The notes under the pieces were generated by a model, which saw only the letters and a list, made by a program, of their open reading frames with translations, was not told where the DNA came from and did no database searches. A program made the translations under genes and the position numbers. A stretch of DNA of 64,000 bases from an uncultured Candidatus Peribacteria bacterium (GTDB lineage: Bacteria; Patescibacteriota; Gracilibacteria; Peribacterales; Peribacteraceae), in contig CAYUVW010000002.1 of assembly GCA_964448405.1 (NCBI GenBank), positions 7,745-71,744 of the forward strand, in the 5' to 3' direction. Of the stretch, positions 1-64,000 are shown piece after piece. Each line of letters begins with the position of its first letter. Positions within the stretch are counted from its first letter, which is position 1.

Positions 1-1
1 C

Positions 2-304
2 GCATTGGCGGAAATTGCACGCGTACTGACGCCGGACGGGACTGCGGTCGTGAGTGTGCCGAACGAAGGAATGATTCAGTTTGCCAAACGTTGGTGTGCG
101 CGTCTCGGCGCACGTTCGCTGCTCTCCATGGGCAAAGGGCGCAGTCTTATGCCGATGCAAAATCCGTGGCACCTGCACGATGCCAATTTGTCGCTTCTGA
201 AAAGCTGGCTGCCGGCAAACCTGCGTATCCTACGCGTGGACCGTATTCCCAGCCCGCTCTTGCCGCTGCATTACGTGGTAACACTCGGTCGCTCCCATAC
301 GTAA
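2..304 (+). CDS. class I SAM-dependent methyltransferase, C-terminal fragment (5' end outside window)
   Basis: ORF is open to the window edge. ARVLTPDGTAVVSVPNE resembles the core beta-strand region of Methyltransf_11-type enzymes. Its TAA stop overlaps the next ATG (TAATG at 302-306). Confidence 0.5.
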   Translation, partial: ALAEIARVLTPDGTAVVSVPNEGMIQFAKRWCARLGARSLLSMGKGRSLMPMQNPWHLHDANLSLLKSWLPANLRILRVDRIPSPLLPLHYVVTLGRSHT

Positions 305-1959
305 TGAAGCGCTTCGGCTCCCGCATCGCGCGACTCCTTCCGTACGCCGCACTGCTGCCACCGCTGGTGGCAATGTCGATGCTGTCATTGCGCTATGGGG
401 TGACTGTTCCAAGCGTTGAACAGTTGCAGTACGTACCGACCATGCGCACCGTATTGCTGGAAGGTCATTGGAGCTTTTCAACACTGTTTTGGCAGCAGCC
501 CACCAGCGACCATATCGCATTTTTCCCATTGTTGGCCGTGCTGCTATGGGCGCCACTCAGCGGATGGAATATTGGTCTTGAGCTGATGCTAACGCCGCTC
601 TTTTCGTTGCTGAATGTATTGCTGCTGTTGCGCTTTGCACGGCACATGGGCGGCTTCGATGCACCATGGCGAATGACAACGTTGGTGTTTGTCCTGGGTG
701 TACTGCTGTTCGCAGGGCGTCACTGGGCAGTATGGACGTGGAGCATGAACTCCTTATTCGTCTTCATCCCCTTCTGCTGCCTGTCATCGCTCACACTGCT
801 GTCGCACGAGAAATCCGAATGGAAATCGTTCTGTCTGGCACTTGGCATTTGCATCATTGCAACGTTCTCGTTCGGTAACGGCATCGCCACCTGGTTTGCA
901 GCACTGCCGCTGCTCTTTGCCGACATGCAAACATTCAAGCGACGTCGGCGAATCATGGTGTGGCTGATAGCGGCAACGCTGTGCGGCGCACTCTATCTCT
1001 CGCAATATCACGCCGCGCAAACCGTGAAGACGCTGCCCGTACACAGCCCGGAAAGCTGGGCTCGTATTCTGCGATTCTTCTTGGTGTTATGGGGTCAGTC
1101 GCTGATCAAGGATGCAACGGCAGCACTGTTGTTTGGCGGCGCAACGCTCGCCATGTGCATAGCGTTGTTTCGGCGCTTGCCACACGCGGGCCAACCAGGT
1201 CGCGTTACCGCAGCGCTGCTCGGTGTATGTGTCTTCAGCACGATTTCAGCTGCATTGATTGCGTGGTCACGCGTATCCATGGGTCTGCCATATGCGCTGG
1301 AGTCCCGCTATGGACCGGTCATGGCAGCCGGACTCGCAGTGGTTGCCATTCTGCTACTGCGCAAGCTGCATCCGTTATGGAGTGCGGTATTGGTAGTGGT
1401 ATTGGCCAGCCTTTGGCTTGTCGGATTTCAAGGTGAGATGCAATTCGCCTATGGCCAATACGGAGTCCTGTCGCAGGGCGGTGCCTGCATGAGAACCTAC
1501 CGTATTGCGTCGGATGATTGCCTGGGAAAATTGTACTTCGGTAGTGGCGGATATGTGCGACAGCAAGCCGCGACCCTGGAGGCATTGGGATACATAAAAC
1601 AATGGCAACCGCCTGCCGGTATGCAATGGCTGGACGCCAAAATTCCATCCGGTGCATTGGAGTCTCTGCAACGGGAGAGCGTCACATCGCCATGGGTTGC
1701 CAGCGGATGGGCAAAAGAACCGCAATGCGGAACGCAAACGAACATTCTTCTTACGACCGGACCCGAACGCAGATTGATCGGTGCAACTGTCACCGTGCAT
1801 TGGGCCAAGCGCACGGAGTTGCCATTCACCGACTGCTGGGCATTGGGTTGGTCACTTGTCTTGAGCAGCGACGCAATGAAAGCAGTTTCACCGGAAAGCG
1901 TGGAGGCATGGATCTACGACGAACAATCGAATCGGGCCATCCGGCTGCCTCGGTCCTGA
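304..1959 (+). CDS. polytopic membrane protein, possible GT-C-type envelope glycosyltransferase
   Basis: 551 aa from ATG 304; the upstream part of track ORF 91..1959 overlaps the previous gene and is discarded. About 11 hydrophobic segments precede a roughly 150-aa soluble C-terminal region. Only the topology suggests GT-C. Confidence 0.55.
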   Translation: MKRFGSRIARLLPYAALLPPLVAMSMLSLRYGVTVPSVEQLQYVPTMRTVLLEGHWSFSTLFWQQPTSDHIAFFPLLAVLLWAPLSGWNIGLELMLTPLFSLLNVLLLLRFARHMGGFDAPWRMTTLVFVLGVLLFAGRHWAVWTWSMNSLFVFIPFCCLSSLTLLSHEKSEWKSFCLALGICIIATFSFGNGIATWFAALPLLFADMQTFKRRRRIMVWLIAATLCGALYLSQYHAAQTVKTLPVHSPESWARILRFFLVLWGQSLIKDATAALLFGGATLAMCIALFRRLPHAGQPGRVTAALLGVCVFSTISAALIAWSRVSMGLPYALESRYGPVMAAGLAVVAILLLRKLHPLWSAVLVVVLASLWLVGFQGEMQFAYGQYGVLSQGGACMRTYRIASDDCLGKLYFGSGGYVRQQAATLEALGYIKQWQPPAGMQWLDAKIPSGALESLQRESVTSPWVASGWAKEPQCGTQTNILLTTGPERRLIGATVTVHWAKRTELPFTDCWALGWSLVLSSDAMKAVSPESVEAWIYDEQSNRAIRLPRS

Positions 1960-2015
1960 TCATACAAGGAGCGTCATGGTGACCACTGCGCACTTACCCT
2001 GCAGAATAGTTGCAA

Positions 2016-2055
2016 ATGCAATGAATTTGCATTTTGAACCTCGCAACCGTATGGT
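2016..2055 (+). promoter_or_regulatory. putative Zur operator overlapping the zur promoter
   Basis: Inverted repeat ATGCAATGAATTTGCAT (2016-2032). Its right arm TTGCAT (2027-2032) acts as a -35, followed by a 17-nt spacer and TATGGT (2050-2055), which lies 6 nt before ATG 2062. A near-identical box and geometry occur at 28358-28397. Confidence 0.6.
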
Positions 2056-2061
2056 GCCGGC

Positions 2062-2490
2062 ATGACGACGTCCGACAACATCGGCGCGCTGCTGAAAAAA
2101 TTGGGTCTGCGTGATACGCAGACGCGCCGCTCTGTGCTGCAAGCATTGCAGTCGACCGCCAAACCCATGTCACCCGCAGACATTCGCGAACACATCGTCA
2201 ACGGCGGCAACGTCATCAACACCGTGACCGTCTATCGAATTCTTGAAGTCTTCGTGAAGTTGGGCGCAGTGCACCGACACCCGTACAACGGCCTGTTCAC
2301 GGCCTGTACCATGCCAGAAACACCCGGCCACCACGGCTTCCTGCATTGCGACGACTGCGGAAAAATCGAGGAATTCCATGACCCCGAACTGTGCCGCATG
2401 GAAGAGCGCATCGCGCGCTCGAAAAATTTCCGCCCCAGCACGCACGTCAGTGAAATCGCCGGCATGTGCGACGCCTGCCAGTCCAAATAA
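2062..2490 (+). CDS. zur: Fur-family metalloregulator, probably Zur
   Basis: 142 aa. Fur-type winged helix (TVTVYRILEVFVKLG), HHGFLHCDDCGKIEEF and a C-terminal CDAC metal site. First gene of an operon with ZIP and YibE/F genes. The Zur assignment is inferred from context. Confidence 0.8.
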   Translation: MTTSDNIGALLKKLGLRDTQTRRSVLQALQSTAKPMSPADIREHIVNGGNVINTVTVYRILEVFVKLGAVHRHPYNGLFTACTMPETPGHHGFLHCDDCGKIEEFHDPELCRMEERIARSKNFRPSTHVSEIAGMCDACQSK

Positions 2491-2504
2491 CTCCCTTCTC
2501 TTCC

Positions 2505-3284
2505 ATGTTTACCGCCCCCGTCCTCGCCATTCTGTCCGTCATCGGCGTCAGCCTGCTGTCGTTACTCGGCATCGTGCTGTTCTTGGTTGAAAAAAAACTG
2601 ATGAAACGGCTGCTGCTCTACATCGTCAGCTTCTCGACGGGTGCATTGCTCGGCGACGTCTTCATTCATATTTTGCCTGAGATGGCCGCCGATCAGCCTG
2701 AGCACTTCCCGCGCGGCATGCTCATCATTCTGGTCGGCATTCTGTTCTCGTTCGCGATCGAAAAACTCATTCACTGGCGTCACTGCCACATGCTCCCCGA
2801 TCAGAAATGCTGCGACGGCAACCATGAGCACGGGCATCATCATCCGATCGGCATCATGAGCACCATCGGTGAATCGATACATAATTTCATCGACGGCATC
2901 GTGATTGCAGCAGCGTTTCTCTCCAGTATTCCGGTCGGCATTTCCACGGCATTGGCGGTGGTGTTCCACGAGATTCCGCACGAGATCGGCAACGTGGCTG
3001 TACTGCTCCACAGCGGCTACAGCAAGCCACGCGCCATTTGGATGAACATCTTGTCTGCAAGTACCGCAATCGTCGGCGCTCTGGCAATCGTACTCATCAG
3101 TCGCGGCATGACGGATATCGCCGAGTACATGCTGCCCTTTGCGGCAGGTAACCTGCTGTACATCGCGGGTTCAGACTTGATTCCGGAGCTGCACAAAGAG
3201 ACTCGCTTGAAGCAGGGGGTATTGCAATTGCTGTCCATGGCAGGAGGCATGGCCCTGATGTACGTTTTGCTCAATTTGGAATGA
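2505..3284 (+). CDS. zupT: ZIP-family divalent metal (zinc) transporter
   Basis: Start taken at ATG 2505, just after the zur stop. Multi-TM protein with a His/Cys-rich loop WRHCHMLPDQKCCDGNHEHGHHHP and the ZIP motifs HNFIDG and FHEIPHEIGN. Confidence 0.85.
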   Translation: MFTAPVLAILSVIGVSLLSLLGIVLFLVEKKLMKRLLLYIVSFSTGALLGDVFIHILPEMAADQPEHFPRGMLIILVGILFSFAIEKLIHWRHCHMLPDQKCCDGNHEHGHHHPIGIMSTIGESIHNFIDGIVIAAAFLSSIPVGISTALAVVFHEIPHEIGNVAVLLHSGYSKPRAIWMNILSASTAIVGALAIVLISRGMTDIAEYMLPFAAGNLLYIAGSDLIPELHKETRLKQGVLQLLSMAGGMALMYVLLNLE

Positions 3285-4444
3285 AGGCCGCCCGCTTCAT
3301 TGCAGGGATCCTGCTCTTCGTCGCACTCTCGACCGGCACCACTCGGATATTCGCAGCTGCCGATCAGTTCGTACCCTCACATCCGCCCGAAGACGTTATG
3401 GGTGAAGAATATGGCGTGGGAACAGTGCAAGCGATACTCGGTGAAGTACAAGACAATGCGTTTGGCTATGAACATGTCACGCAGCAGGTACGCATGCGCA
3501 TGGACGACGGTACGGAATTCTTAATGCAAAACGGCATTCTGGGATCGCGCTCGGACATGAAGCTGCGTGTGGGCGAACGGATCATTATGAATCGCATGAC
3601 AAAGGTCGATGGATCCGTACAGTATGTCTTTCGCGAACGCTACCGACTGCCTGCGATGTATTGGTTGTTGGGCGGATTCGTGGTGCTCGGAATGATCTTC
3701 GGCGGCATCACCGGCTTCATGTCCATTGTGGGGCTCGGCCTGAGCGTGGCCGTATTGCTGCTGTTTGTGATCCCAAAAATCGCAGATGGCGCCGACCCAT
3801 TGCTGGTCAGCGTACTTGGTTCGTACATCATCGCATGCACATCGTTGTATCTGGCACACGGCTTTAAGAAACGCACGAGTGTTGCTCTGCTGAGCACCTG
3901 CATCACGTTGGCGCTCGCAGCGCTTACTGCGGTGCTCTCGGTGCAATTCACACAACTGTTCGGCATGGGCAGCGAGGAATCAATGTTCTTACAAACCGGC
4001 CCATTCGCCAATTTGAATCTACGAGGTCTGCTGATCGGCGGATTTATCATCGGCGCACTGGGTGTACTGGACGACGTGACCACGGCACAGACAGCGGCAA
4101 TCGATGAAATCAGCAAAGCCAACCCGTCGCTAACATCACGCGAGTTGTACCGCGCCGGCTTCTCGGTCGGAAAAGAGCATATCGCATCGCTTATTAACAC
4201 GCTGGCGCTGGCCTATGTAGGCGCATCGCTCCCGCTGCTGCTACTGTTTCGCGAGAACAAAGACGTGCCGATGTGGATGATCGTCAATAGCGAAGCTATG
4301 GCGGAAGAAATTGTCCGTACGTTGGTCGGCAGCACAACACTCTTACTAGCGGTACCTATCTCCACCTGGTGCGCGGCGTATTTTCTAAAGAACCGCAGCG
4401 GACAGGTCCAGCCGGCCGATCCGCACGCGCATCATCATCATTAG
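3281..4444 (+). CDS. YibE/F-family membrane protein with His-rich C-terminus
   Basis: ATGA start/stop overlap with zupT. N-terminal signal/TM segment, soluble domain, then several TM helices. GALGVLDDVTTAQTAAIDEI is typical of YibE/F. The tail is DPHAHHHH. Confidence 0.7.
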   Translation: MKAARFIAGILLFVALSTGTTRIFAAADQFVPSHPPEDVMGEEYGVGTVQAILGEVQDNAFGYEHVTQQVRMRMDDGTEFLMQNGILGSRSDMKLRVGERIIMNRMTKVDGSVQYVFRERYRLPAMYWLLGGFVVLGMIFGGITGFMSIVGLGLSVAVLLLFVIPKIADGADPLLVSVLGSYIIACTSLYLAHGFKKRTSVALLSTCITLALAALTAVLSVQFTQLFGMGSEESMFLQTGPFANLNLRGLLIGGFIIGALGVLDDVTTAQTAAIDEISKANPSLTSRELYRAGFSVGKEHIASLINTLALAYVGASLPLLLLFRENKDVPMWMIVNSEAMAEEIVRTLVGSTTLLLAVPISTWCAAYFLKNRSGQVQPADPHAHHHH

Positions 4445-4450
4445 CAAAGC

Positions 4451-5182
4451 CTAGCGGATATCTTTATGTTTTTTGGTGGTCGGCTTTTTTAAAATTGCCT
4501 CCGACAGATAGTTTGCGGCGTACGTCGCACCGGTCTTAAAGAACCCTTCCGACTGCAAGCGACGAGCCGACGTAAAGACCCGGAACTTGGGGGAATACTT
4601 CACCGTACCGACTTGGAACAGGCGACGAGCGATGCTGGTGTCGTCGCCGTAGAACGAAATGTCGGTGTCGAACGCGCTGGCCTTGAGGAGCGCCTTGCGC
4701 TTCGCGACGAAGTTGCCGCCCACCACCATGTAACCCATGACGGACGATGTCGGCACGGCGAAGGCATCCCACCAGAAACTAACCCACTTCTGCTGCCACT
4801 CGGGTAGATCGTAGAAATCGTATGGCCCGCTCAGACAAACAAGGTCTGCGTCGCGCCTGAACTCGCGATTGATCATCTCGAACCAGCCCTTGGGTACCTT
4901 CGTATCGGCGTCCAGGTAGGCAAGTAAGTCTCCTTTGGCTTCGGTGAATCCTCGGTGACGCGCGGCATTCGTCCCCTTCTTGGATTCATGCACCACGCGC
5001 ACGCCCGAAAATTTCTTGGCGACCTTCGCGGTATTGTCGGTGCTCACGTTATCGACCACGATGATCTCGATGAGATTCTTGGGCTTCAGTGCAAGGATGC
5101 TCTTCAGACATACGCCAATGTACTTCTCCTCGTTATGCGCGGGGATGACGATGCTGATGGTTTGCGGCAAACGACGAATCAT
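4451..5182 (-). CDS. family 2 glycosyltransferase
   Basis: IVIPAHNEEKYIG, IIVVDNVSTDNT and YLDADT (DxD). Tandem paralogue of the next gene. Confidence 0.85.
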   Translation of the reverse strand: MIRRLPQTISIVIPAHNEEKYIGVCLKSILALKPKNLIEIIVVDNVSTDNTAKVAKKFSGVRVVHESKKGTNAARHRGFTEAKGDLLAYLDADTKVPKGWFEMINREFRRDADLVCLSGPYDFYDLPEWQQKWVSFWWDAFAVPTSSVMGYMVVGGNFVAKRKALLKASAFDTDISFYGDDTSIARRLFQVGTVKYSPKFRVFTSARRLQSEGFFKTGATYAANYLSEAILKKPTTKKHKDIR

Positions 5183-5187
5183 ACGGT

Positions 5188-5904
5188 TCAGCGGATATCG
5201 ATGTATTCCTTGGTGACGGGCTTATGGAGAATGGCTTCGGAAAAGAAGTTGGCCGCGTACACGGTGGCGATTTTGAACAAGCCTTCGGATTCCAAGCGTC
5301 GTGCGGAGGTGAAAATACGGAAGCGCTGCGAGAACTTCACTTTGCCGGCGGCGTGCAGGCGGCGTGCGATGTTGGTGTCTTCGCCGTAGAAAGCGATGCT
5401 GGTATCGAAGCCGCCGATCTTCACCAATGCGTCGCGTGTAGCTGCGAAATTACCACCTACGACCATGTAACCGGCGATCCAATACAGCGGCATGGCCAAA
5501 ATCGTCCACCAAATGTGGACCGCCAAGCGCTTCAGTCCATGCAAATCGTAGTAATCGTACGGACCACTCAGGCAGACCAGCTTGTCGTTGGCGGCGAATT
5601 CGGTATTGATGCGATCGAACCAGCCCTTGGGCACGCGGGTATCTGCGTCGATGTACGCAATGATATCGGCGGTGGCGGATTTCAGTCCGCACTCACGGGC
5701 ACACGTCAGGCCTTTGCGATCCTCACGCACGACACGCACGCCGGGATACGCTTTCGCAAGCTCGGCGGTACGGTCGCTGCTGGCATTGTCGATCACGATG
5801 ATCTCCGTCAGATTTTCGGGGCGATTGCGCACCGCACTCTCCAGACATGGACCGATGTACTTCTCTTCGTTGTAGGCCGGAATCACGAGACTGATGGTCT
5901 TCAT
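5188..5904 (-). CDS. family 2 glycosyltransferase (tandem paralogue)
   Basis: LVIPAYNEEKYIG, IIVIDNASSDRT and YIDADT. Collinear over its full length with 4451..5182. Confidence 0.85.
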   Translation of the reverse strand: MKTISLVIPAYNEEKYIGPCLESAVRNRPENLTEIIVIDNASSDRTAELAKAYPGVRVVREDRKGLTCARECGLKSATADIIAYIDADTRVPKGWFDRINTEFAANDKLVCLSGPYDYYDLHGLKRLAVHIWWTILAMPLYWIAGYMVVGGNFAATRDALVKIGGFDTSIAFYGEDTNIARRLHAAGKVKFSQRFRIFTSARRLESEGLFKIATVYAANFFSEAILHKPVTKEYIDIR

Positions 5905-5928
5905 GGGCGCGGGAAACGGGAGCGGCGC

Positions 5929-6624
5929 TTACGCGCCGGAAGTGGGATCAACGGGGTTCTCGGGCGTCAGCGACAGAATATAGGCATAGTCCGCCGCGAA
6001 GACTTTCTTCGCCCACCAGAGTACACCGCTAGCCATGAACGGAACAGCGAAAACGTCAATCGAGTAGTGTGCATGCGCCAGCAATACCGTGATTCCAAAC
6101 AGCGCCGAAAACAGCAGGAACATCCAGCGAATCGCCGGCTTTTCCCAGAACAGAAGAGCACAGATAAACGGATAGGCGGTGTGCCCTGAAAAGAAGAAGT
6201 CATTGGTGCCCGGGTTATAGACGAGCGCCTTGAACAATCCGCCATACCCCGGATCGATGACATCGGGCCGGAGACCCAAAGGAGTGAGCACCATGAAGAA
6301 CGCGCGTACGGCGAACAGCAGGCCAATGGCCTTGAGTGTAAACGGTACATATTCAAGATTGCGCAGGAGAATCCAGAGCAATGCGATCGTCATGAGCACT
6401 GGGCCCCAGACAATAAACCCAAATACATCTATGGCCGGCAGTCGATCGAGGAGCAGGTCGCGCGCCGGCGGCTGCGCGTACCCCAAATTGGTGGCGGCAT
6501 GTTGAGCTGCCATACTCAATAATCCGCACACCACGATCACCGGCAATGCCGACAAGAGGAGCCTGCGCCATCGCGTGTCACGCAAGACCGCGCTCAGCTT
6601 GGTTGGAGAGAATGCATGGGACAT
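5929..6624 (-). CDS. PAP2-superfamily membrane protein, sphingomyelin-synthase-like (PAP2_C) type
   Basis: Six hydrophobic segments. FFFSGHTAYPF and HAHYSIDVF match the SGHT and HYxxDV catalytic motifs of PAP2_C enzymes. TAGAAT lies 7 nt upstream of the ATG. Confidence 0.6.
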   Translation of the reverse strand: MSHAFSPTKLSAVLRDTRWRRLLLSALPVIVVCGLLSMAAQHAATNLGYAQPPARDLLLDRLPAIDVFGFIVWGPVLMTIALLWILLRNLEYVPFTLKAIGLLFAVRAFFMVLTPLGLRPDVIDPGYGGLFKALVYNPGTNDFFFSGHTAYPFICALLFWEKPAIRWMFLLFSALFGITVLLAHAHYSIDVFAVPFMASGVLWWAKKVFAADYAYILSLTPENPVDPTSGA

Positions 6625-6690
6625 GGGGTCGATTCTACCTCGCCGACCGATTTTGGACTATCCTGAGACCAAACCGTTCCCCCGCCTCTC

Positions 6691-7407
6691 ATGCAACACG
6701 ACATCATCCTCCGTCCATCGTATTCGGCGCTGAAGTGCACGCTCTCTCGAGGCGAAAAGCTGTGGACTGAGACCGGGGCGATGCTGGCCATGGACGCCGG
6801 CGCCACGATTGAAGGCAAAATGCAGGGCGGCATGTGGCAAGCGCTGAAGCGCACCATTCTCACCAACGAGAGCTTCTTCGTAACGGCAATCACCGCCAAA
6901 GATGACTCCACGGAAATCTACTTGGCACCGCGTGCGGTGGGCGACATTGAGGCCATTGAGCTGAAGGGAGAGGAATACGTGGTACAGGGCGGCGCATTTT
7001 TGGCATCCACCGAGAACATCACAACCGATGCGAAGTTCACCGGTTGGAAAGGTTTTGTAGGCGGCGAGGGCATCTTCATGATCAAGGCCAAGGGTGTCGG
7101 CACCATGTTCGTTTCCAGCTTCGGCGGCATTTTCCGCAAAGACATCCCGGCAGGAAAGCAGTTCATCGTGGACAACGGCCACTTGGTGGCGTTCCCCTCT
7201 TCCCTGCAGTACGAAATCAAATCGGTCGGTGGCGACATCGTGAACATGGTGACCAGCGGCGAAGGACTCGCCTGCGTATTCACCGGGCCGGGCAGCGTGT
7301 ATCTGCAAAGCCGTAATCTCCGCACGTTCGCTGAAACACTCAATCCGTTCTTGCCCGATCGTCAAAAGTCACAAGGACGCAGCATCTTGGGTCAGGTTTT
7401 TGGCTGA
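6691..7407 (+). CDS. TIGR00266/AIM24 (DUF124) family protein
   Basis: 238 aa, beta-rich. Motifs recalled for this family: GAMLAMD, ESFFVT, GEGIFMIKAKG, VDNGHLVAF, GEGLACVFTGPGSVYLQSRN. Confidence 0.7.
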   Translation: MQHDIILRPSYSALKCTLSRGEKLWTETGAMLAMDAGATIEGKMQGGMWQALKRTILTNESFFVTAITAKDDSTEIYLAPRAVGDIEAIELKGEEYVVQGGAFLASTENITTDAKFTGWKGFVGGEGIFMIKAKGVGTMFVSSFGGIFRKDIPAGKQFIVDNGHLVAFPSSLQYEIKSVGGDIVNMVTSGEGLACVFTGPGSVYLQSRNLRTFAETLNPFLPDRQKSQGRSILGQVFG

Positions 7408-7416
7408 ACAGGCGCC

Positions 7417-10400
7417 TCAGACGATTTTCTCACAACGTGAGTTGATGACTTCGGCGACGATGGACGCAATGATGATCAGCCCTCCTCCGACGAAGAACAG
7501 CACGTTTGTGTTGATGGTGTGACGGAAGAACAACAACTCGAACAAGAACGCGATGAACGGCGCCAAATTCAGCATCATGAACGCCAGCAAGCCGTCGATG
7601 CGCTTGAATGCCTCGAACGTGAGCACCAATCCGACGAGAGTAATAACACCCACGCCGATATTGGTCACCCACTGATTCATGGTCAGATTGAAGGTGATGT
7701 CGAGACCGAAGAAGAGATTGCCACCCAGAATCATCGCAAGCGTAGCGGCTGCGATCCAGACGAAATGATGCGTGGCGAGCGAGATGGTATTGGTGGCCAC
7801 GCCGCTGTATTTCACGTAGTGAATGTTGCTCATCATGAAGGCAACGTCCGAAAACGCGATCATGAGCGCGAACAAGTCGCCAAGCGCGCCTTGAGCCGTA
7901 GTTTGGAAATCGTTGTACACCAGCATGGTTCCACCGAGCGCACTGAGGCCGAACAACATGAAAATCTGCTGAATGCTCTTGGGTGAATTCAGGTACGAAA
8001 TGCGGCGGCGCCAAACCAAGAACGCCAGCAGCAATGCGAATACCGGCGCGTAGCTGAGCACCAAGTTCACGTTGGTGGCGGTGGTGAACAGCAGGCTCTT
8101 GTGCAGGAAGTAGTTGTACGACAAGTTGGCGAAAACGATGATCCAGAAATAGCGATTGTAGGGGGTTTTGTACGCCAGTTTTTGGCCGGATTTGTAGAAC
8201 AAATTCAGGATGAAGATAGCCGCAAAGCCCGATATCGCTCCGGCCACGGCCCAAATATGCACACGCAAGAGCGGACTGAGGGTTTGAATCGACGTGTAGC
8301 GGATCAACACCGGTTCGATGCCCCAAATAAACACCGCGCCGAACCGCAACAGGTACCCCGTGATTTTTTGGCGCCTTGCATTCTTGATGCTCTTAGCTCC
8401 GGCGATTGTAAGTGCGGCGCTCGGCGCACGTCGGGGCTCCAACTCGAACAATGTGCGCACGAATCGGTACCCCAAGAACAGCATGGCGAACGTAAACAGG
8501 AACAACACCATGAGCAGCGGAACTTGGCCGGTAAGCACCGGCAACTTCCACATGACAAGCAGCACGCCGAATACGTTGAGAACGAATCCAAGGCCGAAAA
8601 ACCATTGCTCGCGACGCATGCTCAACACGTAATGCTGCAGCAGGGACAAGAAATAGTAGTTGGCACCCAAAATAGGAATGAGCGGCAACACATGCAGCAA
8701 GAACAGCGGCATGGACGGAACGCCGGCGAACGCCTTGTAGTACTGCGGCAAGAGCAGCACGTAGCCGACCAAAACGCCCAGCGCCACAAGGAACGACAAC
8801 GTCAGACCGGCTCGCTGATGCATGGACAGCATCGTTTGCACTTTGGAAATCCAATCTTGGCGCTCCAAAATGTCGATGAAGTCAGCGAAATGCAGGCGAT
8901 CAAGTGACGCACCGGACAGATAAATTTCGAACGTGTGCGTCGCAGCATCGAAACGAATGACCGTTCCCGTAATGCTCACATCCGCCTCTTGAATCAGCTG
9001 ATTCAGGCGAACTTGCACATCGCGCTGGCGATCGGAAGTACCCGATACGCACAAGCGGAAGTTATAGCCTTTGCGCTGCAACAAGCGAACGAACGGGAAT
9101 CGACGGTGCTCCGGATACAAGTAGAACACAATGTCGCGCGCGCGAAGCACGCCTTCGCCGATCATGGTGATGACATCCTCGAAATCGCGGCGACGGAAGT
9201 GATCTGCAACGTGCTGCTGCTTGGCTTTTGGCAAATCGCGTACAAGACCCTTTTTGTAGAAATCGAGTTCACGCTGCAGCAAATCCATGCCAAGCATGAT
9301 CTTCTCGGAACGGTCACGCTGCTTCAGTACGTCGACGATCATGGAGCGTGCCAATCGTGTCTTCACATATTTGAGCCAATCGAACGTAATCACTTCATGA
9401 TCCGCCATGGTCACGTACACGTCGTCATCGGGCTTCAGAATGTGCGATAGCGCCGCAGGTTGGCCATCGATGCTGATGTGCTCTGCATTGCCGGCTCGTT
9501 CGCGGTACAACGCATAGACGGCATCCAGCGCGGTGGAATCCTTCGGAATGGCAATGCGCTGGCGATCCACGCAGACGGACATTGTTTCCCGCAGAATGTC
9601 CGATTCCAACGCATCCCAGAACTCGCCGCTATTTTCACGTGTCTGCAAATCAATTTCCGCCGAACGCTGCAACCAGGAGAATTTCGGACCGACACCCGCG
9701 CCGCGAAACAAGAATGTGGTTACGCCGAACTGGGCCTGCTCGTGCATTTCCGCAGTGCGCAAACGAATGTCGATCACCACGCCGTCGGGCAGGGTGACGT
9801 GCGTGTGCAAGCTGCGGTAACCGGACTCCGCCGGTACCGCGATATAGTCGCGGAACTTGCCGCTGACCGGGCGATACAGCGTATGAATATGCTTCAGAAG
9901 CTGGTAGCACGCCTCTTCGCTTTTTACGATCACGACTACAGAAAACGCATCGCTGGCAGCCGGTTGCCACATGCGCTCGCGCATACGCTGCAGAAATTTC
10001 AACAAATCGCGCGGCTGCATTTCCAGCATCTCCAGTGCGTTGTGCTCATCTTCTGCTCGCAGTTGACGCTCAATGGATGGAAACAGCAGTTCGCCTTGGG
10101 CGCACTCTGCATCGCGCAGTTTTTTCGCACGCTCACCGTCGTCGTCGAACGCATACGGTACGCAGAAATCGGCAAACGTCTGGCGTACGTCGCGCATGCC
10201 CAAGTGCAATGCCAGCTTGTGATAGACGTTCAGCGTTTCCAGCGCAAAACGCTTGCGACGTTCGGGGCTGGGCAACAAGTCGATGGTGTAAATGTTGTGC
10301 AGGCGGTCGGCCAGCTTGATGATGGCCACCCGGATGTCGCGGCGCATGACGTCGAACAGCTTGCGCAGCGTTTCCGTCTTACGATCCAAGGGCAGATCGT

Positions 10401-10734
10401 GATCCAAATCGGCATTCGTGAATTTGGTGACCCCGTCCACAAGCAGCGCAACGTGCCTGCCAAAGCGACTGGTGATTTCATCTTTCTTGACCGGCGCATC
10501 TTCCAAAACGTCGTGCAACAAGGCTGCAATGACCGTATCGCGGTCGCCATGCCACTGGCCGATGATCTCGGCCACTTCAATGACATGGTTCACGTACGGC
10601 GAACCATCGTGACGCGTTTGTCCGGCATGCGCTTCGCAAGCCAGCTTGTACGCGTCGCGCACATCATGGAGGTGATTCTCGGAAAGGTATCCGAGAATGC
10701 TCTCCAGCCGAGAGAAATCATGAATGGAATGCAC
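7417..10734 (-). CDS. long RelA/SpoT homologue (HD hydrolase, synthetase-like, TGS, ACT-like) fused to a ~14-TM region including a DMT/EamA-like permease
   Basis: Single 1105-codon ORF with a GTG start. HD motifs RHDGSPYVNHVIEVA, HDVLED and IKLADRLHN. Synthetase-like DYIAVPAESGYRSLHTHV and IDIRLRTAEMHEQAQFG. TGS around aa 385-442. From about aa 643 (nt 8808 downward) continuous TM helices run to the C-terminus. Confidence 0.85.
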   Translation of the reverse strand: MHSIHDFSRLESILGYLSENHLHDVRDAYKLACEAHAGQTRHDGSPYVNHVIEVAEIIGQWHGDRDTVIAALLHDVLEDAPVKKDEITSRFGRHVALLVDGVTKFTNADLDHDLPLDRKTETLRKLFDVMRRDIRVAIIKLADRLHNIYTIDLLPSPERRKRFALETLNVYHKLALHLGMRDVRQTFADFCVPYAFDDDGERAKKLRDAECAQGELLFPSIERQLRAEDEHNALEMLEMQPRDLLKFLQRMRERMWQPAASDAFSVVVIVKSEEACYQLLKHIHTLYRPVSGKFRDYIAVPAESGYRSLHTHVTLPDGVVIDIRLRTAEMHEQAQFGVTTFLFRGAGVGPKFSWLQRSAEIDLQTRENSGEFWDALESDILRETMSVCVDRQRIAIPKDSTALDAVYALYRERAGNAEHISIDGQPAALSHILKPDDDVYVTMADHEVITFDWLKYVKTRLARSMIVDVLKQRDRSEKIMLGMDLLQRELDFYKKGLVRDLPKAKQQHVADHFRRRDFEDVITMIGEGVLRARDIVFYLYPEHRRFPFVRLLQRKGYNFRLCVSGTSDRQRDVQVRLNQLIQEADVSITGTVIRFDAATHTFEIYLSGASLDRLHFADFIDILERQDWISKVQTMLSMHQRAGLTLSFLVALGVLVGYVLLLPQYYKAFAGVPSMPLFLLHVLPLIPILGANYYFLSLLQHYVLSMRREQWFFGLGFVLNVFGVLLVMWKLPVLTGQVPLLMVLFLFTFAMLFLGYRFVRTLFELEPRRAPSAALTIAGAKSIKNARRQKITGYLLRFGAVFIWGIEPVLIRYTSIQTLSPLLRVHIWAVAGAISGFAAIFILNLFYKSGQKLAYKTPYNRYFWIIVFANLSYNYFLHKSLLFTTATNVNLVLSYAPVFALLLAFLVWRRRISYLNSPKSIQQIFMLFGLSALGGTMLVYNDFQTTAQGALGDLFALMIAFSDVAFMMSNIHYVKYSGVATNTISLATHHFVWIAAATLAMILGGNLFFGLDITFNLTMNQWVTNIGVGVITLVGLVLTFEAFKRIDGLLAFMMLNLAPFIAFLFELLFFRHTINTNVLFFVGGGLIIIASIVAEVINSRCEKIV

Positions 10735-10834
10735 GGAAGGGCGTTACCTTCGAGTATATACGCCTTTCGTAGGCATGGACCAGCACAAGCACGGCAACTC
10801 ATGGAAATCTGCATCGCAAAAACCCCCGTACACG

Positions 10835-10854
10835 AAAAAAGGGCCCGAAGGCCC
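10835..10854 (-). terminator. intrinsic terminator (GGGCC-TTCG-GGCCC followed by T6 on the minus strand)
   Basis: Plus strand reads AAAAAAGGGCCCGAAGGCCC: a 5-bp GC stem, a tetraloop and a U-run in the minus orientation. Confidence 0.65.
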
Positions 10855-10946
10855 TCTCTTCCTTTTTAAGCTGCGAGGGTCAAATTACTGACCGCAGCCA
10901 CAACCTGGTCCAACCATAATGGGGTGTGGGAAAGAAATGAAGTAAC
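10835..10946 (-). ncRNA. candidate ~110-nt transcript (sRNA or rel leader) bounded by a promoter-like site and a terminator
   Basis: On the minus strand: TTGACG (10977-10982), an 18-nt spacer, TATATT (10953-10958), then three predicted hairpins ending in the terminator at 10835-10854. Contains a 10-codon mini-ORF, MVGPGCGCGQ (10885-10917). Confidence 0.3.
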
Positions 10947-11075
10947 AGACACAATATACTTTAGACCTTAAGCATTCGTCAAGGGTATAGAGAGGAAAAT
11001 GCCAGAAAGTACCTCAAACCTTGTCCTATTGATTCTCTACAGATTGCAAAGAACAAAGATTCTCTCGTAATACGC

Positions 11076-12014
11076 TTAGAGGACCTTCAGTTTTCCCTTG
11101 GCGTCGGTGATCGATTTGTAGCCCTTCTTCTCCAAAACGGCCTTCAGTTCGGACTCTATACGCGCAAAGCAGGCTTCGCCCTCCTCGTAGAACGCCGTAC
11201 CGATCTGCACCGCATCGGCACCGCACAGCAGATACTCGAATGCATCGGTACCCGTACGAATGCCGCCCACGCCAATGACCGCCATTTTGTCTCCGAGCAT
11301 TTGCGAGAACGCACGTACGTTGGCCAATGCGATCGGCTTAATGAAGTCCCCTCCCAGTCCGCCGAAGCCGCCTTTGGGCTTAATGAGCGGTTGTTCGGTT
11401 TCCGGATCGATAATGAGCGTATTGCCGACCGAGTTGATGCAACACACGAACGCGAGCGGGTATTTCTTCAGAATCGCACCGATCTGTTCGGTATGGATGG
11501 GATCGAAGTACGGCGGAAGCTTTACGCCCATCGGCTTCTTGCCGATCTTCATGATGCTCCCCAAGATCTCGTCGGTCTTCTGGAAGTCGTAAGCAATCTG
11601 CGGCTTACCCTTCACGTTGGGGCACGACAAGTTCACTTCGATGATATCCACCTCGCTCTCCTGGAACGCCTTCACCAACATCGGGTAGTCGTCCGGCGAC
11701 AAGCCGGCCACGCTGGCGATGATGGGCTTCTTGGTTTCTTTCTTCAGGCCGGCGGCGAACTTCACGTATTCCAGGTACCCCAGGTTCGGCAGACCCATGC
11801 TGTTAATGGACCCGTACGGCTTCTTCACGAATGCATAGCGCGGCTCCTCGTTGCCATCGCGCGGTAGCAGCGTGCAGGATTTCATGACAACCGCAGCGGC
11901 GCCCGATCGGGCGATGGTCTGCAATTCGTCCCAGGTGACATCCTTGGGGCCAGACGCGTTGAAAACGTAACCGGGGAGTGAGACTCCTCCGATGGTCGTG
12001 TTGAGGGTGGCCAT
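11076..12014 (-). CDS. pyrD: dihydroorotate dehydrogenase, class 1A-like
   Basis: 313 aa from ATG 12014 (MATLNTTIGG). Motifs NASGP, NLSCPNVKGKPQIAYDF and GGIRTGTDAFEYLLCGA. The track ORF's N-terminal extension is rejected. Confidence 0.9.
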   Translation of the reverse strand: MATLNTTIGGVSLPGYVFNASGPKDVTWDELQTIARSGAAAVVMKSCTLLPRDGNEEPRYAFVKKPYGSINSMGLPNLGYLEYVKFAAGLKKETKKPIIASVAGLSPDDYPMLVKAFQESEVDIIEVNLSCPNVKGKPQIAYDFQKTDEILGSIMKIGKKPMGVKLPPYFDPIHTEQIGAILKKYPLAFVCCINSVGNTLIIDPETEQPLIKPKGGFGGLGGDFIKPIALANVRAFSQMLGDKMAVIGVGGIRTGTDAFEYLLCGADAVQIGTAFYEEGEACFARIESELKAVLEKKGYKSITDAKGKLKVL

Positions 12015-12095
12015 ATGGGGCAAGTGTAACATTCCGTGGACAGGCGACAACAAAAATCGACAATGATTGTGTGTGCCAGTAACCTTGCAGGTCAT

Positions 12096-13022
12096 ATGCA
12101 CCTCTTGCGCATGATTGAACGGCGTCCCGGACTGATCTTCTGTCTCGCACTCGTGCTGGGCATCGTAGCCCCGTTGCCATGGAGCATCGGATCGTTGCTG
12201 CAATGGCTGATGGGTTTTCTACTGTTCTTGTCGTTCTTGGGAGTGAATCTGGTCCACGTGCGCTCCGAGCTGAAGCAACCTGTCCGGTTGGCCGTGCAGA
12301 TCCTGCTGCAATTCATCCTGCTGCCACTTGCACTGTTCGCCGTGCTGCGCTCGGCCGGACTACCGACGTATGCCACCGCTGCCATGCTGCTCGCTGCCAT
12401 GCCGGCAGGATTGGGCAGCCCCGTATTCACAGCTATCGCGCGGGGCCGCATGGAGACCAGCGTGGTGTATTCGGTCATCACGCATCTCCTTGTACCGGTC
12501 ACGGTGCCGCTCTTGTTCTGGATCGCAACCAACGTGGCAGTGCAGGTGGACAGCATCGCCATCGCCAAGCAGTTGGCACTTTTGGTAGGCATACCGATGG
12601 TGCTCGCCGCCGTAATGCGGACATACGCCGCCGGAGCGGTCGAGTGTACCCGGTCATTGCGTAAACCGGCTTCCATCTTGGCGTTGGCTGCCGTCGCGTA
12701 CATCGCTATCACACCGCACGCCGGAACCATCCGCAGCGATGTCCTATCTGTCATTCCTTTGCTGGTCGGGCTGTACGTGTTCTATGTCGTCCTATGCCTG
12801 GCCGCATTCGCTTGCACCGTGGGTCGCATGCCGGAAGAGCGTGCGGCTATCATCGTCAGCCGCATCTACATGAACAACGCGCTGGCAATCGTGCTGGCAA
12901 CGAAGTTCTTCAGCAAAGACGTTGCCTTCGCGATGATCCTCGCAGAAATACCGTGGTTCACCACATTCAGCGCGTACCTGTGGTTCCAGAAGCGGTTCAT
13001 GAAGCTGTCGCCTTCGGCATAG
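12096..13022 (+). CDS. bile acid:sodium symporter (BASS/SBF) family transporter
   Basis: About 9-10 TM. LLAAMPAGLGSPVFTAIARGRMETSV resembles the BASS signature region. Start chosen at ATG 12096; 12036 is the alternative. Confidence 0.6.
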   Translation: MHLLRMIERRPGLIFCLALVLGIVAPLPWSIGSLLQWLMGFLLFLSFLGVNLVHVRSELKQPVRLAVQILLQFILLPLALFAVLRSAGLPTYATAAMLLAAMPAGLGSPVFTAIARGRMETSVVYSVITHLLVPVTVPLLFWIATNVAVQVDSIAIAKQLALLVGIPMVLAAVMRTYAAGAVECTRSLRKPASILALAAVAYIAITPHAGTIRSDVLSVIPLLVGLYVFYVVLCLAAFACTVGRMPEERAAIIVSRIYMNNALAIVLATKFFSKDVAFAMILAEIPWFTTFSAYLWFQKRFMKLSPSA

Positions 13023-13026
13023 ATCA

Positions 13027-14673
13027 TCAGGCCCGCTTCACCGCCTCTTTCATCATGGCGGCGAACAACGGATGCGGGCGATGCGGACGGCTCTTGAATT
13101 CGGGGTGGAACTGGCTGCCGACCATGAACGGATGGTCCTTCACTTCCACGATCTCCATGAGTCCGGTCTTCGGCCATTCGCCCGAGAAGATGAGCCCCTT
13201 GTCCTCCAATTGCTTGCGGAACGCGTTGTTGAATTCGTAACGGTGGCGATGGCGCTCCACAATCTCCGGCGTGCCGTAGGCCTTGGCGGCTTTGGTGCCC
13301 GGCTTCAGTTTGCAGCGGTATTCACCCAGGCGCAGCGTGCCTCCTTTCTCGCTGTCTTTGTGTTGATTGGGCAAGAAGTGCACCACGTATTTGTCGCGAC
13401 CGAGCTTTCCTTCTTCATCGAATTCCTCGCTCGTCAGCTTGTTGTCACCCAATGCGGCACGGGCGAACTCAATTGCTAGCAGCTGCGCGCCCAGACACAG
13501 TCCCAGGTACGGGACCTTCTTGGTACGGGCGTAGTTGGCAGCCAGAATCTTGCCTTCAATACCGCGCTTGCCGAACCCGCCCGGCACGATGATGCCGGCG
13601 CATGCCTTCAGGCGCTCCCAAGTGTCGGCGTCTTTCTTCTCCAGCTTCTCGCTGTCGATCCACACGATCTCGGCCTTGCGCTTGTGGAACACCGCCGCCG
13701 ATTTCACGGATTCGATGACGCTCAGATACGCGTCGTCCAAGTGCGTGTACTTGCCGACCAGTGCGATGTGAATGGGCTTCACCGAAGCCTCGTGGCGCTT
13801 GCGGCCCTCTTCCCACTCCGTCATGTCTGGGCGCAGGCGGCCGAGTTTGAGCTTGTCGCCGATGATCTGCGCAATGGCGTATTGCTGGAAGTTGAGCGGC
13901 ACGTCGTAGATGGAGCTGACGGTGAGCGCCGGAATGACGGCCTCGCGGCGCACGTCGCAGAAGCGGCTGATTTTGTCCAAAAGCTCCGTCGGGATTTTGT
14001 AGTCGGCACGCGCAAGGATGACATCCGGCTGCAGGCCGATGCGACGCAGCTCACGCACGGACAACTGCGTGGGCTTAGTCTTCAGCTCCTTTGAACCCTT
14101 CAGGTACGGCAACAACGTCAGATGCACATGGAAAATTTGATCGGGACCCATCTCGGACTTCATTTGGCGAATAGCCTCCAGGAACGGCTCTCCTTCAATG
14201 TCTCCTACCGTGCCGCCGACTTCGACCATCATGATGTCGGTCTTGCTGTCGCGCGCGGCTCCGATGATGGAATCCTTGATGGCGTTGGTGATGTGCGGAA
14301 CAACCTGGATGGTACCGCCGAGAAAGTCGCCTTTGCGCTCGCGGCGCAAAACATCCGTATAAATTTTTCCGGTCGTGACCGTGGACAGCTTGCTCATCGG
14401 CTCGTCGATGAAGCGTTCGTAGTGACCCAAATCCAAATCGGTTTCCGCACCGTCATCGGTAACGAATACCTCTCCGTGCTGAAACGGACTCATGGTTCCG
14501 GGGTCCACGTTCAGGTACGGATCCAGCTTCTGTACGAACACTTTGTAGCCGCACGCCTTCATGATGGCGCCGATGCTCGCGGCGGCAATACCCTTGCCGA
14601 GAGAACTGCAGACACCACCGGTGACAATAATGAATTTGGCGCGTGACTTCGGTGATGTGGATGCTTTTTTCAT
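13027..14673 (-). CDS. pyrG: CTP synthase
   Basis: KFIIVTGGVCSSLGKGI, glutaminase YLGLCLGAQ and ERHRHRYEFN. Start at ATG 14673; the upstream ATG 14727 is possible. Confidence 0.95.
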   Translation of the reverse strand: MKKASTSPKSRAKFIIVTGGVCSSLGKGIAAASIGAIMKACGYKVFVQKLDPYLNVDPGTMSPFQHGEVFVTDDGAETDLDLGHYERFIDEPMSKLSTVTTGKIYTDVLRRERKGDFLGGTIQVVPHITNAIKDSIIGAARDSKTDIMMVEVGGTVGDIEGEPFLEAIRQMKSEMGPDQIFHVHLTLLPYLKGSKELKTKPTQLSVRELRRIGLQPDVILARADYKIPTELLDKISRFCDVRREAVIPALTVSSIYDVPLNFQQYAIAQIIGDKLKLGRLRPDMTEWEEGRKRHEASVKPIHIALVGKYTHLDDAYLSVIESVKSAAVFHKRKAEIVWIDSEKLEKKDADTWERLKACAGIIVPGGFGKRGIEGKILAANYARTKKVPYLGLCLGAQLLAIEFARAALGDNKLTSEEFDEEGKLGRDKYVVHFLPNQHKDSEKGGTLRLGEYRCKLKPGTKAAKAYGTPEIVERHRHRYEFNNAFRKQLEDKGLIFSGEWPKTGLMEIVEVKDHPFMVGSQFHPEFKSRPHRPHPLFAAMMKEAVKRA

Positions 14674-14825
14674 GGGAGAGATACAGCGGAAAGAGGGCAA
14701 TCCTTTCGGGGGAACCCTTCGGCTCATGTCTATTTCACGAGCCCGCCGTGTATTCTACGCAAAACGGGCCGCCGCACAAATGTTTTTTCAGAGAAGTGCA
14801 ACGGCCCGCTGTTTCTTCGGGTCAA

Positions 14826-15173
14826 TTATTTGCCTTTGGCGGCCTTCTTCGCCTTCTGTTCGCTCAGAAGACGCTTGGCCTCTTTCGAGCCGAGCTTCAC
14901 CATTTTCTCGACTTCTTTCTTGGAACTCTTGTAGTACTTGGCAGCGTACTTCTTGCCCTGGGCAAGCGTCTTTTCCCAATCTTGGCTGTCGACGAAGGTC
15001 TTTACTTCCTTCGCGACCTGTCCGCCGTCGGACGAAAGGTGCTTACCAAGGATTTTGGCCGCCGCACTGGCGTCCTTGGCATCCATGAGTTCGTTGCGGA
15101 GCTTCTTGTTGGAGAACACGTAACCGGCCATGACTCCGCCAAGAGATCCGAGGAGCAAGCTTAATTTCTTCAT
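14826..15173 (-). CDS. YtxH-like small membrane-anchored protein
   Basis: 115 aa. N-terminal hydrophobic helix LLLGSLGGVMAGYVF, then a Lys/Ala/Glu-rich helical region. Confidence 0.5.
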   Translation of the reverse strand: MKKLSLLLGSLGGVMAGYVFSNKKLRNELMDAKDASAAAKILGKHLSSDGGQVAKEVKTFVDSQDWEKTLAQGKKYAAKYYKSSKKEVEKMVKLGSKEAKRLLSEQKAKKAAKGK

Positions 15174-15235
15174 AAGGAGTGTGGGGGAGAAACTAGGAGA
15201 GAGTCTAGCATTGATGACGAACGAGAAACAGATTC

Positions 15236-17575
15236 TTACACCGAAAAATGCTTGCGAAGCGCTTCAAGCTGTTTCTCATTCAGGATCGTACGCAGTTCCA
15301 CGTCGGTTGCCGCACGCACGCCATCGACAGAACCAAAACGCTTCAGTAGCGCGGCTTTCAGCAATGGGCCGACTCCGGGAATCTCGTCCAATGCCGACGC
15401 AAACGTGGCCTTCGTCATGCGAGTTTTACGCTTCTCATTGGCGAACCGGTGAGATTCATCGCGAATGCGCTGCAACAGGAATTGGGCCGGGTCCTGCTTG
15501 GGAATGGGAATCGGCATCGAGTCACCGGGTACGAAAATCTCTTCTTCACGCTTGGCAATGGACGCCAACGGAACATGTGAAAGCTCCAGTTCGCACAGCA
15601 CGTCGTAGACCGCACCAAGCTGGCCTTTGCCGCCGTCAATAAGGAGGAGATTGGGCACCGACGTGAATGAATCATCGGGCTTTTCCTTCTTCACGTCGTA
15701 GGAAAGGATAATACGACGCTCCTGGCCGGGGTGCTTCTCGGCCAAGCCGTCGACGTATTCTTTGAGTGCTTCATGTCCTTCGATGACATACCGAAAACCA
15801 AGCTGTGCGTAGGATTCCTCCAGCGCCGGATCGACAACCGCGTACACCTTTCCTTTATCTTGGGTCGCCAGCAACGTGCGGATAAGTACCGTGGCAACCA
15901 GACGTGCACTCTCGTTCGCCGTCCACACCGTACGCAGCACACGCACCGACGGCGTGCACTCAAACAGCTGTGCCGTACCAACGATTTCCTCGCCGTGTCG
16001 GGCAACCGCAAAATTTTTGTAGTGGATGGTGCGGTCTTCCAGAGAATCAGCATGAGCAGCTGCGACTTCTTCCAGTGTTTTTTGCTCAGCCTTGCGAGCT
16101 TTGCCGATCTCGATCCCCTGCTTGGAAAGACGCGCGCGGTCGGATTTCAGATCGTAGGCCAGGTACTTCAGGCGACGACGCAGGACTTCTGCCAATGATT
16201 GATAATCGTCGATATCGCCCTTTTTCAGACTCTTAATGGTAAAGGAGCGGTAATGCTGCCGCTTGGGTTTGCCGCTCTCGAACACAACCATACTGCCCAC
16301 CGTGTCGGCGCCGCCCATGTGTGAAATATCGTAACCCTCAATGCGCTTCGGCGCTTCCGGTAAGCCGAGCAACTTCCGCAGTGATTCGACTGCTTCTTCG
16401 GATTTGCGCAGTTCGGCTTCCCACGCCGCAAACTGCTGACGTACTTTTTCATCGGCGTTCTTCTCGGCCATTTCCAATAATTTGGATTTCTTGCCGCGCT
16501 CGGGAATCCACAGCTTCACCGCCTTGCCACGACGTTCGCGCAACCACGTCTCCAACAACGTCGCTTCGGGAATCGGATCGCGAACGATGACGGTATCCGG
16601 AATATCCTGCGTGTCGGCATAGTATTGCGGCAGGAATTGCGCCATGGCTTCGGCGGCATTCTCCGCCTCTCCTTTCAGGGCGAAGCCCACCTGTTCAATG
16701 ACTTTGCCGTCGCGTTCACGCAGCAATACAACCTGAATCTTGCCCTGACGGAACGCGATGCCGAAGACGTCTGCATTTTCTCCCGATGTATCCGACACGA
16801 TCTGCCTGCTTTCCAAATCCGCAATGAATTTGAGTACGTCGCGCAGTCGAGCGGCGACCTCGAACTTCCTGTCCTTTGCCGCAGCGAACATTTTTTCTTC
16901 CGCTTTCTTTTTCACCGATTGCAAATTGCCGCGAAAGAACCGTTCAACTTCGCCGATGCGCTCTGCATACTCCGCTTGCGACAATGAGCCGATGCACAGG
17001 CCGCAGCACTTGCCGATCTGAAACTCCAAACAAGGAGTATCCAGCATCTTGGCGGCAGCCTGCGTCGTGTGATTCAGTGCATCGAGTGATTTGCGGCACG
17101 CACGGAATTTCAAAATGCCATCGAGCATATCCAGCGTGGCATTGGTAGAAGACGCGCCCAAGAACGGCCCGAAATACTTTGCTCCGTCTTCTTCCAGGCG
17201 CCGCACGACCTCGACACTCGGGTATGAATCCTGCACCGACAGGCGCACGTACACATATCCTTTGTCGTCCTTCAGCATGATGTTGTACTTCGGCTTCAGC
17301 TTCTTAATAAGGTTGGACTCCAACATGAACGCTTCCAACTCGCTGCGCACGATGGTGACGTCCACATCGGCGATCTGCTTCACCATAATGGCTTTCCACG
17401 GGTCCAATTTGGCGCCGGGCGCCACGTAACTCCGCAGACGGTTGCGGATGTTCTTGGCTTTGCCGACGTACATCACGTTGCCTTCTTTATCGAGCCAGCG
17501 GTACACGCCGGGCTCGGTAGAGGCAGCACCGATGCGTCGGCGCAGCCTGGCCATGGGATTATCGGACTCCGCCAT
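15236..17575 (-). CDS. uvrC: excinuclease ABC subunit C with a ~170-aa internal insertion
   Basis: GIY-YIG (PGVYRWLDKEGNVMYVGKAKNIRNRLRSY), UVR (FEVAARLRDVLKFI), endonuclease domain (IEGYDISH ... LLLIDGGKGQL) and HhH2 (IPGVGPLLKAALLKRFGS). 779 aa, versus about 600 for a typical UvrC. Confidence 0.9.
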   Translation of the reverse strand: MAESDNPMARLRRRIGAASTEPGVYRWLDKEGNVMYVGKAKNIRNRLRSYVAPGAKLDPWKAIMVKQIADVDVTIVRSELEAFMLESNLIKKLKPKYNIMLKDDKGYVYVRLSVQDSYPSVEVVRRLEEDGAKYFGPFLGASSTNATLDMLDGILKFRACRKSLDALNHTTQAAAKMLDTPCLEFQIGKCCGLCIGSLSQAEYAERIGEVERFFRGNLQSVKKKAEEKMFAAAKDRKFEVAARLRDVLKFIADLESRQIVSDTSGENADVFGIAFRQGKIQVVLLRERDGKVIEQVGFALKGEAENAAEAMAQFLPQYYADTQDIPDTVIVRDPIPEATLLETWLRERRGKAVKLWIPERGKKSKLLEMAEKNADEKVRQQFAAWEAELRKSEEAVESLRKLLGLPEAPKRIEGYDISHMGGADTVGSMVVFESGKPKRQHYRSFTIKSLKKGDIDDYQSLAEVLRRRLKYLAYDLKSDRARLSKQGIEIGKARKAEQKTLEEVAAAHADSLEDRTIHYKNFAVARHGEEIVGTAQLFECTPSVRVLRTVWTANESARLVATVLIRTLLATQDKGKVYAVVDPALEESYAQLGFRYVIEGHEALKEYVDGLAEKHPGQERRIILSYDVKKEKPDDSFTSVPNLLLIDGGKGQLGAVYDVLCELELSHVPLASIAKREEEIFVPGDSMPIPIPKQDPAQFLLQRIRDESHRFANEKRKTRMTKATFASALDEIPGVGPLLKAALLKRFGSVDGVRAATDVELRTILNEKQLEALRKHFSV

Positions 17576-17581
17576 GGCCGC

Positions 17582-17603
17582 ATTCTACCGTGCTTGCTAC
17601 AGT
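17582..17603. promoter_or_regulatory. back-to-back -10 boxes for divergent uvrC and GT2 genes
   Basis: TAGAAT (reverse complement of 17582-17587) lies 6 nt before the uvrC ATG at 17575. TACAGT (17598-17603) lies 6 nt before ATG 17610. Confidence 0.55.
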
Positions 17604-17609
17604 GAGCAC

Positions 17610-18416
17610 ATGTCACGTCCGTTGGTTTCCGCAATCGTGCTGAATTACCGCTCCCCGCGTGACACGCACCAATGCGTGACGGCTTTGCTGGCCCAGAGCA
17701 TGGCCGACAAGCTGGAAGTCTTGATTGTGGACAACCACTCCGACGACGAATCGGCCGGCTGGTTGCGTGCCCGATGGAACGGCAAGCCGGGCGTGAAGAT
17801 TGTCGAAACCAATCGGAATATCGGCTACGGAAGAGGCAACAACGCCGCATTCCGGCATGTCGAGGGTGAGTACGTATTGATTGTGAATCCGGATAACACA
17901 CTGCCGCCCGATGCGTTGCAGAAGATGTTGGATGTGCTGCGCACCGAGAAAAACGCCGGAATCGTAGGACCGGGGCTGGTCTACGCGGACGGATCATTCC
18001 GGCCTTCGGCCAGACCGTTTCCCAGTATCGCCGACCTCTTCCGTAAACGGCTGTTCGGACAGAAGTGGCAAGCTGCATACGATGCATCCATGGCTGCCAA
18101 GCGTCACGACGTACAGCCGGTGGACTGGCTGGTGGGGGCATGCTTACTCCTGAAAAGCGACTTCTACGCCCAGTTACAGGGTTTTGATGATCGCTATTTC
18201 CTCTTCTTTGAAGACATCGATTTGTGCCGCCGCTGCTGGAGTGCGGGCAAACGCGTGCTGTATGCGCCGAGTATTCATGTGCTGGACCGACGCCAACGAC
18301 TGAGTGGCAACAACATGCTTTCCCTCCTAACGCGCAAGACAACCCGTATCCATGCTTTCAGCGCGCTACAGTACTTTTGGAAGTGGAAAGGGGCCGCAAC
18401 GCCGAAGGCCGCATAA
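17610..18416 (+). CDS. family 2 glycosyltransferase (rhamnosyltransferase-like)
   Basis: 268 aa from ATG 17610. SAIVLNYRSPRDT, VDNHSDDES, LIVNPDN and FFEDIDLCRR. Confidence 0.8.
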   Translation: MSRPLVSAIVLNYRSPRDTHQCVTALLAQSMADKLEVLIVDNHSDDESAGWLRARWNGKPGVKIVETNRNIGYGRGNNAAFRHVEGEYVLIVNPDNTLPPDALQKMLDVLRTEKNAGIVGPGLVYADGSFRPSARPFPSIADLFRKRLFGQKWQAAYDASMAAKRHDVQPVDWLVGACLLLKSDFYAQLQGFDDRYFLFFEDIDLCRRCWSAGKRVLYAPSIHVLDRRQRLSGNNMLSLLTRKTTRIHAFSALQYFWKWKGAATPKAA

Positions 18417-18473
18417 AGAGGCACGCCAAATCGCATTGACCTCCGTTCGTAGAATCCCTACCCTGTGCCAGCT

Positions 18474-19190
18474 ATGAAGCAAACGCTCACTCTTGCCGTG
18501 AACATGCGGCCGGCCGATGAAAACGTCAAAACCCTGCGCCGCAGTGGCGATGTTCCAGGCGTGATTTACGGCAGCAAAATGAAGAGCACGAGCATTAAGT
18601 GCAAGGTCAAGGATCTGCACAACGTGTACATGAAAGCCGGTGAGAACACCCTCGTGGAAGTGGAGATGGACGGTAAGAAGATCCCTACCCTGATTCACTC
18701 GCTCGCATACGAGCCTGTTTCCGGTGCCTACGAGCACGTGGACCTGTACGCCGTGGACATGACCAAGAAGGTTACAACACGCGTTCCGGTTTCGTTCGAA
18801 GGCGTTGCTCCGGCAGTCAAAGAGCTTGGTGGAATCCTCGTCACCGTTCACGGAGAAATCACGGTCCAGTGTCTGCCCGCCGATATTCCGGAGAAGTTCG
18901 TTGTGGATCTCAGCAGCTTGGCACAGTTCCGCGATTCCATCACCGTCGGCAAGATCACGATGCCGAAGGGTGTCGTGGCTCAGGATAACGCAGAAACGGT
19001 CGTGGTCACGGTGCAGGAGCCCCGCAAGGAAGAAGTCATCGAGCCGGTCGTTACCGCTACCGCCGAGGGCGCTGTCGGTGCCGATGGTGCAGCAGCACCC
19101 GCAGCAGCAGGTGCAGCAGCCGCTCCAGCTGCAGCAGGTGGCGACAAGAAGGATGCCAAGCCGGCAGCCGGCGGCAAGGACAAGAAATAG
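18474..19190 (+). CDS. rplY: 50S ribosomal protein L25/Ctc with an Ala/Pro/Lys-rich tail
   Basis: TLRRSGDVPGVIYG and the Ctc-type C-terminal beta domain. Tail AAAPAAAGAAAAPAAAGGDKKDAK. GTG 18465 is an alternative start. Confidence 0.85.
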   Translation: MKQTLTLAVNMRPADENVKTLRRSGDVPGVIYGSKMKSTSIKCKVKDLHNVYMKAGENTLVEVEMDGKKIPTLIHSLAYEPVSGAYEHVDLYAVDMTKKVTTRVPVSFEGVAPAVKELGGILVTVHGEITVQCLPADIPEKFVVDLSSLAQFRDSITVGKITMPKGVVAQDNAETVVVTVQEPRKEEVIEPVVTATAEGAVGADGAAAPAAAGAAAAPAAAGGDKKDAKPAAGGKDKK

Positions 19191-19210
19191 TCCCACTCAC
19201 ACTGATTCTG

Positions 19211-19235
19211 AAAACGGCCGAAAGGCCGTTTTTTT
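19211..19235 (+). terminator. intrinsic terminator after L25
   Basis: AAAACGGCC-GAAA-GGCCGTTTT followed by a T-run. Confidence 0.8.
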
Positions 19236-19266
19236 GTGCTGTCGTTCAGATGTTGTGCGCTACCCT

Positions 19267-19486
19267 GAGGTTTCCGTTTTCTTCGGAGCTTGGGCACGGT
19301 GGGCTTGTCGCGCCTGATCCGGTGCCGTCACGCTTCCGCCGAAGCAACCCGTAAAAAAGTCCGCCTGTTCGAGCTCGCCGCAGCGAGCGAGTTCGGACTT
19401 TTAGGGTTGTGAGGCGCGTGAAGCGTAGGCCAGCCGGAGCACCGCGCGACGTTTTTTGCTCAACTTTTTTCTAAAAAAAGTGGAAG
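19267..19486 (+). repeat. copy 1 of a 220-nt structured intergenic element (second copy at 63670-63889)
   Basis: Collinear with 63670-63889 in the same orientation. The core imperfect hairpin is 19330-19426, followed by T6 (19452-19457) and the A/T palindrome ACTTTTTT-CTA-AAAAAAGT. Confidence 0.8.
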
Positions 19487-19573
19487 AACAAACGCTCTCG
19501 CGGCGATTATGGAATCGCCGCTACGAGAAGTATTGGGCGAAATTGGCTAGGATTCGCCGGAGTCCTGGAGTCG

Positions 19574-19599
19574 AAAAAGAGGCCACCCGGCCTCTTTTT
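19574..19599. terminator. bidirectional intrinsic terminator (serves hpf)
   Basis: AAAAAGAGGCC-ACCC-GGCCTCTTTTT, with A- and T-runs on either side. Confidence 0.8.
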
Positions 19600-19618
19600 A
19601 GGAATCGTATTTTTTGGC

Positions 19619-19981
19619 TTATATCTGACTCATCTTGCCCCCCTTGCGCTTCATTTTGTGCGCACGTTCGCGACCGGTGTGCTTTTCTTTGTAGCGCTTG
19701 ATCTGCGACTCGAGTTTTTCGATGCAGCTGTCGACGGCGAGCAAAGCCTCGAACTTGCGGGACTCGGCACGCAGAACGGTACCCGGCAGGTGCACGGTGA
19801 TCATCACTTTCACCTGATCGCGGCTCTTTTTCGTGTCGCGGCCTTCGGCCTCAACGCGAATGGAGGAGCCTTCGTCCTTCAGACGCTTGCAGTACGTTGC
19901 AAGCTTGCCGATCTTTTTGGCTAACAGAAGCAGGTCTTTGTCGTCGTAACGGACACCTTTTTCGAAGTGTTCAACATGCAT
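19619..19981 (-). CDS. hpf: ribosome hibernation promoting factor / RaiA family (short form)
   Basis: 120 aa from ATG 19981 (MHVEHFEKG). The layout KVMITVHLPGTVLRAESRKFEALLAVDSCIEKLESQIKRYKEK is typical of the sigma-54 modulation protein/S30EA fold. Confidence 0.7.
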   Translation of the reverse strand: MHVEHFEKGVRYDDKDLLLLAKKIGKLATYCKRLKDEGSSIRVEAEGRDTKKSRDQVKVMITVHLPGTVLRAESRKFEALLAVDSCIEKLESQIKRYKEKHTGRERAHKMKRKGGKMSQI

Positions 19982-20160
19982 GAGGAAAAGCGGGAAACGA
20001 AGTGAAAAAAGCATAGCAGATGCCAAAAAAGTTTCCAGCGCAGCTTCAGAAAAAATCAAGAGAAGCATTGTCACTGAAACGCGGCCGAGACGCCCTCTTC
20101 CGCAAAAACGGCTTTTCGGGTATACTAAGGAGAAATACCCAAAACCCAACCCCCTACCCA

Positions 20161-20391
20161 ATGGACGTCGATTCTCTGCGCCGGAAGGTGACCGAAAGCC
20201 GACTGCTCACGGAGCGGGAGCGCGATTATTGGCTCCAGAAACTACCAAATATGACCCAAGAGCAGTTGATGAAGCTGGATCGAATCCTGACTGAAGCACT
20301 GGGAATCGTGTGGAGCGAACAGATGGACGGCTACCTGAAAATGATCGATCGCGCGGCAAATCTCTGCCAACAGAAACTCGTGGCAGCCTAA
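20161..20391 (+). CDS. hypothetical small helical protein (first gene of the ORFan operon)
   Basis: 76 aa from ATG 20161; ATG 20020 is an alternative. TATACT lies at 20121-20126. Sense-like composition. No family recognised. Confidence 0.5.
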   Translation: MDVDSLRRKVTESRLLTERERDYWLQKLPNMTQEQLMKLDRILTEALGIVWSEQMDGYLKMIDRAANLCQQKLVAA

Positions 20392-20423
20392 CGCACACAA
20401 ACACTCACTCCCCCTTCCCGACC

Positions 20424-21674
20424 ATGCCTCCACGCACTCCAGACAGCTTCACGGGCGGTAACGGCGAAATGCCGCGCAACAACGAACAGCGCGAAAAAGC
20501 TAAAAAGGAAGTGAAGCAGCAGCTTCGCAAGCTCATGGCTGACGTGCGCACCCGTGGCGACGAAGAGCGCCGCACGGGACCCGATCGCAACGAGAAGCGT
20601 CTGAAAGAACTGACTGAACAAATCGACCGCCAGCAGCGTGAGGTGCTCGCCACGTTTGCCCTGCTGCTGAATCCGGACGGTTCGCTGCCCGAGGATCTGC
20701 AGAAGGAGTTCGCCGCCGAGTTCAGCGATAAACAGTCGGCTGAATTCATCAATAATCTCATCAACGGCGACGCCAACCGACTGAGCACCGATGCCACAAA
20801 CCTCGGCCGCAGCATCGACGGACAGCCGCCGATCTCGCGCGCCGCAAACTTTGCCGGCCGCATAGAAGGCCGTCTGAGCGACATGATCGACGGATTCATT
20901 CAGGATCGCGGTATTTTCTCCATGATCAGCGAGCGAACCGGCATGTCCGAACAGGTACTGGCCAAACAATTCCAGCAGGTGCGTCCGTTCCTGATGAACG
21001 CCATTCGCGGCATGTTCGCCAACATCGCCGAGAACTTCAAAATGATTCCGGGCGCTCAGGAATTCGCCATTCGCACGCGCGTGGAGGGCACATGGCCTGC
21101 GCTTCTGAAACTGAAAATGCAGGATCAGAACATCGCCAAACGCATCCGTGCCCGCGGCGAGAACGTCGTAAAAGAGCTGTACATCAACGCCATGGTCGGC
21201 CAAGCCGCCAATCGCCAGCTTGCACAGCAGGCAGGCCAGCCGATGCCGACCGGCGAAGTCACGCTGGAATCGGTACTCGGCATCACCGCTCCGACCGGCT
21301 CGCCTGCTCCGGCCCCCTCCACAACTGAGCAAGGCGCGAAGAAAGAAGCCGCCGCCGTCAATCGTCCACTCGGCGCCGCCGAGACGATACAGGACATGCA
21401 GATGAGCTTCTTGAACAACGAATTCCGCGTCCAGAAAGGCTCCGATACCTTCAAGGCGACGGCTAAACACGGCAACGACGCAGCCACCGTGACGGAAGTT
21501 ACGCCGATCCGCCAAGGCACCGGCCCCGTGGAAACCTTGACCATCAAAACTCGCAAAGGAACCGAAGACCTGACGAAGACGGTGCGTGCCAATGACATAA
21601 AGACCGCACTTGAACCCAACGGTAACAAGCGTGTGATTGTGGACAACGTCACGCTTGAATTCACACGCGTCTAA
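20424..21674 (+). CDS. hypothetical protein, coiled-coil N-terminus and beta-rich C-terminus
   Basis: 416 aa from ATG 20424. Lys/Glu/Arg-rich heptad-like N-terminus. No recognisable catalytic motif. Confidence 0.65.
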   Translation: MPPRTPDSFTGGNGEMPRNNEQREKAKKEVKQQLRKLMADVRTRGDEERRTGPDRNEKRLKELTEQIDRQQREVLATFALLLNPDGSLPEDLQKEFAAEFSDKQSAEFINNLINGDANRLSTDATNLGRSIDGQPPISRAANFAGRIEGRLSDMIDGFIQDRGIFSMISERTGMSEQVLAKQFQQVRPFLMNAIRGMFANIAENFKMIPGAQEFAIRTRVEGTWPALLKLKMQDQNIAKRIRARGENVVKELYINAMVGQAANRQLAQQAGQPMPTGEVTLESVLGITAPTGSPAPAPSTTEQGAKKEAAAVNRPLGAAETIQDMQMSFLNNEFRVQKGSDTFKATAKHGNDAATVTEVTPIRQGTGPVETLTIKTRKGTEDLTKTVRANDIKTALEPNGNKRVIVDNVTLEFTRV

Positions 21675-21680
21675 CCGCAC

Positions 21681-23666
21681 ATGATGCCTCCTGTTCTCGG
21701 TACCGGCTCCCACCTCGACGGCTTGCTGCCGACCTCCACGTCGACCGCACCGCGTCCGCCTGAAGCGGATGTAAAAGCAGCACGCTCACTCGCTGCGCGC
21801 ATTGCTCCGGCTACAATGGAGGAATTCTTCAGCGGCGTCCGCACCCAGACACATACCCAGTTGGAGGCGCTCGCCTTCGTGTTGCACGAGGAGTACCCCA
21901 ACCGCATTACCGATCAGGTGAAAAAAGAAGTGGCAGAACGCTTGGTTGCACTGCGTCAAGAAGTTGCGCAAGGAAGCGTCAACTTGCCCGAAGGACTGAG
22001 TGATACCGCAAAAATTGAGGCAGAGCTGAAGCGTACGGAAAATCGCCTGGAATGGGTGCGTCGTTTACTGACCCGTCCCGCACCCGTCACTCCGGTGACG
22101 CCCGTTCAACCTCCTGCACCGTCGTTCCTCACCGATTTCTTCGGCGGACTGACCACGCGCGTGATGACCATGTTCAATGGACGACCGCCGACTGTGCAGC
22201 AAGTCGCTGCCGTGCAAACGCAGACATCGGGCATTACACGTAACCTTGCCGAAGCAGGCGAACGCCTCGTCGACAGCGTAATCGCCTCGCCCGAAACGCT
22301 CAGCAGGATCCCGGTGATCGGCTCCGCGCTTGCCGCGCCGATCAACATCATCGGCGGACTCATGGGAATCAATCCTGCTACGCGCGCCGAACGTCTTGAG
22401 CGCCGTCAGGCCGAGCGTCAACTGCGCACTGCATTGACCGCCCGCAACGTCGTCTGCCCCAACCCAACCATCGACAGCTTGACGTTGTCCGTCCTGAAAG
22501 GTCAGCCCGTCGTTCCTGGTGCACCGGCGCCGGCTCCGTCCACCGCTCCGGTCAATATCATTCAGCTGCTGGATAACTGGGTTGCAACGCAGCGGTTGAA
22601 CGGCATGCCTGTCACGCAGCAACTGGTGTTGAACTCCGTCGCAGAGCTCGCACCTCCAAACGTAGACGCACTGAATAAGCAGGCTCAGGCCAAGCGTGCA
22701 GTGGACGCCCGCAACGCACTCACCGACGGTATCGGCAAGCGCCTGCGCCGTCCGGTGGCCACGCTCACCAACGGCACCGACGTGCAGATGCAGGCCACGG
22801 GCGCCGGCATTGCCCTCACCGCTCGTATCGGCGATTTGAACACGCCTGGAGCCATTCCTCCTCTTGGAACACCCGCGAACACACCGACCACGACTCCTGC
22901 GAGCACTCGTGACTTCGACGACACCGGCACACCGGTCAGTCCCGAAGCCAAGACGCTCGCTGGCGCAATGATCAAATTCCCACGCGCCACCAAAATTCGC
23001 ATCGTGGCGAATGGAAACACCGAGATGACCAACTCCAACGAATACACGATTGCGGTCGGAAGTTTCGATGAAACAGGCAGCGCACAGAACGATACCGCTA
23101 AGACGCTCGTTGGAGCTTGCACGAAGTTCCCGACTGCCAAGGAAGTGAAAATTACGGCAAGCGGCACCATGGAATGCAACGGTACCGGCGCGAACAAAAA
23201 GTACACCCTCATCGCTGGCAGCATCGACGACACTGGAAACGGAACGTCGCCCGAAGGAACGTTGTTCCTGAGTGCAATCGAAGGACTGAGTGCCGCAACC
23301 AAAATTGCGGTGACCACATCTGCAACGCCATTGGAAATCCGCAACCAGACTGAGTTCTCCATTCCGGTCGGTTCGGATACCGACATCGCCAATCTGCAGA
23401 TTCTTGCCGGAATGCCCCGCGACAGCCGTGCGCAGCGCATTGTTATCGACGGAAGCATGCGCCGCAACGTGCCGCTGGTGGAATGGCGCAACAGCAGCCT
23501 CATCCACTTGGGTTCGCATCCGCAAACCATCGCCATGCTGCGCGGCAGGACATGGGGTTCATTGCTCGACGACAAAGAGGTTGGGGTAACACTGCAGTAC
23601 AACCGCGACACGAGAAACTGGACTGACACCAATCCGACGACCCGCACTCCCCCTCTTCCCATTTAG
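21681..23666 (+). CDS. hypothetical protein with Pro-rich linkers, a Gly-rich hydrophobic segment and 3-4 tandem ~50-aa repeats
   Basis: 661 aa, starting 7 nt after the previous stop. Segment IPVIGSALAAPINIIGGLMGI. Repeats span aa 413-612. Confidence 0.7.
   Translation: MMPPVLGTGSHLDGLLPTSTSTAPRPPEADVKAARSLAARIAPATMEEFFSGVRTQTHTQLEALAFVLHEEYPNRITDQVKKEVAERLVALRQEVAQGSVNLPEGLSDTAKIEAELKRTENRLEWVRRLLTRPAPVTPVTPVQPPAPSFLTDFFGGLTTRVMTMFNGRPPTVQQVAAVQTQTSGITRNLAEAGERLVDSVIASPETLSRIPVIGSALAAPINIIGGLMGINPATRAERLERRQAERQLRTALTARNVVCPNPTIDSLTLSVLKGQPVVPGAPAPAPSTAPVNIIQLLDNWVATQRLNGMPVTQQLVLNSVAELAPPNVDALNKQAQAKRAVDARNALTDGIGKRLRRPVATLTNGTDVQMQATGAGIALTARIGDLNTPGAIPPLGTPANTPTTTPASTRDFDDTGTPVSPEAKTLAGAMIKFPRATKIRIVANGNTEMTNSNEYTIAVGSFDETGSAQNDTAKTLVGACTKFPTAKEVKITASGTMECNGTGANKKYTLIAGSIDDTGNGTSPEGTLFLSAIEGLSAATKIAVTTSATPLEIRNQTEFSIPVGSDTDIANLQILAGMPRDSRAQRIVIDGSMRRNVPLVEWRNSSLIHLGSHPQTIAMLRGRTWGSLLDDKEVGVTLQYNRDTRNWTDTNPTTRTPPLPI
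22917..23516 (+). repeat. tandem coding repeats (~50 aa x 3, plus one degenerate unit)
   Basis: Units start DDTGTPVSPEAKTLAGAMIKFPRATKIRI, DETGSAQNDTAKTLVGACTKFPTAKEVKI and DDTGNGTSPEGTLFLSAIEGLSAATKIAV. Each ends in xxGS(F/I). Confidence 0.7.
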
Positions 23667-23687
23667 AGCTCTCTACCCAAATTTTTT

Positions 23688-24548
23688 ATGGCGAACGAAC
23701 TCGATCAATTCCAGGCAAAGATCACAACCCTCACCGGGGATTTGCAGCGCGCCGTTGCCACGCCTCCGGAAGGCTTGTCCGCGCTTCACCGGAATTACAT
23801 TTCCTTGGCGCTGAGCCGGCTGCAAGGTGCAACCACTCGCAATAGCGTGCTTACGGAATTACGCGGTTTGCGCACGCAATTGCCGCAGGATGCACGAGGG
23901 TTGGCCGAAATTCAGACCCAAACCACGGCACTGGAAACAGAAATGCAGTCCTGGGATGAACGCAATATCGTTACACCGACGACAAACCTGATTTCTTCCG
24001 CGGCATTGACCGGCCAGGAACTCTATCGCGATGCACCTTGGTACGTACGAGCGCCGGTGCTTGGATCAATGATCGGTGGTGCGGCATGGATAGGGTCCAA
24101 ACTGTTTGGCTGGGTACCAGGCATTGGCCCGGCATTGAAAAAGGGGTCATTTTGGCACTACGTCGGTGGCGGAGCTGTCCTTGGTCTTGCAGGCACAGGT
24201 GCAGTAAAGGGCATAGGAGCACTGCAGGAATCCAATAAAAAGAGCACTGAGGAGAAGGTAGCAGCCGATACGAATACAAGGCTCACTGCACATATGGAGC
24301 GCATTCTCTGGCCCGCGGGCGGCAATGCGATTGTGATGCCCGAATTGCTTCCGGCCACGCAGTTCCCGCTTACGGAGGTAGAAATCCGTCAAACCGGACC
24401 CACTGGAAGCAGTGCATTCACTCCAGTTGTCGCACGAAACGTTGCGCATAACATTACGGTCGATCCGACCGCAACACAGGTGGAAATCCGCTTCAAATTA
24501 CCTAACGGCACAACTGGCACAGTCACCAGAACCAGACCGCCTGCGTAA
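23688..24548 (+). CDS. hypothetical membrane protein (helical N-terminus, two Gly-rich TM segments, beta-rich C-terminus)
   Basis: 286 aa. APVLGSMIGGAAWIGSKLFGWV and FWHYVGGGAVLGLAGTGAVKGI. Confidence 0.65.
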   Translation: MANELDQFQAKITTLTGDLQRAVATPPEGLSALHRNYISLALSRLQGATTRNSVLTELRGLRTQLPQDARGLAEIQTQTTALETEMQSWDERNIVTPTTNLISSAALTGQELYRDAPWYVRAPVLGSMIGGAAWIGSKLFGWVPGIGPALKKGSFWHYVGGGAVLGLAGTGAVKGIGALQESNKKSTEEKVAADTNTRLTAHMERILWPAGGNAIVMPELLPATQFPLTEVEIRQTGPTGSSAFTPVVARNVAHNITVDPTATQVEIRFKLPNGTTGTVTRTRPPA

Positions 24549-24567
24549 GAAGAGGTAAAATGATTCC

Positions 24568-25368
24568 ATGCCTCTCTCGTACTCGCAGCTCCAGTGCTAC
24601 CAACGCTGTCCCAAACAGTACGAATTCGCCTTCGTAAAGAAAGTCCCGCGCGGGATCTCCATGGGTGAATCGTTCGGCAGCAGCGTTCATTTGGCGCTGA
24701 AGAAGTGGGGTGAACTGGAAGCAAGTTTGGCGCCCAAAGCCGCAACCGGACAGATTGCACTTTTCACTGAAGAATCGCACGGACCTGAGCAGAAACTAGA
24801 TCTGCACACGCTGAAGACGCTGTGGCGCCACAGCTTTGTTTCGCAGGGTTACGAATCACGCGCCGCACAAGACTCTGCGTTACTGCAAGGCGAGCATGCA
24901 CTCGAGCATTTTTTCCGTTGGTGGCAGACCGAAAAGCGCGAAGTGGCGGCATGCGAGAAAGGTTTCAGCGTGGAATTGCCAGCCTCCGAGAGCAAACCGG
25001 CGGTCAGCATCGCGGGGCGCTTCGACCGGGTGGAGCGCACCGACAAAGGCTTGGTGGTCATCGACTTCAAATCCGGTCAACCGCGAGACCAACTGCATAT
25101 CGACACCGATTTGCAGTTATCCATTTACGCCGCCGCCACGCAGAAGCTCTGGAATGAGCCTGCCGTCGAACTCAAATTACTCTTCTTGGGCGAAGAGGAG
25201 TTGATTGAGCGCGTAACCACGCGCAACGCATCGCAAATCAACGATGCAATGAAAATCATCCGCATGCTTGCCGACGACATGGAGAGTAAGAACTACAAGC
25301 CCTCGCCGGCAGTCGGAAAATGCCGCCATTGCCCGTACCGCGAGATTTGTCCGGCACGGGCAATTTGA
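24568..25368 (+). CDS. PD-(D/E)XK nuclease, Cas4/AddB-like with a four-Cys Fe-S cluster signature
   Basis: N-terminal YSQLQCYQRCPKQYEF, core GRFDRVERTDKGLVVIDFKSGQ (D...DxK) and C-terminal CRHCPYREIC. Confidence 0.75.
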   Translation: MPLSYSQLQCYQRCPKQYEFAFVKKVPRGISMGESFGSSVHLALKKWGELEASLAPKAATGQIALFTEESHGPEQKLDLHTLKTLWRHSFVSQGYESRAAQDSALLQGEHALEHFFRWWQTEKREVAACEKGFSVELPASESKPAVSIAGRFDRVERTDKGLVVIDFKSGQPRDQLHIDTDLQLSIYAAATQKLWNEPAVELKLLFLGEEELIERVTTRNASQINDAMKIIRMLADDMESKNYKPSPAVGKCRHCPYREICPARAI

Positions 25369-25404
25369 AGTTCCTCATCCCTGCCTACCGGCAGGCAGGC
25401 CCGG

Positions 25405-25430
25405 CCCCTCTCCATTGCAATGGAGAGGGG
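25405..25430. terminator. perfect palindromic hairpin between convergent genes
   Basis: CCCCTCTCCATTGCAATGGAGAGGGG: an 11-12-bp stem with no strong T-run. Confidence 0.5.
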
Positions 25431-25455
25431 TTAGGGGTGAGGACCGTTCGAAGAA

Positions 25456-26199
25456 TCAGCCATTAATACCCATGTTGCGCAGCAAGACGCCCACGCCATA
25501 CGCAGAAGCGGCACACAGCGAGCCAACCAACAGGATTTCCAATGGACCTTTGTAGATGCGTTCGCGCGTCACCCAACTGCGCAAGAGCCCCACAATAAGC
25601 AATGCTACGCCAGTTGCCGCGATAGCAGATGGAAAGCGCTGATCATCTGCGATAGGCAAAACGTAGGGAAAAATGGGGATGCTGCCGAAGAACAAAAAAG
25701 CAATGAATGTCATGAAGCCGTGCAGTGCAGGCAGCTCAGTCTCTTCTTTCTTCAAGCCGTGCTCTTCACTCATCATGGTATCGACCCAAATCTGGCGGTC
25801 GCTCGTAATGCGGTGTACGACCATATCGAGCTCAGGACCGGAGAAACCTTTGGCTGCGTAGATTTCACGAATTTCCTCGCGTTCGATCTCCGGAATCTCA
25901 TCGATCTCACGCAACTCCTCTTTCTGCAAACGGTTGTAGTTGTCCTCGCGGGACTTAATGGACAAGTAATTTCCCAAGCCCATGGAAAGGCCATCGGCCA
26001 GCACGTTTGCGTAGCCTAGGATAATAACTATCGTGGGCGACAAGTGTGCCCCGGCAACACCGGATACCACCGCGAACGTGGTGACAATGCCATCGTTGGC
26101 ACCGTACACGATGTCGTGAATGAATTCGCCAAGCTTGCTGCCGTGCGGCTCGGACTTTTTGTGATCGGCCAATGCTTTTTTGAGTTCTTCTGGATTCAT
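25456..26199 (-). CDS. VIT1/CCC1-family iron/manganese transporter
   Basis: [25 protein letters not shown] and the C-terminal TM bundle. Start at ATG 26199; the TTG at 26241 lies inside the upstream terminator. Confidence 0.8.
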
Positions 26200-26240
26200 G
26201 TCCTTATTGTCCAACTGTCGAAGATTTTGCGCAACCCACA

Positions 26241-26264
26241 AAAAAACCGCCCGAAGGCGGTTTT
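26241..26264 (-). terminator. intrinsic terminator after the eRF1-like gene
   Basis: Minus strand reads AAAACCGCC-TTCG-GGCGGTTTTTTT. Confidence 0.75.
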
Positions 26265-26281
26265 CAGAATCGGTATGGAGA

Positions 26282-26827
26282 CTACTTGCTCTTCTTGGGC
26301 GGTTGGTTCTTGGGGCTGTAATTCTCCTGGCTACGAAGGTTTTCCAACGCCTCCTTCAAGTCGGGGCGGAAGCGGAGCAAGACATCGCGCGGAGATTCCT
26401 TGGCGTAGTTGCCGTCCATCGTCTCGTGCACGGCCTTCTTGATTGCCGGGTTGAAGTGGTCCTTCAGCACCGAGAGGAACTTACCGGGAGCCGAGATATA
26501 GATTTCCTGGATCCCCTGCTCCTGAATGACGTGGGCCAAGTGGCCGCACACCACGTTTGCGAATTCTCGCAGACGGTGCGTCTCGCGCTGGTTCGGGTCT
26601 TCGACGCCTCCGGTCATTCCACCACGGCCTCCTGCTGCGGGGCTCTGGTAGCGTCCGGCCTTGTCGGTGAAGTTCGGTTCGCGGGAATCGATGGTCTCGG
26701 CAACGAGCAGGGTGTGGTTCCCTACGTCGATGAATTTGCAGTGGTGGTTATCACACACGACAAGAAGAGTCGGCTTGTCTACATCTGGCATGGCGTCGGG
26801 AAGACGCTGGGGTTTGTTGGTGGGCAT
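26282..26827 (-). CDS. host-attachment-protein family (bacterial eRF1-like, baeRF) protein
   Basis: [37 protein letters not shown] and [10 protein letters not shown] fit the Host_attach layout as I remember it. The start is uncertain (26827, 26791 or 26899). Confidence 0.45.
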
Positions 26828-26929
26828 ACGGTGGCAGAGTGTAGCAAGGCCGGGGGGTGGGTGCCATGGCAAACCGTCATTCACGTGCGCATGGCACATC
26901 GTTGAGTTATCCTAGACCTCTTTCTCTCT

Positions 26930-27643
26930 ATGGCCACCTTTAAAGGACTCATCGGCCCCCGCTACTTACCGCTTTCGGAAGAAAAGGGCAGGCGCATTGC
27001 GCAAACGCCGCCACGCCATGGCGTAATCACAGAGCTTCCAGGTTTTCTCACCGATGACGGCGTGACGCAATTTCGTAAGGAAGCACGCGAGCTTCTGGTG
27101 CATGGCCAGCGCCGGGACCTGCGCCTGCATGGAACACCCCGGCACCTGCGCACGGTAAATGCTGCCACGCTCATGGCGATCGGGAAGCTGATCCCTGGAC
27201 TGCTGCAATCACCAGAACTTCTAAAATTTGTCAGTGGCATCGCGGGCACCGAGCTCGTTCCCTACGGCGACGAGAACGAAGCGGCTGTCCTACTGCATTT
27301 GGAGCAAATCGGCGACACACATGGCGGTCACAAGGATTCCTTTCTCTACACCTTCGGTCTCGCGCTGGAGTTGCCGGGAAAATATGAGAAAGGCGGCCAC
27401 CTGGAATACGTGTCCGGCTCGTCTGAACCGCGCATGCTGGAAACCAAGGCCCGACATGAACATCACATGCAGTTGGGCGACGCGTACCTTCTGCACCGCA
27501 GCGACCTAAACGTCCACCGCGTCGCACCATTGCAGCTGGCGGCATCTCGCCGGACCATGCTCAGCCTGGCGCTGACCACTCCAGAGGAACGCGACCGTCC
27601 ATCGGACTCCAGTGAAGCCCTGTTCAGTCCGGAACAGCTCTAG
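26930..27643 (+). CDS. probable Fe(II)/2-oxoglutarate-dependent oxygenase-like protein
   Basis: 237 aa. A possible HxD...H facial triad (GGHKDSF ... NVHRV) followed by RRTMLSLAL. The assignment is tentative. Confidence 0.4.
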   Translation: MATFKGLIGPRYLPLSEEKGRRIAQTPPRHGVITELPGFLTDDGVTQFRKEARELLVHGQRRDLRLHGTPRHLRTVNAATLMAIGKLIPGLLQSPELLKFVSGIAGTELVPYGDENEAAVLLHLEQIGDTHGGHKDSFLYTFGLALELPGKYEKGGHLEYVSGSSEPRMLETKARHEHHMQLGDAYLLHRSDLNVHRVAPLQLAASRRTMLSLALTTPEERDRPSDSSEALFSPEQL

Positions 27644-27726
27644 AAGCCAAAGGCGCTTGCGCAAGGCCTGCGTTCGCTTATACTGCCGTGGCGCATTGTT
27701 CTTTTGACCTCTCTTTTTATAGCCGC

Positions 27727-27801
27727 GGCCTCATCGTCTAACGGCTAGGACACTTGGTTCTCATCCAGGAAATCGGGGTTCGATTCCCCGTGGGGCTGCC
27801 A
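27727..27801 (+). tRNA. tRNA-Glu (anticodon CUC), CCA encoded
   Basis: Folded by hand. Acceptor GGCCTCA/TGGGGCT (two G-U pairs), D arm GTCT-AACGGCTA-GGAC, anticodon arm CTTGG-TTCTCAT-CCAGG, T arm CGGGG-TTCGATT-CCCCG, discriminator G, then CCA. Confidence 0.9.
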
Positions 27802-28357
27802 CATTCAGAAAATCCGACTTCATGGCTTCTGTAAGCTATTTTCATGGTTCGACAACATCGCAGTAAACGGCCGGAAAGTTGACGCTGGCTGAATTGATGG
27901 AACAATCGGCGTATGAATACGCCTCGCGGAGTTCCGCTGTCGTCCGACAGCATCCCGCCCGGAACCGGCCTTGTACAGTCGGTGGAATGCTCTGGAGCGA
28001 ATATCAAGAAACTCGAACTTCCTGTCGTCGCGCAAATCAACACGTTCGCCAATGGCATCCGGAGGGTGTGCTGCCCGCATGGCAGAAAATTGATATCCAG
28101 AAGCAACGTAGGTGAGCTGCACTGTCAAACAGGCACTATAAAAGGTGGTGGTTTGGAAAGGTGCATCTACGCCTGGGAAGATCCGTCTGCGGCGTAATAC
28201 TCATGCTCCATGTATCCAAGGCGTTGAGGTGGTAGACCCTAAAACGCCGGACATGCGTGAACAACGAAAGCTGCTTGCTTGAGCGTGGAACAGATAGAGT
28301 TGTGCGCTGCTAGAAAGAGGCAGAATGATGCTGGTATTTCTATATATTTTTTTGCAG

Positions 28358-28397
28358 ATGCAAAAATTTTGCATTTCAAATGAAGCAGCGATAGGGT
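28358..28397 (+). promoter_or_regulatory. putative Zur operator overlapping the znuA promoter
   Basis: Perfect 8-1-8 palindrome ATGCAAAAATTTTGCAT (28358-28374). TTGCAT (28369-28374), a 17-nt spacer, then TAGGGT (28392-28397), followed by GCCG as at the zur promoter. Confidence 0.6.
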
Positions 28398-28402
28398 GCC
28401 GC

Positions 28403-28455
28403 CAGACGGCAGAACACATAGGGCGTTTGCAACACACTCTCTGCCGTCTGTTTTT
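28403..28455 (+). promoter_or_regulatory. terminator-like hairpin with U-run in the znuA 5' leader
   Basis: CAGACGGCAG (28403-28412) pairs with CTGCCGTCTG (28441-28450), followed by TTTTT. It begins about 6 nt after the predicted -10 and ends 20 nt before the znuA ATG. Confidence 0.45.
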
Positions 28456-28474
28456 CCTCTTTCCCTTCCAGATC

Positions 28475-29419
28475 ATGAAACGCATGACCTTATGTTTGGC
28501 CCTTGTAGTGAGCACAGCACTCTTTGCTGCCTGCGCACCCAGCGCCACGAAGCCAGTGGCAGTGCAAAAACTGCAGCTGACTGCCAGCTTTTACCCACTT
28601 GCGTTTTTGGCACGCGAGATCGGCGGAGACCTTGTGGAGGTACAACAGGTAACACCTGGCGGCGTCGAGCCGCATGATTTCGAGCCGACGCCAGAACAAA
28701 TAGTCGCCATGAATAATGCCAAAATCTTCCTGATGAATGGAGAGGGCGTGGATCCATGGGCAGACAAAGTACGCAATGAATTGGAGCAAAAAGGCGTCAT
28801 TACGGTAAAAATGACGGAGAACATCCCGCTGCTGGCTGGCGTCGAGGAAGAAGATGAAGATGAGGCCGACCCTGATCATTCGCATGCACATGCGCAGGAC
28901 CCCCATATTTGGCTCAGCCCAGTCAATGCACGCGCTCAAGCCGAGCTCATTCGTGACGCGCTTCTCATCGCAGATCCTGGACATGCCGAAATGTACACCT
29001 CGAATACTGCAGCGTTGCTGCAGGCTCTTGCCAAACTGGATGAAGAGTTCCGCGCGGGGCTAAGTGATTGTTCAGTGAAGCAGGTCGTGGTATCGCATAA
29101 TGCATTCAGATACATGGCGAAGGAATACGGCTTCGAGACGCTGGCCATTGCCGGCCTATCGCCTGACCAGGAGCCATCTCCCAAGCGCATTGCTGAAGTG
29201 GCAACTCTCGCCAAACAAATCGGCATCAAGTATATCTTCTTCGAGTCACTGGTCAGCCCCAAGTTGGCGCAGACGGTTGCCGACGAAATTGGGGCGCAGT
29301 CGCTCGTACTCAATCCGATTGAAGGGCTGACTGACGGTGATGTGATGCGCAACGACAACTATCTCTCGATCATGCGACAGAACTTGGCAAACCTCCGTAC
29401 CGCCATGCAATGCCAGTAG
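28475..29419 (+). CDS. znuA: zinc ABC transporter substrate-binding lipoprotein
   Basis: Lipobox LFAAC. Cluster A-I SBP with the acidic/His-rich loop EEEDEDEADPDHSHAHAQDPH, which is characteristic of ZnuA. Confidence 0.85.
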   Translation: MKRMTLCLALVVSTALFAACAPSATKPVAVQKLQLTASFYPLAFLAREIGGDLVEVQQVTPGGVEPHDFEPTPEQIVAMNNAKIFLMNGEGVDPWADKVRNELEQKGVITVKMTENIPLLAGVEEEDEDEADPDHSHAHAQDPHIWLSPVNARAQAELIRDALLIADPGHAEMYTSNTAALLQALAKLDEEFRAGLSDCSVKQVVVSHNAFRYMAKEYGFETLAIAGLSPDQEPSPKRIAEVATLAKQIGIKYIFFESLVSPKLAQTVADEIGAQSLVLNPIEGLTDGDVMRNDNYLSIMRQNLANLRTAMQCQ

Positions 29420-30174
29420 CCTCCGCCATCATTGAAGTACAGAACCTTTCGTTCCGTTTTGGCGGACACACAATTCTGGAGAACGTGAACTTCGTCGTAA
29501 CGCCAGGCAGTTACGTCGGCATCATCGGGCCGAATGGCGGCGGGAAAACAACGTTGCTCAAGCTCTTGCTTGGACTACTGAAGCCGCAAGAAGGAATGGT
29601 GAATGTCTTCGGACTGCCGCCACAACTAGCACGTTCCCGTGGACGCATCGGCTACGTTCCTCAGCGGGTCATTCAATCAGATGCATCGTGTCCGGCGACA
29701 GTGGAGGAAGTCGTCCGCAGCGGGCGGACGCCTTGCATCGGTTTTACATCGCGCTACAACACTTGCGACAACTGTGCAGTCGAAGAAGCACTGCGAGACA
29801 CCGGCGTAGAGTCGTTGCGACACAGGTCGATCGCTGAACTCTCGGGTGGTGAGCGCCAGCGAGTATTTATCTCCCGAGCATTGGCGGCACAACCACGCCT
29901 TCTGTTGTTGGATGAACCGACCACCGGCGTTGATTCCCAAGCAACCGAAGGGTTCTACGACTTACTACAGCACCTGAATCAGACCCACGATATGACCATC
30001 ATCATCGTTTCCCACGATGTGGAAGCGGTTGCAAAAGACGTCCAGTCCGTACTGTGCGTGAATCGCCGTCTCATCGCACATTGCGGGCCGCAAGACGCTC
30101 TCAGTGAACCGAACATGCGCTCACTTTACGGCCAACGCCGCCTGCCGATGCATCACCACCATGACCATGCTTGA
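29410..30174 (+). CDS. znuC: zinc ABC transporter ATPase with His-rich C-terminal tail
   Basis: Walker A GPNGGGKTT, signature LSGGERQRV, Walker B LLLLDEP. The tail is PMHHHHDHA. Confidence 0.9.
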   Translation: MPVASAIIEVQNLSFRFGGHTILENVNFVVTPGSYVGIIGPNGGGKTTLLKLLLGLLKPQEGMVNVFGLPPQLARSRGRIGYVPQRVIQSDASCPATVEEVVRSGRTPCIGFTSRYNTCDNCAVEEALRDTGVESLRHRSIAELSGGERQRVFISRALAAQPRLLLLDEPTTGVDSQATEGFYDLLQHLNQTHDMTIIIVSHDVEAVAKDVQSVLCVNRRLIAHCGPQDALSEPNMRSLYGQRRLPMHHHHDHA

Positions 30175-31000
30175 AATGTTTCAATACGCCTTTATGGTCC
30201 GTGCGATGATCGCAGGACTTGCTGTGGCAGTCGTCGCACCAACAGTCGGCATTTTCTTGGTCACTCGTCGCTACTCGTTCATGGCAGATACATTATCGCA
30301 CGTTTCGCTGGCTGGCGTCACAGCCGCTTTTCTCCTCGGCATGCAGCCCATTGTGACGGCATTGGCCGCATCGATCTGTACGGCATTGACCGTGGAGAAA
30401 CTGCGTCATTCTGGTCGCGTACTGGGAGAATCGGGTCTTGCGCTCTTTCTGTCAGGCGGAATGGCTCTTGCCGCAGTTCTACTGAGTATGTCGAAAGGAA
30501 TAAATTTGAACCTCGGCAGCGTACTCTTTGGCAGCATCGCTACCGTAACGACGACCGACGTACAATTGATCCTGATTCTGGGCTTGGGAGTACTGACAAT
30601 CATTGCGCTGCTGTACCGACAATTGTTCTGCATTTCATTGGATGAAGAATTGGCGATCACCAGCGGCTTACCGGTCGAACAACTGAATCAGGTCCTGGTG
30701 GTGCTTGCAGCGGTAATCGTTTCTCTGTCCATGCGCATCGTCGGCGTGCTGCTGGTAGGCGCACTCATGGTGATTCCGGTGATTGCCGCCATGCAATGGC
30801 GACGGAGCTTTCTGCAAACCCTCTTGTTGTCGGTTGCCAACTCGTTGTTCTCGGTCGTGGCTGGACTCGTTACTTCGTACCACCTCGGCTGGGCAAGCGG
30901 CGGGACAATCGTATTGATTGCAATCTGCATATTCTTGATGAGCATGCTTGGCAGAACGACGCTTTTCGCGCTGAAGAACAAGCAACTCACGTCGTTGTAA
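30161..31000 (+). CDS. znuB: zinc ABC transporter permease
   Basis: ABC-3 family, 8-9 TM. Alternative ATGs at 30167 and 30176. Overlaps the znuC stop. Confidence 0.85.
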   Translation: MTMLEMFQYAFMVRAMIAGLAVAVVAPTVGIFLVTRRYSFMADTLSHVSLAGVTAAFLLGMQPIVTALAASICTALTVEKLRHSGRVLGESGLALFLSGGMALAAVLLSMSKGINLNLGSVLFGSIATVTTTDVQLILILGLGVLTIIALLYRQLFCISLDEELAITSGLPVEQLNQVLVVLAAVIVSLSMRIVGVLLVGALMVIPVIAAMQWRRSFLQTLLLSVANSLFSVVAGLVTSYHLGWASGGTIVLIAICIFLMSMLGRTTLFALKNKQLTSL

Positions 31001-31038
31001 GCATCCTCAAGCCACGCGAGTTGTGGTATACTAATCCG

Positions 31039-32016
31039 ATGCAAATTCGCCTCTCTCCGGTCTCCGGCACATCGCTGCGAATTTGCCTGTATCTGGCTGT
31101 CCCCGTACTTGCAGTGTACGGCGTGCATCAATTGAGCAATTGGCTCTCACCCGGGACGTTGCACGTGCTTTCCATGAAATTCTTGAGCCTCTTCATTGAA
31201 GCGACTCCGTTTTTGCTGATCGGCAGCATTGTTTCAGGGATGATTGAAACGTATGTCAGTCCGGATGCGCTCATGCGCTTCGTACCAAAGAACCGCTGCG
31301 CGCGCGTACTGGTGGGGTCATGTCTGGGAATGGTATTTCCAGTCTGTGAATGCGGAGTCGTGCCTGTCGTACGAAGACTGCTGCGCAAAGGCATGCCTTC
31401 GGGGATGGCAATTGCATTCTTGCTTGGTGCCCCGACACTGAACCCGATTGTCCTGCTGAGTACCATAAAAGCATTCGGTTTTGGGCCAATCCTCTTCTGG
31501 CGAATGGCGGGAACAGTAGCGGTCGCATCGCTGGTGGGAATAGCAGTAAGCGGAAAAGTGTTACCGGATCCGCGTACAAACGGTCACGTGCATCGGGCTC
31601 CTGCTCGAAGTATTCGCGATGCGCTCGCGCATGCCGCAGATGATTTTTTGGGCATCGGAGGATACCTTGTCCTGGGCGCCATCTTGGCGACATGCACACA
31701 GGCATTCGTATCTCAATCCATGATCGCATCCATCGGCATGCACCCCGTGTTGTCGGTTCCTGCAATGGAAATTCTGGCATTCGTACTCAGCATCTGCTCG
31801 ACAATCGATGCCTTCATCGCCGTTGGATTCACCGGCACGTTCAGCGCAGGTGCGATCGTTGCATTTTTGGTGTACGGACCCATGGTCGATATCAAGAGCA
31901 CGCTCATGTTCTTGAATGTCTTCCCGCGCAAGACAGTGCTCAGCCTCATGCTGTTCCCGCTGCTGCTGACGACGGTGCTTGGCGTTCTGCTGAATTTGCT
32001 TCATCTCTTGCGCTGA
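31039..32016 (+). CDS. DUF318/ArsP-type predicted permease
   Basis: 325 aa from ATG 31039. GMVFPVCECGVVPVVRRLLRKGMP and AFLLGAPTLNPIV are typical of this permease family. Confidence 0.7.
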   Translation: MQIRLSPVSGTSLRICLYLAVPVLAVYGVHQLSNWLSPGTLHVLSMKFLSLFIEATPFLLIGSIVSGMIETYVSPDALMRFVPKNRCARVLVGSCLGMVFPVCECGVVPVVRRLLRKGMPSGMAIAFLLGAPTLNPIVLLSTIKAFGFGPILFWRMAGTVAVASLVGIAVSGKVLPDPRTNGHVHRAPARSIRDALAHAADDFLGIGGYLVLGAILATCTQAFVSQSMIASIGMHPVLSVPAMEILAFVLSICSTIDAFIAVGFTGTFSAGAIVAFLVYGPMVDIKSTLMFLNVFPRKTVLSLMLFPLLLTTVLGVLLNLLHLLR

Positions 32017-32020
32017 AACC

Positions 32021-32926
32021 ATGCCTACCTCTTTTGATCTGAAGCGGCCTGATCCACATACGCACTGCGGTTGTGAACATGCATCCGCCGCTGTCGGCGA
32101 CTGGGCTGGAACCGCGCTGCTCTACGGCGGAGGAATGTATTTTCTCGCGCTGATCGGCTCAGGAAATCTGTCGAATTACGTTCACAGCAGGTTCACATGG
32201 ATTGTCTGGATCGGCGCAGCCGCGTTCTTTGTCTTGGCTTACGTAAAAATGACGACAACCGCTTCTGGAAAATCACAGTGCTGTGGCAGTCATGCCGAGT
32301 GGAAGCTCTGGTTGCTGGCATTACCGCTGATGATGGGATTTCTTCTCCCATCCGCGCCACTGAATGCATCCAGCATTAGCCGCCAGGCTCCACAATCCAC
32401 AAGCACGCCGGGTCCGAGGCGCCCTCCGCCGGACGTACAAGCAATCTTGAAAGATGAAGTCGGCATGAGCATGTTGCTCACTCCCGAATCCGATCCGGAT
32501 CTGCTTGGCAATATGTACGACACCACTACGCCGGACCCCGCACGCTTGCGCACCACGACGGACTACACGCTCTTGGATTGGTTTTGGAAGTATGTGGACG
32601 TAGGCGAACAACGGCAAACTCTGGATGGCCAACGTGTCGATCTGGTGGGCTTCGTCTACCGCGGCGAGAACGATACAGAGAAGGAATTCATCCTCGCTCG
32701 GTACTTTATGTACCATTGCATCTTCGACACCATTCCCATTGGCATACCAACTACATGGCAAGAAGGGGGTGAGCTTGCCGAAGATACGTGGGTACGCGTG
32801 CGTGGAACGCTTCGCTTTGTTCCCGATGATTCCGGCACACCCTTGCTGACCATTGCAGCAGATACAATTGAAGTGGTGCCGCAACCCGAAACGCCCTACC
32901 TGTATCCGGACGGCATGCTCCTTTAG
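32021..32926 (+). CDS. TIGR03943 (DUF1980) family membrane protein, usual partner of the DUF318 permease
   Basis: Two N-terminal TM helices. C-terminal domain with FILARYFMYHCIFDTIPIGI ... WVRVRGTL. Confidence 0.6.
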   Translation: MPTSFDLKRPDPHTHCGCEHASAAVGDWAGTALLYGGGMYFLALIGSGNLSNYVHSRFTWIVWIGAAAFFVLAYVKMTTTASGKSQCCGSHAEWKLWLLALPLMMGFLLPSAPLNASSISRQAPQSTSTPGPRRPPPDVQAILKDEVGMSMLLTPESDPDLLGNMYDTTTPDPARLRTTTDYTLLDWFWKYVDVGEQRQTLDGQRVDLVGFVYRGENDTEKEFILARYFMYHCIFDTIPIGIPTTWQEGGELAEDTWVRVRGTLRFVPDDSGTPLLTIAADTIEVVPQPETPYLYPDGMLL

Positions 32927-33009
32927 GCTACGCAATCATCTGCCAGCAGATACGGCATTTTGGGAACGCCAATCTGCCGGAAACTCGCGAAGGCGAACCC
33001 TTCGGATTC

Positions 33010-33216
33010 TTAATCTTTTGAAGAGCTATTTCGCAAAAAGAGCCGACTGGCTTCGTCGTACAGCGCCCCCTTCACAGCAGCAACGCGTCGTTCTATGGCA
33101 GCAGCTGCTTCGCCGGGGATGCGCTCACCTCGTTCTAAGAATTGCACAAACTCCGCATCCGACATTTTGTCGTAGACTGTCTGCTTAGGGGTTGTAGGAG
33201 TGCGCTTAGGAAGCAT
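33010..33216 (-). CDS. hypothetical small protein
   Basis: 68 aa, and the only plausible ORF in this gap. No motif recognised. Confidence 0.3.
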   Translation of the reverse strand: MLPKRTPTTPKQTVYDKMSDAEFVQFLERGERIPGEAAAAIERRVAAVKGALYDEASRLFLRNSSSKD

Positions 33217-33322
33217 GCTTGCAGACTAAGGCACCAAGAAGAAAGCGCAAGAATTTTAACAGTGAAGTCGAAAATAGGCTGTTCTGCATCGGTAAAAAGA
33301 CTGAGCGTGTTACTATCGCCAC

Positions 33323-33733
33323 ATGTCGAAAACGGCACTCAATCTTTCGGTCGTCATTCCCGCTCCCGCCGCGCAGGTGTGGCGCATGTTCAACGACCCC
33401 GAATTCACCCGAGAGATGGGCGGCGAATACGTTTCGGAGTGGAAAGTCGGCTCACATTTGTGTTGGATGGGACCCGAAGGAGTGATGTTCACCGACGGCA
33501 GAATCCTGAAGATTGTGCCGTGCAAGCTGTTGCAGCACACGCTATTCCATCCGGACAGCAACGAGGAGCTGATGTCGACCATCACCTATGAACTGACGGA
33601 GCAAGGCGGTTCGACGACCGTGAAAATCTTGGAGCAATTCGCCGATCCGATTTCCGAGGACGAGTACGAAGACTCGCTCGGCGCCTGGGAAGCAGCGCTG
33701 GATGCAGTGAAGGAGTTGCTGAGCAAATCCTGA
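33323..33733 (+). CDS. SRPBCC/AHSA1-family protein
   Basis: VIPAPAAQVWRMFNDPE is a typical N-terminal strand-helix of this family. TACTAT (33311-33316) lies 6 nt before the ATG. Confidence 0.7.
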   Translation: MSKTALNLSVVIPAPAAQVWRMFNDPEFTREMGGEYVSEWKVGSHLCWMGPEGVMFTDGRILKIVPCKLLQHTLFHPDSNEELMSTITYELTEQGGSTTVKILEQFADPISEDEYEDSLGAWEAALDAVKELLSKS

Positions 33734-33734
33734 T

Positions 33735-34730
33735 CTACACGAGGTAGATATACCCTTTCAACGACTGCTGCGGACCGAGGTGCCCCGACATCTGTGCGGG
33801 GGCCACCGTTTTCAGCCTGCCGTCGTAGCCGCCACCCCAGGTGTCCGAGTCCGGTCCGTTGTCGGCTGCAAAGCTGGCATACGAACTGCCGTTAGCTTCG
33901 TTGAGCAAAATATTCCCGGCCGCATCTACGGCTTCCACAAACGCGACGTGGCCGTTGTTGGGATCGGAGTTCAGCGTCCACACAGCCACGGCGTTGGCAC
34001 GCGGAGTAGTGCCGAATTGGTACGGCTTACCGGGGCCCGTGAGCTGGTCGATCCACTTCTGTCCGGCCGCATTGGAACCGAACGTGGGAACGGACCTCAG
34101 GTCGATCTTGAGCTTTTCTTTAGTACGCGCGTAGACGAACGCCGTGCACTGTCCTCCATTCCCGATATTCACGTACATGTTGGCACTCTTCTCGCAGTAC
34201 GCGGCATTGCGCAGATCTGGAAGATTGTTGCCGGCCACCGGATTGATGGTGATGACCGTCCACACGTTACCTCCTTTGGCGGGACTGCCGGGCGCGGTAA
34301 ACACCGTGATCTTGCTTCCGTCGGGACGACGCAATTCCCATGGCGCAGCCTGGGCAGCGCCGGACTTGGCATTGCTCTTCACGGCCTTCATGGGGATGGA
34401 AATCGTTGCAGTCGCACCAGCAGCCGTAACAGGAACAACGGCGCTTGTCGGCGCACCCAGCGCATCGGTGGGCTTGTTGGCCGAACCGTATGTTGGCAGA
34501 CGCACCAGCGTGCAGCCGGTCCACGCATCGGGACACATGTTCTTCAGGACGATGGTTTGAGTAAACGCGGAGTTCTCCCCCATGACTTGCCGCGTTGCGA
34601 CGGACTTGGAGACGAACAACGCGCCCAACTGGGCGTCGGCAGGAGACGGCATAGGCGAAGGGGAAGCACTTCTGTCGTGGAGCGATTCTACACCTGGATC
34701 ATCCGGACAATGCTGAAGATGGGAACGCAA
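33735..34730 (-). CDS. CHAP-domain peptidoglycan amidase/peptidase with an N-terminal Ig-like (NBR1-like) domain
   Basis: Catalytic GGQCTAFVYART (Cys) and NGHVAFVEAV (His). N-terminal IVLKNMCPDAWTGCTLV. No obvious signal peptide. Confidence 0.65.
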   Translation of the reverse strand: MRSHLQHCPDDPGVESLHDRSASPSPMPSPADAQLGALFVSKSVATRQVMGENSAFTQTIVLKNMCPDAWTGCTLVRLPTYGSANKPTDALGAPTSAVVPVTAAGATATISIPMKAVKSNAKSGAAQAAPWELRRPDGSKITVFTAPGSPAKGGNVWTVITINPVAGNNLPDLRNAAYCEKSANMYVNIGNGGQCTAFVYARTKEKLKIDLRSVPTFGSNAAGQKWIDQLTGPGKPYQFGTTPRANAVAVWTLNSDPNNGHVAFVEAVDAAGNILLNEANGSSYASFAADNGPDSDTWGGGYDGRLKTVAPAQMSGHLGPQQSLKGYIYLV

Positions 34731-34735
34731 TGGAG

Positions 34736-35377
34736 CTATTGCCTCAACAATCCTCTCTCAATCACCACCGACTGATCCCGCTCTCCACCCAGCGTACGCA
34801 CACGCCATCCGCTGCCTTCTTGCCGCAGGCACTCTTCCACCGCACGCGACACTCCGGGAAAGCGGCGCAATTCTTGCGTGCCGTAATCATCGACCACAAG
34901 AATTCCGTGCTCCGACATGCGCGGCAGCACCAGACGCAAGCATTCGCGTACCGCTTGGTAAAAGTCGCAATCAATATGCACCAGTGAAAACGGACCCGAA
35001 ATGTTCGGCAACGTATCGGCAAAGACACCCTTGTGCAGGGCGCACACACTTTGCAGGTCGTACGCGGAAAGCAAATCGACCACTGTGTCTGGACTGCTAT
35101 CGGCAAAAATTCCGGGGCCGGCTATGGTGCCAGCATCCTCTGGACCGGGTACCGGCAAACCTTGCCAGCTATCCAGCAAATGTACCGTGCGGCCGGGCGC
35201 GTACTGCAAACTGGCCTGAGCCAAGAGCAGCGCGCTGCCGCCGCGAAATACACCCAGTTCCACCATGTCACCTTCATTGCGCCGCGCCTGCCCGATAGCT
35301 TGTTCGTACAACAAGCGCAGGCGCTGGACATCGTTCACCGATATTTCCGTCGCTGCGCGAAAGACCGCTTCATCCAT
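34736..35377 (-). CDS. TylF/MycF-type class I SAM-dependent methyltransferase
   Basis: DMVELGVFRGGSALLLA, VHLLDSWQGLP and LVHIDCDFYQAV ... VVDDYG. Confidence 0.7.
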   Translation of the reverse strand: MDEAVFRAATEISVNDVQRLRLLYEQAIGQARRNEGDMVELGVFRGGSALLLAQASLQYAPGRTVHLLDSWQGLPVPGPEDAGTIAGPGIFADSSPDTVVDLLSAYDLQSVCALHKGVFADTLPNISGPFSLVHIDCDFYQAVRECLRLVLPRMSEHGILVVDDYGTQELRRFPGVSRAVEECLRQEGSGWRVRTLGGERDQSVVIERGLLRQ

Positions 35378-35516
35378 GTGAACAGCCTACCATGGAGTAA
35401 AACGACGGATGCGCGTTGTGAGGGCTCCGGAAGCCGGAACCGGCAAATTCACCTCATGCCGAAACACCGTGCAACTGTTTTGCGCTAGTATCCAGTTCTC
35501 TCCTCCACCGCACGTC

Positions 35517-36011
35517 ATGGCCTACAAACCGCCCAAGCCAGCGCTTCCGCGCGACCCACTGCAGCAATTCAACCTTGTGATCACCCATGAGTTTGCAGCT
35601 CCGCGCGAACGCGTGTTCAAAGCCTGGGTCGAGCCTGCGCAAATGGCCAAGTGGTGGGGGCCCAACGGCTTCACCAATCCCACCTGCGAATTGGATGCGA
35701 AAGCCGGCGGCGCGATATTCATAGAGATGACCGGGCCGGACGGAACGTCGTATCCCATGAGCGGCATGTTCCGCGAGGTAATAGAGCCGGAACTGTTGGT
35801 CTTCAGCGCCATTCCGGCAATGGAGGCTGGACGACCGGTAGCAGAAGTTATGGATACCGTGATGTTCGAAGACATTGGAGGAAAAACAAAGATGACTCTG
35901 CGCGCGCATGTCGTGAGCGCAAACGCCACCGGCCTGAAGATGCTGCAGGGACAAAAACAAGGCTGGATAGAAAGCCTGGAACGTCTGGACGCATTGTTGC
36001 TCTCGGCCTGA
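35517..36011 (+). CDS. SRPBCC/AHSA1-family protein
   Basis: 164 aa from ATG 35517. ITHEFAAPRERVFKAWVEPAQMAKWWGP is the classic AHSA1 N-terminus. Confidence 0.75.
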   Translation: MAYKPPKPALPRDPLQQFNLVITHEFAAPRERVFKAWVEPAQMAKWWGPNGFTNPTCELDAKAGGAIFIEMTGPDGTSYPMSGMFREVIEPELLVFSAIPAMEAGRPVAEVMDTVMFEDIGGKTKMTLRAHVVSANATGLKMLQGQKQGWIESLERLDALLLSA

Positions 36012-36043
36012 TACGCTGTATCTGCATCTTTTCCCCTTTCTTT

Positions 36044-36571
36044 ATGACTACCGCCCTCATCGTCATCGGCGTCTTGATCGTCGGTCTCCTTGTCGTCATC
36101 GTCAGCCGCCCGAACAACTTTCGCTACGAACGATCCATCAGTATTGCTGCGCCTGCCGACAAAGCATTCGCACAGGTGATCGATTTCAACAAATGGGCAG
36201 CTTGGTCGCCATGGGAAAAAATGGATCTGAACACCAAGAAAACATACGAAGGCGCACCTTCCGGTGTGGGAGCCAAATACCACTGGCTCGGCAACAAGAA
36301 CGTCGGCGAAGGTCGCATGGAAATCACCGAAGTGAAACCGAATGAATTGATCCGTATCCGCTTGGAATTCATCAAGCCGATGGCCGCCGTGAACACAACC
36401 GACTTCACCTTCAAGCAGGACGGCTCAAACGTCGTCGTCACGCAGAGCATGTACGGCTGCAATACCTTCATGGGTAAGGCGTTCGGTCTGGTCATGAACA
36501 TGGACAAGATGATCGGCAGCCAGTTCGCAAAAGGCCTGGCCGACATCAAGCGCATCGCCGAAGCCAAGTAA
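36044..36571 (+). CDS. SRPBCC-fold protein with an N-terminal TM anchor
   Basis: 175 aa from ATG 36044. TM segment ALIVIGVLIVGLLVVIV, then SISIAAPADKAFAQVIDFNKWAAWSPW. Confidence 0.6.
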   Translation: MTTALIVIGVLIVGLLVVIVSRPNNFRYERSISIAAPADKAFAQVIDFNKWAAWSPWEKMDLNTKKTYEGAPSGVGAKYHWLGNKNVGEGRMEITEVKPNELIRIRLEFIKPMAAVNTTDFTFKQDGSNVVVTQSMYGCNTFMGKAFGLVMNMDKMIGSQFAKGLADIKRIAEAK

Positions 36572-36585
36572 TTTCCGTCATTCCC

Positions 36586-36699
36586 GTGCCCGCCTCCGAC
36601 ACCAGCGACCGCGAAATCATCATCACTCGCGTCGTCGACGCACCGCGCGCGCTGGTGTGGAAGGCATGTAGTGCTACGCCCCCACTATGCGCTCTATGA
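36586..36699 (+). pseudogene. truncated remnant of another SRPBCC/AHSA1 gene
   Basis: The frame reads (V)PASDTSDREIIITRVVDAPRALVWKA, the canonical AHSA1 N-terminus. It then degenerates and stops after 37 codons, and it overlaps the 3' end of the convergent HupE gene. Confidence 0.4.
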
Positions 36700-37492
36700 A
36701 CCAATAGAGCGCGATTGCGGCTATGGCTCCGGCAAAGAACTGAATGGCTCGCGGATACCACGACGTTCTACGGAACAAGAGAATGAACGGCATGGCTACT
36801 GCGATAATGCACAATTGGCCGATTTCTACGCCGACGTTGAAAAACAGTAACGATGGAAGAAATTGCCCCTCGGGAATGGAAAAATCTTGCAGAAGCCCGG
36901 CAAAACCAAGGCCGTGAAAAAGTCCGAACAGAGCAATCAGTGAAACCTTGGATTCAAGCAATGCGAAGAATGTGTAGCGTCGAAAAAACACCGTGCCGAT
37001 CGCCATGATGACAATGGAAAGAGCGATCACGGGCTCCACAAGGCGAGAGCTCAAAGTGAACAAATTCGCTCCGGCCAGCAGAAGCGTAATACTGTGTGCG
37101 ACCGTGAACGCCGTGATGGATTTCATCATCTGGCGCAACGTGACGAACGTCAGCAATAAGGAGAGCACGAAAAGAACATGGTCTGCGCCTTCAAGAATGT
37201 GTCGTAGGCCAAGAACGATGAATGTTGCCGCGTTCTCCCAAAAACCTACTTTGCCTGAGAAGACAGTGTCCACCAGTCGCTGCTTGTACGCGGCATCTCC
37301 GTTGGTCATGTCTGGCTGGCCGCTAAGGTAAGCGTCTAACTCAGCCTGAGTCATGTTCGGATGCGCCTGCAAATAGTCGACCAGCTCAATCGGCAGCAAC
37401 TCATGCGCGAAGGCTTGGTATGGCATCGACACGGACAGAGCGCATGTAACGAGTGCGAACAGAACGGCAATGGAAGAAGTCATGCGCTGCAT
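36674..37492 (-). CDS. HupE/UreJ-family membrane protein (nickel/cobalt-type transporter)
   Basis: Signal peptide ending AFAHE. GADHVLFVLSLLL, TAFTVAHSITLLLAG and FHGLGFAG. Start at ATG 37492 or 37483. Confidence 0.6.
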   Translation of the reverse strand: MQRMTSSIAVLFALVTCALSVSMPYQAFAHELLPIELVDYLQAHPNMTQAELDAYLSGQPDMTNGDAAYKQRLVDTVFSGKVGFWENAATFIVLGLRHILEGADHVLFVLSLLLTFVTLRQMMKSITAFTVAHSITLLLAGANLFTLSSRLVEPVIALSIVIMAIGTVFFRRYTFFALLESKVSLIALFGLFHGLGFAGLLQDFSIPEGQFLPSLLFFNVGVEIGQLCIIAVAMPFILLFRRTSWYPRAIQFFAGAIAAIALYWFIERIVGA

Positions 37493-37710
37493 GGGACCAG
37501 AATGACGCAAGGACATTCTGTTTCCAAGCCGCTTTCCGAACAGCAACAAAGAAGCCGCGCTGCTCGGCACGGCTTCTTTTGCCCTTTTCCTTCCCTATGC
37601 ACTACTGTTGATTGCTTCTTGAGGACGCGGATGTTCCGCAGCACCGTATGAATATGCAGTAAAAAACAGTGAACAGCGCTCACTCTACTTCAGGGCGACT
37701 TAAGACAAGA

Positions 37711-38907
37711 TTAAGACCGATGCTTTGCGGTGGCCTTCGAGGAAAAATACACCGTAAACGTGGTACCCGAACCTTCGGTGCTCTGTGCGCCTACGGACCA
37801 GTTGTGCAGATCGGCAATGCGCTTCACCAGCGCCAAGCCAAGGCCAAAGCCATCGTTGCTGCGCGATGTCTCGACTTGGTAGAACCGATCGAAGATACGC
37901 TTCAGTTCTGCGCCGGGAATACCAATGCCCGTATCGGTCACGGACAAGCACTCATGTGTGAGCCGGACGGTAACGGTGCCGCCATCGGGCTTGCTGAATT
38001 TTATGGCATTCGCGAGCAGATTCGACACTAGCTGTCGCAGAAGAGCTGCATCGGCATTCACATGCACGCCGAATGCGAGCTCTTTCACAATAGTCACGCG
38101 CTTTTCCATCGCGGCAGATGCGTGACGATCGATGGTAGTTGCGACCAAATCCGTGATATCGGTTGGTTCGAGTGCCAGTATCAATTGATCGAGACGCGCC
38201 AATTCCAACAGACGCTCGACCAACAGCGAAACTTCTTTCAAATCACCTTTGGCGGACTCAATCCCCTCGCGATACTGCTTGGTTTTCAGCGCAAGATCCA
38301 ACGACGAGCTGAGTGTGGCCAGCGGCGTACGCAGTTCATGACTGGCATCTTGGGTGAATTGCTCCAGGCGTTGCATGGCTCGCTCGGCAGGCACCAGGCT
38401 CTTGCGGGCGAAAAATTGCCCGACGATGAATGTGAGCGCAGAAATAGCGATACTGACCAACAGGTAAATCAGCGCACGCACCGGCAGGCCGCCGACCGGA
38501 AGGCGTTCCAATTCTGCCACCTGCAAATAACCAACAATGTCGTCACCGGGCTGAATCGGCAGAGTAAGGACCGCATAGCGCTCATTCTGTACAATGACCG
38601 CTGCAACGCCCGCATCGCCACTGAAGGGCACATTCTCAAATAAGCCTCCCGCGTACACAATGCCACCGTCGGCGTTGGCAATACGTACTCGCTCACGCAA
38701 CTGTGGAGACAGGAAGTGCGGAAAATCCAAGCTGCCGAACTGCGCGGATTCTAAAATGGCATGCGCAGTACGAAACAGTCGTCCGTTCATTTCGCGCTGA
38801 GAATTACCCACGTCGGCCGCCAAAAACAAGATGCCGTTTACCAGCAACAACAGGAACACGAAAGCCGTGAACTGGAGCGCGATTGTGTGGCTGATGCGGC
38901 GAAACAT
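37711..38907 (-). CDS. sensor histidine kinase (HisKA + HATPase_c), two TM helices
   Basis: H-box SHELRTPLA, N-box LLANAIKFS and G-boxes DTGIGIP and GFGLGLALV. Confidence 0.9.
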   Translation of the reverse strand: MFRRISHTIALQFTAFVFLLLLVNGILFLAADVGNSQREMNGRLFRTAHAILESAQFGSLDFPHFLSPQLRERVRIANADGGIVYAGGLFENVPFSGDAGVAAVIVQNERYAVLTLPIQPGDDIVGYLQVAELERLPVGGLPVRALIYLLVSIAISALTFIVGQFFARKSLVPAERAMQRLEQFTQDASHELRTPLATLSSSLDLALKTKQYREGIESAKGDLKEVSLLVERLLELARLDQLILALEPTDITDLVATTIDRHASAAMEKRVTIVKELAFGVHVNADAALLRQLVSNLLANAIKFSKPDGGTVTVRLTHECLSVTDTGIGIPGAELKRIFDRFYQVETSRSNDGFGLGLALVKRIADLHNWSVGAQSTEGSGTTFTVYFSSKATAKHRS

Positions 38908-38922
38908 AGGGTGGAGCGGGAC

Positions 38923-39585
38923 CTACTCGGTGGGAATCATGTATCCCTTACCGGGCACCGTACGAATGACGCTCTTGCCCAGCTTACGACGCAAGTAGGC
39001 CACGTGCACGTCCACCGTCTGCGAAAACATGAGCTCATCGCGTCCACCCCACACGTGATCGATGATGCGCGTACGCTCCTGCACGACTCCTTTGTTACGC
39101 AGGAGGAATTCGAACAGCGCGTATTCCTTTGGCGACAAGTCTACCTTGCGGTCGCTTTTCCGGACTTCCTGCGTATTCGTGTCCAGCGTAATGACACCCG
39201 TCGTCAATTGGGGATTTTTTTCTCCGCCGTTGCGCCGAAGTAGCGCCCGAACGCGTGCGAGCAGAATATCCAAATCGAACGGCTTCGTAAGGTAGTCGTC
39301 GGCACCAATGTTCAAACCATGAACCACCTCCTGCTGCTTGGCGCGCGCGGTCAGCATGAGAATCGGCATGTTCTTCTTGTGCTGGCGAAGCATGGAGCAC
39401 AGCACATAACCGTCCATACCCGGAAGGTTGATGTCCAAAATCAGCAGATCGACCGGCTGCGTCATGGCCTTTTCAAATCCTTCTTTGCCATCGTAGGCCA
39501 GCGTGACGGAATACTGTTCCAATTCCAGAAACTGCTTAATGTTGCCGGCCAGCTTTTGCTGATCTTCGATGAGCAGAATATGCAT
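38923..39585 (-). CDS. OmpR-family response regulator
   Basis: Receiver domain LLIEDQ ... DLLILDINLPGMDG ... LTAR. Winged-helix output domain LSPKEYALFEFLL ... VDVHVAYLRRKL. Confidence 0.9.
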   Translation of the reverse strand: MHILLIEDQQKLAGNIKQFLELEQYSVTLAYDGKEGFEKAMTQPVDLLILDINLPGMDGYVLCSMLRQHKKNMPILMLTARAKQQEVVHGLNIGADDYLTKPFDLDILLARVRALLRRNGGEKNPQLTTGVITLDTNTQEVRKSDRKVDLSPKEYALFEFLLRNKGVVQERTRIIDHVWGGRDELMFSQTVDVHVAYLRRKLGKSVIRTVPGKGYMIPTE

Positions 39586-39729
39586 AGGGCGAGTGTGAAT
39601 ACAGGGTAAGCGCCACGGATTAAGGGCTGATTAAGAAGTGCGACAGAACGGCAGCGCACTGCGACGCCGAACGTTATGACGCAAAGAGCGCACGACTCTT
39701 TCAAGAATTGCCGACAAACTACGAAACCA

Positions 39730-40206
39730 CTACGCCTTGTATGCGTCGCGGACTTCGAACAACAGCCAGAATCCGATGAGCAATCCTACAAGTTGTCCGG
39801 AAACCCCGTAACCCGCAATAACATTCAGGATGAGTGAAATGACGCTCAGCAACATGCCGTAGAACAGAAAGTTCCATCCGGCCTTCTTGTGCTGCGTCAG
39901 CGGCTGATACGCAAGTAAGTCCAACACTGCGGAAGCGAGTGCAAAGAGCATGCCAACAACGAAGAGCAGCGGCAAAAGACCCAAGCGGAAGAATGACAGC
40001 GTGAACAGCAACGACGTGAACGCACCGGCGGAGAAGATGCCAACCAAGCCGAGTATGCCTCCCAAAAGCGCCAACCACGGAGCGACATCCACCAGTGTTT
40101 GGCGGGCATTTTGGGGCAAATGCGGCGCCTTCTGAAACAGCGGAAGCATCCATGCCTCCAGTGCGGCAGCCTGCTTCAGAAAGTATGCACGTGGGTCGGT
40201 GGACAT
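39730..40206 (-). CDS. hypothetical 4-TM membrane protein
   Basis: 158 aa from ATG 40206 (MSTDPRAYF). The upstream 240 codons of the track ORF are antisense to the next gene and are rejected. Confidence 0.5.
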   Translation of the reverse strand: MSTDPRAYFLKQAAALEAWMLPLFQKAPHLPQNARQTLVDVAPWLALLGGILGLVGIFSAGAFTSLLFTLSFFRLGLLPLLFVVGMLFALASAVLDLLAYQPLTQHKKAGWNFLFYGMLLSVISLILNVIAGYGVSGQLVGLLIGFWLLFEVRDAYKA

Positions 40207-40332
40207 GGATGGTGGGGGAAATCGGAGAATGAACACAGTGTGTATGCGCGTACTTGCGCACGCAAGTGCGTCGGCTTTGCGTTCCACACATGGAATCGAC
40301 ATACTATTCGTGTCTTCCCCCTTGCGCATCCC

Positions 40333-40890
40333 ATGAACCAGACTCCTCCGAGCACACCGACCAAGACTCGCCCCTGGATTTTGATCGCCGTCATCGTCAG
40401 CTTGCTGCTGCTTGTGGGGTATGGAATCAAAAACATCATGGAAATGGCCAGCAAGAAAATCGGTGAGACCATGGTGGAGAACATGATGGAGAAGGCAACC
40501 GGCGGCAAAGCCGACGTGGATGTAGAGGGCGGCAACATGAAGATTAAAACCGACGAAGGCACGCTCACCACCGGACAGACCATGCCAAAAGATTGGCCTA
40601 CGGATGCTCCGGTCTACCCCAAGGCGGAGGTGCAATATTCGGCATCCGTCAGTCCGACCGGCGGCAAAACCGGCCAGGCATTGGTCCTCATGAGCACGGA
40701 CACGCAGCAACAAGTCTCCGAGTTCTACGCAGCGGAATTGGCAAAACAAGGCTGGACGATTTCCGCCAACGCACAAGCTGCCGGATCGACCATGATGACT
40801 GCCACCAAAGATACGCGCACCTTTTCGGCAATGATCGCCGCATCGGATGGCCGCACGACCATTACGCTTGGTTTGGGACAGGACGAATAG
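40333..40890 (+). CDS. hypothetical membrane-anchored protein
   Basis: 185 aa from ATG 40333. TM segment WILIAVIVSLLLLVGYGI, then a soluble domain. Confidence 0.5.
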   Translation: MNQTPPSTPTKTRPWILIAVIVSLLLLVGYGIKNIMEMASKKIGETMVENMMEKATGGKADVDVEGGNMKIKTDEGTLTTGQTMPKDWPTDAPVYPKAEVQYSASVSPTGGKTGQALVLMSTDTQQQVSEFYAAELAKQGWTISANAQAAGSTMMTATKDTRTFSAMIAASDGRTTITLGLGQDE

Positions 40891-40956
40891 TGCTTTGAAG
40901 AGAAAGCGCAACGAACGACCCAGCTGCAACGCCGATTACCGTGTACGATGCAGCCG

Positions 40957-41757
40957 ATGGCTCGTATCTTCAGTCCCAAGCACCGGTCAATCATCCTGCG
41001 CTACGCCGGAAAAAAGGAACAGGAAAATCTGTTCGTGATCGGCGCCTTCCAACGCAAGGGCGACCCGTTTCAGGACATCCTGTTCTCCGGCGCGTACCGC
41101 GAGGTGCAGATGATCGGCCTGGGCGCGTTCTTCAAGAAGTTCGGCAGCTTGGTACTGCACGCTGAAAACAACCGCGCACTCACCGAGATGGTCGATCAGT
41201 TCGTCGACCGCGGCTGTCGCATTGAATGGGTGCCCATGTTCGCGCGCTTCGCGCTGCCAACCATCGCGCGTCTGCGCCGCTACGGCTACACGCCCAAGGA
41301 GCTGCGCGAGGAAACGGTCTTTCTGCTTACCAAGAAAGCATTCACCGATCACCCGGAGCCGGGTGTTCGCCGCGGAACCGCGAAGGATGTTGAGGAAATC
41401 ATTACGTTGCGCCGCATGGCCAACGGCGAAGACCTGACCGAAGAAATCACGCCGCGCGAACGCAGCCAAATTTACCCGGAAACGGAGTACCTGCTACACA
41501 AAGACGGCAAGCTGGTGTCGTGCGTGAACGTACACGGTTGGTCCGAGAAATACGTGCAGATCGGCGGCGTTGCCACGCATCCGGACTACCGTGAACGCGG
41601 CTTTGCCAAGCAGGTCATCAGTGCCGTCAGCCGCGATTACCTCGCCAAGAACAAGCATGTGATTTTGTTCTGTAAGAACGACAACGTGCCGGCACTGGCG
41701 GTGTACGAAAAGCTCGGCTTCCGACCGATTGATCAGTTCATTGTGGCGAAGTTCTAG
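40957..41757 (+). CDS. GNAT-family N-acetyltransferase
   Basis: C-terminal VQIGGVATHPDYRERGFAKQVISAV ... AVYEKLGFRP. TACGAT (40944-40949) lies 7 nt before ATG 40957; ATG 40948 is an alternative. Confidence 0.7.
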   Translation: MARIFSPKHRSIILRYAGKKEQENLFVIGAFQRKGDPFQDILFSGAYREVQMIGLGAFFKKFGSLVLHAENNRALTEMVDQFVDRGCRIEWVPMFARFALPTIARLRRYGYTPKELREETVFLLTKKAFTDHPEPGVRRGTAKDVEEIITLRRMANGEDLTEEITPRERSQIYPETEYLLHKDGKLVSCVNVHGWSEKYVQIGGVATHPDYRERGFAKQVISAVSRDYLAKNKHVILFCKNDNVPALAVYEKLGFRPIDQFIVAKF

Positions 41758-41841
41758 ACAATTTTTATCTTCTGCTAGCCACAAAAGGACCGACTACTCT
41801 GAAAAAGTTGCACAAAATGAACATCTGTTGGAGAATAGTCT

Positions 41842-42699
41842 ATGACCCCGCGAGAGTCTGCCGACGGCACACAGCAAATACACCTGCCACTTTGCGTACC
41901 AGATGCGACAGTGCGTTGCCGACAAACATGCACTGAGGATTGCGATGCCATACGACGATCGCTGTTGAGCATGTTAGGCCAGCGACAAGATGCCGGTACG
42001 GTTGGGAATCACCAGTTGCAGCGCATGTTGCGTCAACATACGTTGCATCAATTGCAGCCATTGCAGGCAGGCCTGCGATCGGTACCGTACGAACGCAACT
42101 GCTGCGGCGGCGATGGTATTTTGGTCATCGACGGCGGCAACAAAGGAAAGACCATCGTGCTGGCGGACATCAACGGCCATGGCGCAAAAGAACAGCCGTC
42201 ATTGCATGACCTCTTTGCCATGATTGCGAAGACGAACCCCGACAGCACGACGCTTGGTGAGTTGTTGCACCGCACGAACATGGCGTTTTCTGCCTGGCGC
42301 GATGTACTGGATAGCCAGGATGCAGCGCACATTCCGTATGCCGAATGTGCATTCGTCCGCCTGCAAGAAGACGGCATGCTCGAAGCGGCAACGGCCGGCG
42401 GAACGACGGCGTTGGTACTTGGGCCGAATGGAACGGTAACAGAACTCTGCAACGAAGAAGCGCATGGCACATGGATCGGCTTCCCGTACGTGAAAAAACC
42501 TGTGGTTCCCACCGCTTCGCGACTTGAACAAGCACACACGCTGGTCTTGTGCACCGACGGCATCGACCCAGAAATCCGCACGGCCGACGCTTTCTGGAGT
42601 AGCCACAAGCGTGCGCACCCCGACGCGCTGGCAAACGAAATATACCGGACGTTTGCCTCGGGAAAGGATGATGCAACCGTACTGTGTTTGCGCCGTTAG
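41842..42699 (+). CDS. PP2C/SpoIIE-family serine/threonine phosphatase
   Basis: GGDGILVID ... LADINGHGAKE, LVLCTDGI and GKDDATVLCLRR. GAGAAT (41831-41836) lies 5 nt before the ATG. Confidence 0.65.
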   Translation: MTPRESADGTQQIHLPLCVPDATVRCRQTCTEDCDAIRRSLLSMLGQRQDAGTVGNHQLQRMLRQHTLHQLQPLQAGLRSVPYERNCCGGDGILVIDGGNKGKTIVLADINGHGAKEQPSLHDLFAMIAKTNPDSTTLGELLHRTNMAFSAWRDVLDSQDAAHIPYAECAFVRLQEDGMLEAATAGGTTALVLGPNGTVTELCNEEAHGTWIGFPYVKKPVVPTASRLEQAHTLVLCTDGIDPEIRTADAFWSSHKRAHPDALANEIYRTFASGKDDATVLCLRR

Positions 42700-43532
42700 T
42701 ACAGATCCGCGTACGAACACAATTCTATCTTCCGTTCCGCAAACTCCGTGACGAGTTCGGGATTCATGACCATGTTGAATTCGGTCACGCGCTGAGGATC
42801 GGTCTCGAATGCATCGCCGATGGGATTCTGGCTGCCGGGGTGCACCATGAGTTCGGTAACGCCTTCGGGTAAGCGACTGAGGATATGACGCAAATTGCGA
42901 TTGGACGCGTTGCCACACAACGCCATGCCGCGGAAATGATCGGTGGTTTTTACGCCATGGGCCTCGAACAACGTGCGTGCGGCATCGGCCTGATTGTTGA
43001 TGGCGACGATTTTTTTCAGCTGCACTTCTTCGATCATGAACCCGAACGGCGGCACCGGCTCACTGGGAATGCGTACGAACGAAATGCCGTAACGGTCGAA
43101 TAACGTGACCAAAATCGGAGCAACGAACGGGTGCACATGAATGTGATGATGCCCGTCCACGTGGGTCGGCTGGCCGTAATGCTCCATGAACCACTCGAAC
43201 TGACTGCGCAGCTCGCGTTCGATGTGAAACTTGTCGATCTCGCCCTCGCTGAGCATGCGGTGCAGCGTTTCGCGTCCCAGGAAGTACCCGTCGGTGGTGA
43301 GCAACGAAGCGATGTCGGAATCGGCGCTGATGGGATCCCCTTCGGTCAGGTTGATATGCAGGCCTGTCGGCAATTCTTTTTCACGAGCATGACGAGCGGC
43401 CTTCTGGCTTTCGCTGAAGTTGGGGATGAGCGAGGCGCTGGTCACGAACCCGTGTTCGTGCGCGGTGAAAATCCCATGGCTGCGCTGGGACGTTATCCCT
43501 AAGTCGTCGGCGTTGATGATGAGGCGGCGCAC
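42696..43532 (-). CDS. ChbG/YdjC-family carbohydrate deacetylase
   Basis: MRRLIINADDLGITSQRSHGI ... SASLIPN ... VDGHHHIHV. GTG start, with TACCAT 6 nt upstream. Confidence 0.8.
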   Translation of the reverse strand: MRRLIINADDLGITSQRSHGIFTAHEHGFVTSASLIPNFSESQKAARHAREKELPTGLHINLTEGDPISADSDIASLLTTDGYFLGRETLHRMLSEGEIDKFHIERELRSQFEWFMEHYGQPTHVDGHHHIHVHPFVAPILVTLFDRYGISFVRIPSEPVPPFGFMIEEVQLKKIVAINNQADAARTLFEAHGVKTTDHFRGMALCGNASNRNLRHILSRLPEGVTELMVHPGSQNPIGDAFETDPQRVTEFNMVMNPELVTEFAERKIELCSYADLY

Positions 43533-43616
43533 GGAGCGATGGTAGCGGATACCGCAAAACTTTCACGGGTACCGCAGAATAATTGACTTTATCATCAAAA
43601 TATTAATTAATGTATT

Positions 43617-44348
43617 ATGCAGTATAAGAAGTTGTTGTACCCGCAGGCCAATGTGGATAACACCTATCAAGGCGTTGGAGCAGTGGTCAATGTTCTTCCG
43701 AGGGACATTCACTCGCAGAAGCGCCTTCGGGAATGCGTGGAAGATTTGCTAGTACCCGCCGCGCAAAAACATGCAGTCGCGCTGCTTCCTCGCGAAGCAG
43801 TAGACTTTGAAGATATAGACATTCTGGAAGGATTGGCGCCCGTGAAAGATGGCATGAACAGCGCACAGCTGCACTATCACCCGGACAGCATCGAATTCGC
43901 CTCGACCGGAAGCACGGTAGACACCGTTGTATCGGACACCATGTCTGCGGCACGAAATATTTTGCACGTATTGGAATCCCCTGCAACACGCGCAATATTG
44001 CGAAAATCTGGCGACAACGACGCAGATGTACTTGTCATGGCAGCGCTCGATTTTCTTCAAAAAGCAAACATGGAACACGTGCCGATGGCATTGAGAATAG
44101 ATCAGGCACGACGGGCATACACCGTATTGTATCTGCTGCTTACCACTGCGAAGGCACGACCCGAGTTGTATCAAGTTCTACGGGAGGTGCAGATGAATAT
44201 GCAGGCAGATTTGTTTGCAATCCCATGGAAAGAGTACGGCTATGCCGTCATGCATTCCAACGTAACGCATGCCCGTAACGTGATCCATGCCGACACCCGT
44301 ACGGACAGCGCCTTATTTGTTCGGACAAGAAAAGAAGTTCATCAGTAA
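43617..44348 (+). CDS. hypothetical protein (visibly more A/T-rich than its neighbours)
   Basis: 243 aa. Preceded by TTGACT (43583-43588) and an A/T-rich -10 region directly before the ATG. No family recognised. Confidence 0.5.
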   Translation: MQYKKLLYPQANVDNTYQGVGAVVNVLPRDIHSQKRLRECVEDLLVPAAQKHAVALLPREAVDFEDIDILEGLAPVKDGMNSAQLHYHPDSIEFASTGSTVDTVVSDTMSAARNILHVLESPATRAILRKSGDNDADVLVMAALDFLQKANMEHVPMALRIDQARRAYTVLYLLLTTAKARPELYQVLREVQMNMQADLFAIPWKEYGYAVMHSNVTHARNVIHADTRTDSALFVRTRKEVHQ

Positions 44349-44383
44349 GCCGCAGCACTGAAGAAGTAGGCTATGCTCCATGC

Positions 44384-45037
44384 ATGCGCAATCTGATTGT
44401 TCTGTCTATGACAGTGGCTATTGCGGCATGCGTTCCGGCAACTCCTGTTGTACAAACGCCACCAGCGTCATCATCTTCGAGTAGCGTCGGTTCCTCGGCC
44501 ATGGTTTCGAGCCAGGCATCGAGCAATGCGTCCATCGTCGCACCGCTGAAAAACTTCGCCACTCGCGTGACCAAGAAGCCATTCGGCATCCAGATTACGA
44601 AAGCCGACTCCCCCGTCCAACCTGAACGTTTCGCCGGATACCACACCGGCACCGACTTCGAGATGTTGCCGGGTGAGGAGGAGGCCATGCTGCCCGTGCA
44701 GGCGATCTGCACCGGTCCAGTGTTGGTCGCACGCCAAGCCGACGGCTACGGCGGCGTAATGGTCCAGTCGTGCGTCATCGACGGTGAAGCAGTGACTGTG
44801 CTGTACGGCCACCTCGCGTTCACACTCTCGTCCATTCAAATCATCCCCGGCACGCACTTGGAAGCCGGACAAACGTTCGCCACGCTCGGCACAGCCTTCA
44901 GCGACGAAACCGATGGCGAGCGCCAGCACCTGCATCTCGGCATCCACAAAGGAACCGCCGCGGTGCTCGCCGGGTACGTGCAAACCGAAAAAGAACTGGA
45001 CGCGTGGATCGACCCGATGACAATTCTGGCGCGTTAA
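44384..45037 (+). CDS. M23-family metallopeptidase lipoprotein
   Basis: Lipobox VAIAAC. YHTGTDF (HxxxD) and HLHLGIH (HxH). Confidence 0.8.
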   Translation: MRNLIVLSMTVAIAACVPATPVVQTPPASSSSSSVGSSAMVSSQASSNASIVAPLKNFATRVTKKPFGIQITKADSPVQPERFAGYHTGTDFEMLPGEEEAMLPVQAICTGPVLVARQADGYGGVMVQSCVIDGEAVTVLYGHLAFTLSSIQIIPGTHLEAGQTFATLGTAFSDETDGERQHLHLGIHKGTAAVLAGYVQTEKELDAWIDPMTILAR

Positions 45038-45930
45038 TCGGCTTTGCGCCGCTCTGCTGCAAATGCGACAATGTCTCGCAAACACCCAAGCGACGCAAAA
45101 TGTCCGCCCGGGATGAGCCGATATTCGGCCTCTGGAAAGTGAGCGTGGAAATATTCGGCGGAAGCCTGCGGAACCATGACGTCATCGGCGCCATGCCAAA
45201 TGCGGCACGGAACAGACAAGTGACCGACGTGGAATCCCCAATTCCAGTAACGCTGGATTTCGATACTCAGATGTCGCGCTGCATCCGGCGTTGCCAGAAT
45301 CACCGCATGGTCATCCACAAACATATCCAGCGCGCCTTCCACATTCTCGGAAAATCGGCCGATGTCGGCCGGGGAAACAGTCTGTACAAAACGCAGTACC
45401 TCCGAACGCAGATTACGGGCAAACAGACGATGCTTGATGGAAAATAATCCGCTGATCGTCCGACGGCCGACTCCGCCCATGCTGCCTACGGCCAACAAGC
45501 TGCGCAGACGGTTGCTCATGGCACGCCGAATATGCCGCTCGCCGAGCGGACCCAATGGACTGACCAACGCCAAACACCGGACGCGTGGGGCATCTAGCAC
45601 GGCACAGGCCAGCGCATAGGGTGCTCCGCCAGACACACCGATAGCGGCGTACTGCTCGACCTTCAAATGTTTGAGCAGCACCAATGCCGGCTGCACCGCA
45701 TCGTGAATGCTGCGGCCAGATACGGGTGTCGATTTGCCGACGCCGGGGCGATGCGGCGCGATAATGCGCAGACCCAATGCCGCAGCCGCTTCGTGTGCCG
45801 CACGCGCCTGGTGAACCGAGCCTACAAAACCATGGAAGAACACCGCCGGTTTGCCATTCGGATCGCCAAACTCGGCGTACTCGATGTACTGCGACGGTGC
45901 GAGAGCGAGAAGGCGAAGTTGCATAAGCAA
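45034..45930 (-). CDS. alpha/beta-fold hydrolase
   Basis: VFFHGFVGS and the nucleophile elbow GVSGGAPYA. Convergent 4-nt overlap with the M23 gene. Confidence 0.7.
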   Translation of the reverse strand: MLMQLRLLALAPSQYIEYAEFGDPNGKPAVFFHGFVGSVHQARAAHEAAAALGLRIIAPHRPGVGKSTPVSGRSIHDAVQPALVLLKHLKVEQYAAIGVSGGAPYALACAVLDAPRVRCLALVSPLGPLGERHIRRAMSNRLRSLLAVGSMGGVGRRTISGLFSIKHRLFARNLRSEVLRFVQTVSPADIGRFSENVEGALDMFVDDHAVILATPDAARHLSIEIQRYWNWGFHVGHLSVPCRIWHGADDVMVPQASAEYFHAHFPEAEYRLIPGGHFASLGCLRDIVAFAAERRKAD

Positions 45931-46291
45931 GAAGAAGCTAACAGTTGGTACGTAAGGTGCGCCAGAACATTACAAAATGACTTTTGGCCTAACCAAAGGG
46001 ACTAATTCAGTTTTTGGTGGATTTTGATTGACTTTTGATGATTAGCACTCGGAACTGGAGTGTGCCAATAAGCAAGAAGAAATCGCTTACCTTAGCCACT
46101 TGAATTGTATAATGGGGACTCTTATCTTTTCCCCGGTACCGATGAGGCAGCTCCTCCATAGCCATTGAGAAAAGACACGTAGCCGCTAAGGACGACGTGT
46201 CTTTCCAGCAATCGAATCGCTTTCTACCACAAGCATTCAAGCAGGTTCTCTAGGTCCTAGCAAAAAACTTCTATTTTGCTTCCTATTTTTT

Positions 46292-46513
46292 ATGTCCAAT
46301 CAACACGTAGTCGAGCGCTCCGATGGCTGGGGCGTCCGCGGCGAAGGCAACTCCCGCGACACCTCTCATCACAATACTCAGGCCGATGCAATCCGGGCCG
46401 CTCGTGACATCGCCCAGAACCAAGGTGGCGACGTCATGATCCATGATCGTCACGGAAAAATCCGTGAACGTAACACCTACGGCAAGCCCGATCCCTTTCC
46501 GCCGCGCGGCTAA
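46292..46513 (+). CDS. DUF2188-family small protein
   Basis: ERSDGWGVRGEGNSR ... TQADAIRAARDIAQNQGGDVMIHDRHGKIRE. Confidence 0.6.
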   Translation: MSNQHVVERSDGWGVRGEGNSRDTSHHNTQADAIRAARDIAQNQGGDVMIHDRHGKIRERNTYGKPDPFPPRG

Positions 46514-46532
46514 TTCCCCCCCCCCACTTCTA

Positions 46533-46691
46533 ATGACTCACATTTCACAAATCTCCGTGGCCGCTAACAAGGCGGTTGTGGAACTAGCCGAGGCTTTACT
46601 CGCTCGGAACTTCACGCATACGCAGGTTGCCCAGATCGTAGGGCAAGTCTACGAAACGTGTGGCACCTATGGCTATCGTCCCGCGAAATGA
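46533..46691 (+). CDS. hypothetical small protein
   Basis: 52 aa from ATG 46533. Sits 20 nt after the DUF2188 gene and directly before a terminator hairpin. Confidence 0.3.
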   Translation: MTHISQISVAANKAVVELAEALLARNFTHTQVAQIVGQVYETCGTYGYRPAK

Positions 46692-46699
46692 AAAGGCCT

Positions 46700-46729
46700 G
46701 CAGCCCGGCATAATACCCGGGCTGCTTTT
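46700..46729. terminator. bidirectional terminator hairpin between convergent genes
   Basis: GCAGCCCGG-CATAATAC-CCGGGCTGC followed by TTTT. Confidence 0.7.
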
Positions 46730-47909
46730 ACTCGACCCACAGCAACAAACTCTTCAGGTAATCGACCTCCGGGTGATACAGGTTGATGGGGTGATCCACG
46801 GCGTGGCGGTGGCGCTGGATGATGCGCACGAAACGCTTGGCCTGGCGTGCAGCGTGGAAAATGGCCGTCTGGAACAACTGCTGGTCCATTTGGTACGAAC
46901 ACGAGCACGTGAGCAGCAAGCTGTTGGCGGGCAAGATGTCGAACGCCATGCGGTTCATGTCGGTATACGCTTTCTTGGCCGGCTCCAGGTCGGTGCTGCG
47001 CTTGGCGAACGCCGGCGGGTCGAGCACGATGAAGTCGTATTTGCGCGGCATGGGCTTCTTACGCAGAAACTCGAACGTATCGTTGGGGTATGCGCCGAAC
47101 GCTTCGGTATTCAAACCGTTCAGTTTCACGTGCTCCTTGGCACGCGCAATGGCCACCTGGTCGTAATCGACTGCGTCTGCAGCGAGTGCTCCGCCAGCCA
47201 GTGCGTTCACCGAGAAACCGCCGACGTAGCTGCAGCAATCCAGAACCGTGCGGCCTTTGGCATACGTGCGCACCAGCGTGCGCATTTCGCGCTGGTCCAA
47301 AAAGAAACCGGTCTTCTGGCTACCGGCGATGTCGATGACGTATTTCAGTCCGCGCTCCTTCACCTCGAATTTGGCCGGACCCTCGCCCTTCACCCAGCCT
47401 TCCTTGGGTTCGAGTCCTTCCTTCTTACGAGAGCCACCGGTGGATTTCTCGAACACGGCCTTAGGCTTGCACAAACCGAACAGCAAGTCGGCGATCCAGT
47501 CGCGCAGCTTGTCCATGCCCATGGTCGTGAGCTGCATGACGATAATGTCGCCGTACTGGTCCACAATGAGCCCCGGGATGCCGTCGCCCTCGGCGTTGAT
47601 GAGACGCCAGCAGTTGGTGTCCTCGGTCCCGGCCAGCGACTTACGCATGGCGACCGCGCGCGAGATGTTGCGGCGCAGGGTGTCCATGGGGTCGCCGCGG
47701 TCGAACGCGATTGCACGGCCGCAGATGTAGGCTTCACTGTTGTACGTGGCGTAGCACAGGAACTCCCCTTTCACGCTCTTCACTTCCACAATGGAGCCAT
47801 CCTCGGCGGCAGGCGGCGACGTAATGGCCGACTGAAAAATGGCGTGATGCCTGTTGCGCAGGTGAATTTCGCCGGTCGCCTTAACTGTGAGAACGGGGTA
47901 GAACTGCAT
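46728..47909 (-). CDS. rlmI: RlmI-like 23S rRNA m5C methyltransferase (PUA + class I MTase)
   Basis: 393 aa. GIPGLIVDQYGD, QKTGFFLDQRE, VLDCCSYVGGF and IVLDPPAFAK. Confidence 0.8.
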   Translation of the reverse strand: MQFYPVLTVKATGEIHLRNRHHAIFQSAITSPPAAEDGSIVEVKSVKGEFLCYATYNSEAYICGRAIAFDRGDPMDTLRRNISRAVAMRKSLAGTEDTNCWRLINAEGDGIPGLIVDQYGDIIVMQLTTMGMDKLRDWIADLLFGLCKPKAVFEKSTGGSRKKEGLEPKEGWVKGEGPAKFEVKERGLKYVIDIAGSQKTGFFLDQREMRTLVRTYAKGRTVLDCCSYVGGFSVNALAGGALAADAVDYDQVAIARAKEHVKLNGLNTEAFGAYPNDTFEFLRKKPMPRKYDFIVLDPPAFAKRSTDLEPAKKAYTDMNRMAFDILPANSLLLTCSCSYQMDQQLFQTAIFHAARQAKRFVRIIQRHRHAVDHPINLYHPEVDYLKSLLLWVE

Positions 47910-47920
47910 GGGCAGCTAGA

Positions 47921-48553
47921 CTAGCACGTTGTTGCATGTTCCGCAGCATCGGACTGCTTGCGCAGCGTATTGAAGATGAGTGCGGCACGCGCGCCTTCGC
48001 GCGGATACACGATGCCGCCGAACGTATCGGATGCACCATCCTGAATGCCATGGACGTACTCACGCACCTCTCCGCTCATGACATACAAGTCGCCGGGGCG
48101 CACTCGCAATCGGGCGGCAATGCAGTCCCCCAGCCTGCGACGGAACTCCACGACGCAACCTGCTCCGAGCGTCAGAATGGCAGCCTGATCAATTTCCTCC
48201 CGATCGATATGATCCGGTATACCCTTGCCAACTCGGTACCATTTCACATGAGTGATGCGATTCCCTCCGCTAAGGATGCCGAGCGCCGCCACCCTGGCTT
48301 CCATGGCGATGAGTTCCGGTGGCGAGAGATGCGGCAACACCAAATCAATATCGCAATGGTCTTCCCGCATCAGGCGGCGTCTGCGGCGCTTGCGCAGTGC
48401 ATCGACCAATGCCTGTTGTTCAGCTGGCGATACGAACCCCGGAATATGCAATAAACCCGGCAGGGCCGGACCTTCCAGGAATTCTGGCAAGACCGCGGGC
48501 TGGTGTGGTGGGGAACCGGGAATGTTCATGGGTCGGACATCCAAGCAGGCCAA
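47921..48553 (-). CDS. AlkB-like Fe(II)/2-oxoglutarate dioxygenase
   Basis: GLLHIPGFVS, HIDRE (HxD), YVHGI and trailing Arg residues. 11 nt upstream of rlmI. Confidence 0.55.
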   Translation of the reverse strand: MACLDVRPMNIPGSPPHQPAVLPEFLEGPALPGLLHIPGFVSPAEQQALVDALRKRRRRRLMREDHCDIDLVLPHLSPPELIAMEARVAALGILSGGNRITHVKWYRVGKGIPDHIDREEIDQAAILTLGAGCVVEFRRRLGDCIAARLRVRPGDLYVMSGEVREYVHGIQDGASDTFGGIVYPREGARAALIFNTLRKQSDAAEHATTC

Positions 48554-48571
48554 AAGCCTTATGGCAAGTAC

Positions 48572-49645
48572 TTAACGCAGGGCGCTCGCATCCACGACCC
48601 GGTCAAAACGGCGCCCGTTGATCATGAGCGTGGGGATTTTGATCGTGCGTACTTTCTCCTCCACGATCATGCGTTGTTCGGCCAGCGAGTGTGCGACTTC
48701 ATGCGAAGCGGCAAGCGTGGCAATGCGCTGCACTTGCGCTTCGTTGTAACCCACCTCACGCGCAAGTATCTGCAGCTGTGCTTCAGCCTGGGTTGCGGTA
48801 AAGCCGATCACGAATTTTTCTTGCATGGAGACAGTTGCACCGGATGCGGTATCGGCGAAAATCGCTTCCAATAAGCGCCAGTCGCCGCCAATGCCGCCGC
48901 TGTTACTCAGCGGTACGAGTTTTGCAGCCTCTATATACGACGCCATCAGCGTAGAGTGCGGGAACTTCGTGCCGCCTTCGGGCAGTGGAATGGGGTACAG
49001 CAAATAACTGACGTTGTGCGTATCCAGTGCACCGGCAGTCTCGAGATTTTTCGTGACCTTGCGGCAGAATTGGCAACTGGGATCGATGATTTCCAATGCG
49101 TACGGCTTGGCAGCATCGCGTGCACGGGCAAAGGTGACAGTCGGTCCGAAGTACTGCGTCGGCTCCCACGTTTTCAAGCGATCGGGAATGCGCGACAGCG
49201 TGTCGGCGAATCCTGTAATCGGTGCCATGGCCCACTCCCCAAGCTTGTTGCGGGCAATGGCATCGCCAAGCGACAACGACGCTTGCTGCACACCGCACGC
49301 TTCGCCGGACAACGAGCACGATTCGGCGCTGCTGGGATCGCAGGTGTCGTACACCCACAGGTTCAAACCGGAATTGGCAACCGCGACAAGGCTCCAAATG
49401 CTCAGTGCAACGAACGCAAATGCGAACCAATCAAGCGAGCGGTCGATGGGGCGAACCAGCGCAGGCCAGCGCACGACGACTTTGGCCAGAATGCGTGCTT
49501 TCAATTCATCGCCGAATGCAATGTCGCATGGACGAAAGGTGACGCGTCGCCACACGCAGTACCATGCTTTGCCGGCCAGCGGCCGGTAGCGTGCCGAGAA
49601 CAAGGCCAGCACTGCGAAGACGATGAAGGCGGCTATACAAAACAT
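48572..49645 (-). CDS. membrane-anchored DsbA/thioredoxin-fold oxidoreductase
   Basis: Two to three N-terminal TM helices with paired Cys residues. C-terminal domain with PSCQFCRK (CxxC) and IKIPTLMINGRRF (cis-Pro region). Confidence 0.6.
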   Translation of the reverse strand: MFCIAAFIVFAVLALFSARYRPLAGKAWYCVWRRVTFRPCDIAFGDELKARILAKVVVRWPALVRPIDRSLDWFAFAFVALSIWSLVAVANSGLNLWVYDTCDPSSAESCSLSGEACGVQQASLSLGDAIARNKLGEWAMAPITGFADTLSRIPDRLKTWEPTQYFGPTVTFARARDAAKPYALEIIDPSCQFCRKVTKNLETAGALDTHNVSYLLYPIPLPEGGTKFPHSTLMASYIEAAKLVPLSNSGGIGGDWRLLEAIFADTASGATVSMQEKFVIGFTATQAEAQLQILAREVGYNEAQVQRIATLAASHEVAHSLAEQRMIVEEKVRTIKIPTLMINGRRFDRVVDASALR

Positions 49646-49647
49646 GG

Positions 49648-50868
49648 TTACGCGCTGAGGATACGGGAAAGAATTGCGGCCAGACGATCTACCTGCTCAG
49701 GTGTATTTTGCAACCCGAGTGAGAGCCGCACCAGCGGCGGGAGCTTGCGACGATGCGCCAATTCGTAGTGGCAGCAGAAGTGTCCGCTGCGACACATGAC
49801 TCCGGCTTCATCCAGGAACAGCGCCAAACGATGCGCATCGATGCCGTCGGCCCATAGGCTGACGATAGGACTGGCGGATGCATTCACCACATGTGCCTTG
49901 GGTATGTTCTTCAACGCTGCAAACAGACGCTCGGCCAATGCCGATTCATAGGCGTCGCGCGTTGTTCCGTCGCGCTTCCAGCCGTTCAGCCAATCGATTG
50001 CTTTGCGCAAGCCCACAATGCCGCCCCAGTTCTGCAAACCGAGCTCAAGTGCGGCATGCTCTTGTTCCGTATCGCCGAGCAACGACGTGGCACTGTCACG
50101 ATCGACATCGGATACCGTTCCCCCGCCGACAAGGAAGTACTCCAGTGAACGCAGTAACGTACGACGAATCACAACGAAACCGATGCTTGGTCCGTACATT
50201 TTATGACCCGATCCGAACAATGCATCGAACTCCACGCCCTGTAACGAACCCAGCCCGTGAGCGAATGTTTGTGCTGCATCCAGAAGCAAGATTCCCCCGC
50301 CGGCATGCACATCAGCCGCCAGCTGCTTGGCATTCGGCAAACCGCGTCCGTCGATATTCGACGTGGTATTCACCAAAACAACCGCATCGCGCAGCTGTCC
50401 GGCTTCGTACAGCAACGATCCGTCCTCGGCACGCTCCAATACCAGTCGTTCGGCAGCGTGACGCTTGGCCCATGTTTGCGACGGCAAGAACACCGAGTTG
50501 TGTTCAATGGTCGAGGTGACGATTCGGGTAAAGCGCTTCTGCGGCAACTGCTGCAACACGATATTAATGCCGTACGTCGTGTTCAGCGTGAACGCCACCG
50601 CATACTCTTTGGACGACACACCCAGCATGTCGAGAATGCCGGCACGCGCAGCTTGGACCTCTGCATCGACCGTGCGCCCCCAACCGTATTTCACGCGTCC
50701 GCCGCAGGCGTTGTTTTGTGTGTAGTACGCGGACTCGGCATCGATAACACACTGCGGTCGCAATGTTTGGCAGGCGGTATCCGCATAGATTTTTCCGGCA
50801 GGCAGGTAGCCGAAATCAACATCCGAAGAAGTCGGCTTTGCCGAGCGTTTGGCAGAGAACAGTCCCAT
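49648..50868 (-). CDS. class V aminotransferase / cysteine desulfurase
   Basis: PLP lysine in GSGHKMYGPSIG. Catalytic Cys loop CRSGHFCCH. Confidence 0.8.
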   Translation of the reverse strand: MGLFSAKRSAKPTSSDVDFGYLPAGKIYADTACQTLRPQCVIDAESAYYTQNNACGGRVKYGWGRTVDAEVQAARAGILDMLGVSSKEYAVAFTLNTTYGINIVLQQLPQKRFTRIVTSTIEHNSVFLPSQTWAKRHAAERLVLERAEDGSLLYEAGQLRDAVVLVNTTSNIDGRGLPNAKQLAADVHAGGGILLLDAAQTFAHGLGSLQGVEFDALFGSGHKMYGPSIGFVVIRRTLLRSLEYFLVGGGTVSDVDRDSATSLLGDTEQEHAALELGLQNWGGIVGLRKAIDWLNGWKRDGTTRDAYESALAERLFAALKNIPKAHVVNASASPIVSLWADGIDAHRLALFLDEAGVMCRSGHFCCHYELAHRRKLPPLVRLSLGLQNTPEQVDRLAAILSRILSA

Positions 50869-50914
50869 GACTCCATTATTGTGCCACGAATTTCATCCGA
50901 TGTATTGCCTTACA

Positions 50915-52081
50915 CTACGCCGGGTTGCTTTCGGGGATATCCACATCGGCCAAGCGCACGGCATTCCACCGAATGCGTCCGGGTGGGAACGTGGTGTACC
51001 CGCTCAAGATGCTGGCTGGCGCATGCGTATCACGGTATTGCTCGAACTCCTCCGGCGTCACATCGGCATACAGCAGGCTTGCGTCAGGACCTACGGCATA
51101 CTGATGCAATACATCACTCAAGTCTGGTGTGGCCATTTGCCCCGTTGCGCGTCCGCGCAGTTCGCCGAAACGAAGGATTTCGTCCTCGGTCATGGACTCC
51201 CAATGCACGTCATCGCGAAAGAATGCCTGAAACTCCTGCTGCTCTGCAGGCGTGAGTGGCGCGCGTTCTACATACGGACCAACGATGCCGCGAAACATCC
51301 GAATGTGTCCTGCTGCCACGGGTGGCAATGCTTCGCGGATTCGCGCCTCGCGGCGTAAGCCGGCTTTCAGGCCTTCATCGCGCTGATGCCGTATGGCATC
51401 GGGGTGTTCAGAGATCAGCCAGAATTCGTAATCACGACCTGCGAATTCAACGAAAAATCCGTCTTCGGTGTAATACACGGCGGCACCCAAGTCATCGAGC
51501 GCCTGCGACAACGGCTCGGCATCGGGAGGCTGCCAATAGCAATAGCGTCCGCCTTCCATTTGTTCGTGAAATCGCAGGTGATAGCGCTGCCAAAGCTCTC
51601 GTCCGGGACCGTTGAAAAAGCGTCGCGCTTCACGCGCCTGCTGCGACCCCTGGAAGAACCACTGCGTTTGGCGGCCGTCGGCCAAGGGAATAACGAAATC
51701 GATGTTATCGGCGTAATCGACATGACGAACGAAGCCGATACCAAGGGCACGCAACTCGGCAATCACCTGCTGTATACGCACATCCCGAGAGTCGCCATAG
51801 CGATTGCGCGCATAGGTGAACTGACATCCTAACTCGTTCGCCCCAGCGCATTCCACGTCACATACCGAAGCTGCGGCAAACTGTTGCGCCAGCGGCAGCA
51901 ATGACTCCGGTGTGGGAGTAGGCCATTGCAGTGTTGCATTCACATCCACCGGTACAGCCCCAAGGAGTGAGCGATACTGCTCTGCCATGGCAGCGATGAG
52001 ATCGTGGTGTCCGACCTCCAGCGCAAGAGGCGGAGACGTAGTGTCGATTTCGCCAACGTTAGGTTGATTTTTCGACTGCAT
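50915..52081 (-). CDS. hypothetical protein
   Basis: 388 aa from ATG 52081, preceded by an extended -10 (TGTATAAT on the minus strand). No family recognised. Confidence 0.55.
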   Translation of the reverse strand: MQSKNQPNVGEIDTTSPPLALEVGHHDLIAAMAEQYRSLLGAVPVDVNATLQWPTPTPESLLPLAQQFAAASVCDVECAGANELGCQFTYARNRYGDSRDVRIQQVIAELRALGIGFVRHVDYADNIDFVIPLADGRQTQWFFQGSQQAREARRFFNGPGRELWQRYHLRFHEQMEGGRYCYWQPPDAEPLSQALDDLGAAVYYTEDGFFVEFAGRDYEFWLISEHPDAIRHQRDEGLKAGLRREARIREALPPVAAGHIRMFRGIVGPYVERAPLTPAEQQEFQAFFRDDVHWESMTEDEILRFGELRGRATGQMATPDLSDVLHQYAVGPDASLLYADVTPEEFEQYRDTHAPASILSGYTTFPPGRIRWNAVRLADVDIPESNPA

Positions 52082-52437
52082 TCTAAAGAATATTATACAA
52101 TAATTTTTCAATAAAGACAATAAGCAACGCGCTGGCAGACCGCAAGACAAAGCCAAAAATCTTCTTAATCCGGTCTTTATCCTCACTGCTTACGATGACG
52201 CTGTTTTCCCCGCATTCCATGTCGTTCTCACTTCGTACGCTGGGCATTACCATCGCCTCCGCAGTCGTCATCATCGCCGCCAACGCATCGATCTACGCTC
52301 ATGCAACAAATACCGGCGAGCACATGAGCCGGCAAGAAGCGCAATCGAACGGCAACCCCGTGCATATCGTGGTGCACCAGATCATCTAGGTGCCGTACTG
52401 CTGGCACGCGGCCACAAGGCTGCTGTAGCATGACGTC

Positions 52438-53043
52438 ATGCAGTTCTTCGCACTGGAAACCAGCATCGAGAAAATCCGAAAGCGCTACTTGGACCCGGGC
52501 GATCAGCTGATCCTTACGACGCAGTTTCATCCGCTGAAATTCTGGCTCTCGGTCTTGTGGCAAGTGCTGATCGGCATTGTGCTGATCACGTTGGCGGTCC
52601 TGGCATACGAATACACGCCGATCACGCTGGAATGGGACATTGGCGTGACGGCAGTGCTCTTCATTCCATTCGTGCTGTGGCCTGCGCTCAAACGCTACGT
52701 TGAGTGGCGCTACGATTTCATCGACGTTCTTGCCGACAAAGTCATCATCGTGGACCAAGGAACCATCTTTCGGCAAACCGTGAAGCAGATCAACTTGGAA
52801 AACTTCGCCAGCGTCGAAGCCGAGACGCAGCTCTTGAACCTGTTCCCATTCGGACGAGTGCGTTTCAGCCTGAAGGAAGGAGAGGGTGCAGCAATCGTGC
52901 TGAACTTCATTCCGCACGCCTCAGATGTCGCCGACACCATCGCCGATGCCGTCTCGCATTACCATCGCCGCCGAGAATTGCATCATACGGCCCCGGCAGC
53001 GACGGCGCCTGCTGCACCGGCTATCGCGCCGGAACAAAAGTAA
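52438..53043 (+). CDS. membrane protein with a bacterial PH (YdbS/bPH_2-like) domain
   Basis: Two TM helices followed by IIVDQGTIFRQTVKQINLENFASVE. TAGCAT (52426-52431) lies 6 nt before the ATG. Confidence 0.45.
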   Translation: MQFFALETSIEKIRKRYLDPGDQLILTTQFHPLKFWLSVLWQVLIGIVLITLAVLAYEYTPITLEWDIGVTAVLFIPFVLWPALKRYVEWRYDFIDVLADKVIIVDQGTIFRQTVKQINLENFASVEAETQLLNLFPFGRVRFSLKEGEGAAIVLNFIPHASDVADTIADAVSHYHRRRELHHTAPAATAPAAPAIAPEQK

Positions 53044-53096
53044 ACGCTCTCAAGATTGAGGCATGCGAGGAAGCAGGCGGCATTGCTCAGAGCGTT

Positions 53097-53543
53097 TTAG
53101 TGGTGATACCCGCTCCCGGCCAAAATGCCGTGCGCGCGATACAGCTGTTCGACGAACACCAGCTGCGCCAGTTCATGCGTGAAGGTCATGCTGCTGAGCG
53201 CGATGGAATCGAGCTTCTTCGCCCGCAACGCATCGGAGAAGCCATACGCGCCACCAATGACGAACGTCACCGTTTGGCCGCGGTCGCGGTGGAGCCCAAG
53301 CCAGCCTGCGAATTGTGTGGAATCCATTTCTCGTCCGCGTTCATCGAGCAGCACTACCTTGCCCTCCGCTTTTTCAACGGCCGCCTGAATGCGCTCGTCC
53401 TCTTCTTCGGACCGGCCGGCTGTGAGTACCTTGGGACGGAAATCGCACAAATGCGAAAGACGTTCGGTATACAGATCACAACCTTCTTTAATCCACGAGG
53501 TTTTAATTTTGCCGACGGTGACGAGGTGGATGCGGTGCACCAT
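53097..53543 (-). CDS. rlmH: 23S rRNA (pseudouridine1915-N3)-methyltransferase
   Basis: 148 aa from ATG 53543. SPOUT motifs VTFVIGGAYGFS and SSMTFTHELAQLVFVEQLYRA. Confidence 0.85.
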   Translation of the reverse strand: MVHRIHLVTVGKIKTSWIKEGCDLYTERLSHLCDFRPKVLTAGRSEEEDERIQAAVEKAEGKVVLLDERGREMDSTQFAGWLGLHRDRGQTVTFVIGGAYGFSDALRAKKLDSIALSSMTFTHELAQLVFVEQLYRAHGILAGSGYHH

Positions 53544-53647
53544 GGAAGGGTACGTCCAAGATGCGAAGCAGCCAAGCGCCAGAATCTCGTCGGACGGCAC
53601 TCGAGACAATTATGAGATACGAAAACGATGAGGTACAGTCGCGCTGA

Positions 53648-55231
53648 TTGAGCACCGATCACCCAAAGCGTTCACGATTCCCCTGGTTTGTATCCGCGGC
53701 ATGCGCCGGCGTGTATTTGGCGGTGCAACTTTCATTGCTTGAAACATACGGAGCCGTGTGGGATGAGCCGCTGCACCGTGGTTGGGCCCTGGATTTCCTG
53801 CGATGGTGGCAGACGAATGACTGGTCGATTATCGAAGGAATGCCGGGGCTGGGCATGCACTATGGGCCGCTCTACTACGTGGCAAACAGCTTCGTAACAG
53901 GCATTGCGCACGGTTGGTTCAACCTGTCGTTCGTTGCTGCAAACCATGTGCTCGGGGTGCTCATGACAAGCCTGTGCGTCTGGATGGTCTTTGAATTCGC
54001 TCAAGATCTTTTCGATAAGCGTGTGGCGATGGCGTCCACATTATTCTTTGTCTTGTATCCGCCGCTCATCGCACATGCACACTACAACGTGAAGGACGTC
54101 CCGCTCATGGTGGCGGTCACGGGAGCACTATGGCTATCGCATAGGGCACTGGAACGCAAAAGCATGGGCTACGCGGCCGGAGCGGGTGCGCTCTTCGGCG
54201 CGGCTTTGGCGATCAAGGTGTCGGCCCTGTTGGTTCTTCCGATTCCTCTCATCGGACTTGCGATGCAGTACATACCAAAGGAAAAACGCGTCACGTTGGG
54301 CAAGATTCTCCGTCGAGATGGAGTCAGAATCCTTGGCAGCTTGGCACTGTTTACCGCATGCATGCTGCTCACTATGATCGTGCTCTGGCCGACAGCATGG
54401 CACGACATCCTTCTCCCGTTACGATCGCTCGATGTGTTTCGAGGCCAGCACTTCTGGAATGCAAATGCACTCTATCTTGGGAGCAAGTACCCGTGGGGAC
54501 TGACGCCATGGCACTACATTCCCGTGAGCTTTCTGATTGCAACGCCAACCGTAACGCTCATGGCCGCACTCGTAGGCGCGCTGCTTCCATGCATTTCGAA
54601 TAGGGAGCGACACAAATGGCGCTCCACGGTCTGGGTGCTGCTGTGGGTGCTCATACCGATTGCGCTCACCATGCGCAGCGACCTTGTTCGCTACAACGGC
54701 ATGCGACAATTCTTCTTCTGCGTTCCAGCCGTCGCCATACTTGCAGGTTCAGGACTCGATGCAATCATGCGGGGTCTTCGGGCAAAACAGGCGCTGCAGC
54801 GACTCAGGCTGCCCGCTATTGTCGCTACGCTTTTCGTCCTTTCCCTCTTCAGTGAAATCGCTGTTGTTCATCCCTATGAAGGGTCATATACGAATGACGC
54901 CATCCGAACGCTTTCCAGTCCACGAAAAATACAGACAATGTTTGATATTGAGTATTGGGGATCAACCTACAAAGAAGGCCTGGAATGGCTGGAAAAAAAT
55001 GCGCCGCCATCTTCAACGATCTGCGTTCATTTTGCAGAAGGAGTCATAGATTGGTATGCAGTCCGCCCCGACTTGCGCTTCGCCTGCAACGAAGAATCCG
55101 CGTACACCATGTTCGTTGCCAGCTATCCAGCGGGAGCTCCTGGCGTGGATCAGCATGAATTTGACGGGCGCACACCGGTATTCAGCGTGCAGCGATACGG
55201 CGTACAACTCATGAAAATTTACAAACACTGA
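53648..55231 (+). CDS. GT-C-fold glycosyltransferase (ArnT/PMT-like)
   Basis: 527 aa, TTG start. WDEPLHRGW and HYNVKDVPLM loops, about 11 TM helices and a soluble C-terminal domain. Confidence 0.6.
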   Translation: MSTDHPKRSRFPWFVSAACAGVYLAVQLSLLETYGAVWDEPLHRGWALDFLRWWQTNDWSIIEGMPGLGMHYGPLYYVANSFVTGIAHGWFNLSFVAANHVLGVLMTSLCVWMVFEFAQDLFDKRVAMASTLFFVLYPPLIAHAHYNVKDVPLMVAVTGALWLSHRALERKSMGYAAGAGALFGAALAIKVSALLVLPIPLIGLAMQYIPKEKRVTLGKILRRDGVRILGSLALFTACMLLTMIVLWPTAWHDILLPLRSLDVFRGQHFWNANALYLGSKYPWGLTPWHYIPVSFLIATPTVTLMAALVGALLPCISNRERHKWRSTVWVLLWVLIPIALTMRSDLVRYNGMRQFFFCVPAVAILAGSGLDAIMRGLRAKQALQRLRLPAIVATLFVLSLFSEIAVVHPYEGSYTNDAIRTLSSPRKIQTMFDIEYWGSTYKEGLEWLEKNAPPSSTICVHFAEGVIDWYAVRPDLRFACNEESAYTMFVASYPAGAPGVDQHEFDGRTPVFSVQRYGVQLMKIYKH

Positions 55232-55252
55232 ACGCCAACGATGTCGACAGAC

Positions 55253-56728
55253 CTATTTCCTGTGCAACAACGCCACCAATTCAATGTGTGCCGTGTGCGG
55301 GAACATGTCGACCGGCTGCACGGTGCGCAATTCGTAACCGCTTTTCAGTAATTCGCCTAAATCGCGAGCGAACGTGGCCGCATTGCATGACACGTACACG
55401 ATCTTCTCCGGACGATGCGTGATGATGGACTCCAGTGCCTGCGGATGCAAACCGACACGAGGCGGGTCGACCACGATGACGTTGAACTTGTACTTGCCGC
55501 CCGGCTTCAACTGGCTGTGCAGTACCTGTTCGGCGCGTCCTTTGTAGAAGCTGATGTTGCCGATACGGTTGCGACCGGCGCTCTTCAGTGCGTCCTCGAT
55601 TGCCGACGGATGCGATTCGATTCCAACGACTTTCTCGCAGAAGCGGGCCAGGTACTGACCGATGGTGCCCATACCGCAGTAGGCATCCAGGACGGTGTCG
55701 CGACCGGACAAGTCGGCTGCGGCAGCCACGGCGGCGTACAGCTTCTCGGTTGCCAGTGTGTTGGTCTGAAAGAACGAGAACGGAGAAATGTCGAACGTAA
55801 GATCGAACAAGCGCTCGCGGATGGACGGCTCGCCCACCAACGTGTGGATTTTCGGCATCTCGGGTTTGTCGTTCAGCCCGAAGTGCTCGACGATGAGCAG
55901 CGACTTCAAATTGGGGCGGCCGGCAAAGCGCATGAACTTCTGGAACAGCGGCTCCAATTCCTTCTTGCGAGCCTGAACCACGAAACAGATCATGTGTTCG
56001 TTCGTATGGACGCCGCGACGCAGAATGAGGTTGCGCAGCATGCCGCGGTGCGTCTTGGGATTGTAGACCGGCAAGCCCGTCTCTTTCATGAAACGATTCA
56101 CGTCGGAAAGAAGTGCCGGCAATTGCTCGTCGTACAGGTGGCACTCGGTCACCGGCAGAATGGTCGACCACTCTTTGGCCATATGAAAGCCGATGCCGGG
56201 GTTTTCGTCGAAATGGATGCGCTGCGGCTTGCCACCCGGAACCTTCGGCGGCTTCTCTTCCACGCGCATGGTGGCATACCCGAACGTCATCTCCAATTTG
56301 TTGCGATAATTGAAAACCTGCGGACTGGGGATAATGCCAAGGACACGGCCGGGAAGCTGCTTGCGCACGGCTGCGTCGGCTGGCGTGAGGTGTTCCAGCG
56401 TTTCGCGGACAATGTCTTCCTTATATTGGATCTGCTTATTATAGGAGAGGTTCTGCCACACACACCCGCCGCACGTGCCGAAGTGCACGCATTTGGCCGG
56501 ACTTTCGTCTTTCGAGCGCAAAAGAACCTTCTCCACTTTGGCTTCGGCAAACGTGTCCTTACGCTTGGTAATGACGACCTGCACCTTTTGACCGGGAATG
56601 GCTCCGGCTACGAATACCGGCAATCCGTTCAGTGTGGCAAAGCCGGCGCCGCCATGGGCAAACTTCTCGATGGTCAGCACATGTTGCTGGCCCGGGTGAA
56701 CCCCGGATGGTTCGATGACAGTTGACAT
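55253..56728 (-). CDS. rlmD: RlmD/RumA-type 23S rRNA (uracil-C5)-methyltransferase (TRAM + Fe-S + MTase)
   Basis: TRAM domain HGGAGFATLNGLPVFV. Cys cluster CVHFGTCGGCVWQ. LDAYCGMGTIG, VVDPPRVG and catalytic YVSCN. Confidence 0.8.
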   Translation of the reverse strand: MSTVIEPSGVHPGQQHVLTIEKFAHGGAGFATLNGLPVFVAGAIPGQKVQVVITKRKDTFAEAKVEKVLLRSKDESPAKCVHFGTCGGCVWQNLSYNKQIQYKEDIVRETLEHLTPADAAVRKQLPGRVLGIIPSPQVFNYRNKLEMTFGYATMRVEEKPPKVPGGKPQRIHFDENPGIGFHMAKEWSTILPVTECHLYDEQLPALLSDVNRFMKETGLPVYNPKTHRGMLRNLILRRGVHTNEHMICFVVQARKKELEPLFQKFMRFAGRPNLKSLLIVEHFGLNDKPEMPKIHTLVGEPSIRERLFDLTFDISPFSFFQTNTLATEKLYAAVAAAADLSGRDTVLDAYCGMGTIGQYLARFCEKVVGIESHPSAIEDALKSAGRNRIGNISFYKGRAEQVLHSQLKPGGKYKFNVIVVDPPRVGLHPQALESIITHRPEKIVYVSCNAATFARDLGELLKSGYELRTVQPVDMFPHTAHIELVALLHRK

Positions 56729-56779
56729 TTATAGAACAATATAGTATAAAGTGCTACTTTCACGTTTTTACCTCCTGCC

Positions 56780-57616
56780 ATGCGCCTGCAAATGCTGATC
56801 AACCGCAGACTTGCGATCATCGCTTCCGCAGCAGTCATGCTGCTTGCATTGCCGTCTTTCTCGGCGGCAACTGTAGACATGATAACAGTCTCCGCGCCTG
56901 CCGCAAGTGCGCCGAGCGCCGCTCCTGGGGATCTTCATGCCGCAGCAACGGTCGCCGTGAAGAAAAAAGTGCATGCTGCAGGCGGCTTACTGGCAGTCGT
57001 TAACCACGAAGACATTTCCCAGCGTCACCAGGTTATTGCCGACAATACGTTGCGCTCACTTCCGCCGCAGTGCCGGGATAATTTGCGGACCTTCTATGTG
57101 AATTACGACGTGAATCCGAAAAATCGCGGTCTTGGAGGCGCAGATACCATTATTATCGTAGGCAACGTGCCAGACGCCGAATTCCGCGCTCTCCTTGTGC
57201 ATGAGTGTGGTCATGTCGCCGATCTTGGCGGCTTTCGTGGCACACCCAGCAGCGGCACGACCGAATTCATGGACGGCAATGAGCCGATCTACGGTAACGA
57301 CCCCAGCGTCGCGTTCTATCGTATTTCGTGGGACAACGCCTCTACTCGCAAGCAAGGTGCCAGCAAAGCCGACTTCGTGTCCGGCTATGCCATGAGCGAC
57401 CCATTCGAAGACTTCGCCGAAAGCTTCGCCTACTACGTGCTGCAGAAGAAGGACTTCGCCCGTCTGGCGAAAAAGAACAAAGCCATTGCCGCGAAGTACG
57501 CCTGGTTTGAAAAGCACCTGTCCAGTGTCATGACCACGGTGGCTATGGGCAAGAACGTACGCGGCGCCAAAGAGCCGTGGGACGTGACCAAGCTGCCCTA
57601 CACCTGGCTCAACTAA
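56780..57616 (+). CDS. secreted putative zinc metallopeptidase (HExxH)
   Basis: Signal peptide. LLVHECGHVADLG, with a downstream DPFEDFAESFA as a candidate third ligand. Confidence 0.45.
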   Translation: MRLQMLINRRLAIIASAAVMLLALPSFSAATVDMITVSAPAASAPSAAPGDLHAAATVAVKKKVHAAGGLLAVVNHEDISQRHQVIADNTLRSLPPQCRDNLRTFYVNYDVNPKNRGLGGADTIIIVGNVPDAEFRALLVHECGHVADLGGFRGTPSSGTTEFMDGNEPIYGNDPSVAFYRISWDNASTRKQGASKADFVSGYAMSDPFEDFAESFAYYVLQKKDFARLAKKNKAIAAKYAWFEKHLSSVMTTVAMGKNVRGAKEPWDVTKLPYTWLN

Positions 57617-57658
57617 GGAGCAGGGACTCGGCGGCACGCTTTGCTGTATGATCTCGTT

Positions 57659-58432
57659 ATGCGACGCATGTTCATGCTCATCGTGTGGCTGGTGACCGAC
57701 GTGGTCCTGATGCTCGGTGCCTACGTAGCTGCCTATTTCGTGCGCGTCGGCCTGATTTTCTCGACCGACTTTCCCATCGATAAATACCTGAAGGTCGTGC
57801 TGCTCATCGCTCCGCTCTGGTTGGCGGTCATGGGTTTCCTGGGCGTGTTCCGCCTACTGCGGGTTCAGACCAATCCGCGCAATATCGCGCACCTACTGTT
57901 CTCCTGCGTGTTCGCGCTCGCGCTGTTCACCTTGGCCTACTACTTCCTCTATAACACCTTCTTCAGCCGCAAGTTGCTGGTGTACGCCGGCATCGCACAC
58001 TTCCTGTTCACGCTGGTGTGGCACGCCGCTTTCGACCAGTGGCAGCGCCGTGTGCTGCGCAGGAATCCGCCCGCCTATCCGCTGCTTGTCATCGGCGCCA
58101 ACCGCGACGCCGAACGCGTCATCCGTTTGCTGGAGGAGCGCCAGTCGCCATTCAAGCCGGTGGCAGTACTCGACAGCCAGGGCACCTCGCAGACCGACAT
58201 CGCCGGCGTTCCGGTGTGCGGCAAGCTCAATAAATTGGAGGATGTACTAAAGGAGAAGAAGATTACGCACCTCTTGCAGTGCGCCGATCTGGAGCACACC
58301 ATCAACTTGCTCAGCCTCTGTCGCCAGCATGGCATTACGTACATGCTGCTGCCATCGGTGCTCGGCATTGTGGGTGTGAACGAAGAAGTGGAATACATCG
58401 AAGGACAGCCGGTGACCATGGTCCGCCATTAA
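57659..58432 (+). CDS. WbaP/WcaJ-like polyprenyl-phosphate sugar transferase, N-terminal TM + linker domains only (catalytic domain absent)
   Basis: Four TM helices, then LLVIGANRDAERVIRLL ... VAVLDS ... IAGVPVCGKL ... YIEGQPV. The ORF stops where the Bac_transf domain normally begins. Confidence 0.5.
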   Translation: MRRMFMLIVWLVTDVVLMLGAYVAAYFVRVGLIFSTDFPIDKYLKVVLLIAPLWLAVMGFLGVFRLLRVQTNPRNIAHLLFSCVFALALFTLAYYFLYNTFFSRKLLVYAGIAHFLFTLVWHAAFDQWQRRVLRRNPPAYPLLVIGANRDAERVIRLLEERQSPFKPVAVLDSQGTSQTDIAGVPVCGKLNKLEDVLKEKKITHLLQCADLEHTINLLSLCRQHGITYMLLPSVLGIVGVNEEVEYIEGQPVTMVRH

Positions 58433-58441
58433 TCCCACTTC

Positions 58442-59413
58442 ATGCGTTGCTTCGTTCTCGCCGGCGGATTCGCCACTCGGTTGTGGCCGCTCACCGAGAA
58501 GAGAGCCAAGCCGCTGCTCCCCTTGGCCGGAAAGCCCATTCTCAGCCACGTGGTAGATGCCGTTCCAGCCAATATTCCTGTCAGCGTAAGTACGAATGCG
58601 GTATTCGAAACCGATATGCGGCGGTGGGCCAAGAAGCAAAACCGCGACATCGATATTGTCGTGGAGGACACCGGTCACGACGACCAGAAACTTGGAGCCT
58701 TAGGCGCCTTGGCAAAATGGATTCGGGAGGAGCGCATCGACGATGACATCCTGCTACTGGCCGGAGACAACTACTGTGAGTGCAACCTGGCCACGTTCGT
58801 TGGCATGTTCCGAGGCAATCCATTGCTTGCCGCACACGATCTGGGCGACCCGTCCCGCGCCAAGCAATTCGGCACCGTCGTCTTCAATCCGGACCTTGAG
58901 CACGGCACGCTGTTGCGTCGAGTGACGGAATTTCAAGAGAAGCCACCGCACCCCAAATCCAGCTGCGTGTCTGCCGGCTGGTGGGTACTCCCCAAGGCCA
59001 CGCTCCCGATTCTGGCCGAGTACGCCGCTAAGAAGCCGGATAACGTCGGTGGAATTTTCGAGGAGTTGCTGCAAAAGGGCATTGCAGTGGATTGCTACGT
59101 CTTTACCGAACGCTGGAAGGACATCGGATCCTTCGGCTCCTACATGGCCATTCACCAGGAGTTGGTCGCCGACAAGCATGTCATCGGCGAGAATGCCTCT
59201 GTCGATGAAGCCAGCACATTGGCAGGCAGCGTCGCAATTGGCCCGAAAACGACCGTGGAAGGCTCGACGCTCACCGATTGCATCGTCTTTGGAGGGGTAA
59301 AAATCCGTGATTGCGTGCTCACGCGTTGCATTATTGATGAAGGATGCATGCTGGAAGGGGTGGATTTGACCGAAAAGATGCTCCGGGAAGGCACGGTGTT
59401 GCGTCGGACATGA
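58442..59413 (+). CDS. sugar-phosphate nucleotidyltransferase with a C-terminal left-handed beta-helix
   Basis: VLAGGFATRLWPLTEKRAKPLLPLAGKPIL. C-terminal hexapeptide-like repeats. Confidence 0.8.
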   Translation: MRCFVLAGGFATRLWPLTEKRAKPLLPLAGKPILSHVVDAVPANIPVSVSTNAVFETDMRRWAKKQNRDIDIVVEDTGHDDQKLGALGALAKWIREERIDDDILLLAGDNYCECNLATFVGMFRGNPLLAAHDLGDPSRAKQFGTVVFNPDLEHGTLLRRVTEFQEKPPHPKSSCVSAGWWVLPKATLPILAEYAAKKPDNVGGIFEELLQKGIAVDCYVFTERWKDIGSFGSYMAIHQELVADKHVIGENASVDEASTLAGSVAIGPKTTVEGSTLTDCIVFGGVKIRDCVLTRCIIDEGCMLEGVDLTEKMLREGTVLRRT

Positions 59414-59454
59414 CCGCTGGCTGGCAGTGCCCCCTTTCTGTACACTGCCCGGGC

Positions 59455-60132
59455 ATGTCACGCATTATCCTCCCCATCGGCATTCTTCTCGGTTGCGCGC
59501 TTATCAGTGCCTGCGCACCAAGCACGACGCAATTGCAGTACGAAATTTCGGTCAATCGCAACTCTCCTGCCGAAGTGGTAAACCTTATCGAAGCCAGCGA
59601 ACGCGTCATGAAGCGCCGCGTTGCGGCACTTGGAGTGCAGAACCCCAATGTCATTGCCATCCCGACCGGCAATAGCGGCGGAACGCTCACCATCGACGTC
59701 CCGGACGCACAACTCGTCACCCGCATTCGCGACATTCTTGCGGAGCAATTCACCTTCGATATGCGTCTGGAGCTGAAGGAAACCACTCCGGACGACCAGA
59801 ACGCCGAAGAGAACTGGGAGAAAATCGGTGTGGAGAACCAGCATTTAATCGGCGTGCAGGTCGTCAGTGACGCACAGAGTGGCGAAGTGGCCGTAGAACT
59901 GCTGTTTAGCAAGGAAGGACGCGAACTCCTCGCAAACGCTTTCATGAAGAACAAAGGACGTACGGTTGGTATTTTCGTTCGCGGCGTCCTTGTCTCCAAG
60001 CTGAAAATTGAAAGTGGCGTCGTCAGCGACCATGTCGTAATCAGCGGAATTCCTTCGGCCTTCGTCGCTCAGATTTTCGCCGACGATGTGAACATGGGAC
60101 TCCACGTTGCTTTCACCCCCATGGGAAAATAG
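59455..60132 (+). CDS. lipoprotein resembling the SecD periplasmic (P1) domain
   Basis: Lipobox LISAC. ERVMKRRVAALGVQNPNVI and VGIFVRGVLVSKLKIESGVVSDHVVISG mirror the SecD segments RRINSLGVSEATI and IAIFVGGELVSAPNVQGEIVGQSAVING in the next gene. Confidence 0.5.
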   Translation: MSRIILPIGILLGCALISACAPSTTQLQYEISVNRNSPAEVVNLIEASERVMKRRVAALGVQNPNVIAIPTGNSGGTLTIDVPDAQLVTRIRDILAEQFTFDMRLELKETTPDDQNAEENWEKIGVENQHLIGVQVVSDAQSGEVAVELLFSKEGRELLANAFMKNKGRTVGIFVRGVLVSKLKIESGVVSDHVVISGIPSAFVAQIFADDVNMGLHVAFTPMGK

Positions 60133-60165
60133 TATATTCACCCTCCTCCTCTTCACTCCGCAGCA

Positions 60166-62601
60166 ATGCCCGCACAGAAAAGCATCTCCACTTGGACCCT
60201 CGTCACCGCCGTCGTTGGTGTGCTGGCGCTTATCATCGCCCTTCCGACCAATTGGAAGCCCTGGGCTCCCGCCTTTCTGAAGCCCGAGTTGCACTTGGGC
60301 CTGGACTTGGCCGGCGGCACGCAGCTCGACTTCCGTATCTCGGAGGATGAAATCAACGAGCGTGAACAGAGGCTGTCGAACGAAATCGCCGATCTGGCCG
60401 CTACTGGCAACGACAACGCCAAGCTGAATGCCAAGCGCTTCGAGCTCCAGAGCATCAAATTGCAACACTCCACGATCGTGGAAGCCATCCGCACCGTGCT
60501 GGAGCGTCGCATCAACTCGCTCGGCGTCAGCGAAGCGACAATCACCCCGTCGTACTTCGGCAACGAGAAGCACTTGTTGGTGGAATGTCCGGGTGTCGTC
60601 GACATCGCCCGTTGCATTGCCACCGTCGGCAAGACCATCCAGCTGGAGTTTAAGGAAGAGTTCAGCGGCAATCCCGAAGAATACGCAAAGGACGTCCGTG
60701 CGAGCGCCGACAAAATTTTCAAGCAAGTGACGACCGGCACCGGCAACCTGCGCACCGTCGGACAAGACATGAGCAGCACGCTCGGCGTGTCGTACTTCGA
60801 TGATCAAACCGTGTTCGTTTCCTCCTTGCCCAAGGGCTTGGAGCAACTCGCAAACCGCAAAGTCACCGATGGTCCGATCAAAGTGGAAAGCTCCACACAG
60901 ACGGCCATGCAGGCCGAGGACGGCAGCACGCAGATCCGCGATATTAAGGGTATTTACATTGCACAACTCCTGAGCGGCAAAACGCCGGGTGAGAATGTGC
61001 TAACCAACCCGACCGACGCTTTCGATGCACTGAAGGCCGCTTCGCCATCGGATACGACCGTGGAGCACAAGCAGGGCGTCGTGCTTTCGACACTGCCGCA
61101 GTATCTGCAGACGCCATTCTCCACCATGCAGATCGGCGGAATTCAGACTGTGACGATCGATGCCACCCAGTCCGCTGTCGCCTACTTGGTGGGCCGCGTG
61201 GAAGGCACTGCTGAAATGACCGCTAGCCACATTCTTGTGCAATACAAGGGCGCTTCTCTCGCCGATGCGGGTGTGACGCGCACGAAGACCGAAGCCCTGA
61301 CGCGCATTCGTGAAATCAAGAAGAACCTGGATGCCGCATCCGGCAAAAATTTCGAAGAGCTGGCTCGCAAAGATTCCGATGGCCCGTCGAAGAACAAGGC
61401 CGGAAGCCTGGGTGTTGTGAAAGCAGGAACCATTTCCGCGGAATTCGATGCAGCGGCGTTCAAGCTCGCGCAGGGTCAAATCAGCGACGTCGTGGAGACT
61501 CCGTACGGCTTCCATATCATCCGCGCAGACAAGGCCGCTACGACTCCGGCTACCACCGTTTCGTATGACCTTCTCACCATCAAAGGTCCGGATGCCGCAG
61601 CACGTGCCACTGCAGCCAGTGAAAAAGTGCAGAAAGGTGAAGTGAAGCGCATCGAGGACCAAATCAGCATCCGCGGCATGTTCTTCTCACTCGAACCGAC
61701 CGGCTGGCAGGACACCGAACTCGACGGCAAGCACTTCCTGTCTGCCGCAGTCACGACCGACCAGTTTGGACTACCCGAAGTGCAGATCCAGTTCGATGAA
61801 GAGGGCGGCAAACTCTTCCAGGCTCTTACGAAGCGCAACGTCAACAAGCAGATCGCCATCTTCGTCGGTGGAGAACTGGTCTCCGCCCCCAACGTCCAAG
61901 GTGAAATTGTCGGACAATCGGCCGTCATCAACGGTATCGGCTCGTTCGAGAATGGCCGCCGCCTGGCTCAGGATCTGAACACCGGCGCTATTCCGGCACC
62001 CATCTTCTTGTCAGGTCAGTCGACTGTGGAAGCCACGCTCGGTGCCGACGCCCTACAGCAGTCCATCTACGCCGGTTTCGTGGGCCTGGTGATTCTCGCC
62101 CTCGCCATGATCTTGATCTACCGCATGCTGGGAGTCGCCGCAGTGCTGGCACTTGGCTTCTGTGTGGTGCTGTTCGTTGCTTCGCTCAAGCTGCCACTCT
62201 TGCTCATCAGCAACCAGTACGTGGTGCTCTCGCTCGCCGGTATCGCCGGTATCATCTTGAGCATCGGTATGGCCGTGGACGCCAACGTGCTCGTCTTCGA
62301 GCGTATTAAGGAAGAAATGCGCAAAGGCAAAACGTTCAAGACAGCCATGGACGTAGGATTCAAGCGTGCTTGGCCCAGCATCCGCGACGGTAACGCCTCC
62401 ACGCTCATTACCGCAGCAATCTTGTTCACGATCGGAACCAGCATCATCCGCGGTTTCTCGGTCACGCTGGTCATGGGTATTTTGATTTCGCTCTTCACCG
62501 CGCTTATCGTCACGCGCTGGATCGTCAGCCACTTGGCCAAATCCCCGCTCCTTCAGCGCCCCGAGATGATCGGCGTGAAGGTCGACAAGCCGCAGGAGTA
62601 A
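60166..62601 (+). CDS. secD: protein translocase subunit SecD with a large periplasmic insert containing a parvulin-type PPIase domain
   Basis: LGLDLAGGTQL and the C-terminal six-TM SecD core (GIILSIGMAVDANVLVFERIKEE). Parvulin motifs SHILVQY ... GSLGVV ... TPYGFHIIR at aa 352-456. 811 aa. Confidence 0.85.
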   Translation: MPAQKSISTWTLVTAVVGVLALIIALPTNWKPWAPAFLKPELHLGLDLAGGTQLDFRISEDEINEREQRLSNEIADLAATGNDNAKLNAKRFELQSIKLQHSTIVEAIRTVLERRINSLGVSEATITPSYFGNEKHLLVECPGVVDIARCIATVGKTIQLEFKEEFSGNPEEYAKDVRASADKIFKQVTTGTGNLRTVGQDMSSTLGVSYFDDQTVFVSSLPKGLEQLANRKVTDGPIKVESSTQTAMQAEDGSTQIRDIKGIYIAQLLSGKTPGENVLTNPTDAFDALKAASPSDTTVEHKQGVVLSTLPQYLQTPFSTMQIGGIQTVTIDATQSAVAYLVGRVEGTAEMTASHILVQYKGASLADAGVTRTKTEALTRIREIKKNLDAASGKNFEELARKDSDGPSKNKAGSLGVVKAGTISAEFDAAAFKLAQGQISDVVETPYGFHIIRADKAATTPATTVSYDLLTIKGPDAAARATAASEKVQKGEVKRIEDQISIRGMFFSLEPTGWQDTELDGKHFLSAAVTTDQFGLPEVQIQFDEEGGKLFQALTKRNVNKQIAIFVGGELVSAPNVQGEIVGQSAVINGIGSFENGRRLAQDLNTGAIPAPIFLSGQSTVEATLGADALQQSIYAGFVGLVILALAMILIYRMLGVAAVLALGFCVVLFVASLKLPLLLISNQYVVLSLAGIAGIILSIGMAVDANVLVFERIKEEMRKGKTFKTAMDVGFKRAWPSIRDGNASTLITAAILFTIGTSIIRGFSVTLVMGILISLFTALIVTRWIVSHLAKSPLLQRPEMIGVKVDKPQE

Positions 62602-62623
62602 ATCAGGCTCCCCTCTCCGCACA

Positions 62624-62968
62624 ATGGACTCGCTCTACATCCAAGACTTGGAGGTATGGACGCGCATCGGCGTGCCGAATGAGGAACGCGCAAACGAACA
62701 GCGTTTACTCGTCTCCATAGAATTGTTCCTCGACCTTGCTCCGGCAGCCAAAACCGATGACGTCTCGAAGAGCATTGATTACGCACTGGTTGCATCCGAC
62801 GTTCGCGCATTGGCCGGCACGAGTCGTAAAACTCTGGAACGCTTCGCGGAAGACACTGCCACCATGATCCTGAAAACCTACGCACCGGCCGGCGGCGTGA
62901 AGGTCAGCATCCAAAAATTTATTTTGCCCGACACGAAAGCCGTCTGCCTCACCATCTTCCGCTCATGA
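62624..62968 (+). CDS. folB: dihydroneopterin aldolase
   Basis: LEVWTRIGVPNEERANEQRLLVSIEL ... DYALV. Confidence 0.8.
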   Translation: MDSLYIQDLEVWTRIGVPNEERANEQRLLVSIELFLDLAPAAKTDDVSKSIDYALVASDVRALAGTSRKTLERFAEDTATMILKTYAPAGGVKVSIQKFILPDTKAVCLTIFRS

Positions 62969-63447
62969 AAGCTTACATTGGCATTGGCTCGAACATTCTG
63001 CCCGAAGCAAACTTGGTGGCGGCAGCCGATTTGCTGCGCGAAGAATGGCCCGATGTCCGCTTCTCGCACGTCTACCGCTCCAAGGCACTCGAACAGGCCA
63101 ACCAAGCCGATTTCTTGAACGCGGTGGCCGAAGTGGAGGCCGACCGCGACGAACACAGCCTGCACGGCAAGTTGAAACAACTGGAAGAATGCCTCGGGAA
63201 GGCGATCAAGGAGCGCTTTGGGCCGCGGACCATAGATTTGGACCTGTTACTGTACGGAGATCTGGTCCAGAACACACAGGGGCTCATTCTCCCCCACCCG
63301 CGCATGCACCGTCGTCGGTTCGTTCTGCAGCCGATGTGTGAATTGATTCCGTTGCAACGCATGCACCCCCGCTTTCGCATCGAATGGCTGGAGCTGCTGA
63401 AGAAGACCGAGGATCAGGAGTGTGAGCGGATAAAACTGAAATTATAA
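62965..63447 (+). CDS. folK: 2-amino-4-hydroxy-6-hydroxymethyldihydropteridine diphosphokinase
   Basis: AYIGIGSN, FLNAV, GPRTIDLDLLLYG and LILPHPRMHRRRFVLQPMCEL. ATGA overlap with folB. Confidence 0.85.
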   Translation: MKAYIGIGSNILPEANLVAAADLLREEWPDVRFSHVYRSKALEQANQADFLNAVAEVEADRDEHSLHGKLKQLEECLGKAIKERFGPRTIDLDLLLYGDLVQNTQGLILPHPRMHRRRFVLQPMCELIPLQRMHPRFRIEWLELLKKTEDQECERIKLKL

Positions 63448-63669
63448 TTATCCTCATTCGATCCTGGTAACCGCCAAGGATTCTTCCTCGGAGGACCAGG
63501 GGACCTCCGCGGTCCCCTAGGCCCTCCGAACCTCCCTTACCCTCCCTGTGTAACCGAATGGACGCAATCGTCTGGCTGCTTCTTCTGCGTGAGGAATCAG
63601 CTCTTTGAAACGGCCAAAGGTTCTGCAGTACTACGGGCCCTGAGACGGCGTGAGCAGGTTACTTCCCCC

Positions 63670-63889
63670 GAGGTTGTCGGCTTCTTCGGAGGATGGACAC
63701 GGGATGGAGTGTCGCGCATCGGGCCGGTGCCGTCGCGCTCCCGCCGAAGCAGCCCGTGAAAAAAGTCCGCCTGTTTGAGCTCGCAGCAGCGAGCGAGTTC
63801 GGACTTTTAGGGCTGTGAGGCGCGTGGAGCGCAGGCCAGCCGGACCGCCGCGCGACGTTTTTCCTCCACTTTTTTAAAAAAGTGGAAAG
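63670..63889 (+). repeat. copy 2 of the 220-nt structured intergenic element
   Basis: Collinear with 19267-19486. Core hairpin 63735-63832, T5 at 63858-63862 and the perfect palindrome CCACTTTTTTAAAAAAGTGG. Confidence 0.8.
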
Positions 63890-63960
63890 GAACCATCCAT
63901 GATTCAAGTCGAGTATCACCCAGCCCAAAAGAACAAAATTTCCTGTATACTTGCCCCCTC

Positions 63961-64000
63961 ATGGAAAACCTCTTCACCCAACTGCTCAAGAACATCGGCG
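63961..64000 (+). CDS. start of an unidentified gene (3' end outside window)
   Basis: The ATG at 63961 opens MENLFTQLLKNIG and runs to the window edge. Confidence 0.3.
   Translation, partial: MENLFTQLLKNIG

Follow-up and report, generated by a model that had tools for sequence, protein, structure and literature searches.

A predicted membrane-integrated, hydrolase-only long RSH joined to a DMT/EamA-type permease domain in Candidatus Peribacteria

One gene of the window (the whole stretch of 64,000 nucleotides that was analysed) is predicted from its sequence to encode a membrane-integrated, hydrolase-only long RSH of type [Hs] from Candidatus Peribacteria. The HD hydrolase domain is intact, and the synthetase (SYNTH) residues, the TGS signature and the zinc-finger domain (ZFD) have been lost, so that the protein is most likely an alarmone hydrolase only. 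By sequence it is an HD-competent, SYNTH-incompetent RSH that retains a pseudo-SYNTH domain, which is how type [Hs] is defined (PMC9974481). The best explanation of the whole, which we consider narrowly probable, is an [Hs] hydrolase at the membrane that would be gated by a membrane part reporting on transport or nutrient. Neither RSH surveys nor full-text literature searches yielded a description of any membrane-integrated long RSH, and the RSH-permease architecture, of whose characterization an earlier note on this DNA was not aware, was likewise not found there.

Gene architecture and distribution

The open reading frame (Table 1) starts with GTG and encodes 1105 aa with no internal stop, as the earlier note had read it. 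From its N-terminus the protein comprises an HD hydrolase domain, the RelA_SpoT fold, TGS, a helical region and ACT; four TM helices then precede a basic loop, which is followed by a 10-TM DMT/EamA domain. The same order and the same layout of the membrane region had been claimed before, and both proved correct by Pfam, hydropathy and AlphaFold2, the last giving one confident model (pLDDT 89.7, pTM 0.75) with 14 helices arranged 4 + 10. Of the Pfam families proposed for the protein, HD_4, RelA_SpoT and EamA matched, TGS matched weakly (aa 394–439, 0.013) and ACT_4 gave no score. NCBIfam TIGR00691 (spoT_relA) aligns to aa 28–544 with 350 bits and does not reach its own cut-off of 499 bits.

Table 1. 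Features of the fusion gene and its upstream element, in window coordinates
Feature	Residues	Position	Strand	Remarks
Whole gene: predicted hydrolase-only long RSH + 4-TM anchor + 10-TM DMT/EamA	1105 aa	7417..10734	-	Stop codon 7417-7419
Predicted HD (p)ppGpp-hydrolase domain	aa 28-180	10195..10653	-	Pfam HD_4 6e-37; conserved catalytic residues
Pseudo-synthetase domain	aa 196-345	9700..10149	-	Fold kept, canonical residues replaced
TGS beta-grasp domain	aa 384-445	9400..9585	-	tRNA-CCA-binding His (position 410) is Tyr; FTPKG lost
Helical (AH/RIS) region	aa 453-540	9115..9378	-	No zinc-finger domain after it
ACT/RRM-like domain	aa 557-634	8833..9066	-	beta-alpha-beta-beta-alpha-beta, runs into TM1; model, hhalign
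Four-helix membrane module	aa 638-765	8440..8823	-	Colinear with C-terminal 4-TM anchor of CPR Rel
Basic cytoplasmic loop RRAPSAALTIAGAKSIKNARRQK	aa 768-790	8365..8433	-	Model, charge count
10-TM DMT/EamA permease domain	aa 783-1105	7420..8388	-	Pfam, profile, Foldseek
Upstream element, kept at every pyr-locus orthologue		10835..10982	-	Position relative to gene only
Sigma-70-like promoter with palindromic spacer		10953-10982	-	Part of conserved upstream element
Micro-ORF MVGPGCGCGQ		10885-10917	-	Part of conserved upstream element
Intrinsic terminator		10835-10854	-	Part of conserved upstream element

The chance that a frameshift or an assembly join has artificially united an RSH gene with a transporter gene is negligible. 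The ORF runs without a stop past nt 8800, the place that the earlier note singled out for a check. The ACT-to-TM1 junction is unbroken in ~74 full-length homologues (25–98% identity), which are clusters drawn from NCBI, JGI, ENA and Logan assemblies. Five independent assemblies (MAGs) of Candidatus Peribacteria have it too, at 58–98% identity, and the uninterrupted architecture also occurs on a 1.39-Mb contig. This continuity excludes a frameshift or chimeric join for practical purposes.

Among the homologues found, the fusion family is limited to Candidatus Peribacteria/Peregrinibacteria, and in a neighbour-joining (NJ) tree it forms a long-branch clade of its own, apart from betaproteobacterial SpoT-type sequences. 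Any link between the gene and the upstream element is positional only. A second family from Peribacteria (~915 aa) has a pseudo-synthetase RSH joined to a different DMT domain; the two DMT domains are without detectable pairwise similarity, and from the sequences the ~915-aa family looks independent of the 1105-aa one. This family and subclade A2 of the 1105-aa family adjoin a NUDIX hydrolase, with a small HD_4 hydrolase at one locus as well.

A further family, for which no description was found in the literature, consists of Rel proteins of CPR bacteria that end after a fourth TM helix (P0084, P0224 and >100 others). These 4-TM Rel are synthetase-competent, keep all synthetase and TGS signature residues, and occur in Peregrinibacteria and Patescibacteria. 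They share the HD-SYNTH-TGS-helical-ACT order without ZFD and pass directly into four TM helices, and among complete synthetase-competent long RSHs they score nearest to the fusion protein. Their locus is a conserved LigA-sortase-Rel-YchF arrangement, unlike that of the fusion gene.

The RSH core

The fusion protein is predicted to retain the alarmone-degrading site. All 74 family members share the catalytic residues H36, R41, H50, H74-D75, E78-D79, D133, K140, D143, R144 and N147, and the His/Asp metal site, the ED pair and the KLADR-HN motif are all present. The HD domain has the highest mean pairwise identity of all domains, 66% as against 48% for the pseudo-synthetase domain. It is very improbable that this domain acts on another substrate, e.g. 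(p)ppApp or NADPH (compare metazoan MESH1), in an organism that makes no (p)ppGpp. MESH1-NADPH, MESH1-PAPS and a (p)ppApp hydrolase, all HD-only RSH relatives, are among the weaker PDB matches, and no (p)ppGpp synthetase was found in the inspected DNA of the fusion-bearing genomes; this DNA is a sliver of each genome, too little to conclude that a synthetase is lacking. However, the HD domain is far nearer to Rel/SpoT (HD_4 ~1e-37; TM-score 0.83–0.89) than to MESH1 or Aph1, and the Peregrinibacteria and Patescibacteria do have the synthetase-competent 4-TM Rel.

The earlier note called the RSH layout complete. This holds for the synthetase fold, which is matched by Pfam RelA_SpoT (PF04607; aa 261–339, 4e-17), is modelled with high confidence and superposes on the N-terminal halves of Rel, but not for the canonical invariant residues, the tRNA-CCA signature of TGS or the zinc finger. 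The canonical set is R240, K242, D262, R267, K302, N304, E322, Q324 and E335 (query numbering). The window protein has Q240, V267, A302, S304, D322, R324 and Q335 at these positions, with D262 and R242 still present. R240, R267, K302, N304, Q324 and E335 are invariant in canonical and 4-TM Rel (24/24); in the fusion family R240, R267, K302 and Q324 are each found in 0/74 members and N304 in 3/74, and at position 335 M, R, K or Q prevail across the 74. The alarmone-making site thus appears, from sequence, to have been lost.

Part of the SYNTH residue set persists in the pyr-locus subclade, to which the window gene belongs: of the two acidic residues, D262 is kept in 48/51 members and E or D at 322 in 48/51, and Y306, H310 and R326 are largely kept as well. 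Residual or altered nucleotide binding by the domain may therefore be possible. These residues, together with the good score and confident model of the RelA_SpoT fold, could also be taken to mean that the protein is still bifunctional, or that SYNTH has a new catalytic or nucleotide-binding role in which the substitutions reflect changed substrate use. We regard this as distinctly improbable. Five to six ATP/GDP-phosphate-binding or catalytic positions, invariant in the canonical and 4-TM Rel examined, are substituted non-conservatively and variably; D262 and E322 are lost too in sister subclade A2 and the ~915-aa family, which points to relaxed selection on catalysis; and the pattern parallels A. 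baumannii SpoT, which is SYNTH-dead by experiment (PMC9974481).

The regulatory half of the core is likewise altered. The beta-grasp fold of TGS is present in the model, and its His, found in 24/24 canonical sequences, remains in 18/74 family members. The helical region (Pfam RelA_AH_RIS, aa 459–544, 1.5e-4) aligns directly into ACT in profile-profile alignment, and a conserved-cysteine zinc-finger domain between the two is absent from both the alignment and the AlphaFold model. Compared with soluble SpoT-type proteins, the related 4-TM Rel have lost ~50 residues, among them the CC motif. Since the TGS His and the ZFD, which mediate these properties, are missing, binding to the ribosome and stimulation by deacylated tRNA are unlikely and are predicted to be lost. 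The ACT-like domain proposed earlier is upheld by its modelled fold and by a 99.6% hhalign match of the region to the C-terminal regions of the 4-TM Rel family, which run from the helical region through an ACT_4-positive ACT.

The membrane region

Hydropathy gives 13 clear peaks and one weak peak over aa 653–1088 and no hydrophobic segment in aa 1–630, and AlphaFold2 places 14 long helices in aa 638–1104, 4 + 10 with the basic loop in between. Predicted cytoplasmic loops hold 13 Lys and Arg versus 1 in the outside loops, in agreement with an N-in topology that places the RSH part in the cytoplasm. The loop itself is of low model confidence at aa 772–778, and its C-terminal part enters the first DMT helix.

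The first four helices have no Pfam match. A profile match to the anchor of CPR Rel was obtained at E=5e-8, to be read against a control in which the same anchor was compared with unrelated TM helices (DMT TM1-4) and gave 5e-6, so that the true pairing is only ~100-fold better. These helices are probably, on this sequence resemblance, an anchor module of the CPR 4-TM Rel type. Of the ~14-TM domain in the earlier note, the number of helices therefore stands in the model and the single unit probably does not.

The assignment of the last ten helices to EamA/DMT transporters was borne out, and both structural features of the family are present, i.e. two tandem five-TM EamA repeats and the YddG-type 10-TM fold. 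Pfam EamA (PF00892) matches in two stretches (7.8e-7), marginally at 29.9 bits versus a cut-off of 28.2; stand-alone DMT relatives score 33–65 bits. The profile of these helices aligns end to end with YddG (5i20; E=3.5e-5, positions 13–317), and Foldseek returns YddG, LicB, the triose-phosphate translocator and nucleotide-sugar transporters with TM-scores of 0.67–0.81 (5i20 0.78, 7paf 0.81). The subfamily is very narrow: at E<=1e-3 it draws only 91 matches among 1.84 billion representatives, and RSH fusions make up about half of these. The domain matches none of the named subfamilies. The 4+10-TM module also occurs in fusion with a winged-helix/TrmB-like N-terminus (P0137), which fits a sensor or input module.

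The conserved polar residues of the subfamily bear on what the permease may carry. Acidic or neutral side chains predominate (E807, D963, E1041, E1095 and Asn residues), and no Lys/Arg clusters were seen among them. Phosphate-binding DMT carriers use such clusters. This argues against coupled transport and hydrolysis, in which the DMT domain would carry the alarmone itself or a related nucleotide, as does the fact that YddG, an amino-acid/metabolite exporter, is matched better in structure and sequence than the nucleotide carriers. Under such coupling a likely episymbiont would import extracellular or host (p)ppGpp or (p)ppApp, which HD would at once cleave to GDP/GTP and PPi, for detoxification, eavesdropping or scavenging; alternatively, a product would be exported. 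The superfamily does include nucleotide carriers, and the Foldseek matches comprise a GDP-mannose transporter, a CMP-sialic acid transporter and SLC35B1 with ADP. Exported alarmone synthetases exist, and hence extracellular alarmones, for which uptake into neighbouring cells has been put forward (PMC12691689). The NUDIX and HD_4 hydrolases beside the A2 and ~915-aa genes would also suit such uptake, as would the failure to find a synthetase in the inspected sliver of each genome. Taken together, we consider alarmone transport by the permease quite unlikely.

Control of the hydrolase and wider implications

In the gated membrane hydrolase that we favour, the enzyme would work on the cytoplasmic side of the membrane and degrade (p)ppGpp or a closely related molecule, and its activity would be set by the membrane part and not by starved ribosomes. 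Permease and 4-TM module would signal whether a small metabolite is present or is being imported or exported; this metabolite is most likely amino-acid-like because Peribacteria are auxotrophs for most amino acids, with most amino-acid biosynthesis missing (PMC4736985). The signal would pass to the adjoining ACT/TGS/pseudo-synthetase core and switch HD on or off, similar to the control of hydrolysis by C-terminal domains in soluble SpoT and Rel, such that alarmone would be removed while nutrient flows. A different enzyme would make the alarmone, plausibly a 4-TM-anchored, synthetase-competent Rel like those common in CPR bacteria. ACT-mediated ligand control of hydrolysis is known from R. capsulatus Rel, by binding of Val/Ile (PMC6606846), and from C. 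crescentus SpoT (PMC6344854), and in A. baumannii SpoT, a hydrolase-only long RSH with a retained pseudo-SYNTH, the hydrolase is controlled by C-terminal domains (PMC9974481).

It is plausible that alarmone metabolism is coupled to transport or sensing, as the earlier note suggested. ACT enters TM1 without a flexible linker in the model, and two dissimilar DMT domains are each found on a pseudo-synthetase RSH, while the family with four TM helices only keeps a canonical synthetase. The same observations, with the junction unbroken in ~74 homologues and the fusion persisting from 98% down to 25% identity, speak against two independent functions in one polypeptide, where fusion would give only membrane localization or co-expression: the permease would move its own substrate, and the RSH part would be a constitutive or otherwise regulated hydrolase, co-localized without allostery. 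In favour of such independence, the Rel found across CPR bacteria is already anchored by four TM helices without a permease, and membrane localization therefore predates the DMT fusion; in addition, close stand-alone DMT relatives exist (32–39% identity), whose neighbouring genes are uninformative about substrate. Independence of the two parts deserves consideration but is, on balance, unlikely. One bolder possibility, to which we give little credence, is a single-polypeptide "transceptor" of the stringent response, in which the transport cycle would gate hydrolysis or the permease would import alarmones of a host or neighbour for destruction by HD.

The nearest functional parallel is SpoT[Hs] of the Moraxellaceae (A. 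baumannii SpoT, 7QPR; PMC9974481), the top Foldseek match of the fusion protein, with which it shares an intact HD, a degenerate pseudo-SYNTH and regulatory TGS, helical and ACT/RRM domains; control of the hydrolase by the C-terminal part is the working model for both. However, SpoT[Hs] is soluble, has a ZFD and is gammaproteobacterial, whereas the fusion protein lacks the ZFD, has lost the TGS signature, continues into 14 TM helices, comes from a CPR lineage and belongs to a family that does not group with the proteobacterial sequences in the NJ tree. Judged by sequence, [Hs]-type function in Peribacteria is analogous to that of Moraxellaceae SpoT and of independent origin. Bifunctional, ribosome-associated Rel (B. 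subtilis 6YXA, the best sequence match at E=2e-72 over aa 13–542; RelSeq 1VJ7; S. aureus 7OIW) has the same domain order up to the helical region and resembles the N-terminal half with TM-scores of 0.83–0.89; the fusion protein differs in being membrane-embedded and in lacking the synthetase residues, the TGS His and the ZFD. YddG (5I20) and LicB (7PAF) have the same 10 TM as two EamA repeats, here covalently joined to a signalling enzyme.

In transceptors or trigger transporters, and in membrane-bound second-messenger enzymes like GdpP and CdaA, a membrane transport or sensor module sets the activity of a cytoplasmic domain by which a nucleotide messenger is made or broken down, which is the same concept in families that differ from the RSH-DMT fusion. 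We know of no transporter-linked messenger enzyme that is an RSH, or whose membrane module is a DMT permease. Long RSH enzymes are ribosome-associated sensors of amino-acid starvation, and all solved long-RSH structures are, to our knowledge, of soluble proteins. In this lineage of Peribacteria the synthetase chemistry, the tRNA signature and the ribosome-anchoring zinc finger appear to be gone, and the hydrolase is tied to an anchor and a permease. This would be a second, independent case of SpoT-like hydrolase subfunctionalization, comparable with that in Acinetobacter.

If control by transport or the membrane is true, the protein would offer a directly testable case of alarmone levels set by transport or membrane sensing. 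If the transceptor reading is true, a likely episymbiotic CPR bacterium could read or blunt the starvation signal of another cell and, taken with the 4-TM Rel, a large share of bacterial diversity would run its stringent response at the membrane and not at the ribosome. The finding that Rel of CPR/Patescibacteria is generally without ZFD and ends in four TM helices may matter more than the fusion itself; it suggests, from sequence comparison, that the stringent response of a very large and mostly uncultured part of the bacteria is organized differently from that of model organisms.

Anatomy and conservation of the RSH-permease protein

The RSH-permease gene is a single uninterrupted ORF that starts with GTG and spans 1105 codons. 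The earlier note had read it as a RelA/SpoT homologue fused in frame to some fourteen transmembrane (TM) helices ending in a DMT/EamA-like permease, and this anatomy proved correct by ORF, Pfam, hydropathy, structure model, loop charge, YddG profile and Foldseek. Among solved structures, B. subtilis Rel is closest (6yxa; E=2e-72, aa 13–542), and the NCBIfam model spoT_relA aligns with aa 28–544 at 350 bits, under its 499-bit cut-off. Hydropathy reveals no membrane segment in aa 1–630, and 13 strong peaks and one weak in aa 653–1088. An AlphaFold2 model built from 105 family sequences is confident throughout (mean pLDDT 89.7, pTM 0.75). Here, the ACT domain continues straight into a long helix (aa 638–670) and the 14 TM helices are arranged as 4 + 10 with a basic loop (aa 768–790) between. 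The loops hold 13 Lys/Arg on the predicted cytoplasmic side versus one outside, which places the RSH part and both permease termini in the cytoplasm. Foldseek pairs the N-terminal half with full-length SpoT (7qpr), Rel and RelA; for the C-terminal part it finds YddG, LicB, the triose-phosphate translocator and nucleotide-sugar transporters (TM-score 0.67–0.81). The last ten helices, searched as a profile, align end to end with YddG (5i20; E=3.5e-5). These analyses demonstrate the architecture and topology of the protein.

Coordinates of the features discussed (aa, fusion-protein numbering; window, positions in the window; L numbers, positions in the compared loci)
Feature	Position	Source or remark
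RSH-permease gene	window 7417..10734(-)	1105 aa
HD_4	aa 28-180	Pfam, 6e-37
RelA_SpoT	aa 261-339	Pfam, 4e-17
TGS	aa 394-439	Pfam, weak
RelA_AH_RIS	aa 459-544	Pfam, weak
EamA, two stretches		Pfam, 29.9 bits vs gathering score 28.2
TGS beta-grasp	aa 384-443	AlphaFold2 model
Helical region	aa 460-540	AlphaFold2 model
ACT fold, beta-alpha-beta-beta-alpha-beta	aa 557-634	AlphaFold2 model
SYNTH residue	240	canonical R; fusion family Q/F/E/H
SYNTH residue	267	canonical R; fusion family S/V/I
SYNTH residue	302	canonical K; fusion family S/T/A/P
SYNTH residue	304	canonical N; fusion family A/S
SYNTH residue	324	canonical Q; fusion family R
SYNTH residue	335	canonical E; fusion family M/R/K/Q
Conserved micro-gene between pyrD and RSH-permease gene	window 10835-10982(-)	
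Orthologous micro-genes	L001 9804-9833; L006 7891-7923; L007 5880-5912; L008 7843-7875; L009 7852-7881; L010 7821-7853; L011 7866-7901	
ORF called pyrD	window 11076-12203(-)	375 aa from TTG
SBF-family transporter gene	window 12036-13022(+)	
4-TM Rel genes, examples	L003 6001-8370; L013 6001-8391	
~915-aa family	L005 8001-10736; L012 6001-8748	
Divergent subclade of 1100-aa family	L015 5001-8276; L016 5001-8252	1085-1091 aa
P0137	L019 6001-8343	780 aa
Long IleRS genes	L005 13796-18112; L012 13716 onward; L015 216-4658; L016 1-2799	

An origin of the ORF as an artefact or by frameshift was rejected and is vanishingly improbable. Among 5.8 billion proteins searched, ~74 full-length clusters were found (1074–1130 aa, 25–91% identity, at least 96% coverage), all with the identical Pfam set, and those with a named source derive from Candidatus Peribacteria, Peribacteraceae or Peregrinibacteria. 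Scanning species-representative genomes recovered the gene, again without interruption, in five Candidatus Peribacteria/Peribacterales MAGs (58–98% identity), and a 1.39-Mb contig carries an orthologue that is 46% identical, demonstrating conservation throughout the lineage. The gene order pyrG-(SBF)-pyrD-RSH-permease gene-AIM24, with AIM24 convergent, is kept in 8/8 orthologous loci. When window 7417–14727 is compared with one of these (L001), the fusion protein is 46% identical and pyrG, pyrD and AIM24 are 74–81% identical; the RSH-permease protein is much faster-evolving than these neighbours. Within it, the HD (hydrolase) domain evolves slowest, and the TM parts, ACT, TGS and pseudo-synthetase fastest (mean pairwise identity in the family 66% for HD, the highest of the domains, and 48% for pseudo-synthetase and TGS).

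Automated annotation labels the fusion proteins "HD domain-containing protein" or "GTP pyrophosphokinase". Two surveys of RSH enzymes (PMC3153485, PMC7229694) make no mention of transmembrane or permease-fused long RSHs, and full-text literature searches returned nothing relevant on TM-containing or EamA-fused long RSHs or on ppGpp in Patescibacteria/Peribacteria.

Residues of the hydrolase, synthetase and TGS domains

We aligned the 74 fusion proteins with 16 of a shorter fused family (~915 aa), 13 membrane-anchored Rel proteins and 11 soluble proteobacterial enzymes. All HD catalytic residues are invariant in the four groups. It is highly improbable that the domain acts on a substrate other than an alarmone. 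The synthetase (SYNTH) and TGS domains, for which 24 sequences served as the canonical set, show a different pattern. SYNTH positions that are invariant in 24/24 canonical sequences are substituted in the fusion family, a residue mapping borne out by the HMMER alignment to 6yxa, and the catalytic Glu322 is Asp in the protein of the window. D262, E/D322, Y306 and H310 are mostly kept in the subclade of the window's gene and lost in both the more divergent subclade and the ~915-aa family; that a residual or altered synthetase function persists is improbable. In TGS, the His by which the CCA end of tRNA is recognised, present in all canonical sequences, is Tyr in the window's protein and is found in only 18 of the 74 fusion proteins, and the FTPKG hairpin of TGS is missing in the family. 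In profile–profile alignments, the helical/RIS region leads immediately into ACT, without the zinc-finger domain (ZFD) that stands between the two in soluble enzymes.

The residue pattern of the catalytic domains matches that of Acinetobacter baumannii SpoT[Hs], which is hydrolase-only by experiment and whose retained pseudo-synthetase plays a structural and allosteric part (PMC9974481). From the residues we conclude that the fusion protein is a predicted monofunctional alarmone hydrolase, and we consider it very probable that it is a membrane-embedded, hydrolase-only RSH.

The two membrane modules and their relatives

The nearest synthetase-competent relatives (P0084 and relatives, 769–820 aa) end in hydrophobic C-termini. 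These belong to a group of Rel proteins of the candidate phyla radiation (CPR) with a C-terminal four-helix anchor, referred to here as 4-TM Rel. Three to four C-terminal TM helices were present in 13/13 such proteins of a first search and in all of the best 107 of a dedicated search. The group (P0084, P0224 and >100 relatives) retains all signature residues of HD, SYNTH and TGS and is without ZFD. Its genes lie in a conserved LigA-sortase-Rel-YchF locus, and the few members with a source name are "RelA/SpoT family protein" from Candidatus Peregrinibacteria and Patescibacteria. Thus, a membrane-anchored, ZFD-less and apparently bifunctional Rel seems to be the common form in CPR bacteria; literature searches yielded no account of any long RSH anchored in the membrane. 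The four-helix module of the fusion protein is positioned as the CPR Rel anchor and is colinear with it over all four helices (hhalign 94.8%, E=5e-8). Homology is likely, but not proven, because a control with unrelated TM helices swapped in (TM1-4 of the fusion protein's own DMT domain) also reaches E=5e-6. No Pfam family was found for the module, and sub-threshold 7TMR-DISM_7TM matches were obtained for CPR Rel anchors only.

The ~915-aa family of Candidatus Peribacteraceae consists of an RSH with pseudo-synthetase, an ACT-like domain and ten TM helices, without the 4-TM module. Orthology of its DMT domain to that of the 1105-aa protein was rejected, pairwise similarity being absent (E=0.19, and likewise by phmmer) and the profile match being at the level of the superfamily only (E=1.3e-7). 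At least two forms therefore combine a permease domain with a degenerate synthetase; in contrast, the anchor-only 4-TM Rel family has retained its synthetase. The genes of the ~915-aa family have the neighbourhood UvrA-Metallophos-Redoxin-NUDIX ... IleRS in common with the divergent subclade of the 1100-aa family, and in one locus of the subclade (L015) a 213-aa stand-alone HD_4 protein adjoins the NUDIX gene. The IleRS of these Peribacteria has 1438–1498 aa, with a His_Phos_1 (histidine-phosphatase) domain inserted between two tRNA-synt_1 matches. To look for a synthetase-competent RSH alongside the fusion in one genome, the assemblies of retrieved members were compared and tblastx was run between loci, which revealed no assembly or contig common to the fusion, ~915-aa and 4-TM Rel families.

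Searched exhaustively by phmmer, 1.84 billion representatives gave only 91 matches to aa 641–1105 at E<=1e-3, about half of them this RSH fusion and ~35 stand-alone EamA proteins (300–350 aa, 32–39% identity). In one further match, P0137, the 4+10-TM module follows a ~300-aa N-terminus with weak winged-helix/TrmB/MarR matches, so the module is joined to at least two different cytoplasmic domains. Judged from these matches, the DMT domain represents a narrow subfamily that can be joined to different cytoplasmic modules; the neighbour genes of P0137 and the stand-alone relatives were uninformative. That hydrolase and permease are two independent functions on a single chain is rather unlikely. 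Alternatively, alarmones or nucleotides could cross the membrane through the permease, towards the tethered hydrolase or away from it. Exported alarmone synthetases are known (PMC12691689) and nucleotide DMT carriers are among the structural matches, but the best match is YddG and the conserved polar residues of this DMT subfamily are acidic rather than basic, and we regard such transport as quite unlikely.

The pyr locus and a proposed role in alarmone clearance

The intergenic element between pyrD and the RSH-permease gene is strongly conserved in every pyr-locus orthologue. It has a sigma-70-like promoter (TTGACG-18-TATATT) with a palindromic spacer and a micro-ORF of 9–11 codons ending in C-[GS]-C (MVGPGCGCGQ in the window; MVGPGCGCGA, MGPGCGCGK, MIGGPGGCSC, MFGGGSCGCGH and MIGGKGCSC in orthologues). 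Third-position changes are synonymous and indels in-frame, which argues that the micro-ORF is translated. A covarying hairpin overlaps its stop codon, and a strong intrinsic terminator is found ~100 nt upstream of the GTG start. Each pyr-type locus has exactly one peptide of this type, and the rest of the ~290 kb of DNA compared has none. A role of micro-ORF and terminator as a Cys/Gly leader-peptide attenuator was not supported, since the terminator persisted in 8/8 orthologous leaders when these were folded with a ribosome footprint masked over either the Cys codons or the stop codon. Rfam gave nothing above noise for the intergenic region, and the palindromic spacer, considered as a regulon operator, has no further occurrence in the window above chance. 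The ORF called pyrD overlaps the divergent SBF-family gene; its true start is probably an ATG near 12014, because DHO_dh begins at residue 67 and orthologues have 310–313 aa. A second RSH gene was looked for in the 64-kb window and none was found.

The C-terminal domains of long RSHs turn HD on and off (PMC9974481), and the ACT domains of Rel/SpoT convey control of hydrolysis by ligands or partners, e.g. by Val/Ile in R. capsulatus Rel (PMC6606846) and in C. crescentus SpoT (PMC6344854). Ca. Peribacter is able to make nucleotides but only a few of the amino acids, and it presumably relies on a supply from outside (PMC4736985). With moderate confidence, we favour a reading in which the HD domain would degrade (p)ppGpp at the membrane, and the ACT/TGS/pseudo-synthetase core, adjoining the 4-TM/DMT bundle, would take its input not from the ribosome but from the permease, through the latter's ligand or conformational cycle. 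Of the specific coupling of permease to hydrolysis we are much less certain than of the hydrolase-only assignment. The alarmone would be cleared when nutrient is available, and its synthesis would be left to another enzyme. RSH hydrolase, pseudo-synthetase and DMT permease are known parts; what is new is their combination, together with the loss of ribosome-sensing elements.

Follow-up and report, generated by a model that had tools for sequence, protein, structure and literature searches.

The two similar intergenic elements in the window (the whole stretch of DNA that we analysed, 64,000 nucleotides long) are, with a probability that we put at roughly 60%, members of a dispersed, non-coding, nested-palindromic repeat family of a narrow clade of Candidatus Peribacteria (CPR). 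We read the element most readily as a lineage-specific palindromic repeat of intergenic regions, of the MITE/ERIC type. Intergenic spacers, most of them between convergent genes, gain and lose units, which can face either way and mark rearrangement breakpoints; deletions and insertions that follow the symmetry of the hairpin have reduced some units and enlarged others. The original prediction had described a two-copy element and had taken it for an independent unit, and neither description survives: related Peribacteria assemblies carry further copies at other loci, and the unit is not stably placed, the copy between folK and folE being a lineage-specific insertion and the content of the spacer after the L25 gene differing among relatives.

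Architecture of the repeat unit

Copy 1 (19262-19494) and copy 2 (63666-63897) are about 85% identical over 226 nt (BLAST, E ~1e-63 to 1e-65), and a MAFFT alignment agrees with the earlier description of a collinear pair in the same orientation. They form direct repeats 44.4 kb apart and share a gap-free core of 117 nt (19353-19469 and 63759-63875) that is 89% identical. A family profile finds the element at exactly these two places within the 64 kb and detects no partial copies there. Related sequences that we fetched are cited below by their L numbers.

The full unit, about 230 nt long, consists of a 5' module (about 45 nt), a long hairpin (H1), a T-run, and an A/T-rich second hairpin (H2). 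All coordinates refer to the + strand. In copy 1, the 5' module (CCCTGAGG...TTCTTCGGAG...TGGGCACGG...) occupies 19262-19306 and begins where homology between paralogs begins; its motif TGGRCACGG is present in every full copy, including the diverged copy L034 and the inverted copy L033. H1 follows at 19307-19450, as defined by minimum-free-energy (MFE) folds, a consensus fold, covariation counts and a table of the individual differences. It is closed by GTCGCGC (19307-13) and GCGCGAC (19444-50) and has the apex loop CGCA near 19378-81. The 97-nt hairpin proposed earlier is thus real as a core, but the whole imperfect hairpin is longer, at about 144 nt.

Directly 3' of H1, the sequence continues with a G and six T (19451-19457), so that on the + strand H1 and the T-run of copy 1 are laid out like an intrinsic terminator. 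The motif GCGCGAC-N-TTTTT recurs in copy 2, L006, L011, L012 and L033, in each case as in copy 1 with G at the variable position and a run of five or six T, and L034 carries the variant ACGCGACTGTTTTT. Our simple terminator scanner skips stems as long as H1. Judging from this arrangement, the hairpin and T-run probably work as an RNA terminator. The unit resembles intrinsic (Rho-independent) terminators in that a G+C-rich closing stem is followed directly by 5-6 T on the same strand, but its stem-loop measures 144 nt against the usual 10-30 nt, copy 1 lies behind the normal terminator of the upstream gene, and the T-run is also part of the conserved H2.

H2 of copy 1 is an A/T-rich imperfect palindrome of 45 nt (19450-19494; CGTTTTTTGCTCAACTTTTTT / AAAAAAGTGGAAGAACAAACG), with an inverted repeat that is 81% complementary, a T-run that pairs with the GAAGAAC tail, and the core CAAC-T6-CTA-A7-GTGG (19461-83). 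The H2 motif recurs in all copies, and in the MFE fold of the L033 version GUUUUUU pairs with AAGAAAC. An A/T palindrome had been noted after the hairpin; it is present, but because it belongs to the 45-nt H2, the unit extends further, from about 19262 to 19494. Copy 2 has the same parts, with the 5' module at 63666-63710, H1 at 63711-63856 (GTCGCGC at 63711-17, GCGCGAC at 63850-56, apex loop AGCA), and a G with five T plus H2 at 63857-63897, where CCAC-T6-A6-GTGG occupies 63866-85 and is followed by the tail GAAAGGAAC.

The element has no conserved open reading frame. A small peptide encoded by a 41-aa frame in copy 2 (63693-63818) was considered and rejected: the C-terminal 19 residues are kept in copy 1, but a 1-nt indel shifts the frame there and no start is conserved. 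A protein search of a set of 5.8 billion sequences with the six translated frames of both copies also returned nothing, that is, no spurious frames annotated over other copies.

Two further features lie close to the unit. The sequence AAACGGCC-AAAGG occurs about 50 nt upstream of both copies; we rejected a homology reaching through it into the L25 terminator as marginal, since 18 of 1000 shuffles score as well. A strong hairpin at 19499-19529 (CTCGCGGCGATT ATGG AATCGCCGC TA CGAG) stands between copy 1 and the next terminator and is absent from the relatives L034 and L037; a small transcript and a further palindromic insertion are both possible explanations of it.

Conservation of the fold

The copies differ at nine places within the 97-nt core, and all nine differences are neutral for the + strand fold. 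Three are compensated pairs (19330/19426, 19335/19421 and 19347/19407), a further change at 19370 turns a C-G pair into U-G, the change at 19379 converts the apical loop CGCA to AGCA, and a 1-nt indel falls inside an internal loop. These results agree in full with the original prediction of three pairing-preserving double substitutions among about nine changes, as do the stems themselves: ACGCTTC (19330-36) with GAAGCGT (19420-26) has the counterpart GCGCTCC/GGAGCGC in copy 2, and CAACCC/GGGTTG has the counterpart CAGCCC/GGGCTG. A fourth compensated swap, at 19315/19441, lies in the longer hairpin beyond the core.

The same pattern extends to more distant copies. RNAalifold, applied to five aligned long copies including the ~70%-identical L034, predicts a consensus of 63 pairs in which 94.8% of all cells are paired. 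Both sides have changed in 12 of the 63 pairs, against 5.3 +/- 1.5 in column shuffles, and none of 500 shuffles reaches 12; slid controls give 0-2 such pairs. L034, which occupies the same site as copy 1, keeps the fold through many double changes. The + strand folds of copies 1 and 2 have z-scores of -3.3 and -4.7, respectively, and in copy 1, copy 2 and L034 the + strand, which also carries the T-run, folds 10-14 kcal/mol more stably than the - strand. Each copy contains 4-6 G-U pairs vs 0-2 A-C mismatches, a count biased to the + strand, since that is the strand used for predicting the structure.

The unpaired columns are as conserved as the paired ones, and no alignment to the window is possible for the spacer around the L034 copy, from which it follows that either the entire unit is under constraint or it is younger than the sequence around it. 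A functional RNA and a constrained repeat would account equally well for this pattern of conservation. Selection on the fold, as originally argued, is supported in that the further copies preserve pairing and covariation is strong. The hairpin is dispensable in some lineages. Since the further copies keep pairing, selection on the fold or a mechanism that corrects one hairpin arm remains the best account of the paired swaps.

Both could operate in the mechanism that we propose. The family would spread by transposition supplied in trans or by recombination between copies. In a + strand transcript, the hairpin and U-run would form an intrinsic terminator or an RNA-stabilising 3' structure, and such a role may keep the stem under selection and so give rise to the compensated pairs and G-U wobbles. 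Template switching at quasi-palindromes is a known bacterial mutation process; by correcting one arm against the other, it may add to the paired changes.

The strong covariation and the more stable + strand fold could also be expected of a multi-copy family of structured small RNA genes, whether sibling sRNAs or the RNA of a ribonucleoprotein, in which the 5' module would be the functional part and the hairpin with its U-run the gene's own terminator, with a stem free to vary in length. The T-run directly after the stem in nearly all copies, the position of copy 1 between two independent terminators, and the retention of TGGRCACGG and several internal-loop sequences in L034, where the flanking spacer is unalignable, are all consistent with such genes, and L033, in its short form with 5' module, 36-nt hairpin and U-run, is built like a classic sRNA. 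Nonetheless, we consider this explanation unlikely. There is no conserved promoter: homology between paralogs starts only ~30 nt before TGGRCACGG, the flanks upstream are unrelated, and a promoter scan of the + strand upstream of the 5' module found nothing. The two closest relatives have a compact operon spacer where the element has been inserted, L038 lacks the motif and the hairpin altogether, and the conserved H2 lies beyond the U-run, outside any terminated transcript.

Nor does the element match an Rfam family. At the gathering threshold, a search of the whole window and five related loci returned two tRNAs only, and a permissive search gave nothing meaningful around copy 1 (E values up to 10) or copy 2 (up to 1). 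The original prediction had found no resemblance to RNase P, SRP, tmRNA or 6S RNA; the Rfam search supports it on all four and likewise gives no match to the raiA motif, THF or THF-II, group II intron domains or HEARO.

Repeat and RNA might also be combined in a mobile RNA module, a self-spreading cassette whose + strand transcript has a selected three-hairpin structure in which the 5' TGGRCACGG module, the long stem and the A/T hairpin that sequesters the U-run would each be functional. Such a module could install terminators in a streamlined CPR genome, or it could be the RNA component or the end of a hitherto undescribed single-strand transposition system. We hold this possibility tentatively, at about the same low level of confidence as the small RNA genes. 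If it were true, the covariation would go beyond upkeep of the hairpin and reflect selection on an RNA with a part in its own propagation or in the expression of host genes. The case also carries a warning: an RNA gene cannot be identified from covariation alone.

Gene context, gain and loss

Copy 1 lies between the L25 gene (18474-19190, + strand) and the convergent gene for the hibernation factor HPF (19619-19981, - strand), which was identified by the Pfam domain Ribosomal_S30AE. The intrinsic terminator of L25 (19211-19235, + strand), which is conserved in L25 orthologs, ends 26 nt upstream of copy 1, and on the other side a terminator hairpin recognisable from its sequence stands at 19574-19599, downstream of the convergent HPF gene; both flanks are as they had been described. 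Copy 2 sits in a folB-folK-folE cluster, between folK (62965-63447) and folE, whose ATG at 63961 is shown by the contig L005.

Comparison with relatives identifies copy 2 as part of an insertion. The spacer between folK and the next gene is 513 nt long in the window vs 27 nt in L043/L044 and 43 nt in L046, which represent the two closest relatives (folK 75% and 86% identical) and both lack the element there. These lengths mark ~495 nt (63448-63942) as a lineage-specific insertion between folK and folE. Upstream of copy 2, the insertion includes 218 nt (63448-63665, + strand) that the relatives lack and that has no second copy elsewhere among the fetched sequences by BLAST; this segment contains an imperfect palindrome of its own, 43 nt long, at 63488-63529. 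The left arm of this palindrome, TTCTTCCTCGGAGG, resembles the 5' module of the unit, and several contigs end at 63505-63541. Downstream of copy 2, the remainder of the insertion spans 63898-63942 (+ strand), and the sequence becomes homologous to the relatives again at CTGTATACTT (63943-52), shortly ahead of the folE ATG.

Within 63943-63963, CTGTATACTT provides an extended -10-like box, TGTATACT, 8 nt before the folE ATG and conserved in L043. Its position suggests that folE has its own promoter, with a leader that is very short or absent. This putative promoter would explain why an insertion resembling a terminator is tolerated upstream of folE.

The location of copy 2 upstream of folE in the folate cluster, and of copy 1 beside L25 and HPF, might suggest a cis-regulatory leader, either a riboswitch or an attenuator, acting on folE or on ribosome-related genes. 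This idea is already contradicted by the gene contexts, and we give it almost no weight. Copy 1 has no downstream gene on its own strand, other copies flank unrelated genes, and relatives run from folK to folE across a spacer of 27 nt and keep the TGTATACTT box just before folE. In addition, neither THF, THF-II (the folE motif) nor the raiA motif matched, even at permissive E values (up to 10 around copy 1, up to 1 around copy 2).

The spacer after L25 varies as well. The unit is in the + orientation in the window and in L034, which has a full unit, and in the - orientation in L033, L037 and L038. L033 carries an inverted unit with a 36-nt hairpin, L037 an inverted degenerate unit, and L038 an inverted remnant with its 5' end fused straight to the 3' tail, the motif and the hairpin having been deleted. 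A more distant relative (L25 66% identical) has an L25-HPF spacer of 85 nt and no element. We rejected the orientation of the unit relative to the upstream gene as a clue; it is uninformative because most of the sites are spacers between convergent genes.

Over all copies, the hairpin measures 0 nt in L006, 36 nt in L033, ~144 nt in the window and L034, and 175 nt in L011. At the folK locus, L006 is a variant at strain level (97% identity over 1.7 kb); it reads GTCGCGC|GAC, lacks an inner hairpin and after that runs on into unrelated sequence. The excess length of L011 is a palindromic insert of 29 nt flanked by a duplication of GGCCAGCC. In detail, the insert ACGACAGATCGCGATCTGCGT and the duplicated GGCCAGCC lie at L011 5929-5957, on the 3' arm of the long hairpin, where they form a side branch.

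Other loci, rearrangement breakpoints and contig ends

The unit occurs in at least five distinct flank contexts. L011 and L012, both from the MAG CAYWJU01, carry copies upstream of purP and before a convergent gene, respectively. L004 is 99% identical to the window up to ~63892 and then continues into an EF-G-like gene instead of folE. L037 has a second copy, at the contig end after a PD-(D/E)XK gene, where the window has none. The organism is a Candidatus Peribacteria (CPR) bacterium; a 20-mer from the hairpin matches one species representative, which is a Candidatus Peribacteria MAG, and the L25 and folK homologs carry the source names Peribacteria or Peribacteraceae. A scan of viral contigs gave no match to the element, and a pattern scan of metagenomes with the 5' motif TTCTTCGGAGNNTGGRCACGG gave ten chance matches and zero real copies.

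In L033 and L038 the element lies between L25 and ftsZ rather than HPF. The same two close relatives have a convergent ftsZ after L25 (L033 10715-11047, L038 1049-1823) and not the hibernation factor gene, and the exchange of an L25-HPF for an L25-ftsZ neighbourhood therefore indicates a rearrangement breakpoint at the repeat element.

Metagenome contigs from several samples (Logan, JGI) repeatedly end inside the element. Many end at window position 19400, and one that arrives from the opposite side ends at 19409. A break at 19400 would be the fork point of a k=31 assembly graph if a copy like that of L011 were present, and some of the breaks could reflect coexisting strains rather than paralogs. 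Separately, one JGI contig (L031 1684-1738) follows copy 1 up to TTCTTCGGAGCTTG and then departs into unrelated A/T-rich sequence, which is either a chimeric assembly or another breakpoint, within the 5' module.

The coincidence of rearrangement breakpoints with the element is also what a DNA-level site might produce, for instance a protein-binding palindrome, a cruciform, a site of recombination, or direct repeats at either end of a 44-kb island. Such a site would accord with the A/T palindrome CCAC-T6-A6-GTGG, which is the most widely kept piece of the unit and persists even in the degenerate L037 copies, and the two window copies are direct repeats at a distance of 44.4 kb. However, the intervening 44 kb hold housekeeping genes (tRNA-Glu, SecDF, folB/folK, metal transporters, a two-component system) with uniform composition throughout, further copies exist elsewhere, and the G-U wobbles and the excess stability of the + strand point to RNA and not to duplex DNA. 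We judge a DNA-level site to be very unlikely. Further candidates were dropped on context: attL/attR sites of a 44-kb island, integron attC sites, CRISPR repeats, and a template and variable repeat pair of a diversity-generating retroelement. The element is non-coding, neither cas genes nor a reverse transcriptase are present, the interval contains housekeeping genes, and there are copies elsewhere.

Mobility and comparison with known repeat families

The original prediction had found no transposase, integrase or CRISPR-associated gene next to the element, and we can extend this to the 30 open reading frames of the window and to the Pfam lists of the related loci, in which there is none. More broadly, the 64-kb window and ~200 kb of fetched loci showed neither a mobilising or recombinase gene nor an autonomous relative sharing the ends of the unit. 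BLAST searches of plasmids and phages gave no match.

In five copies, the left 75 nt match the reverse complement of the right 75 nt no better than shuffled sequences do, and an apparent TTCTTC/GAAGAA match between the ends is explained by the internal palindrome of H2. No direct repeat that could be a target duplication was seen at the junctions of copies 1 and 2, L011/L012, L033 or L034, a comparison made where no empty and filled site can be aligned exactly. The copies are small, non-coding, dispersed and polymorphic for insertion, as those of MITEs are; membership among classical cut-and-paste MITEs fails on the terminal inverted repeats, which are at chance level, and no target duplication was recognised.

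Elements of the IS200/IS605 and REP/RAYT types have subterminal hairpins, lack terminal inverted repeats and target duplications, and insert beside a short target word. The unit could thus be a non-autonomous derivative of a single-strand transposon of either type, and its structured 3' part could descend from a transposon-end RNA. Besides the lack of significant terminal inverted repeats and of a visible target duplication, the hairpin-rich ends, the insertion polymorphism and the occurrence in both orientations are in keeping with such an origin, as is a YYAC word directly before CCTGAGG at three of four left junctions (CTAC, TCAC, TTAC). Yet the AC before CCTGAGG may belong to the element itself, the Pfam lists of the fetched sequences contain no TnpA, TnpB, IscB or RAYT gene, and the one RNA family of this kind in Rfam (HEARO) gave no match. 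Weighing these comparisons, we regard descent from a single-strand transposon as improbable.

Among hairpin-based repeats, REPs are 20-40 nt long, have a GTAG head and are accompanied by a RAYT gene. The Peribacteria unit is like REP/BIME and other IS200/IS605-derived palindrome-associated elements in being built on hairpins without terminal inverted repeats or target duplication and in its frequent position at the 3' ends of genes. It differs in its hairpin of 144 nt, which is several times longer, and in showing no GTAG head, RAYT gene or Y1 transposase match.

The Correia elements of Neisseria (NEMIS/CREE) and MITEs such as RUP, BOX and Nezha offer another parallel, as small, dispersed, non-autonomous repeats that form long hairpins when transcribed, can act as terminators or processing sites (a role that is predicted for the Peribacteria unit), and accompany genome rearrangements. 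Clear terminal inverted repeats and a target duplication (TA in the case of Correia) characterise both Correia elements and classical MITEs, whereas the terminal complementarity of the Peribacteria unit is at chance level and no duplication is seen.

The unit also resembles the ERIC or IRU elements of Enterobacteria, which are intergenic imperfect palindromes of 127 bp. They occur in either orientation, differ in presence and absence between related genomes, exist in size versions produced by internal deletion and insertion, and carry compensated stem substitutions. The Peribacteria unit, too, is a non-coding intergenic imperfect palindrome of 100-250 nt that is found in either orientation and is polymorphic for presence and absence, and it has both a size series (0, 36, 144 and 175 nt) and compensated stem changes. 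In contrast, the two share no sequence similarity and belong to different phyla, which excludes membership by sequence, and the Peribacteria unit consists of three modules (the 5' module, the long hairpin with its T-run, and the A/T hairpin) rather than a single palindrome.

Implications for CPR genomes

CPR genomes (~1.2 Mb) are usually portrayed as streamlined and poor in mobile DNA. A full-text literature search found no paper that links MITEs with CPR genomes beyond one incidental mention, and the paper on complete Peribacteria genomes mentions no repeats other than a single direct repeat region and short repeats close to the replication origin. Dispersed repeats in CPR bacteria are almost undescribed. 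A family that breaks metagenome assemblies and marks points of rearrangement bears on the quality of MAGs. It also splits a folate operon with a terminator-like hairpin, and it is a clean natural example of compensated changes maintaining a long hairpin, yet lineages that lose the hairpin survive.

Other features of the window

Several observations concern sequences apart from the repeat. The intrinsic terminators at 19198-19238 and 26237-26277 share 41 nt at 80% identity in inverted orientation, and because the shared sequence includes the flanks (TTCTGAAAAC...GTTTTTTTGTG), the similarity exceeds the stem-loops. The UvrC gene at 15236-17575 (- strand) encodes 779 aa and appears to contain an inserted segment resembling a GNAT acetyltransferase; the Pfam list for its ortholog in L039 likewise places acetyltransferase domains inside the protein. 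At 7417-10734 (- strand), a RelA/SpoT-type protein of 1105 aa has an EamA-type membrane domain according to the Pfam list for contig L023. Finally, the adjacent paralogous genes at 4451-5182 and 5188-5904 (- strand; repeat families D2/D3) are ~71-72% identical in DNA sequence and represent a tandem duplication.

What the first reader, a model, noticed from the sequence alone, without database searches (positions are those of the whole stretch)
20161..25368. Five-gene operon: four proteins with no recognisable family, followed by a Cas4-like Fe-S nuclease
The genes are same-strand and tightly spaced, with gaps of 32, 6, 21 and 19 nt. The operon is bounded by the divergent hpf promoter region and by a terminator hairpin at 25405-30. 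The products are 76, 416, 661 and 286 aa, and none matches a family I can recognise. The three larger proteins share a layout: a coiled-coil-like N-terminus, a Pro-rich or Gly-rich hydrophobic middle (IPVIGSALAAPINIIGGLMGI; APVLGSMIGGAAWIGSKLFGWV and FWHYVGGGAVLGLAGTGAV), and a beta-rich C-terminus. Small shared strings hint at distant paralogy. PEGLS occurs in the N-terminal helices of the 661-aa and 286-aa proteins. TEVTPIRQGTGP in one protein resembles TEVEIRQTGPTG in another, near the C-termini of the 416-aa and 286-aa proteins. The last gene is a PD-(D/E)XK nuclease with the C...CxxCx5C cluster of Cas4/AddB. Membrane-associated structural or coiled-coil proteins combined with a nuclease form the least explained block in the window. 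This block is a candidate for a novel envelope-associated or DNA-handling system.
Basis: partly seen in the sequence, partly recalled or inferred. Interest (0 to 1): 0.62.

Follow-up and report, generated by a model that had tools for sequence, protein, structure and literature searches.

The report
Fast-evolving orphan gene module beside nuclease
An uncultured wastewater bacterium (Candidatus Peribacteria) has a small set of very fast-evolving proteins that match no known family or fold, one of them swapped wholesale between close relatives, sitting next to an ordinary stand-alone DNA-cutting enzyme that is probably not an obligatory partner.

Summary
The five same-strand genes exist as described, with gaps of 32, 6, 21 and 19 nt. 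g1-g4 hit nothing in Pfam, NCBIfam or PADLOC. AlphaFold models of g2 and g3 have confident beta domains, but Foldseek finds no match in PDB (g2, g3) or BFVD (g3). An exhaustive profile search of 1.84 billion proteins finds g3 only in its own genus.

The genes are not accidental ORFans. dN/dS is 0.05-0.13. Helical/hydrophobic-hairpin/beta proteins lie divergently next to hpf in all 12 Peribacteraceae genera examined, as a trio, a pair, a single gene or one giant protein.

g4 is a replaceable cassette. Between two species whose flanks are 87-95% identical in DNA, identity collapses at the g4 start codon and returns at the nuclease start codon.

g5 is a solo Cas4-family Fe-S nuclease; the genome has no Cas1. 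It is inherited vertically. Four genera keep the module without it, and another family has it without the module. The proposed nuclease-coupled system is therefore weakly supported.

The proposed g2/g4 paralogy is not supported.

Best reading: a family-specific, probably membrane-anchored protein module of unknown role, plus an independent repair-type nuclease.

The parts
19619..19981 (-). hpf (ribosome hibernation factor). It is the divergent neighbour that marks the locus in every Peribacteraceae genome examined.
   Evidence: PF02482, E 8.4e-11. Orthologues at 59-71% identity in 10 other genera.
19982..20160 (.). Divergent intergenic region between hpf and g1, presumably holding both promoters. 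It contains TATACT and AAGGAG at about 20121-20133.
   Evidence: Sequence read. The sigma-70 scan calls no promoter here. Metatranscriptome contigs start at 19855-19937 and run into g2.
20161..20391 (+). g1: a 76-aa helical protein, found only in this genus. It carries an ERxYW..LP.MT.EQ motif that is shared with a 134-aa ORF elsewhere in the genome.
   Evidence: ORF. No family hit. A 76-aa orthologue exists in G001. Weak paralogue at genome C4:26076-26480, E 2e-4. Absent in G011, where g2-like starts 68 nt from hpf.
20424..21674 (+). g2: 416 aa. Helical bundle (aa 20-285), disordered Pro/Ala linker (289-312) and a beta domain of about 95 aa (320-416). No hydrophobic segment.
   Evidence: AF2 mean pLDDT 74, beta domain about 90. 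Foldseek PDB best E 0.12. 64-97% identity within the genus. dN/dS 0.05. The profile finds nothing outside the genus in 400 class genomes except one marginal 16-bit hit.
21681..23666 (+). g3: 661 aa. Low-confidence helical N-terminus, conserved Gly/Pro hydrophobic motif (aa 212-230, nt 22314-22370), Pro/Thr linkers, and a C-terminal array of helix+3-strand repeats (aa 410-650, nt 22908-23630).
   Evidence: AF2 pLDDT 85-95 for aa 410-650. D[DE]TG repeat starts at aa 413, 463 and 516. Foldseek best E 2.6 in PDB and 0.24 in BFVD. Only same-genus hits in 5.8e9 and 1.84e9 protein searches. dN/dS 0.13. hhalign to the G011 480-aa neighbour gives P 88%, E 3e-6.
23688..24548 (+). g4: 286 aa. Helical N-terminus, two Gly-rich hydrophobic segments joined by a basic loop (aa 122-179, nt 24051-24224) and a small beta C-terminus. 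This is a hypervariable, replaceable cassette.
   Evidence: 23% aa identity to the G003 orthologue, against 97% for g2 and 88% for g3. DNA identity is 87-95% in the flanks and 42% inside, with breaks at the g4 ATG and the g5 start. This allele is unique in 5.8e9 proteins. The g4 profile against the G011 310-aa neighbour gives P 97%, E 2e-11. A further allele boundary lies at 24567 in run X11.
24568..25368 (+). g5: a solo Cas4-family / AdnB-AddB-type PD-(D/E)XK nuclease with a 4-Cys Fe-S site.
   Evidence: PF12705, E 1.4e-34; PF01930, 26 bits. TIGR00372 scores 59.1 bits, below its cut-off of 65. Nearest PDB entry is the AdnB nuclease domain 6ppu, E 8.5e-8. Cys and catalytic motifs present. No Cas1 in the genome. 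Orthologues in 11 of 20 other genera, 41-55% identity.
25403..25430 (.). Perfect 13-bp hairpin in the spacer between the convergent g5 and VIT genes. It probably marks the transcript end, but it is not a canonical intrinsic terminator.
   Evidence: dG -49.5 kcal/mol for the 87-nt spacer, z -5.3. No T-run; not called by the scan. A co-occurring strain replaces the spacer with 67 other letters.

Best explanation
The block is two things placed side by side.

(1) g2-g3-g4, plus the genus-specific g1, form a Peribacteraceae-specific protein module. It is vertically inherited at a fixed chromosomal position, divergent from hpf, and it evolves so fast that sequence similarity is lost between genera. 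Its proteins combine an N-terminal helical or coiled-coil part, Pro/Ala/Thr-rich spacers and a C-terminal beta domain. g4 and its counterparts carry a Gly-rich hydrophobic hairpin with a basic loop.

Inferred, not shown: the hairpin anchors the assembly in the cytoplasmic membrane, g2 and g3 are its partners, and the beta domains are the interaction surfaces. g4 is exchanged as a whole-gene cassette by recombination in the conserved flanks. This pattern is expected for a protein under diversifying selection, for example from contact with phages or partner cells.

(2) g5 is a stand-alone Cas4-family Fe-S nuclease of the AdnB/AddB nuclease-domain type. It most likely acts in DNA end processing or repair on its own. 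It is probably co-transcribed here but is not an obligate part of the module.
For: No known family or fold for g1-g4. g3 and g2 are confined to the genus by sequence.

Purifying selection: dN/dS is 0.05 for g2 and 0.13 for g3, against 0.03 for L25.

The same locus holds analogous proteins in all 12 genera inspected. A trio occurs in the G000 genus, G011, G005 and G017. Pairs occur in G014 and G020, and a single gene in G016. A giant protein of 1082-1627 aa with a helical N-terminus and a hairpin occurs in G008, G015, G018 and G022.

Homology to G011 is significant for g4 (E 2e-11) and for the g3 N-terminus (E 3e-6).

Cassette replacement of g4 has exact boundaries, and another allele boundary lies at 24567 in a co-occurring strain.

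Nuclease: domain, motifs, nearest PDB relative and absence of Cas1. Its identity declines in step with taxonomy: 66-92% within the genus, 41-55% within the family, 28-34% within the class. The module occurs without the nuclease in four genera (G005, G014, G015, G017), and the nuclease without the module in G027.

Metatranscriptome contigs bridge every junction.
Against: Membrane anchoring is not shown. The g4 hydrophobic segments are weak (KD 1.1-1.3). No protein has a signal peptide. The Arg-rich stretch after the g3 hydrophobic segment argues against an N-in/C-out topology.

Similarity of g4 to the giant proteins is not significant (E 0.003-0.012), so grouping the locus forms rests on position and architecture.

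g2 against the G011 g2-like protein is not significant.

In 8 of 8 family-level loci where g5 is present, it directly follows the module. The gap in the window is 19 nt. A functional link in those lineages is therefore not excluded.

RNA evidence comes from assembled contigs with flat depth, including over the neighbouring genes, so DNA carry-over is possible.
Confidence: 0.45

Rival explanations
1. All five genes form one envelope-coupled DNA-handling or anti-phage system. The membrane-anchored coiled-coil proteins sense or contact incoming DNA or phage, g4 is a swappable sensor, and the Cas4-like nuclease is the cytoplasmic effector. The logic is like Zorya or Kiwa.
For: Tight spacing, with contigs from RNA libraries spanning the g3-g4-g5 junctions. 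g5 directly follows the module in every family genome that has it. Whole-gene allele replacement of g4 fits an arms race. g5 hits PADLOC Cas4 and DruK models.
Against: The module persists without the nuclease in G005, G014, G015 and G017. The nuclease occurs without the module in G027. The locus is fixed and vertically inherited between hpf and VIT/proS. It is not patchy or island-like as defence systems usually are. There are no PADLOC hits for g1-g4. The nuclease evolves at a housekeeping-like rate.
Confidence: 0.15
2. g2-g4 are cytoplasmic structural or scaffold proteins, for example a lineage-specific cytoskeletal or division-related assembly. On this view the Gly-rich hydrophobic stretches are protein-protein or amphipathic motifs rather than membrane spans.
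For: No signal peptides. KD is only 1.1-1.8, and the g3 segment contains Pro and is strongly conserved as a motif (PVIGxALAAPIN), which is unusual for a simple anchor. The G011 g3-like protein lacks a clear hydrophobic stretch at the equivalent place. The module is present in all genera examined, as a core cellular function would be.
Against: Cytoplasmic housekeeping scaffolds rarely diverge beyond recognition within a family or undergo whole-gene allele replacement. Counterparts in other genera have much stronger paired hydrophobic segments (G022, G015 and G018). Pro/Thr-rich linkers followed by beta domains are typical of extracytoplasmic regions (established knowledge).
Confidence: 0.2
3. 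The block is an accidental juxtaposition of spurious or decaying lineage-specific ORFs, or a remnant of a prophage or mobile element, with no function as a unit.
For: No homologues outside the genus by sequence. CPR genomes are rich in orphan genes (general knowledge).
Against: dN/dS is 0.05-0.13. AF2 gives confident, repeat-structured beta domains. Position and architecture are conserved in 12 genera. GC content matches the surrounding window. There are no paralogues or repeats of g2-g4 in the genome and no viral fold match for g3.
Confidence: 0.04

Closest known systems
Solo-Cas4 / Cas4-family PD-(D/E)XK Fe-S nucleases (phylogenomics in PMC5704561; Methanosarcina solo-Cas4 in PMC12501428)
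   Same: g5 has the RecB-like nuclease core (GRFDR, IDFK, QLSIY), one N-terminal and three C-terminal Cys, a size of about 270 aa, and lies outside any CRISPR-cas locus.
   Different: It scores below the TIGR00372 equivalog cut-off (59.1 against 65 bits). It is vertically inherited at a fixed locus in one CPR family. Its closest solved relative is a helicase-nuclease domain, not a CRISPR Cas4.
AdnB / AddB nuclease domains of helicase-nuclease end-resection machines (PDB 6ppu, 6ppj, 7sjr)
   Same: This is the best sequence match in the PDB (E 8.5e-8, aa 94-265), including the C-terminal Cys cluster. Class-level relatives carry the homologous domain inside proteins of 950-1140 aa.
   Different: g5 has no helicase part. 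The genome holds a separate 1093-aa ORF with its own PDDEXK_1 domain.
Zorya / Kiwa-type defence systems (a membrane-embedded sensor plus a cytoplasmic DNA-targeting effector); comparison recalled from general knowledge
   Same: On paper there is a combination of membrane-associated coiled-coil proteins with a nuclease gene in one operon, and one component is hypervariable.
   Different: g1-g4 have no PADLOC or Pfam hit. The locus is syntenic and vertically inherited rather than island-borne. The nuclease is dispensable in four genera.
Proteins with a bilobed hydrophobic hairpin (chlamydial Inc proteins, reticulon-like hairpin anchors); comparison recalled from general knowledge
   Same: g4 and its counterparts have two hydrophobic segments of about 20 aa separated by a short basic loop and flanked by soluble domains. 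They diverge rapidly.
   Different: There is no sequence relation and no secretion system context. The hydrophobicity of the window's g4 is weak.

Membership tests
Cas4 family (TIGR00372 / PF01930) | Profile score at or above the curated cut-off | tested here: inconclusive
   PF01930 scores 26.0 bits, above its cut-off of 22.7. TIGR00372 scores 59.1 bits, below its equivalog cut-off of 65. The superfamily model PF12705 scores 120.6 bits, far above its cut-off of 22.
Cas4 family (TIGR00372 / PF01930) | Four-Cys Fe-S site (one N-terminal Cys plus C-x2-C-x5-C) and a RecB-type D...(D/E)xK core | tested here: met
   C10/C14 and C252-x2-C255-x5-C261. GRFDR at 150, IDFK at 165, QLSIY at 183.
CRISPR-associated Cas4 (adaptation module) | Encoded with cas1/cas2 or next to a CRISPR array | tested here: not met
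   No Cas1 (PF01867) anywhere in the 95.8%-complete genome. PADLOC finds no other cas protein in the block.
AddB/AdnB helicase-nuclease | Nuclease domain fused to a UvrD-like helicase (or helicase-like) body of about 1000 aa | tested here: not met
   g5 is 266 aa and only its aa 94-265 align to the AdnB C-terminus. The TIGR02786 score of 23 bits is far below its cut-off of 486.
Known anti-phage defence systems (PADLOC-DB v2) | At least the core set of system proteins recognised in one locus | tested here: not met
   g1-g4 have zero hits. Only g5 hits single-protein Cas4 and DruK models.
Any Pfam / NCBIfam family for g1-g4 | Profile match above the curated cut-off | tested here: not met
   Searches give only sub-threshold coiled-coil noise. 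The same holds for the counterparts in eight other genera.
Known protein folds (PDB for g2 and g3; BFVD for g3) | Foldseek match with E <= 0.001 to the confident model regions | tested here: not met
   g3 best E is 2.6 in PDB and 0.24 in BFVD. g2 best E is 0.12 in PDB. AlphaFold DB was not available.
Diversity-generating retroelement target | Variation confined to a short variable region at adenine-templated sites | tested here: not met
   The whole g4 ORF is unalignable (42% DNA identity over 861 nt), with breaks at the gene boundaries. A reverse transcriptase was not searched for.
Integral membrane protein (for g3, g4) | At least one hydrophobic span of TM quality, with consistent topology signals | tested here: inconclusive
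   KD-19 is 1.79 for g3 aa 212-230 and 1.1-1.3 for the two g4 segments. There is no signal peptide, and the charge bias around the g3 segment is contrary to N-in. No dedicated TM or signal-peptide predictor was available.

The most novel reading that the evidence does not exclude
g2-g4 form a previously unrecognised membrane-anchored apparatus specific to Peribacteraceae. Its g4 subunit is a swappable specificity cassette. In about half of the genera the apparatus hands DNA, either phage DNA or scavenged environmental DNA, to the adjacent Cas4-like nuclease. This would be a new envelope-coupled DNA-interception or uptake system in a CPR lineage.
Probability: 0.12. Interest if true: 0.75.

Novelty: categorically new. 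Interest (0 to 1): 0.42.

Why it matters
CPR/Patescibacteria genomes are full of proteins with no known relatives. Few of these have been shown to be real, conserved in position and structured. Here an apparently genus-restricted set of orphans turns out to be one rapidly diverging module, present next to hpf in every Peribacteraceae genus examined. It has a confidently predicted but unmatched repeat fold and one subunit that is replaced as a cassette.

This makes it a concrete target for asking what these bacteria expose or anchor at their envelope, and what drives its diversification. Candidate drivers are phages and partner cells.

The analysis also shows that the eye-catching neighbour, the Cas4-like nuclease, is probably an ordinary solo repair-type enzyme rather than part of a new system. 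That tempers the finding. The interest is moderate: there is no functional evidence, and orphan modules of this kind are common in CPR genomes.

Tried and rejected
- **Profile libraries.** Pfam, NCBIfam and PADLOC scans of g1-g4, and Pfam scans of 14 counterparts in other genera, gave nothing.
- **Word-indexed searches of 5.8e9 proteins.** g3 gave 5 hits, all in the genus. g4 found only itself. The G018 giant protein gave 2 hits.
- **Exhaustive g3 profile search of 1.84e9 representatives.** It gave 3 same-genus hits.
- **g2 profile over 400 class genomes.** It gave nothing real.
- **Foldseek.** The g3 and g2 models against PDB, and g3 against BFVD, gave no match with E <= 0.001.
- **Paralogy among g2, g3 and g4.** Rejected.
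- **Prophage or mobile-element origin.** Rejected on synteny, composition and absence of viral fold matches for g3.
- **Homology of g4 or g3 to the giant proteins at the same locus.** Not significant, so this link is kept only as positional and architectural analogy.
- **Higher dS around g4 as a sign of long-lived balanced alleles.** Not pursued, because the G000/G003 identity is mosaic (65-100%) across the whole region, including VIT.
- **Expression level from metatranscriptomes.** Only assembled contigs with flat depth were available, so they show presence and junction continuity, not abundance.
- **Loci of other genomes.** They could not be loaded into the Python box, so those comparisons used the alignment tools.
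Full report
**1. Observation**

The window is part of contig C2 of a 1.46-Mb, 95.8%-complete genome. Its relatives are named Candidatus Peribacteria.

ORF listing confirms five + strand genes:
- g1: 20161-20391, 76 aa
- g2: 20424-21674, 416 aa
- g3: 21681-23666, 661 aa
- g4: 23688-24548, 286 aa
- g5: 24568-25368, 266 aa

The gaps are 32, 6, 21 and 19 nt. Upstream and divergent lies hpf (PF02482). Downstream and convergent lies a VIT-family transporter.

The spacer between g5 and VIT holds a perfect 13-bp hairpin at 25403-25430. The spacer folds at -49.5 kcal/mol, z -5.3. The hairpin lacks a U-tract, and the terminator scan did not call it.

g1-g4 have no significant hit in Pfam, NCBIfam or PADLOC.

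g5 is a PDDEXK_1 protein (E 1.4e-34) with the Cas4/AddB-type Cys pattern and catalytic motifs.

**2. Are g1-g4 real genes?**

Yes. Four other species of the genus keep the same order, hpf | g1-g5 | VIT. Amino-acid identities to the window are 64-97% for g2 and 45-88% for g3.

Between the window genome and its closest species (G003), dN/dS is 0.05 for g2, 0.13 for g3 and 0.064 for g5. Ribosomal protein L25 gives 0.029.

AlphaFold2 with the five-sequence alignments gives confident C-terminal domains.
- g3, aa 410-650: pLDDT 85-95. It forms four to five repeats of one helix plus three strands.
- g2, aa 320-416: a nine-strand beta domain at pLDDT about 90. It follows a helical bundle (aa 20-285) and a disordered Pro/Ala linker.

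**3. Are they related to anything known?**

No.
- Foldseek finds no match with E <= 0.001 for either model in the PDB (best E 2.6 and 0.12).
- Foldseek finds none for g3 in the viral BFVD library (best E 0.24).
- g3 has five relatives among 5.8 billion proteins, all in the genus.
- An exhaustive HMM search of 1.84 billion cluster representatives gives three hits, all from the same genus.
- The g2 profile finds nothing credible in 400 genomes of the class.
- The window's g4 allele matches only itself.
- There are no paralogues of g2-g4 in the genome.

**4. The locus is family-wide**

Sequence searches fail beyond the genus, so I followed the flanking genes instead.

The Cas4-like g5 has orthologues in 11 of 20 other genera of the family, at 41-55% identity. 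hpf is present in all ten genera that lack a g5 orthologue.

In every genus inspected, the space next to hpf is filled by co-directional ORFs with the same building plan: a helical or coiled-coil N-terminus, Pro/Ala/Thr-rich linkers, Gly-rich hydrophobic segments and a beta-rich C-terminus.

| Form next to hpf | Genomes |
|---|---|
| Trio | G000 genus; G011 (408/480/310 aa); G005 (304/383/356 aa); G017 (377/408/344 aa) |
| Pair | G014 (400/434 aa); G020 (204/395 aa) |
| Single 273-aa gene | G016 |
| Shorter protein plus a giant of 1082-1627 aa | G008, G018, G022, G015 |

The giant proteins begin with a coiled coil and a paired hydrophobic hairpin.

Profile comparison proves homology for g4 against the G011 310-aa protein (probability 97%, E 2e-11). 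It supports homology for the g3 N-terminus (88%, E 3e-6). It does not reach significance for g2 or for the giant proteins. Those links rest on position and architecture only.

The loop between the two hydrophobic segments repeatedly reads K-x-G-[FW]-[FLW]-K-[KR]. This was seen by eye. None of these counterparts has a Pfam family. A genome of another family shows no comparable genes next to hpf.

**5. g4 is a cassette**

Between G000 and G003, g2 is 97% and g3 is 88% identical in protein, and g5 is 92%. g4 is only 23% identical.

The DNA alignment shows 87% identity in the g3 3' end and 95% in the g3-g4 spacer. Identity then drops abruptly to about 33-42% from the g4 ATG to just before the g5 start codon. 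It returns at once to 95% in g5.

Elsewhere the two genomes are a 65-100% mosaic, so g4 is a clear outlier.

The other four species share one g4 type (N-terminus EIPREGDLKDAP). The window genome carries a different, very distant version with the same architecture.

In public metagenomes, near-identical strains carry the window's allele on a 3.5-kb contig. In the same run (X11), another contig matches the window only from position 24568 onwards. It has 165 unlike letters upstream. This is a further allele ending exactly at the nuclease start.

Whole-gene divergence with gene-boundary breakpoints is not the pattern of a diversity-generating retroelement.

**6. The nuclease**

g5 meets the Pfam Cas4 and PDDEXK_1 thresholds, but it falls below the NCBIfam Cas4 equivalog cut-off. 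Its closest solved relative is the nuclease domain of mycobacterial AdnB.

The genome has no Cas1. It has one other PDDEXK_1 domain, inside a 1093-aa ORF.

g5 identity falls in step with taxonomy, which indicates vertical inheritance.

G005, G014, G015 and G017 keep the module but have no Cas4-like gene. A solo Cas4-like gene in another family (G027) sits among HD-domain, XerD-like and ComEC-like genes instead.

Where g5 exists in the family, it always directly follows the module.

**7. Transcription**

Four wastewater metatranscriptome assemblies contain 100%-identical contigs bridging g1-g2, g2-g3, g3-g4 and g4-g5. One example is contig 23497-24643 in X6. This is consistent with one transcript.

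Depth is flat, at about 5-8, and it is the same over neighbouring genes. Contigs carry no strand. DNA carry-over therefore cannot be excluded.

**8. Membrane association**

Kyte-Doolittle scans give one segment of TM quality in g3 (aa 212-230, KD 1.79). They give two weak Gly-rich segments in g4 (KD 1.1-1.3) and none in g2 or g1. No protein has a signal peptide.

The g3 segment is a conserved motif containing Pro and is followed by an Arg-rich helix. Counterparts in other genera have stronger paired segments.

Membrane anchoring through the g4-type hairpin is therefore the most likely reading, but it is an inference.

**9.

The PEGLS and TEV...IRQ strings exist. However, PEGLS is not conserved in the orthologues, and the g4 TEV...IRQ string recurs only in G001. 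Shared 5-mers are near chance. Profile-profile comparison of g2 and g4 finds nothing. Paralogy is not supported.

**10. Verdict**

The most likely reading (about 0.45) is a family-specific, fast-evolving, probably membrane-anchored protein module with a swappable subunit. A vertically inherited solo Cas4-family nuclease lies next to it and probably works independently.

A single nuclease-coupled envelope system remains possible (about 0.15). A purely cytoplasmic scaffold is also possible (about 0.2).

The function of g1-g4 is unknown, and no tool available here could establish it.

Noticed in passing
window 20161-20391 and genome C4:26076-26480: g1 shares the motif ERxYW(L/I)..LP.MT.EQ...L..IL with a 134-aa ORF that lies directly downstream of greA on another contig. 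This may be a small uncharacterised helical domain family in this lineage.
   Followed up: partly
window 25369-25455: The hairpin-bearing spacer between the convergent g5 and VIT genes is replaced by 67 unrelated letters in a near-identical strain from run X11. The spacer is therefore itself variable between strains.
   Followed up: no
window 25456-26241 (VIT) versus L006: DNA identity between G000 and G003 within the VIT gene swings from 100% to 70% and back. This points to frequent homologous recombination between these species across the whole region.
   Followed up: partly
L024 (G006:C1:19429-20193): The Cas4-like orthologue of genus g3 contains one in-frame TGA. This could be a pseudogene, a sequencing error or recoding.
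   Followed up: no
window 19261-19547: Summed contig depth in two of the RNA-library assemblies is three to four times that of the surroundings (24-27 against about 7).
   Followed up: no
window 15236-17575 and L035:9735-12077: The long (779-780 aa) UvrC with an internal acetyltransferase-like insert is also present in another genus (G016). The insert is therefore conserved in the family.
   Followed up: no
window 26282-26899: A conserved ORF starting [28 protein letters not shown] travels with VIT in the G000 genus (seen in G002 and G003), G011 and G016. Its family was not checked.
   Followed up: no
L034 (G011) 6766-7698: The g4-like gene of G011 is interrupted by a masked run of N. Its C-terminal part continues in another frame (6569-6901), so its full sequence is uncertain.
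   Followed up: no
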